From: a bacterium
GTDB taxonomy: Bacteria; SAR324; NAC60-12
Length of the DNA stretch: 13,442 bases
Assembly (NCBI GenBank): GCA_965233585.1
Contig: CBDDTI010000576.1
Location: 1-13,442, forward strand
Direction: 5' to 3'
Part shown: in pieces, positions 1 through 13,442 of the stretch
How positions within the stretch are numbered: the stretch's first letter is position 1
Layout of the letters: every line of letters begins with the position of its first letter
Notes under the pieces: generated by a model
What the model was told of the DNA's origin: nothing
The model's input: only the letters and a program-made list of their open reading frames with translations
Database searches by the model: none
Translations under genes and position numbers: made by a program

Positions 1-2
1 AG

Positions 3-122
3 AAAAAAAGAATAATACTACAAAGGGGCGGAATTTTAGGAACTTTATCGGCAATTGCCAGCATTATCGTCCCTATTTTAGCTCAAATTATTGCAAAAAA
101 GAGCTTGCAACGTCGTCGTTAA
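3..122 (+). CDS. 3' end of small virion protein (adintovirus pX/'gasderminX'-like, putative membrane-active amphipathic peptide); 5'-partial
   Basis: Frame 3, not in the ORF track, reads KKRIILQRGGILGTLSAIASIIVPILAQIIAKKSLQRRR* (TAA 120-122). The basic-QxGG-hydrophobic helix pattern is typical of this Maverick gene. The next ATG follows 3 nt later. Confidence 0.8.
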   Translation, partial: KKRIILQRGGILGTLSAIASIIVPILAQIIAKKSLQRRR

Positions 123-125
123 AGG

Positions 126-971
126 ATGAGTTCAGGCGTGAAAAGAAAACCAAAGGATGAAATATACTCCATGTTTTTAGTCCCCAAAAGGCTATATCAT
201 TCTTTAATAAAAAATATAGAAGATAATGAAACAAAAAAAGAACTTATTTCTATGAATGAAAAACCAAATACGACCAATTACATTGAAAATGCCATTAATT
301 TTAAAAATTTACAAGACAGGCAAAAAATGAATCAAAGCGGTGATAAATTGTACCGTTTTGGTTCTGATAATATATCAAATGTTATGCCGCCAGTACAAGT
401 CGATAGCAGTACGGGTCGTACGTATCAATCTATTTCAAGATCAACAACCGCTCAAACTCCCCAACAAAAAGAAAATACCGCTCAGTTTTTGCCCACAACT
501 CCCGTTATGGAAAGGGAACCCGATCCAGACTTGTTTTATACCGCTTCAAGACCAAAAAGCAAGGACGATACTTCAACTCCTGACGTGCCAGAATGGCGAA
601 ATTCACCTGTTATAAAGGCATTGACACAAAAAAATTCAGACGGCAAAATAGTTTGTCCTTTTACCGCATGCGGGAAGCAGTATGTTGACGATGCACAATT
701 TGGCAAACACCTTGTAAGAGATCATATGAAAGAATTGTCCATATTTGACACAGAAAAAATTGGTAAAGATATAGCCTCAGTCTCTTCACAAGCATCAAAA
801 TCGCCTTCGGCTTCAATGTCATCCGTCAAAACAGGATCAGGAGGTGCAAAAAAGAAAACTTTTACTATTTCACCCGTACAAACTAGATCTAAATCAAAAA
901 AACTTTCAACAACTGATGCAGATGCTGTTAAAAAAAAATTACTTTTTTCGGGAAAATACCTGAAATTATAA
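126..971 (+). CDS. Maverick uncharacterised protein (281 aa) with one C2H2 zinc finger and a basic, Ser-rich C-terminus
   Basis: N-terminal MFLVPKRLYHSL resembles the 'MxLVP' start of the gene that commonly follows the pX-like gene in Mavericks. CPFTACGKQYVDDAQFGKHLVRDH (654-725) fits C-x4-C-x12-H-x4-H. Confidence 0.75.
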   Translation: MSSGVKRKPKDEIYSMFLVPKRLYHSLIKNIEDNETKKELISMNEKPNTTNYIENAINFKNLQDRQKMNQSGDKLYRFGSDNISNVMPPVQVDSSTGRTYQSISRSTTAQTPQQKENTAQFLPTTPVMEREPDPDLFYTASRPKSKDDTSTPDVPEWRNSPVIKALTQKNSDGKIVCPFTACGKQYVDDAQFGKHLVRDHMKELSIFDTEKIGKDIASVSSQASKSPSASMSSVKTGSGGAKKKTFTISPVQTRSKSKKLSTTDADAVKKKLLFSGKYLKL

Positions 972-988
972 TGAAAGTAAAATATATA

Positions 989-1470
989 TCATCGTTTATT
1001 TTCAAGTTTTTTTATAAAATGAGTTACAATTTCATCATTTTTTATTTTGGGTTTTTTTACAAAAATTTTAACAAATTGTTGAGGAGACATTAAATTGTTG
1101 CCCACGGATAAACAGAAAGCGGTCATGTACCAGCCGCAAAACAAAGAACGAAAATCCTGAACGGAATAAGACAGGATTGTTTTGAATGAGTTTTTTTCTA
1201 TCCAAGGCCGTAAGAACTTCATTAAACATTGATTCCATATCGGCGGTAAAAAACCGAATGAATCAAAATAATAGAGTTGATTTTTTCCGTTGATATACAT
1301 CGCTATGAAATGTGATCCTTTTTGATTTTTTTTGGATAAGTTGGTGATTAAGCAACAAGGCAACTCAAGCGAATCGGACGGCAAATTATCGCTTGAAAAA
1401 ACCCCGATGAAATATTTACATCTTGGTCGAATATAATTGGATAAAAAATATTTGATAATCCGTTTTCCAT
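989..1470 (-). pseudogene. Adenain-family (adenovirus-like) cysteine maturation protease, with a 1-nt frameshift near the 5' end
   Basis: Motifs FIGVFSSDNLP, GSHFIAM (His), YYFDSFG (Asp) and VQD..SLFCGWY (Gln/Cys). The main frame has no ATG upstream of these motifs before a stop at 1514-1516. The ATG at 1470-1468 (MENGLSNIF) joins it only if one T is added to the T6 run at 1448-1443. Confidence 0.88.
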
Positions 1471-1473
1471 AAT

Positions 1474-2817
1474 TTAATTTGTTCCTTTTATGACTTGTTG
1501 GAATTGATCTATTTTAATGCCGGAGTTAAAAACAGAAAAAGCCAGAACGTATATAGGATGAGGAGTTATTACGGAAAAAGCCAATTCTAAATCTAAATTT
1601 CCGTAATTTTCCGGATGTACGTGGAACGAATTACATTGATCCGGTGTTAAATCGGCCGCTAGAAAAAATCTTCCCTTTAAATATTGTTCATACGTTAAAC
1701 CAATGGATTGATTGCCGTGCGAAATGCCAATACTGTCGTATAAATGCCGATACAAGTCAATGGCGTCCCCCTCATTTATATTAGGTTGAAATGGTCTGGG
1801 AAATACGCATTGTCCGTTCTTTTTTAAATTAAAAGTAGACAGATTAAAATGTTGAAAATTGAAAGGGTTTTTGTCCGGGGCGTGTGACATGGCTTGATTG
1901 TGAACCATCACAAAAAACACTTGTTTCGGCAAAGTACCATTAGCGATATTGGCGATGTTAAAGGACGACACGCCTTGAGGAATAACATAATGTCTTAAAC
2001 GTGTGGCGCTAAAGGGCAGGTAGCACGGTTCTTTTAACAGTTTGTTTTTAAAACTTTCCCGTAGCAATAATGTGGGCAACACCTTTCTCATATGTAATTT
2101 GACATCTTTTAAAACAATTTTAAAAGGTTTTTCTGCCGCAGCATCTTGAAGCAAACCAAACTTTTCAGCGGATCTAACTAGCTTAATTTTGATGTCCACA
2201 TTCGGAGGTAAAAATCTGTCGGTGTCAAACAGATCAACGGCTAAGCGCGTATTAAAATACACTTTTTTACCATCCGTAATTAACTGCTTTCTTTTATTCA
2301 AAGACGGTGTGGCGGTTGTAACATTTATGGTATCAACTTCGTCAGCATTTTCGGGATAGTATCCTTCGGCAGCCAGATAAGTTTTTTTCACCTCCGAATT
2401 GTAACTTAGAAATGATTGTATGAACATTCTCCAAGGATAAGTGACCGCCGAACTTAAATCAGCTACTTGGACCCCGTTTAAATATACTTCTACTTGGCTG
2501 AATAAACAAGCGGCAAAATGATTAGCCAGTGTGACTTTAGTATCATTTTTTACCTGTTCACCATTGTCATTTGTCACTACAAAATAGCCGCTAAGTCTGG
2601 TTTGATTTAGTATAAAAGAGCATTCGTTATCGCGAGGAACAAGAAATTCGACCGGTCCGGTGTTGGTGATAGAAGCCACGCTATTGTAAATAACGTGAGC
2701 CCCGTCTAATAAACCTGTTTCTACTTCTAACGGTGAGTGAAGCGCTAAACCACTTTCAGTGCCGTCGTTTTGTTCAACGGCCAATCCGGCAATTCCGCTT
2801 TTTTCAGGTACGCCCAT
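1474..2817 (-). CDS. Double-jelly-roll major capsid protein (hexon-like), 447 aa
   Basis: Motifs typical of Maverick/adintovirus MCP: GPVEFLVP, NHFAACLFSQVEVYLNG, DRFLPPNVDIKIKLVRS, LPKQVFFVMV, NPFNFQHF, FFLAADLTPD, GNLDLELAF. ATG 2817 (MGVPEK) is preferred because the upstream extension to 3030 is antisense to the TBP gene. Confidence 0.92.
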   Translation of the reverse strand: MGVPEKSGIAGLAVEQNDGTESGLALHSPLEVETGLLDGAHVIYNSVASITNTGPVEFLVPRDNECSFILNQTRLSGYFVVTNDNGEQVKNDTKVTLANHFAACLFSQVEVYLNGVQVADLSSAVTYPWRMFIQSFLSYNSEVKKTYLAAEGYYPENADEVDTINVTTATPSLNKRKQLITDGKKVYFNTRLAVDLFDTDRFLPPNVDIKIKLVRSAEKFGLLQDAAAEKPFKIVLKDVKLHMRKVLPTLLLRESFKNKLLKEPCYLPFSATRLRHYVIPQGVSSFNIANIANGTLPKQVFFVMVHNQAMSHAPDKNPFNFQHFNLSTFNLKKNGQCVFPRPFQPNINEGDAIDLYRHLYDSIGISHGNQSIGLTYEQYLKGRFFLAADLTPDQCNSFHVHPENYGNLDLELAFSVITPHPIYVLAFSVFNSGIKIDQFQQVIKGTN

Positions 2818-2823
2818 AACAAG

Positions 2824-3366
2824 ATGGAAGTGCTGGTCAGCAATGTAAAAATTAGTTGTAAAGTTCATCTTATTAACAGCGACGAAATTTCTTTTAATAC
2901 CGATAATACAATAAAACGTTATAATAATTTTGTTGTAATAAGAAAAAAATATTCCTTTATTATATTTACCAAAACAAAACAAAATCGACATTTTCACGTA
3001 AACATTACAAAAATTCCCTCTACAGAACACATTGCGAAAGCATTAGACGAACTAAAACTTATTATAAATAGCGAATTTGTTGTTAAAATATTTAAAGTAG
3101 AAAACATGACTTGTTTGTATCAATCAAAAGAAGAGATCAAATTATTGAGATTTTACAACCATTTAAAATTGAATGAAGACTTTGAAATCATTCATAAGAG
3201 ATACGACCCAGAAAAATTCCCAGGCGTATTTTTAAAAATAAAAAAGTGTTCAGCTTTAATATTTTCGTCGGGAAAAATAGTTATAATTGGAGCCTCCAGC
3301 GAAGAAGATGCTAAACAAGGAATAAAAATTATTATTAAATTATTAAAAAAATATAAAATCGAATGA
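2824..3366 (+). CDS. Divergent TATA-binding protein (TBP)-like factor, 180 aa, core domain only
   Basis: C-terminal repeat FKVENMT...YDPEKFPGVFLKIKKCSALIFSSGKIVIIGASSEEDAKQG matches the TBP signature (YEPELFPGL...LIFxSGKxVxTGAK). The N-terminal repeat VSNVK...YNNFVVIR...IIF...VNITK is recognisable but diverged. Length from ATG 2824 equals a TBP core. AATAAA at 3407-3412. Confidence 0.92.
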   Translation: MEVLVSNVKISCKVHLINSDEISFNTDNTIKRYNNFVVIRKKYSFIIFTKTKQNRHFHVNITKIPSTEHIAKALDELKLIINSEFVVKIFKVENMTCLYQSKEEIKLLRFYNHLKLNEDFEIIHKRYDPEKFPGVFLKIKKCSALIFSSGKIVIIGASSEEDAKQGIKIIIKLLKKYKIE

Positions 3367-3422
3367 TGTGAATAATGTTTATTTAGTTGAGTTTTAATAT
3401 TTATACAATAAACATCAAAATT

Positions 3423-4181
3423 ATGCACGAGAAAGTAGATTATACTAAAATATGCAATCATGAATATCCAGTAGAAGACACCAGGCAAGGGGACGTGGTG
3501 TGTACCGAGTGTGGATTAGTTATTGATAAAATATATTGCTATAATTTAACAAAATCAAATTTGGAAACAGAATTGGACAAAATAAAAACATTTGATGAAG
3601 AAATTAAACAAAAAAACCGGCATTTAGAGAAAGAAAAAAATATTTTAAAAATTTTATGCAATAAATTACATTTAAATAATGATGTTACAAATGTTATTTT
3701 GAATCTATGGTCAGATATAGCAGCGTGGCATTATCGAAAAGGTGGAAAAATTAAAATAGATGCCAAAGGATTGGTGGTTATGACGTTGTATCAAGGGTTG
3801 ATAAAAGAAAAAATTCCCCGCCCGATAAGTCATTTGTGTCAAGAAGTCGGCGTTAATCCAAAGATAGTGTGGCGTTGGATGAAATTATACAGACGGGATT
3901 TGACTGACATGAATAAATTAGACAATTACATAAAAGCGAAAGATATGAAAGAATATTTTTTACAGCCGCTGCAGTTAAATTATCAAGAAATGACGTCCAT
4001 TGAACAAATATTAAAAAAAAATGAAAATAGTTCTTTTGCTCCAAGAACTTTATTAGCTGCATGCGCTTATGCCTTTTTAAAAGAATCCAAATTGCGATAT
4101 TTAAGCGTCAAAAATATGGCTCACATTTTAGGCGTCAGTGTTATGTCGTTGTACAGATGTCGTAAAAGTCTAAATCAATAA
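3423..4181 (+). CDS. TFIIB-like transcription initiation factor, 252 aa (zinc ribbon plus two cyclin-fold repeats)
   Basis: Zn ribbon CNHEYPVEDTRQGDVVCTECGLVID (cf. TFIIB CxxH...EDxxxGDxxCxxCGLV). Repeat 1: LCNKLHL...TLYQGLIKEKIPRPISHLCQEVGV. Repeat 2: APRTLLAACAY...SVKNMAHILGVSVMSLYR. First ATG is at 3423. Confidence 0.9.
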   Translation: MHEKVDYTKICNHEYPVEDTRQGDVVCTECGLVIDKIYCYNLTKSNLETELDKIKTFDEEIKQKNRHLEKEKNILKILCNKLHLNNDVTNVILNLWSDIAAWHYRKGGKIKIDAKGLVVMTLYQGLIKEKIPRPISHLCQEVGVNPKIVWRWMKLYRRDLTDMNKLDNYIKAKDMKEYFLQPLQLNYQEMTSIEQILKKNENSSFAPRTLLAACAYAFLKESKLRYLSVKNMAHILGVSVMSLYRCRKSLNQ

Positions 4182-4190
4182 TATACATAT

Positions 4191-4592
4191 ATGAATTACC
4201 ACAGCGGTTTACATTGGCAACGAGGTTCGGGAATTGGATCGCTTTTTTCCGGAATTTTTCGCGGATTAATGCCGGTAGCAAAATCGACGATAAAAACTAT
4301 TGGACGTGTAGCCAAAAGCGCCCCGATAAAATCTGTAGGAAAAGCTTTAAAAAAAGAAGCGACAAGAGCGGCTGTAGAAACGGCGATAGAAGCTTTGGAG
4401 GGTCAACCGGTGGGCAGAAAAGCAAAACAACGTTTAAAATCCGCTACACGAGGTATTTTGCTTAACGCTGCCCGACAAGCCGATAGCAACGACGACTATC
4501 GAACTCAAAATTCGAACAGAAAAAGGAAACCCTCGTCAATTACGCAATCTAGGAAAAAAAGGCGCAAAATATTGAAAGAACCTCTGTTTTAA
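4191..4592 (+). CDS. pVII-like basic virion core (DNA-condensing) protein
   Basis: N-terminal QRGSGIGSLFSGIFRGLMP motif typical of the Maverick/adintovirus core protein. Lys/Arg-rich with C-terminal RKRK and RKKRRK, ending in a terminal Phe. Confidence 0.88.
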   Translation: MNYHSGLHWQRGSGIGSLFSGIFRGLMPVAKSTIKTIGRVAKSAPIKSVGKALKKEATRAAVETAIEALEGQPVGRKAKQRLKSATRGILLNAARQADSNDDYRTQNSNRKRKPSSITQSRKKRRKILKEPLF

Positions 4593-5681
4593 ATGTCGAC
4601 AACGACAAAAGAGACTTTTTTAAAAGAATACGCGAAACCGGGTTCGCCAATAGCTTTTGCGTCTCCCGCCCTAATCTATCATTATTATGAGAAACAAATC
4701 CCTTTGACGTTAATCGAGGAGTGGCTAAAAGGAACAGACTCCTACACATTACACAAACAGCCTAAATTTCCCAGACCGAGAAATCCAACATTTGCTTATC
4801 GAAAACGGTATCAGTTTCAAATTGACCTTATAGATTTAGGAAATTTGGCTGAACAAAATGATTCTAATAGATACCTTTTGACAGCCATTGATATTTTTAC
4901 ACGATTTGCCTTTGTAGAACCACTAAAAAATAAAATGGCAAAAACATTTATGGAAGGCTTTGAATCTATTATGAAAAGAGCAAAACAATTTCCGCGTAGA
5001 ATTTTAGCCGATAAAGGAGCGGAAATTAAGAATAAATTGTTTCAAGCCTACTGCAAAAACAATAACATTCTTCTGTTACACAGCAATAATTTTGTGCACG
5101 CCCCCTTTGTGGAAAGATTTAACCGAACTTTAAAAAACCTATTGTTTAGATACATGACTCACGAAAATACCGATAGGTACATTGACGCGTTACCCTTTCT
5201 TGTCCATACCTACAACAATCGTAAACATCGCATGATCGGAATGTCACCCGCTGAAGCAGAACTCCCCGGAAGAACCTATCACATTAGAAGAAAACAAGAA
5301 TTGGTTTATTCAAAGATTAAAAGAACGAAACCAAAATACAAAATCGGTCAAACCGTGCGTATTAGTATTATGAAGGGAAAATTTGACAGAGGATTTACGC
5401 CGCAATTCAAAGAAGAAATTTTTAAAATAAAATCAATTTCTACACGTTTGCCAAAACCCACTTATGAGTTAGAGACTTTGGAACAGGATGAAACTTTGGA
5501 AGGAAATTTTTATGAAAGTGAACTTACACCAGTAGATGAGCCAGAAGTATTTGCCATCGAAAAGATTCTCCGGACCAAAAAAGATAAAAAAACCGGAGAA
5601 AAAATGGCTTTAATAAAATGGAAAGGGTATAAAAACCCTAGTTGGACATACGAAAAAGACATAGTCGATATGCCACAATAG
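4593..5681 (+). CDS. Retroviral-like (rve, DDE) integrase with C-terminal chromodomain, Maverick type
   Basis: FQIDLIDL (D), YLLTAIDIFTRF, ILADKGAE (D), VERFNRTLK (E), YNNRKHRMIGMSP, PKYKIGQTVRI, FYESEL, and chromodomain-like AIEKIL...LIKWKGY...SW. Intact 362-aa ORF whose ATG directly abuts the upstream TAA. Confidence 0.96.
   Translation: MSTTTKETFLKEYAKPGSPIAFASPALIYHYYEKQIPLTLIEEWLKGTDSYTLHKQPKFPRPRNPTFAYRKRYQFQIDLIDLGNLAEQNDSNRYLLTAIDIFTRFAFVEPLKNKMAKTFMEGFESIMKRAKQFPRRILADKGAEIKNKLFQAYCKNNNILLLHSNNFVHAPFVERFNRTLKNLLFRYMTHENTDRYIDALPFLVHTYNNRKHRMIGMSPAEAELPGRTYHIRRKQELVYSKIKRTKPKYKIGQTVRISIMKGKFDRGFTPQFKEEIFKIKSISTRLPKPTYELETLEQDETLEGNFYESELTPVDEPEVFAIEKILRTKKDKKTGEKMALIKWKGYKNPSWTYEKDIVDMPQ
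5628..5634 (+). promoter_or_regulatory. Candidate TATA box for the penton gene, inside the integrase coding sequence
   Basis: TATAAAA starts 60 nt upstream of ATG 5688, and the intergenic gap is only 6 nt. It could simply reflect the G-Y-K-N codons in AT-rich DNA. Confidence 0.3.
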
Positions 5682-5687
5682 CGCGGA

Positions 5688-7427
5688 ATGGATTATAACA
5701 TTTATTGCGTGTCAAACGCTAGTTCCGATACGGATGACAAAAATACTTTAAATTCTTTTACCAATTTATTTCCACAAAATTTAGACTTGAAAGATAGAGA
5801 ATGGGAAATTGGAATAGTGTCTATTGGATTACATTATAATTACAACCAATTAGCTTTGTCAAAAGGCCAACCTTGTTTTATCACGTTAAAAAACGAATTA
5901 ACATCTATAGACTCTTCGGAAGAAGACATAAGGTCCGAAATTTTAGACCAGACAAAATCCATTTGGGTTTTGCCTGATTTAGATGAAGATGTATTGACAG
6001 TGCATAGACTGATGCAAAACTTGATGCAATATATTTACAAGGAAGGAATGAGATTGTATAGTTTTAAACCCAAATCAGGGGGTAAAGATGAAAAAGCTTA
6101 CGTAATAGATGAAAATCCGAAAAAAGAAATGGAAAATGAAAATTACAATTATAATAGATATTTGTTGATACATAAACATTTAATAAAAATTTTAAGGTTA
6201 AAATATTACCAAAACGGCTTTGTGTCCTCCCAAGCAAAAACAATTAAGTTATTCGACAACGAATATGCATACTTTTCTGTAAAGAAAAATTTTGCGCTTC
6301 TAACTACAGCAATTAATGCGTATTCCGTTTTGAAGCCCGGTCTGGTTCAAATAAAATCAAATATTATTTCCGACGTTCCCAGCGGAAATAGTTATTCTAC
6401 AATTATGTTTACAACGACTTTGCCTAATCAAATGGAAGGTCATTATTTTTACCATAATGTAAAAAAAATCAGATATTATCAGGTGCGACAAACCAATATC
6501 GAAACGATAAACACACAATTTACAGATTCTTTTGGAAATCTTTTAAGTTTAAACGAAGGACAGCCGTCTATAGTGCATTTTCATTTAAAAGAAAAAGACA
6601 AAAATATGGATTACGAATTAACGCACGTACGAATTGATTCACAAGTAGATACCAAATTGAATTACGAAAATACAAATAGTAGCTTTTGGGTGCACTTAAA
6701 ACATCCAATAAGTTTGAATCAAAACGCAAAAATAGCCTTGATGGATATATCTTTTCCCAACACCATATGTAGCATTCCAGAATCAATTGGAAGGAATCCG
6801 TTTATCTTTAATGTGTTGATGAACCAAAACGAAACAAAAAGACACGTCGTGGAAATACCAAAACTTTATTTCTGCAACTCTGATGATCTAACAACATCAA
6901 TGAACCGTCTGTTATCTGAAGAACTAAAGGAAATTTTACATTTTGACAACTTTAACGGATTCTTTAGGATTGTGGCTAAAACAAATAAACCCTTTTCGAT
7001 AAGCATTCCCAAAAACTTTTGCCCGTTTTTAGGAATGTACGATTACACGGAGAAAGAACTTGCAAGAATTGAGGAACGAGGTGATTACGTCACGCTTGCA
7101 GTGACTAAGGAAAGATTTTTTGAAGCACCACAACCAATAGACGTTTACAAGTTATATCCCGGTGTTATGATATGTTATGCAAATTTTGTTCAACATTCCA
7201 TTATTGGAGACAAATTTTACCCAATATTTAGAGTTATACCAACAATCGGCCAATCCACACAAAATGATTACTGTTCTATCCATTTCGAACATTTAGAATT
7301 CATAAGATGCAATGTCGATTATTTAGACAACATGAAGATCGAGCTGAGGAGATTAGACGGGAATTTGATTGAATTTAACGACGATCGAAGAGTAATTTTA
7401 AACATTGTAATTAAAAATCCGATTTAA
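5688..7427 (+). CDS. Minor capsid protein (penton-like) with two tandem single-jelly-roll modules, 579 aa
   Basis: Module 1: SNAS...NTLNSFTNLFPQNLDL...WEIGIVSI ... IETINTQFTDSFGNLL...IVHFHLK. Module 2 from Met307 (6606): DS...NTNSSFWVHLKHPISL...KIALMDISFP ... ICYANFVQHSIIGD...LDNMKIELRRLDGNLIEF...ILNIVIK. Confidence 0.88.
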   Translation: MDYNIYCVSNASSDTDDKNTLNSFTNLFPQNLDLKDREWEIGIVSIGLHYNYNQLALSKGQPCFITLKNELTSIDSSEEDIRSEILDQTKSIWVLPDLDEDVLTVHRLMQNLMQYIYKEGMRLYSFKPKSGGKDEKAYVIDENPKKEMENENYNYNRYLLIHKHLIKILRLKYYQNGFVSSQAKTIKLFDNEYAYFSVKKNFALLTTAINAYSVLKPGLVQIKSNIISDVPSGNSYSTIMFTTTLPNQMEGHYFYHNVKKIRYYQVRQTNIETINTQFTDSFGNLLSLNEGQPSIVHFHLKEKDKNMDYELTHVRIDSQVDTKLNYENTNSSFWVHLKHPISLNQNAKIALMDISFPNTICSIPESIGRNPFIFNVLMNQNETKRHVVEIPKLYFCNSDDLTTSMNRLLSEELKEILHFDNFNGFFRIVAKTNKPFSISIPKNFCPFLGMYDYTEKELARIEERGDYVTLAVTKERFFEAPQPIDVYKLYPGVMICYANFVQHSIIGDKFYPIFRVIPTIGQSTQNDYCSIHFEHLEFIRCNVDYLDNMKIELRRLDGNLIEFNDDRRVILNIVIKNPI

Positions 7428-7429
7428 AT

Positions 7430-7443
7430 TTTATTTCAATAAA
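7430..7443. terminator. Back-to-back polyadenylation signals at a convergent gene junction
   Basis: AATAAA on + at 7438-7443, just after the penton stop. AATAAA on - at 7435-7430, immediately after the TGA of the 7436..7741 ORF. Confidence 0.55.
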
Positions 7444-7741
7444 ACAATTTATTTGAAAATAACGAATTATTGGTGAGATTTAATAAAGAAATATCTACTA
7501 AAGTTTGATTCGCAAAATTAAGCGCCTTTAAACCGTTATAAGTTAGTCCGTACATTAACCAAAGAAAAACGGAAGTAATAACAATAATTGATAAAATCAT
7601 CGCGCACAGACTACAACAATCGTTTCTTGAACAAAAATCAGGAGATTGCAAATCTTGATGAAACGTATCTTGGTCTACTTCTTCAAAACGGGATGTTTTA
7701 TCTTGGTCAGAATTTGACGTTCGGCGCAAAGAGACGCTCAT
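7436..7741 (-). CDS. Small single-pass membrane protein (101 aa), unknown function
   Basis: Polar N-terminus, Cys cluster (FCSRNDCCSLC), hydrophobic AMILSIIVITSVFLWLMYGL, then three N-x-S/T sequons (NQT, NLT, NNS). Its ATG overlaps the upstream stop (ATGA), and a poly(A) signal follows the stop. Confidence 0.7.
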   Translation of the reverse strand: MSVSLRRTSNSDQDKTSRFEEVDQDTFHQDLQSPDFCSRNDCCSLCAMILSIIVITSVFLWLMYGLTYNGLKALNFANQTLVDISLLNLTNNSLFSNKLFY

Positions 7742-8139
7742 ACTTCTACTACTTCTTCACGAATTGGATAATGTTCTAAACAGAAATCTTTACACAACAA
7801 TTTCATGCAAAATGACGCATAAAAATGGAAAACTTTCATTTCATTCGAAATTTCACGATGCCACCATAATTTGGTATCGGAGTCGCGTGAATTATTAAGT
7901 TTGCCAAGAAGTTTGTCTTTGATGCAAGCCCTGTACTGCACCAATTCACTGTCCAGAGATTCTAATGCTTCGTTGATTTTACGAAGATGCGCGCACATGC
8001 GACGCAAAGAATGATGCACAACGCGGTTCGGGTCGGAAGTATCATAAATACCGGTAACATCAGGACCGGTATATTCGTCTCCCCAGTCGGAATTGTGCGA
8101 CGATGATGATTTTGACTGCTTGTTGTCTTGACCACTCAT
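7738..8139 (-). CDS. Hypothetical protein (133 aa), probably helical/coiled-coil
   Basis: Open frame from ATG 8139 (MSGQDNKQ) with a Ser-rich N-terminus and an amphipathic stretch LRKINEALESLDSELVQY. Coupled by an ATGA overlap to the membrane protein gene. No family recognised. Confidence 0.6.
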   Translation of the reverse strand: MSGQDNKQSKSSSSHNSDWGDEYTGPDVTGIYDTSDPNRVVHHSLRRMCAHLRKINEALESLDSELVQYRACIKDKLLGKLNNSRDSDTKLWWHREISNEMKVFHFYASFCMKLLCKDFCLEHYPIREEVVEV

Positions 8140-8245
8140 GATGCACAACTGAAACAATATATTACACAGACATTTCTAATAAATATTAAAAGCGCGCTCG
8201 AACTTTCGAAGTGGTTTGTCACAATTTTAAAATTCTTGCACGTGA

Positions 8246-8940
8246 CTTGATAAATTAAAATCTAGCCAGCGTACAGGAATTTAAAAAGCATGACCAATGT
8301 TCTTGATAATGAAGTCTTGCGCTTGGGTGTGCTTCCGACGATGTAGATTGCTTCCAATCTTAAGGCATTTGTAGGGTTCAAATTATTTTTAAAAAATTTG
8401 AACGGTACACCTACCAAAAGAACGAGAAGCCGATGTTCACAATTAATGATGAAAACAATCACAAACGCATTCACCAATAAAATATTATAGCACAATTTAC
8501 TAATTATAAACACGTATTTGACGAAGTATTCGAAGTAACTTCTCATAGTTTATTGACCATAGAGTATTGCTTAATAAAATAAAAATTAAGCAAATAATCT
8601 ACAGTGAAAAAGCATGAGGGAGAATAATCTTCTTGATGACGATGATGTGGATTATTTACAATCTTAAGGCGTTTGTAAAACGCAAATAATGTATGGAAAA
8701 ATTTGAGCTTCACATACTGCCAAAAGAGTGTAAAGAACGGTATTCTTGATGGATGATGAAAACCACTCACAAATTAAATTAACATGTCGCATTTTATAAA
8801 ATCTTATTCGGCGGAGTATTTGAAGTGCCTTCTCATAATTTATCGGCCCTTGGGTAGAGCTTAATAAAATAATTCAGCAGCTACACAAAGGTCAAAAAAG
8901 CGTGAGAAAATGTTCTTGGCAATTAGGATGAAGATATTTC
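8246..8940. repeat. Diverged direct tandem repeat, ~290-325 bp unit, two copies plus part of a third
   Basis: Unit starts cttgataaattaaaa / cttaataaaataaaa / cttaataaaataatt at 8246, 8570 and 8860, each followed by aaaaagc(a/g)tga...aat(g/c)ttcttg. Shared blocks caatcttaaggc(a/g)tttgta at 8355/8659 and agtatt(c/t)gaagt..cttctcata.tttat at 8525/8815. Confidence 0.75.
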
Positions 8941-9779
8941 GCTGTTTATGATTTTCTAGTTTTTTGCATACAAAATAGACTGAGAAATTTCAAACTCACT
9001 CTAAAATGTACACAAGGACCAAAAAATCGTGAATAACAATCTTGACAACAAAAAAATAATGATTATAAATTAAAGTAGAATTGTAGATCGTTTGACGTTT
9101 TAAAGCGATTATGAGAAGTCTAAATGAATTTGTTAAAAATTTAAACCCGTCACATTCGCTAAAAACATGAAACGTTGTAATTTTCTGACTCGAGGATGTG
9201 TGTTTTGATGGGAGTTGATGGTTGATCATAATTTTATCGTTTGTTGGAGATCCGAATTATTTTCCGGGAACTTTCGGACCACCCAGCCAAACAATAAAAG
9301 CATGAAACCTAACAATTTTTTCTTTTATCACTTTTAAAATATTTGGTTGTTGCTTGCTCACAATGTTGTGGCATTCGTGAAAATCCAAAATAAATTGAAA
9401 ATTTGGAGATTTACAGGATTGCCACGAAATTGTAAGGTAAGTGCCGAATTTCTTGATACGTGTTGAATTTTGGATTGATTGAAATTGACTGTGAAATTTG
9501 TTACATCAATGTTGAGGAAAAGCATTTGGACACCCCTTCCCAACGTGATTAAAATTTGAGCTTAAATCTTTGCATACGGCGCGAGATGAAATTTAAAACG
9601 CGTTGGCGCGCGAGTTGCTTTAATTTTAAAGAAATAAAGTTTGGACATGAAAGAATATTTGAGGAACAGTCAAACCGTTTCAAACACGCGGAAATTGAAC
9701 GTTTTCCGTTCTCAGAACCTTTCTTCGCGCCCCCGAACTGATTCAAGACGTGGAAAGTGGAAAAAATTGAGATTGCAAA

Positions 9780-10090
9780 CGGCTTGCAACAGGCTCAATC
9801 GAGCCTGTAATCGGCTTGCAACAGGCCGATTGCAGACGAAAACAAGCCGATTACAGGCTCGATTGAGCCTGTTGCAAGCCGATTGCAGACGAAAACAAGC
9901 CGATTGCAGGCTCGATTGAGCCTGTTGCAAGCCGATTGCAGACGAAAACAAGCCGATTACAGGCTCGATTGAGGTTGTTGCAAGCCGATTGCAGACGAAA
10001 ACAAGCCGATTGCAGGCTCGATTGAGGTTGTTGCAAGCCGATTGCAGACGAAAACAAGCCGGTTGCAGACGATTACAAGCCGATTTCAGG
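9780..10090. repeat. 53-bp tandem array (4 full copies plus a partial) preceded by an inverted partial copy
   Basis: Unit gccgattgcagacgaaaacaagccgatt(a/g)caggctcgattgag(cc/gt)tgttgcaa starts at 9825, 9878, 9931, 9984 and 10037. 9780-9818 is the exact reverse complement of 9843-9881. Confidence 0.97.
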
Positions 10091-10186
10091 TTGAAACAAC
10101 CTTAATGTAGATGCCATCATTAAGGTGTTTTGAGAACGTTTTAAGGTGATTTTAGAGCGTAACAAGCTCGAATGAGAGTGATGTAG

Positions 10187-10645
10187 GGACATTACTCCAC
10201 AACAAAGGCCCAACGCCCTAGCCCCAACACCAGAGGTACCGGCACCTCAGAGAAGCGGCGATGCTTCTACTGCGACGGAGAAGGCCACATTCGCGACCGC
10301 TGTCCCACATCCCTCAACGATTACCTTTGACAGCAAACCCGGATGGGGAATCGCCGACCTCCACAGGCCCTCGGCAGGGCGCGACATCCGCTGCACCGAT
10401 CAGCGGCATCTGGCACCAAGAAGGTGAAGTTTGCCAAAGCTACCAACACTCTACCCATCGTGGCCGAGAGCTATGGGAAACCACACGTAGCTGCCCTCGA
10501 GGAGGATACGGGCGCATCCGGAGCTGAGGACGAACCCTGGAATGACGTGGACCTGACCACATACGATGAAGCTACCGTGGCTGCGCTGTATGAGGAACTT
10601 CAGGACATACCCGAGGATGAGCTGGATTTTCTGGAGGGACAGTAG
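10187..10645 (+). pseudogene. gag: gag C-terminal fragment with zinc knuckle
   Basis: Frame 2 reads RRCFYCDGEGHIRDRCP (C-x2-C-x4-H-x4-C, 10262-10303), has a premature TGA at 10328-10330, then continues in the same frame to the acidic tail ...ELDFLEGQ* (TAG 10643-10645). Confidence 0.85.
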
Positions 10646-10674
10646 ATGAAAAGGCCCTTCCCTGCTGTCCCTTC
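10624..10674 (+). promoter_or_regulatory. Putative programmed -1 ribosomal frameshift signal (gag-pol)
   Basis: G GAT TTT heptamer in gag register at 10624-10630. Stem gggacagtag (10636-10645) pairs with ctgctgtccc (10662-10671). The -1 frame is open from 10630 into the pol ORF annotated at 10777. Confidence 0.75.
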
Positions 10675-13442
10675 TCCAACAAGACCCGTCCACCTGAAAT
10701 AGAGTTCATCAACCCCACGCTATCAGTAGGCAATAATTCTCAACTCTTTACTGATAGTTATCCCTCTTTTACAGCCATGTGTCCGACCATTACTCCTGTG
10801 GCTGAGATAAATCTCCAGCCTGGCCGAGCACACGGATATAGCGCATACGTCCCCATTCGGTTAGGAAAGCTCGCGATCAACGCCTTCGTTGACAGCGGGA
10901 ATTCCTTCGCCAACGTTATCTCCCCACAGATGATGACCGCCCTTGGCATTAAGACTTCACAACTGGAGCCCATACACCAACTCTCCTTTGGCACTGCGGC
11001 TGCGGGCAAGAAAATGAAGGTACTAGGACAGGCCTCGCGACTCGAACTGCAATTTGGCCAACACCTGGCGAAATTCCGCATCCGACCCCTGGTGCTACAA
11101 GGATTGGTGCACCCTCTGAACCTGTGTGGGCCGTTCCTTCGACGTGTCGGGATAGATCAACTCCACTCCCGGGGCATTTGGCGGATCCACGGAATAGAAG
11201 TCCCGATGTTCTCCCCTCATCGCACAAAGTTGCTGCCGTCTTCTCCTGAGGTGTGCACCCTCCACTTGGCCACGCCCTCCACAGGTCAACAACATTATCA
11301 TCCATACGGGCCGTCGGTCGAAGCTCGATCTGGCCCCGAGGCGAGGAGGATTGAAGGAAGATCTTGCTGTGTCCTACCTGTACAACTGGAGCTGCCTCTT
11401 CCTGCGGGAGCCCTAGTGTTACTCCAGCCCACCGCGCGATCTCTCCTAGGCGATAACCCGGTTCTGCAGGAGGTCCGGGCCGATGGCAGCCTGGCCGTGT
11501 TGGTTGACAATCTAGAATGTGTAGATGTCGACCTAGAACCAGGTGCCCTTGTTGGATCTGTGCAAGATGTCACCACCACTCCGACCATGATCCACGCGGA
11601 TAACTCTCCCCCTCCGGAAGCCTCCACGCACGCCGAGTTTGATGCCCTTCCTCAAGATGAGAAGATCAAGTGGCTGGTGACACAATTTCGACTCGACGAG
11701 GCCCCAGTGCTACAAAGGGACCCCCGCCTGCGGAAGGAAGTCATCCGCACCCTACTCCAATTCTCCGACGTCATCTCGATCTGTGGGTATGGTAAGACTA
11801 ACCTTATCTCTCATCCGGGGATTACTCCAATCAAGATGAAGCACCGACCATTGAATCCTGTCATGGAAGAATCTCTACGACAACAGATTGATCGGTGGTT
11901 GGAACAGTGGGTGGTAGAGGAAGCAGACTCGCCGTGGTCTTTTCCTCTTGTCCCCGTTCCCAAGAAGAATAGCAAGGAGGTCCGCTGGGCTGTCGACCAC
12001 ATGAAGCTCAATGCCGTCACAAAGAAGGATGCCTTCCCGCTCCCCAATATCGCCGACAACCTGTCTCGCCTTGCCGGTAGCCACGTCTTCTCTGCTCTTG
12101 ATGGAGCCAGAGCCTTCCATGCCGTCCCTGTACGGTGCGCAGATTGGGAGAAAACGGCGTTCTCTTCCCCGTTTGGACAGTACCAGTTCGTTAGGATGCC
12201 CTTTGGCTTGGCCAACGCCCCCGACACTGACTCGAGGCTGGTCGCCAGAGCGTTGCACCATTTGCCTTCATCGGAAGTCCTTTGCTACCTGGACGACACG
12301 GCTGTCCACTCCAAGGATGCTTGGTCCTCCACAAAGTCTTGACAGCTTTCGGTGCCGCCGGCCTCCAAATCTCACCGGGAAAGGCCCAATTGTTCCGGGA
12401 TCACATCAAATACTTGGGACATGAGATCAGCACTCGCGGGATCAGCATTTCTCCGGAGTACACTTCCGTCATCAAAGATTGGCCGATCCCCGACACTCTG
12501 AAGATGCTAAGGGCCTTCTTGGGGAAATGCGGGTACTACCAGCGGTCCATTGAAGACTACGCCACCATCTCTGCGCCTCTCGTCCAATACACCCAGCAGG
12601 AACAGCATGAAGGGTCCCCCAGTTTCAATGAGAACCCTTCATCCTTGACACCGACTTTAGTCGCAGGATGGGCAGGAGCGAGTGATCGCCTATGGAGCAC
12701 GACTGCTTCTGCCAAGGGAGCAAAGTTATGCCTCAACCAAGGGAGAGCTACTTGCGGTAATCTTCTTCCTCTAGTACTATAAATATTACCTTTTACACAG
12801 GCCCTTTATTTTGCGTACTGACAACCTGGCACTCACCTGGATTCGCTCCTTGGAATCCCCAACCGGGATGATCCTGCGATGGTTGGAGATCCTCGCCAGC
12901 TTTGGTTTCACTGTCAAACACAGGAAGGGCACTCTACATGGAAACTCAGACTCCCTGTCCCGGGCACCTCACGCATCTTTCCCTTCCCGGGAAGAAGAAA
13001 AGGTCCTCGTGAGTGACGAGGCCACCGTCATCGCTGCCATACAAGCTCCCCCAGGATTCACTGCGGAAGAGATCAAGGATCACCTAAAGAGGGATGAGCA
13101 TCTTCAAGATGTTTAAAGGTGGAAGACAGAGCCGCCCTCCGAGACGGAGAAACAATTGCTGTCTCCTGACCAGAGAAGGCTCCTTGCATTCCTGCCTTCC
13201 CTGCATCAAGATCCTTCCTCCGGTCTCTGAAGTCTTCAGACCCAAAAAGAGGGAACCTTGAGTGAAGCGCCTCTACGTCCCCCACGCCCTGCGCCATCGG
13301 GTCATCGAAGCCGCTCATCTGTTTTTAGGACATGCTGGCATCAATGCCACTGCTCACTTCTGCCGGAAACGGGTCTACATGTTCTGGTTGGTACCGGAAG
13401 TCCATCGCATCCTCCACCAATGTCACGCATGTGAAGTGAAGA
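10630..13442 (+). pseudogene. pol: pol polyprotein (aspartic protease, RT, RNase H, start of integrase), disrupted
   Basis: AFVDSG (10891); SPWSFPLVPVPKK, KTAF, MPFGLANAP and YLDD (12286-12297); frameshift near 12325; YLGH and LRAFLGKCGYY; RNase H FILDTD, ERVIAYGAR, ELLAV, RTDN, DSLSR with in-frame TAG at 12772-12774; integrase zinc domain AAHLFLGHAG...CHAC (about 13310-13432). Confidence 0.95.

Follow-up and report, generated by a model that had tools for sequence, protein, structure and literature searches.

A TBP and TFIIB gene pair in a Maverick/Polinton element suggests redirection of host RNA polymerase II to late genes by two viral proteins

Introduction

[quoted passage not shown] The vPIC is a six-protein complex with a large TBP mimic, and in KSHV late promoters TATTWAA lies roughly 30 bp ahead of the start site (PMC6541308). 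There is further precedent among polymerase-less Nucleocytoviricota, for which redirection of host Pol II has been proposed: Chrysochromulina parva virus BQ1 encodes TBP and TFIIB without a viral RNA polymerase (PMC12085832), and ariadnaviruses encode TFIIB only (10.64898/2026.08.29.747986). The genomes of these viruses are large, the genes lie scattered in them, and VLTF2/3 and in many cases capping enzymes are encoded as well.

In Mavericks/Polintons, which are mostly known as genomic fossils, it is an open question how genes are controlled and whether a viral early/late programme is run. The published eight-gene Maverick core set includes neither TBP nor TFIIB (PMC8097293), and the transcription factor reported in some polintoviruses is VLTF3 (PMC11131425). 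A literature search, covering mostly open-access text without figures, turned up no published description of the TBP-TFIIB combination in these elements. The novelty put forward in a first-pass annotation of the present locus is slightly reduced by two precedents: a lone "TBP" label, without TFIIB, for MELD viruses in the Fig. 5 legend of Starrett et al. (PMC8502044), and the pair without a polymerase in algal giant viruses (PMC12085832). Here we describe a TBP-TFIIB pair of a widespread group of Polintons and associated promoter motifs, which suggest, at the sequence level, that these elements need no more than two proteins to divert host Pol II to their late genes.

Results

The element and its genes

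On the best explanation, an animal genome harbours an integrated 22.9-kb Maverick/Polinton, and the window (the whole 13,442-nt stretch analysed) contains its right-hand 10.2 kb. Mavericks/Polintons range from 15 to 40 kb and generate a 6-bp target site duplication. Two complete copies of the element (C30 and C77) are 22.9 kb long with 541-bp terminal inverted repeats (TIRs); a target site duplication was not evident by eye in their flanks, the element ends being only roughly mapped. In the window the right TIR occupies approximately 9707-10196, contains internal 53-bp tandem repeats and matches both TIRs of C30. Beyond it, at 10200-13442 on the plus strand, lies an unrelated flank, a degenerate Gypsy-like LTR retrotransposon (RVT_1, E 1.5e-13; weak Asp protease), where GC content rises abruptly to 0.52-0.59. 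The element resembles described Mavericks, Polintons and adintoviruses in its chromodomain integrase, its A32-like ATPase, its putative protease, PolB-like and capsid genes, its long TIRs, its length and its multicopy integration (PMC8097293, PMC8502044, PMC11161782, PMC11131425, PMC10748475). Adintoviruses are marked by a PolB of the Alpha or Beta clade, an OTU domain and PLA2X or GasderminX accessory genes (PMC8502044).

The integrase characteristic of Mavericks/Polintons is encoded at 4593-5681 (plus strand); it is of the retroviral type, with an RVE domain above the Pfam cut-off (rve, E 5e-9) and a C-terminal chromodomain (Chromo, E 8e-5). A putative adenovirus-type cysteine protease gene lies at 989-1470 (minus strand), where the open stretch 992-1441 matches Peptidase_C5 weakly (E 0.029); its frame is broken near the 5' end, leaving only a 103-aa ATG ORF, as against 160-aa ORFs in sister copies C328 and C30. 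The major capsid protein (MCP, 447 aa) is encoded at 1474-2817 (minus strand). It found no sequence match in Pfam or the PDB and is probably a double jelly-roll protein, since its ESM Atlas feature score reaches 0.98 against clusters that have PF21738 in 15-24% of their members; its dN/dS is 0.02-0.16. We place its start at 2817 because homologues begin there in alignment, and a 505-aa capsid ORF starting at 2991 was rejected on the same grounds. A 579-aa protein at 5688-7427 (plus strand), without a Pfam match, is a probable minor capsid (penton-like) protein, a label given from its conserved position and its size. The remaining window genes are a 281-aa ORF at 126-971 (plus strand), conserved in closer families, with tblastn matches in 29 contigs and no meaningful Pfam match, and two small family-specific ORFs of 101 and 133 aa at 7436-8139 (minus strand).

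Two further genes lie outside the window. The packaging ATPase scored 25.2 bits for Pox_A32 against a cut-off of 22.8 in one locus (L069) and fell below the cut-off in another (L005). The presumed gene for the protein-primed family B polymerase of Mavericks/Polintons is, in sister copies, a split set of ORFs that carry a DTDS motif together with Endonuclease VII and C2H2 domains and share 34-47% identity with ORFs that are unsplit in distant loci; these split ORFs had no Pfam polymerase match at E 0.01 and no PDB match. The gene contains GT..AG intron-like gaps, which fit transcription by nuclear Pol II. No DFDGD-type motif was found in the two complete copies or in any ORF of 94 loci, in agreement with the earlier remark, made for the window, that no RNA polymerase gene is present. 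Rfam returned no match, and alignment scans of IMG/VR found no relative.

A viral TBP with a probably altered binding face

The ORF at 2824-3366 (plus strand, 180 aa) is, judging from its sequence and predicted structure, a TBP made up of the two-repeat saddle without an N-terminal extension. Its match to PF00352 has an E value of 4e-19 and scores 68.5 bits where 22.9 would suffice, its AlphaFold model has a pLDDT of 92.5, and all top Foldseek matches are TBPs (E down to 8e-11, TM about 0.63-0.76). Profiles favour archaeal TBPs (1e-25) over eukaryotic ones (4e-21 or weaker). The DNA-contacting residues N7, F48, N94, F132 and F147 are retained in 51/51 viral TBPs, and position 36, an intercalating aromatic, holds F in 41 of them and Y in the other 10. 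At the C-terminal stirrup N replaces E at 128 in 46/51 (D in the window), K or R occupies 131 in 43/51, and the second, more important stirrup Glu is E in 46/51. K/R131 stands at the place of the yeast mutation L189K, which is said to impair TFIIB binding; our literature search found no paper on this effect, and we do not build on it.

In cellular TBP, a C-terminal stirrup with two Glu contacts TFIIB (PMC10005294). Compared with cellular TBP-TFIIB complexes (PDB 1VOL and 1C9B; archaeal 1AIS and 1D3U), the viral protein keeps the saddle, the Phe pairs, the Asn pair and one acidic C-stirrup residue, whereas its N-terminal stirrup is shortened, its C-terminal stirrup has gained a basic residue, and the N-terminal DNA face carries Lys/Ser/Asn/Lys, with K9, S11 and K63 standing where cellular TBPs have small or apolar residues. 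The yeast relaxed-specificity mutant TBPm3 (I194F, V203T, L205V) binds both TGTA and TATA (PMC1636458). If viral and yeast numbering are anchored on F190 and F207, as we assume, the viral TBPs have F in 50/52, T in 48/52 and I or L in 51/52 at the three positions. These residues make an altered, TBPm3-like binding face of the viral TBP probable.

A compact TFIIB

The ORF at 3423-4181 (plus strand, 252 aa) is, by homology and structural modelling, a compact TFIIB with, as in cellular TFIIB, a zinc ribbon (C-x-H...C-x-x-C) and two cyclin folds, here joined by a short variable linker. The ribbon scored 29.1 bits for PF08271 against a cut-off of 29, and C11, H13, D19, C27 and C30 are at least 90% conserved among 122 sequences. 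Over its whole length the protein matched human TFIIB with E 2e-4 as a single sequence and 1e-29 as a 122-sequence profile. Foldseek ranked TFIIB chains from PIC structures first (E 3.6e-9), and VIA-align gave Z 11.7-12.9 for TFIIB, TFB and Brf2, with cyclins at 10.6 or lower. The first-pass identification of both folds is thus borne out by Pfam, AlphaFold and Foldseek. The relative orientation of the cyclin repeats is unreliable in the predicted model (pTM 0.44), and prediction of a complex between TBP and the TFIIB core (residues 64-252) scored 0.01 against a mark of 0.32, which is uninformative either way.

A conserved B-reader and B-linker were not found: the spacer between ribbon and core is unconserved, has a pLDDT under 50 at residues 38-65 and measures 43 residues versus 82 in human TFIIB. 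The absence of the B-reader lowers the case for a canonical TFIIB and leaves that for a protein working like TFIIB.

Arrangement, selection and spread of the pair

As the first-pass annotation had stated, the two genes are intact, adjacent, co-oriented, uninterrupted and intronless, with 6 nt separating the TBP ATG from the capsid ATG and 9 nt between the TFIIB stop and the next ORF. The capsid gene does not precede TBP in a shared orientation; the two are arranged head-to-head. The pair's composition had been called similar to that of the viral genes; it is near, with a slightly lower GC content (0.28-0.30 versus 0.30-0.40 in the other element genes). The ORF following TFIIB (4191-4592, plus strand) encodes a basic protein of 133 aa whose N-terminal part is Gly-rich and amphipathic; its place is conserved, yet its earlier "pVII-like" label found no supporting match and no Pfam family, and we regard its product as a probable virion core or membrane-active protein.

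Both genes are under purifying selection: dN/dS was 0.13-0.31 for TBP in 8/9 pairs (one was saturated) and 0.16-0.30 for TFIIB in 9/9. In the assembly the pair is present in 35/39 MCP-bearing contigs, and 39/42 TBP and 39/43 TFIIB matches are full-length ORFs. Outside it we found 86 loci via TBP; TFIIB follows TBP in 83/83 of those that leave room for 150 nt or more, and in 69/69 of those with 300 nt or more MCP faces TBP. The MCP-TBP-TFIIB order, which the first-pass annotation had proposed to look for in other Mavericks, recurs as part of one fixed Maverick gene block, kept down to about 30-40% identity. A quick tree, built without a cellular outgroup, is silent on origin.

Two promoter classes and a codon footprint

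Two promoter classes emerge from the regions 30-130 nt before the ATG in 55 non-redundant loci, one with canonical TATA and CAGT (TBP, polymerase) and one with TAT(C/T)TAA (capsid, ATPase). Compared with dinucleotide shuffles, counts from which overstate independence because the loci are related, and with a motif set picked after viewing the same sequences, TAT[CT]TAA occurs before MCP in 35/48 loci (shuffles: mean 4.0, maximum 10), before ATPase in 11/26 (mean 1.7, maximum 6) and before p124 in 7/27 (mean 1.6, maximum 5). It occurs in 0/27 before the N-terminal part of the polymerase and is weak or absent before protease (0/36), integrase (1/39) and minor capsid (5/35); its 9/43 before the so-called pVII-like gene are partly accounted for by R-Y-L-K codons. 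Canonical TATAAA/TATATA has the opposite distribution: polymerase 13/27 (2.2 expected), TBP 17/50 (4.0) and MCP 1/48 (8.6). A TATA box with CAGT 28-35 nt after it precedes TBP in 12/50 loci (0.26 expected) and polymerase in 5/27 (0.06). The earlier proposal that late (structural) promoters are the target of the pair gains sequence-level support from the TATA variant before capsid and ATPase.

Among capsid boxes TATCTAA is commonest (23/52), and TGTTTAA accounts for 6/52. In the window the candidate late element is TATTAAA (2893-2899, minus strand), inside the TBP coding sequence and 82 nt before the capsid ATG; relatives have TAT(C/T)TAA at a similar place. The window subfamily uses TATTAAA as its capsid box and TATTTAA, which host TBP may also be able to use, as its ATPase box. 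Taken by itself TATTAAA occurs no more seldom than by chance, and over the whole window TATYWAA is not enriched (20 matches versus 17.75 expected). In sister copy C30, no canonical TATA plus CAGT promoter was found before TBP, and TATTAAA lies before TFIIB as well. As a control limited to two families, we inspected TBP-less Polintons of the same assembly: (i) both have canonical TATA and no late box before their ATPase genes; (ii) one (C304) also has canonical TATA before its presumed capsid gene; and (iii) in the other, two copies lack both boxes there, whereas a third has a late-type heptamer at -60.

The capsid box leaves a footprint in the TBP gene, where it fixes a Leu codon as TTA in 44/44 rows. 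Among 791 columns this codon ranks first as an outlier (p 4e-18), and it is kept in 11/11 representatives under 50% identity, while four-fold third positions are only 41% identical. A second codon-constrained site (xCA STA ATT AAR) lies in TFIIB.

Discussion

We consider it likely that an early-made two-protein kit brings host Pol II to late promoters, in a two-stage programme with TBP and TFIIB as core genes. Early on, host TFIID and Pol II would read the canonical TATA plus CAGT-initiator promoters of the DNA polymerase and TBP-TFIIB genes. The viral TBP, with its altered DNA face, would then bind the non-canonical TAT(C/T)TAA (TATTAAA in the window subfamily), and the compact TFIIB would clamp it on the box while its zinc ribbon docks on Pol II, a step that we deduce from folds and residues. 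Late transcription would thereby reach the capsid gene, the packaging ATPase gene and one or more others; early and late are assigned here from gene function, the motifs having been seen in relatives and the timing being a deduction. Since the capsid box lies in the TBP gene on the opposite strand, capsid transcription could damp TBP-TFIIB expression and so, speculatively, provide the early-to-late switch. A fuller version, to which we give an even chance, is that an undescribed large Polinton clade carries the smallest known viral preinitiation kit, comprising a natural altered-specificity TBP (TBPm3-like residues and a remodelled N-terminal DNA face) and a reader-less TFIIB, orthogonal to the host, with TAT(C/T)TAA late promoters, convergence on the herpesviral TATT using two rather than six proteins, and an antisense capsid promoter as the switch.

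The likeness to the herpesviral vPIC is probably convergent, one being a functional analogue of the other. The window capsid box and the subfamily ATPase box both match TATTWAA (PMC6541308); in contrast, a bare 180-aa TBP and a true TFIIB homologue stand in for the large complex, herpesviruses are unrelated to a 23-kb integrating Polinton, and the Polinton TATCTAA falls outside the herpesviral consensus. Unlike the Nucleocytoviricota with TBP or TFIIB homologues, the Polinton has two adjacent core-block genes as its sole recognisable transcription factors, no others being listed in the complete copies. If our model is correct, DNA viruses would have a third way of diverting Pol II by means of general factors of their own, next to those of herpesviruses and of algal giant viruses. 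It would also show how little is needed for a Pol II start (a TFIIB without a reader) and could supply a natural orthogonal TBP-TFIIB-promoter set. Given the factor pair, two promoter classes and codon footprint, two small proteins and a 7-bp motif suffice for a direct test of the model.

An alternative that we regard as unlikely is that the pair is a general booster of, or substitute for, host TBP and TFIIB on all element promoters, for example when TFIID is in short supply or the element silenced, with TAT(C/T)TAA a weaker host-readable TATA that sets level or timing. Canonical TATA binding may remain, as the four intercalating aromatics and both central Asn are retained and TBPm3 binds TATA as well as TGTA (PMC1636458), and the late box does not precede every virion gene. 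However, the two classes are sharply split, with canonical TATA depleted before MCP, a weak box is unexpected for the most abundant protein, and TBP-less Polintons have canonical TATA before ATPase.

It is more improbable still that the pair acts outside Pol II initiation, whether as decoys that tie up cofactors or Pol II of the host, as a Brf-like factor for Pol III or as a landing pad that targets the neighbouring integrase. A TFIIB without a conserved B-reader, the modified TBP stirrups, co-orientation with the integrase and the VIA-align result, in which Brf2 is level with TFIIB, are all compatible with such roles. Against them, the TFIIB profile is far nearer human TFIIB than Brf1 (5e-15) or Brf2 (3e-12), and the protein ends with the last helix of repeat 2, without the Brf C-terminal extension. 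They would also leave a dedicated non-canonical box before capsid and ATPase unexplained.

We find it very doubtful that, with the proteins being real transcription factors, TAT(C/T)TAA is instead a packaging, termination or replication signal or another factor's site. The distance from box to capsid ATG varies (mostly 64-146 nt) and the constrained TFIIB codons have no explanation, which would suit such a signal; yet the fixed distance of the box to the TBP frame explains the former, the element is strand-specific and upstream of three genes, and before ATPase it clusters at -36 to -51 (10/15 sites), as canonical TATA boxes do. Finally, although the nearest solved relative of the viral TFIIB is a human protein, the idea that the element took both genes from a host in recent times and carries them as neutral passengers has next to no credibility, being refuted by dN/dS values that, as the first-pass check on selection had asked, are not neutral and by the fixed synteny, and further opposed by the lack of introns and the predominance of full-length ORFs.

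The TBP-TFIIB pair and the element that carries it

The pairing of TBP and TFIIB in this element is real and widespread. As the first-pass annotation had claimed, the two genes are intact, co-oriented and intronless (TBP, 2824-3366, plus strand, 180 aa; TFIIB, 3423-4181, plus strand, 252 aa), and 9 nt separate the TFIIB stop from the start of a 133-aa ORF. The reported packing against the capsid gene stands as to distance (6 nt from the plus-strand TBP start), with the amendment that this gene runs on the minus strand from 2817 and points away from TBP. The identity of TBP is upheld by Pfam (E 4e-19), a PDB sequence search and Foldseek, in which a predicted model (pLDDT 92.5) had exclusively TBPs as its best matches. 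For TFIIB, the best Foldseek matches are TFIIB chains (E 3.6e-9), and the model gives a VIA Z of 11.7-12.9, with cyclins scoring lower. The TFIIB zinc ribbon scores at the Pfam cut-off; human TFIIB is a weak full-length match to the single viral sequence and is matched by a 122-sequence profile with an E of 1e-29. A conserved B-reader is absent from viral TFIIB, in which the stretch from ribbon to core is variable, poorly predicted and 43 residues long, as opposed to 82 in human TFIIB.

The window is one entire contig of a 12-Mb, 747-contig assembly and holds the right 10.2 kb of the element, which ends near 10196; beyond it lies a Gypsy remnant. In sister copies that are complete, the element measures 22.9 kb and has TIRs of 541 bp. 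Integrase, ATPase and TIR mark the element as a Maverick; the ATPase, which is A32-like, comes from the complete copies, where a PolB-like gene interrupted by intron-like GT..AG gaps also occurs. Other Maverick hallmarks are putative here: the polymerase had no Pfam match at E 0.01 and no PDB match, the capsid fold is suggested by Atlas clusters (0.98) but drew no Pfam or PDB match, the protease matches Peptidase_C5 at E 0.029, and inspection of the DNA around C30 and C77 showed no evident target duplication. An RNA polymerase had been noted as missing from the window, and we likewise found no DFDGD-type motif on screening two complete copies and the ORFs from 94 TBP loci (86 outside loci, 8 from this assembly). 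An invertebrate animal is the probable host: opsin-like 7TM ORFs lie in the flanks of sister elements and the nearest Atlas clusters of the capsid are mostly arthropod or echinoderm.

Two promoter classes and a proposed two-stage model

For promoter analysis the 94 loci were reduced to 55 with <85% TBP identity, of which 47 are outside loci and 8 belong to this assembly; upstream DNA was used only where a start codon could be placed, with n varying by gene. In these mutually related loci, on which the motifs were also chosen, 35 of the 48 capsid genes have TAT(C/T)TAA 30-130 nt upstream (shuffles: mean 4.0, maximum 10), as do 11/26 ATPase genes (shuffles 1.7) and 7/27 copies of p124, a further element gene (1.6); the motif precedes the polymerase N-part in 0/27 and TBP in 3/50. 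Canonical TATAAA/TATATA shows the reverse distribution: polymerase 13/27 (shuffles 2.2), TBP 17/50 (4.0) and capsid 1/48 (8.6). TATA followed 28-35 nt downstream by CAGT, which we take to be an arthropod-type initiator, was found before TBP in 12/50 (0.26) and before the polymerase in 5/27 (0.06). The window's own capsid box is TATTAAA (2893-2899, 82 nt upstream of the capsid ATG), and a sister copy (C30) has TATTTAA 44 nt upstream of the ATPase and 34 nt upstream of p124. There was little or no late-box signal before protease, integrase and minor capsid, and no clear early promoter upstream of TBP in the window's subfamily.

A scheme that probably explains these data has two stages. Ordinary promoters would let host Pol II transcribe the polymerase and TBP-TFIIB genes, after which the viral pair would assemble on TAT(C/T)TAA or TATTAAA boxes and recruit host Pol II to the capsid and packaging genes. 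More speculatively, the antisense capsid promoter inside TBP could shut off the early unit. With motifs divided in this way between gene classes, we consider it unlikely that the pair serves as a general booster.

The same assembly offers a comparison in two Polinton-like families that have neither TBP nor TFIIB (C304; C322, C581, C657). Both have canonical TATA 27-32 nt upstream of their ATPase start codons, and in C304 it also lies upstream of the presumed capsid gene; one capsid copy of these families has a late-type heptamer. Six C304 ORFs have canonical TATA 27-30 nt upstream of the start codon, a spacing that would leave almost no 5' leader.

The DNA-binding face of viral TBP

The intercalating Phe and central Asn are retained across 51 viral TBPs, which have K9, S11 and K63 where four cellular-type matches have small or apolar residues. 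Counting from the two C-terminal Phe, presumably yeast F190 and F207, we found F in 50/52, T in 48/52 and I or L in 51/52 viral sequences at three further positions, with S in place of T in the window's subfamily. These are the positions changed in the yeast mutant TBPm3 (I194F, V203T, L205V; S stands at V203), for which the available part of PMC1636458 reports that TGTA is bound as well as TATA. The capsid box reads TGTTTAA in 6 of the 52 loci. This correlation fits a viral TBP saddle that may have relaxed or shifted specificity. The TBP stirrup and Phe pairs are treated in PMC10005294, as far as its accessible part goes. A role for the pair as a decoy, in Pol III transcription or in integrase targeting appears to us quite improbable beside promoter recognition.

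Constraint at the DNA level

The capsid box lies within the TBP gene, so protein conservation could mimic a motif. The Leu codon of the box is TTA in 44/44 rows versus 40% overall, the top outlier among 791 conserved columns (p 4e-18), and TTA is kept in 11/11 representatives of <50% identity; 4-fold sites are 41% identical. This codon test argues for constraint on the DNA rather than on the protein. That the late-box motif has some function other than as a promoter we hold to be very improbable.

A second codon-constrained site lies in the TFIIB coding sequence of outside loci (e.g. L089, L059, L033), ~57 codons before the stop. It reads xCA (G/C)TA ATT AA(G/A), encoding T/S-V/L-I-K, with ATT in 37/38, and was not seen in the window's subfamily. 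The pattern suggests another embedded cis element, perhaps serving downstream genes.

Conservation and linkage of the pair

Both factors are present in 35 of the 39 capsid-bearing contigs of this assembly; the other four comprise two seemingly truncated or rearranged copies and two merely distant matches. TBP identities group near 95-100, 76-78, 40 and 36-39%. Purifying selection is evident: TBP has a dN/dS of 0.13-0.31 in eight of nine pairs, the ninth being saturated, and TFIIB one of 0.16-0.30 in all nine, values comparable to those of the protease and the 133-aa gene and higher than those of capsid and integrase. We give practically no credence to TBP and TFIIB being passenger genes.

Searching with a profile of a distant TBP subgroup retrieved 106 metagenome loci (80 kept) and six bacterial-MAG contigs. 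All outside loci share, within contig reach, the same arrangement: capsid and then protease in one direction, and TBP, TFIIB, a small basic ORF (undetected in L066), integrase and minor capsid in the other. TFIIB directly follows TBP in 83/83 loci with room for it and capsid faces TBP in 69/69; TBP was used to find the loci, so these counts show linkage and not the proportion of all Polintons with the pair. The TFIIB profile matches 602 clusters (50% identity) to E 1e-3 and 168 to 1e-10, with lengths mostly 200-290 aa among the best 150, and the TBP profile has 749 protein matches (best 120 listed); towards its weaker end, either set may contain cellular proteins. The six Polinton contigs in MAGs labelled Oxalobacteraceae, Flavobacterium and Lentimicrobium (L089-L094) are probably mis-binned, and we ascribe the name of one TBP-profile cluster, 'hypothetical protein [Flavobacterium sp.]', to the same cause.

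Relation to known systems

There is precedent for such a strategy, but it appears to be undescribed in this virus group. In the beta/gammaherpesviral late system a TBP mimic acts on TATTWAA ~30 bp upstream of the start site (PMC6541308, available part); the Polinton pair would work similarly, yet is not a member of that system. Algal giant viruses that lack a polymerase have a TBP+TFIIB kit that also resembles the pair (PMC12085832, available part), and TFIIB alone is described for ariadnaviruses (10.64898/2026.08.29.747986). The Polinton core set is eight genes (PMC8097293). Term searches found neither factor in PMC8097293, PMC10748475, PMC12220804, PMC11161782 (text and one short supplement) or PMC11131425 (VLTF3 only). 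The accessible part of PMC8502044 (preprint 10.1101/697771) has 'TBP' in the Fig. 5 legend and no TFIIB, and 10.1101/2022.05.25.493380 discusses TFIIB for giant viruses only. Literature searches, of incomplete coverage, turned up no account of Polintons carrying both factors. The pair comes with a concrete promoter code that is open to testing.

Other features of the element

The PolB-like gene (C30 element ~7900-10820, outside the window; also L005) is split by ~60-nt AT-rich GT..AG stretches and by a 1.3-kb gap containing an antisense 377-aa low-complexity ORF, all probable spliceosomal introns. Vertebrate Mavericks are reported to be intronless (PMC8097293). The 'pVII-like' ORF (4191-4592) has a Gly-rich, amphipathic N-terminal stretch and may belong to the membrane-active proteins termed cupiennin-like in PMC8502044, or be akin to adenovirus pVI. 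The window's protease frame (989-1470) is broken near its 5' end, through either mutation or assembly error; sister copies have 160-aa ORFs. Two degenerate, non-coding direct repeats ~290-307 nt apart (8336-8872) precede the right TIR. Tandem or inverted neighbouring elements at 95-98% identity (C328 13517-52646, C705, C670, C112) are arrays, concatemers or assembly artefacts. Distant families of the same assembly (L001:11914-14658, L002, L003, L006, L007) carry a tandem pair of capsid paralogues that share ~40-57% identity with the capsid of the window; the second is oriented head-to-head with TBP, the two start codons overlapping or abutting, and its late box also lies within TBP.

What the first reader, a model, noticed from the sequence alone, without database searches (positions are those of the whole stretch)
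2824..4181. A Maverick/adintovirus encoding its own TBP + TFIIB pair: a candidate virus-encoded preinitiation module
Seen: intact, adjacent, co-oriented, intronless TBP-like and TFIIB-like ORFs packed between the major capsid gene (6 nt away) and the pVII-like gene (9 nt away), with composition similar to the viral genes. Established: TBP and TFIIB form the minimal promoter-recognition core for Pol II and archaeal RNAP. Many Nucleocytoviricota carry both with their own RNAP, and beta/gammaherpesviruses use a TBP mimic (UL87/ORF24/BcRF1) to recruit host Pol II to late promoters. To my knowledge these two factors are not in the described Maverick/adintovirus core gene set. Inference: this small virus may assemble its own initiation complex on late (structural) promoters using host polymerase; no RNAP gene is in this window.
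Basis: partly seen in the sequence, partly recalled or inferred. Interest (0 to 1): 0.95.

Follow-up and report, generated by a model that had tools for sequence, protein, structure and literature searches.

The report
Virus-like transposon with own TBP and TFIIB
An integrated virus-like DNA element carries, between its capsid-like gene and its integrase, two intact genes for divergent copies of TBP and TFIIB, the two proteins that mark promoters for RNA polymerase II, which suggests that this small element directs the host's transcription machinery with factors of its own.

Summary
ORF 2824-3366 (+, 180 aa) is a two-lobed TBP homologue: Pfam PF00352 E 4.4e-19; model pLDDT 92; every listed Foldseek PDB row to rank 44 is a TBP. 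ORF 3423-4181 (+, 252 aa) is a short TFIIB homologue. It has a zinc ribbon, 12 of 20 residues identical to human TFIIB, plus two cyclin repeats. Gaps to the neighbours are 6 and 9 nt as stated.

Both genes sit inside an AT-rich element with a capsid-like gene, an adenain-like protease, a basic protein and an rve+chromodomain integrase. No PolB, packaging ATPase or element ends lie in the window, and the capsid fold is unverified, so "Maverick/adintovirus" is likely but only partly tested.

Both proteins have families of intact relatives down to 49% (TBP) and 38% (TFIIB) identity. Some apparently share contigs with each other and with the capsid-like gene. This argues for selection.

Most likely the pair recognises element promoters and recruits host Pol II; this is inferred, not shown. 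One paper's figure legend notes a "TBP" gene in related viruses. Ten literature searches found no TFIIB in Mavericks, polintons or adintoviruses. I rate it a new variant of a known kind, interest about 0.7.

The parts
2824..3366 (+). TBP-like gene (180 aa). It has two lobes. The C lobe (about residues 85-180) is canonical. The N lobe (about 1-84) is divergent, with a shortened S2-S3 stirrup and no H1 helix.
   Evidence: Pfam PF00352 E 4.4e-19, residues 90-177. NCBIfam archaeal TBP model NF001593 E 3.8e-16 spans residues 30-177, below its cut-off. AlphaFold model pLDDT 92, pTM 0.82. Foldseek PDB rows to rank 44 are all TBP, E from 1.3e-10, TM 0.61-0.72 over about 192-202 columns. Family invariants include Y127, E130, F132, P133, F147, G150, K151.
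3423..4181 (+). TFIIB-like gene (252 aa). It has a zinc ribbon (about residues 10-36), a variable spacer (about 37-66) where the B-reader and B-linker would be, and two cyclin-like repeats (about 67-165 and 166-252), each ending in an HTH-like motif.
   Evidence: Pfam PF08271 29.1 bits against a cut-off of 29.0, matched by 30 of 31 family members; PF00382 matched by 7 of 31. Family profile against PDB: human TFIIB 8.3e-8, colinear. Model pLDDT 74.4. Foldseek PDB listed rows 1-38 are TFIIB, TFB or Brf chains, best 4.2e-9, but TM is only 0.29-0.46. Atlas neighbours are TFIIB-repeat clusters, score 0.94.
1474..2817 (-). Capsid-like gene (447 aa), divergent from the TBP-like gene with 6 nt between the start codons. 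It belongs to a very large family; one member is named 'F54H12.2-like' by a source.
   Evidence: Relatives of 99% to 26% identity, typically about 447 aa. 16,403 representatives at E<=0.001. Atlas score 0.98 to animal clusters in which 15-24% of members carry PF21738 DJR-like_dom. 1 of 101 proteins scanned (window copy plus 100 representatives) hits PF21738, E 7e-4. No Pfam hit for the window's copy or for 24 family members, and no PDB hit.
989..1498 (-). Adenain-like cysteine protease reading frame. The frame is open from before the capsid-like gene's stop. There is no in-frame ATG upstream of the putative catalytic His; the first in-frame ATG (1300) lies after it.
   Evidence: Three-frame translation. 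Pfam PF00770 Peptidase_C5 is the only hit, E 0.035 and below cut-off. The only 3 PDB hits are adenains, E 0.7-1.5, aligned over the catalytic His region.
4191..4592 (+).
   Evidence: ORF. No Pfam family. The label was not tested further.
4593..5681 (+). Integrase (362 aa): rve catalytic core plus a C-terminal chromodomain. Its start follows the stop codon of the previous gene with no spacer.
   Evidence: Pfam PF00665 E 4.8e-9 (36.8 bits, cut-off 32.6). PF00385 E 7.6e-5 (23.0 bits, just below the 25.1 cut-off).
5688..7427 (+). 579-aa ORF of unknown family, the last gene of the plus-strand block. AATAAA follows at 7438.
   Evidence: ORF. No Pfam hit. PDB hits only at E>=0.15. Poly(A)-signal positions.
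126..971 (+). 281-aa Ser/Thr/Lys-rich ORF with one C2H2-like motif, on the far side of the protease gene. It shows that the element continues to the left edge of the window.
   Evidence: ORF and translation. No significant Pfam hit.
7436..8139 (-). Two small minus-strand ORFs (133 aa, then 101 aa with a hydrophobic segment), convergent with the plus-strand block.
   Evidence: ORFs. No significant Pfam hit.

Best explanation
The window holds most of an endogenous Maverick/adintovirus-like element. Its gene order is capsid-like gene and adenain-like protease on one strand, then TBP-like, TFIIB-like, basic protein, integrase and a 579-aa ORF on the other. The two genes in question are real, selected homologues of the basal transcription factors TBP and TFIIB.

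Shown:
- The TBP-like protein keeps the saddle fold. It also keeps the C-terminal stirrup and the two phenylalanines of the C lobe.
- Its N lobe is remodelled (short stirrup, no H1 helix), yet it is the better conserved half within the family.
- The TFIIB-like protein keeps a metazoan-type zinc ribbon and both cyclin repeats.
- It has only a short, unconserved spacer where the B-reader and B-linker lie in cellular TFIIB.

Inferred mechanism:
- The viral TBP binds an AT-rich box in element promoters.
- The viral TFIIB core binds the retained C-terminal stirrup and the flanking DNA.
- Its ribbon docks on host RNA polymerase II.
- The element thus builds a private minimal promoter-recognition complex that needs neither host TFIID nor, given the lost N-terminal stirrup, TFIIA.
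- No polymerase gene is in the window.
For: Folds.
- TBP.
- TFIIB.

Pol II-docking ribbon. 12 of 20 aligned residues are identical to the human TFIIB ribbon. Within the family, mean ribbon identity to the window's copy is 0.66 against 0.27 for the spacer.

TFIIB-binding stirrup of TBP. Y127, E130, F132 and P133 are invariant in 23 aligned sequences. In the model the S2'-S3' loop has 8 residues (127-134), while the N-lobe S2-S3 loop has 3 (33-35). That TFIIB binds the C-terminal stirrup and TFIIA the N-terminal one is recalled textbook structural knowledge.

Selection.
- 21 of 36 TBP-family hits are full length (>=178 aa), at 50-99% BLAST identity (49% in alignment A1).
- 31 of 48 TFIIB-family hits are full length (>=224 aa), at 39-98% BLAST identity (38% in alignment A2).
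- 5.5% (TBP) and 6.8% (TFIIB) of all possible single-base changes in these ORFs create stops. My rough hand estimate is that about 10 and about 26 stops would be expected on neutral paths to 50% and 40% identity.

Linkage, inferred from identical 'longest_contig' lengths.
- TBP and TFIIB families share 4 lengths: 6759, 10894, 8156, 14469.
- TBP and capsid-like families share 3: 5974, 11868, 8156.
- TFIIB and capsid-like families share 5: 11734, 5966, 21519, 8156, 6860.
- TFIIB identity falls with capsid identity (73/82, 48-53/74-75, 41/55), as expected for co-inheritance.

Embedding. Virus-type genes lie on both sides at 6 and 9 nt.
Against: - No binding, promoter or polymerase contact was tested.
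- The TFIIB-like model is mediocre (pLDDT 74, pTM 0.43). Global TM-scores to TFIIB are low, 0.29-0.46.
- The best NCBIfam hit of the TFIIB-like protein is an IS3 transposase HTH region (33.9 bits), slightly above archaeal TFB (31.3 bits); both are far below their cut-offs.
- 21 of 31 family members match generic HTH models.
- The window's copy does not reach Pfam PF00382 at E<=0.01.
- The region that in cellular TFIIB reads the template strand and helps open DNA is not conserved. A canonical Pol II initiation role is therefore not assured.
- The N lobe of the TBP-like protein is recognised by structure and by one below-cut-off NCBIfam match, not by Pfam.
- The divergent start codons are 6 nt apart, so there is no obvious intergenic promoter for either the capsid-like or the TBP-like gene.
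- Contig sharing rests on equal contig lengths, not on sequence I could read.
- The capsid-like family has 16,403 representatives, against tens of TBP/TFIIB relatives found with a different, less sensitive tool. The pair may be confined to one sublineage.
Confidence: 0.55

Rival explanations
1. Decoy or host shut-off. The pair does not build productive complexes on element promoters. It competes with host TBP/TFIIB (for TATA boxes, for the Pol II dock, or for host TFIIB/TBP themselves) to damp or redirect host transcription, for example antiviral or silencing genes.
For: The B-reader/B-linker region needed for productive initiation in cellular TFIIB is replaced by a short spacer with 27% mean identity to the window's copy and pLDDT <50. 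A ribbon that docks without a reader could block Pol II. The N-lobe surfaces of TBP are remodelled.
Against: Both cyclin repeats and their HTH-like ends are conserved (0.57 and 0.59 mean identity to the window's copy), as is the TBP C-terminal stirrup. This fits a DNA-bound TBP-TFIIB complex better than simple sequestration. A decoy would need only one of the two proteins.
Confidence: 0.15
2. The pair serves a non-host polymerase. This could be one encoded elsewhere in full-length copies, outside the window. Alternatively it could be that of a co-infecting large DNA virus, as virophages and some polinton-like viruses depend on giant-virus transcription.
For: In every established case that I know of, a viral TBP plus TFIIB pair accompanies a viral multisubunit RNAP (NCLDVs; poxvirus VITF-3, abstract of PMC12917281). 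Atlas neighbours of the TFIIB-like protein include Nucleocytoviricota clusters. The left part of the element is not in the window. Relatives lie on contigs of up to 44 kb.
Against: The ribbon is closest to human TFIIB among solved structures: 12 of 20 identical, family profile E 8.3e-8 for human against 0.18 for yeast TFIIB. The structural matches of the TBP model to viral TBPs have only 6-19% identity, against 19-27% to cellular and archaeal TBPs. The element is integrated in a host genome with a retrovirus-type integrase, which implies nuclear residence. RNAP genes are not part of any described Maverick or adintovirus (recalled).
Confidence: 0.1
3. Pol III-type use. The TFIIB-like protein acts like Brf with the viral TBP to drive small non-coding RNAs of the element.
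For: Brf1 and Brf2 chains are among the Foldseek hits, E 7.4e-6 to 6.2e-4.
Against: Pol II TFIIB chains score 3-5 orders of magnitude better. The protein ends right after the second cyclin repeat, so it lacks the C-terminal extension that in Brf1/Brf2 binds TBP and Bdp1 (that role is recalled). No Rfam RNA was found in the window.
Confidence: 0.05
4. Passenger genes or a mis-call. Either these are captured host genes drifting without function, or the second ORF is a zinc-ribbon plus HTH DNA-binding protein (transposase-like) unrelated to TFIIB.
For: IS3-transposase HTH is the top NCBIfam hit, 33.9 bits. There are many generic HTH Pfam hits. 15 of 36 TBP-family hits and 17 of 48 TFIIB-family hits are truncated, so many copies do decay.
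Against: Intact full-length relatives exist down to 49% and 38% identity with many invariant positions. The alignment to human TFIIB is colinear over ribbon and core. Foldseek matches core-only TFIIB crystal structures: 1c9b_A at 1.6e-7 and 5wh1_B at 2.3e-7. Atlas neighbours are TFIIB-repeat clusters.
Confidence: 0.04

Closest known systems
TBP and TFIIB homologues of Nucleocytoviricota (giant viruses, asfarviruses, iridoviruses)
   Same: Virus-encoded copies of both basal factors. The TBP model matches many NCLDV TBP-like proteins in BFVD: 51 hits at E<=0.001, best 3.4e-11. The nearest atlas clusters of the TFIIB-like protein include Nucleocytoviricota TFIIB-repeat proteins.
   Different: Those viruses carry their own multisubunit RNA polymerase and genomes of 100 kb or more. 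Here the carrier is a small integrating element and no RNAP gene lies in 9.5 kb of it. Identity to the viral TBPs is only 6-19%, lower than to cellular and archaeal TBPs at 19-27%.
Poxvirus VITF-3 (atypical TBP/TFIIB heterodimer)
   Same: A virus-specific TBP-like plus TFIIB-like pair acts as a dedicated promoter-recognition factor for one gene class (abstract of PMC12917281).
   Different: VITF-3 forms a closed ring that is loaded onto DNA by the viral RNA polymerase in the cytoplasm (same abstract). The proteins here are near-canonical in size and domain order, with a metazoan-like ribbon.
Beta/gammaherpesvirus late-gene vPIC with a viral TBP mimic (UL87 / ORF24 / BcRF1)
   Same: A nuclear DNA virus without its own RNAP uses a TBP-fold protein to bring host Pol II to a subset of viral promoters (recalled knowledge). 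BcRF1 and Ranid herpesvirus 2 ORF75 appear among the structural matches of the TBP model, E 5.4e-4 and 1.3e-5.
   Different: Herpesvirus vTBPs are large multidomain proteins (BcRF1 577 aa, ORF75 440 aa) with no sequence similarity to TBP. They contact Pol II directly without a viral TFIIB (recalled). Here TBP is recognisable by sequence and comes with a TFIIB.
'TBP' accessory gene noted in MELD viruses with adintovirus-like PolB (Starrett et al. 2021, Virus Evol 7:veaa055)
   Same: A TATA-binding-protein homologue in a midsize linear dsDNA virus related to polintons. It is listed in the Fig. 5 legend, and in the preprint's Fig. 6 legend as one of the 'homologs of host proteins' (passages, sections 3.1, 3.2 and 3.4 read).
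   Different: It is only a legend entry. The figure and supplements were not visible to me, so I cannot say which virus carries it or whether it is the same family. 'TFIIB' does not occur in either version. No function or pairing is discussed.
Cellular TBP paralogues with TFIIB (TRF2/TBPL1, TBPL2) and the multiple TBP/TFB pairs of archaea
   Same: Alternative TBP/TFIIB-type factors direct the same polymerase to separate promoter sets (recalled). The strongest sequence matches of the TBP-like protein in PDB are archaeal TBPs, 3.5e-19. The best for the TFIIB-like protein is human TFIIB.
   Different: Here both factors are carried by a mobile element, are intronless and tightly packed. TBP has a truncated N-terminal stirrup. 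TFIIB lacks a conserved reader and linker.

Membership tests
TBP (Pfam PF00352, TBP-like fold) | Two tandem alpha/beta repeats forming one saddle | tested here: met
   The model has S1-S5 plus H2 in both halves. Foldseek aligns about 192-202 columns to whole TBP cores, TM 0.61-0.72, E from 1.3e-10. By sequence, only the C repeat passes Pfam (residues 90-177). One below-cut-off NCBIfam match spans residues 30-177.
TBP (Pfam PF00352, TBP-like fold) | Pairs of DNA-kinking phenylalanines in each lobe | tested here: inconclusive
   C lobe: F132 and F147 are invariant. N lobe: F48 is invariant, but the position of the second Phe falls in the deleted stirrup region of alignment A1. That these are the kinking residues is recalled from yeast and human TBP.
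TBP (Pfam PF00352, TBP-like fold) | C-terminal stirrup (TFIIB contact) and N-terminal stirrup (TFIIA contact) | tested here: inconclusive
   The C-terminal stirrup is present and invariant (Y127, E130, F132, P133; 8-residue loop). The N-terminal stirrup is reduced to a 3-residue loop, with a 7-column gap against archaeal TBPs. One feature is met and the other is not.
TFIIB / TFB family | N-terminal zinc ribbon (PF08271) | tested here: met
   29.1 bits against a cut-off of 29.0 in the window's copy. 30 of 31 family members match, best 7.8e-9. Ligand positions H13, C27 and C30 are conserved. 12 of 20 residues are identical to the human ribbon.
TFIIB / TFB family | Two cyclin-fold core repeats (PF00382) | tested here: met
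   The family profile aligns colinearly to the human TFIIB core: profile positions 63-246 to residues 106-285. Foldseek matches core-only structures 1c9b_A at 1.6e-7 and 5wh1_B at 2.3e-7. Caveats: PF00382 is reached by only 7 of 31 members at E<=0.01 and not by the window's copy. TM-scores are <=0.46.
TFIIB / TFB family | Conserved B-reader and B-linker between ribbon and core | tested here: not met
   There are about 30 residues (37-66) where, as I recall, human TFIIB has about 70. Mean identity to the window's copy within the family is 0.27. pLDDT is <50 for residues 35-64. Length varies in A2.
Maverick / Polinton / adintovirus | Retrovirus-type (rve) integrase | tested here: met
   PF00665 E 4.8e-9, above cut-off, with a C-terminal chromodomain-like match just below cut-off.
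Maverick / Polinton / adintovirus | Adenain-like (Ulp1-type) maturation protease | tested here: inconclusive
   PF00770 is the only Pfam hit, at E 0.035 and below cut-off. The only 3 PDB hits are adenains, at E 0.7-1.5. His, Asp, Gln and Cys are seen in the expected order in the translation. There is no in-frame ATG before the His.
Maverick / Polinton / adintovirus | Double jelly-roll major capsid protein (and a penton protein) | tested here: inconclusive
   Atlas neighbours at 0.98, with PF21738 in 15-24% of their members. 1 of 101 proteins scanned (window copy plus 100 representatives) hits PF21738. Pfam matched 0 of 24 family members and PDB profile searches found nothing. No penton was identified.
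Maverick / Polinton / adintovirus | [quoted passage not shown] | not testable with these tools
   None lies within the window. The element runs off the left edge. Two scans of the prokaryote genome collection found no relative.

The most novel reading that the evidence does not exclude
A lineage of small, integrating, capsid-bearing elements of animals carries an orthogonal, co-evolving TBP-TFIIB pair. This pair forms a private minimal pre-initiation module on host RNA polymerase II, independent of TFIID and TFIIA. It would be the first such module outside viruses that own a polymerase. It could also be a living example of the intermediate step (basal factors before polymerase) expected if giant-virus transcription systems were assembled from Maverick-like ancestors.
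Probability: 0.3. Interest if true: 0.85.

Novelty: new variant of a known kind. Interest (0 to 1): 0.7.

Why it matters
Mavericks, polintons and adintoviruses are thought to rely wholly on the host for transcription. The viral TBP/TFIIB pairs I know of accompany a viral RNA polymerase. A 180-aa TBP and a 252-aa TFIIB carried by a small integrating element would make a compact, natural, possibly orthogonal promoter-recognition system for Pol II. That raises several questions:
- How such elements time capsid expression.
- How they escape host promoter control or silencing.
- What minimal features (ribbon, core, one stirrup) suffice to recruit Pol II.
- How viral transcription machineries were acquired in Bamfordvirae.

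All of this can be tested directly with two small recombinant proteins and reporter constructs.

Tried and rejected
- Complex prediction of TBP-like (A1) with the TFIIB-like core (A2, residues 67-252): verdict 'no answer', score 0.00 in two runs, controls not folded. This is no evidence either way.
Organisms and accession names of the relatives therefore stayed unknown.
- Related loci: scans of the prokaryote genome collection with the TFIIB family and the capsid-like family (one search failed because the alignment was too diverse) found no relative. Synteny could therefore not be read from DNA, and dN/dS could not be computed.
- Capsid fold: Pfam matched 0 of 24 family members. Of 101 proteins scanned (window copy plus 100 representatives), 1 matched PF21738. 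PDB profile searches with A3 and A5 found nothing.
- The 579-aa ORF: no Pfam family and only chance-level PDB hits.
- Rfam: 0 matches.
- Promoter motif: the 13-mer TTTTAATATTTAT occurs exactly twice, upstream of the TFIIB-like ORF and of the 133-aa minus-strand ORF. With up to 2 mismatches there are 7 matches against 2.7 expected, and 3 of 200 shuffles reach 7. This is too weak to call a promoter element. At the TFIIB-like gene it lies only about 20-30 nt from the ATG.
- Archaeal origin of the TBP: archaeal TBPs score best. However, A1 contains 4 archaeal-like rows, and the signal comes from one repeat matching both symmetric archaeal repeats. I draw no conclusion on origin.
- Literature: the search for 'F54H12.2' found 0 papers.
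Full report
**Layout of the window**

The first ~9.5 kb are AT-rich (GC 0.28-0.40 per 500 nt). From about 9500 the GC content rises to 0.45-0.59. The GC-rich part holds a Gypsy-like protease plus reverse-transcriptase ORF (10777-12342; RVT_1 E 1.5e-13).

The AT-rich part carries these ORFs:

| Coordinates | Strand | Size | What |
|---|---|---|---|
| 126-971 | + | 281 aa | unknown ORF |
| 989-1498 | - | frame | adenain-like protease frame |
| 1474-2817 | - | 447 aa | capsid-like gene |
| 2824-3366 | + | 180 aa | TBP-like gene |
| 3423-4181 | + | 252 aa | TFIIB-like gene |
| 4191-4592 | + | 133 aa | basic ORF |
| 4593-5681 | + | 362 aa | integrase |
| 5688-7427 | + | 579 aa | unknown ORF |
| 7738-8139 | - | 133 aa | small ORF |
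| 7436-7741 | - | 101 aa | small ORF |

An ORF also runs in from the left edge of the window, so the element is cut by the window.

**The observation**

- Both ORFs are uninterrupted and co-oriented.
- The nearest capsid-like relative is 447 aa at 99% identity (P0089). This fixes that gene's start at 2817, 6 nt from the TBP-like ATG on the opposite strand.
- The basic ORF starts 9 nt after the TFIIB-like stop.
- GC and GC3 of the pair (0.26/0.23 and 0.31/0.29) sit at the low end of the element's range (0.31-0.43 and 0.26-0.40). They are far from the flank's 0.56/0.61.

**The TBP-like protein**

- Pfam TBP matches residues 90-177 at E 4.4e-19, 68.5 bits against a cut-off of 22.9.
- phmmer against PDB sequences finds 35 TBP sequences; the 36th match is a chance-level hydrolase at E 0.75. 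The best is 3.5e-19.
- NCBIfam's archaeal TBP model NF001593 aligns residues 30-177 to profile positions 40-183, at E 3.8e-16. This is below its family cut-off.
- AlphaFold2 was run on an alignment of 23 sequences: the window's copy, 18 of the 36 family hits, and 4 archaeal-like TBPs. It gives pLDDT 92 and pTM 0.82.
- In Foldseek against the PDB, all listed rows to rank 44 are TBP chains. E starts at 1.3e-10, TM is 0.61-0.72, and about 192-202 columns align, which covers both lobes. From rank 45 the hits are unrelated, at E>=1.1e-3.
- In the model the C lobe has the full S1'-H1'-S2'-S3'-S4'-S5'-H2' order, with an 8-residue S2'-S3' stirrup (127-134).
- The N lobe has no H1 helix and only a 3-residue S2-S3 loop (33-35). 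This matches a 7-column gap against archaeal TBPs in A1.
- Invariant across all 23 rows are Y127, E130, F132 and P133 (the C-terminal stirrup) and F147, G150 and K151. F48 is invariant in the N lobe.
- Within the element family the divergent N lobe is the better conserved half: mean identity to the window's copy is 0.67, against 0.56 for the C lobe.

**The TFIIB-like protein**

- The Pfam TFIIB zinc ribbon just reaches its cut-off, 29.1 against 29.0 bits.
- 30 of 31 family members match the ribbon, 7 of 31 match the TFIIB repeat PF00382, and 6 of 31 match Cyclin_C. In addition, 21 of 31 match the generic HTH_23 model.
- The ribbon is 12 of 20 residues identical to the human TFIIB ribbon.
- A profile of the family matches human TFIIB at 8.3e-8 in two colinear pieces: the ribbon, and profile positions 63-246 against residues 106-285. 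Yeast TFIIB reaches only 0.18 and Brf2 0.33.
- The model is mediocre: pLDDT 74.4, pTM 0.43, and below 50 in residues 1-9, 35-64 and 164-168. It has twelve helices in residues 44-251.
- In Foldseek, listed rows 1-38 are TFIIB, archaeal TFB or Brf chains, best 4.2e-9. They include the core-only crystals 1c9b_A (1.6e-7) and 5wh1_B (2.3e-7). Cyclins follow from rank 39.
- TM-scores are only 0.29-0.46, with rmsd up to 25 Å. The domain folds match, but their mutual arrangement does not.
- The nearest ESM-Atlas clusters (score 0.94) are TFIIB-repeat proteins of Apicomplexa and of viruses, including Nucleocytoviricota.
- Against the reading: the best NCBIfam hit is the HTH region of IS3 transposases (33.9 bits), just above archaeal TFB (31.3 bits). 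Both are far below their cut-offs.
- I take those HTH hits to reflect the helix-turn-helix ends of the two cyclin repeats. I do not read them as evidence for a transposase.
- The stretch between ribbon and core (37-66) is short, variable in length and poorly conserved (0.27 mean identity to the window's copy). By comparison, the ribbon has 0.66 and the two repeats 0.57 and 0.59. A conserved B-reader/B-linker is therefore not present.

**Relatives and selection**

- The word-indexed search found 40 proteins for the TBP-like query. Of these, 36 form the element family at 50-99% BLAST identity over the aligned part; 21 are full length (>=178 aa) and 15 are shorter. The other 4 are archaeal-type TBPs.
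- In alignment A1 the most distant full-length family member is 49% identical to the window's copy.
- The same search found 48 proteins for the TFIIB-like query at 39-98% BLAST identity. 31 are at least 224 aa and 17 are shorter. In alignment A2 the lowest identity is 38%.
- The closest 90% clusters hold 23 members (TBP), 38 (TFIIB) and 70 (capsid-like). This points to a multi-copy element.
- None of these proteins carries a name from its source.
- I could not read their DNA. However, identical 'longest contig' lengths link the families:
  - TBP with TFIIB share 4 lengths: 6759, 10894, 8156, 14469.
  - TBP with capsid-like share 3: 5974, 11868, 8156.
  - TFIIB with capsid-like share 5: 11734, 5966, 21519, 8156, 6860.
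  - One length, 8156, has all three proteins at full length (P0020, P0067, P0100).
- This linkage is an inference from lengths, not from reading the contigs.
- On those apparent contigs, TFIIB identity falls together with capsid identity: 73% at 82%, 48-53% at 74-75%, and 41% at 55%. This fits inheritance with the element.
- In the window's ORFs, 5.5% (TBP) and 6.8% (TFIIB) of all possible single-base changes create a stop.
- By my own rough arithmetic (Kimura-type correction, indels ignored), about 10 and about 26 stop mutations would be expected on neutral paths to 50% and 40% identity.
- Full-length relatives at that distance therefore imply purifying selection. The many truncated hits show that individual copies do decay.

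**What the carrier is**

- The integrase has an rve core above the Pfam cut-off and a chromodomain match just below it.
- The frame at 989-1498 (-) gives Peptidase_C5 (adenain) as its only Pfam hit, at E 0.035.
- Adenains are its only three PDB hits, at E 0.7-1.5, aligned across the catalytic His region. His, Asp, Gln and Cys follow in the expected order in the translation.
- This copy has no in-frame ATG ahead of the His. An ATG right after the capsid-like stop is in another frame. The protease gene may therefore be damaged, or started in another way.
- The capsid-like protein belongs to a very large family: 16,403 representatives at E<=0.001 and 4,573 at 1e-30.
- One member of that family is named 'uncharacterized protein F54H12.2-like [Zophobas morio]'.
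- Its atlas neighbours (score 0.98) are animal clusters, with Arthropoda and Echinodermata commonest. PF21738 'DJR-like_dom' occurs on 15-24% of their members.
- Pfam matched 0 of 24 family members.
- In a second scan of 101 proteins (the window's copy plus 100 representatives), only 1 matched PF21738, at 7e-4.
- PDB profile searches found nothing.
- So 'major capsid protein' is a reasonable lead but not a result.
- PolB, the packaging ATPase, a penton and the terminal repeats are not in the window.
- I conclude that the element is Maverick/adintovirus-like, with membership only partly tested.

**How it most likely works (inference)**

- Established knowledge, recalled: TBP bends a TATA-like box, the TFIIB core binds TBP's C-terminal stirrup and the flanking DNA, the TFIIB ribbon docks on Pol II, and TFIIA binds TBP's N-terminal stirrup.
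- The element's proteins keep exactly the TBP-TFIIB-polymerase chain of contacts: the C-terminal stirrup, both cyclin repeats, and a human-like ribbon.
- The most economical reading is a private promoter-recognition pair that brings host Pol II to element promoters.
- I cannot say which promoters. The plus-strand genes from TFIIB-like to the 579-aa ORF are packed with 0-9 nt between them and end at an AATAAA at 7438.
- The capsid-like and TBP-like genes start 6 nt apart head to head, so their control regions must lie inside neighbouring coding sequence or in spliced leaders.
- The rivals are a decoy or host shut-off role, service to a non-host polymerase, Pol III-type use, and functionless passengers. 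They are set out in the Rival explanations section with their evidence.

**Comparison with what is known**

- Structural matches among viral proteins are NCLDV TBP-like proteins and, further down the list, herpesvirus ORF75 and BcRF1. Identity is 6-19%, lower than to cellular and archaeal TBPs at 19-27%.
- Poxvirus VITF-3 is an atypical TBP/TFIIB pair that is loaded onto DNA by the viral polymerase (abstract of PMC12917281).
- The herpesvirus late-gene vTBP is the nearest functional analogue for a virus without its own polymerase (recalled).
- Ten literature searches were run.
  - 'polinton'+'TFIIB' returned 18 papers, of which 15 were listed. I judged the listed ones by title and abstract start, and I read the TFIIB passages of one (10.1101/2022.05.25.493380); there TFIIB refers to NCLDV core genes.
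  - 'Mavericks'+'TFIIB' returned 2 papers and 'adintovir'+'TFIIB' returned 2. None concerns a Maverick TFIIB, judged by titles and abstract starts.
  - 'polinton'+'TBP' and 'polinton'+'TATA binding protein' lead to Starrett et al. 2021 and its preprint. [quoted passage not shown] - Term searches inside seven further papers on Mavericks, polintons, PLVs and animal-virus gene transfer found no TBP, TFIIB or TATA.
- Figures and supplements were not visible. They could show a TFIIB-like ORF next to that TBP, or the same family. This limits my novelty claim.

**Verdict**

- The carrier's classification and the mechanism remain inferences.
- A viral TBP in this broad group has been noted before, in a legend. 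A TBP plus TFIIB pair in a small integrating element without a visible polymerase gene was not found in print.
- I rate it a new variant of a known kind, interest 0.7.

Noticed in passing
window 989-1498 (-): The adenain-like protease frame has no in-frame ATG upstream of the putative catalytic His. The first in-frame ATG (1300) lies after it, and an ATG directly after the capsid-like stop is in a different frame. This copy's protease may be damaged, or expressed in an unusual way.
   Followed up: partly
window 3392-3404 (+) and 8179-8191 (-): The exact 13-mer TTTTAATATTTAT occurs twice, both times in one of the few non-coding stretches. One copy is about 20-30 nt upstream of the TFIIB-like ATG, next to an AATAAA at 3407. 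The other is about 40 nt upstream of the 133-aa ORF. With up to 2 mismatches there are 7 sites against 2.7 expected. It could be a shared TATA-like element or chance.
   Followed up: partly
window 8205-8872: Degenerate direct repeats with a period of about 290-324 nt (2-3 copies, 73-78% identity) lie in the non-coding AT-rich stretch to the right of the last ORFs. They may be subterminal repeats of the element.
   Followed up: no
window 9825-10068: A tandem array of a 53-nt unit (4.6 copies, 96% matches) lies where composition switches from AT-rich to GC-rich.
   Followed up: no
window 10777-13116 (+): The GC-rich flank carries a Gypsy-like retroelement: an aspartyl protease plus RVT_1 ORF (10777-12342), with further ORFs in other frames (12282-12782, 12811-13116) that I did not test. 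The virus-like element therefore lies next to, or within, another repeat.
   Followed up: partly
window 2818-2991 (-): The minus-strand frame of the capsid-like gene stays open for 58 more codons upstream of its real start, antisense to the first third of the TBP-like ORF. Relatives of 447 aa show that this extension is not part of the protein.
   Followed up: yes
window 2800-2823 (+): A pyrimidine run followed by CAG (TTTTTTCAG) lies 16 nt before the TBP-like ATG, which is in a good Kozak-like context (A at -3, G at +4). It looks like a possible splice acceptor for a leader, but it is also simply the antisense of capsid-like codons.
   Followed up: no
relatives: The capsid-like family is vast (16,403 representatives at 50% clustering), while only tens of TBP-like and TFIIB-like relatives were found, with a different and less sensitive tool. 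The pair may mark one sublineage of a much larger group of elements.
   Followed up: partly
window 126-971 (+), 7436-7741 (-): The 281-aa ORF is rich in Ser, Thr and Lys and has one C2H2-like motif (C-x4-C-x12-H-x4-H). The 101-aa ORF has a hydrophobic, Cys-rich segment that looks like a membrane anchor. Neither has a family match.
   Followed up: no
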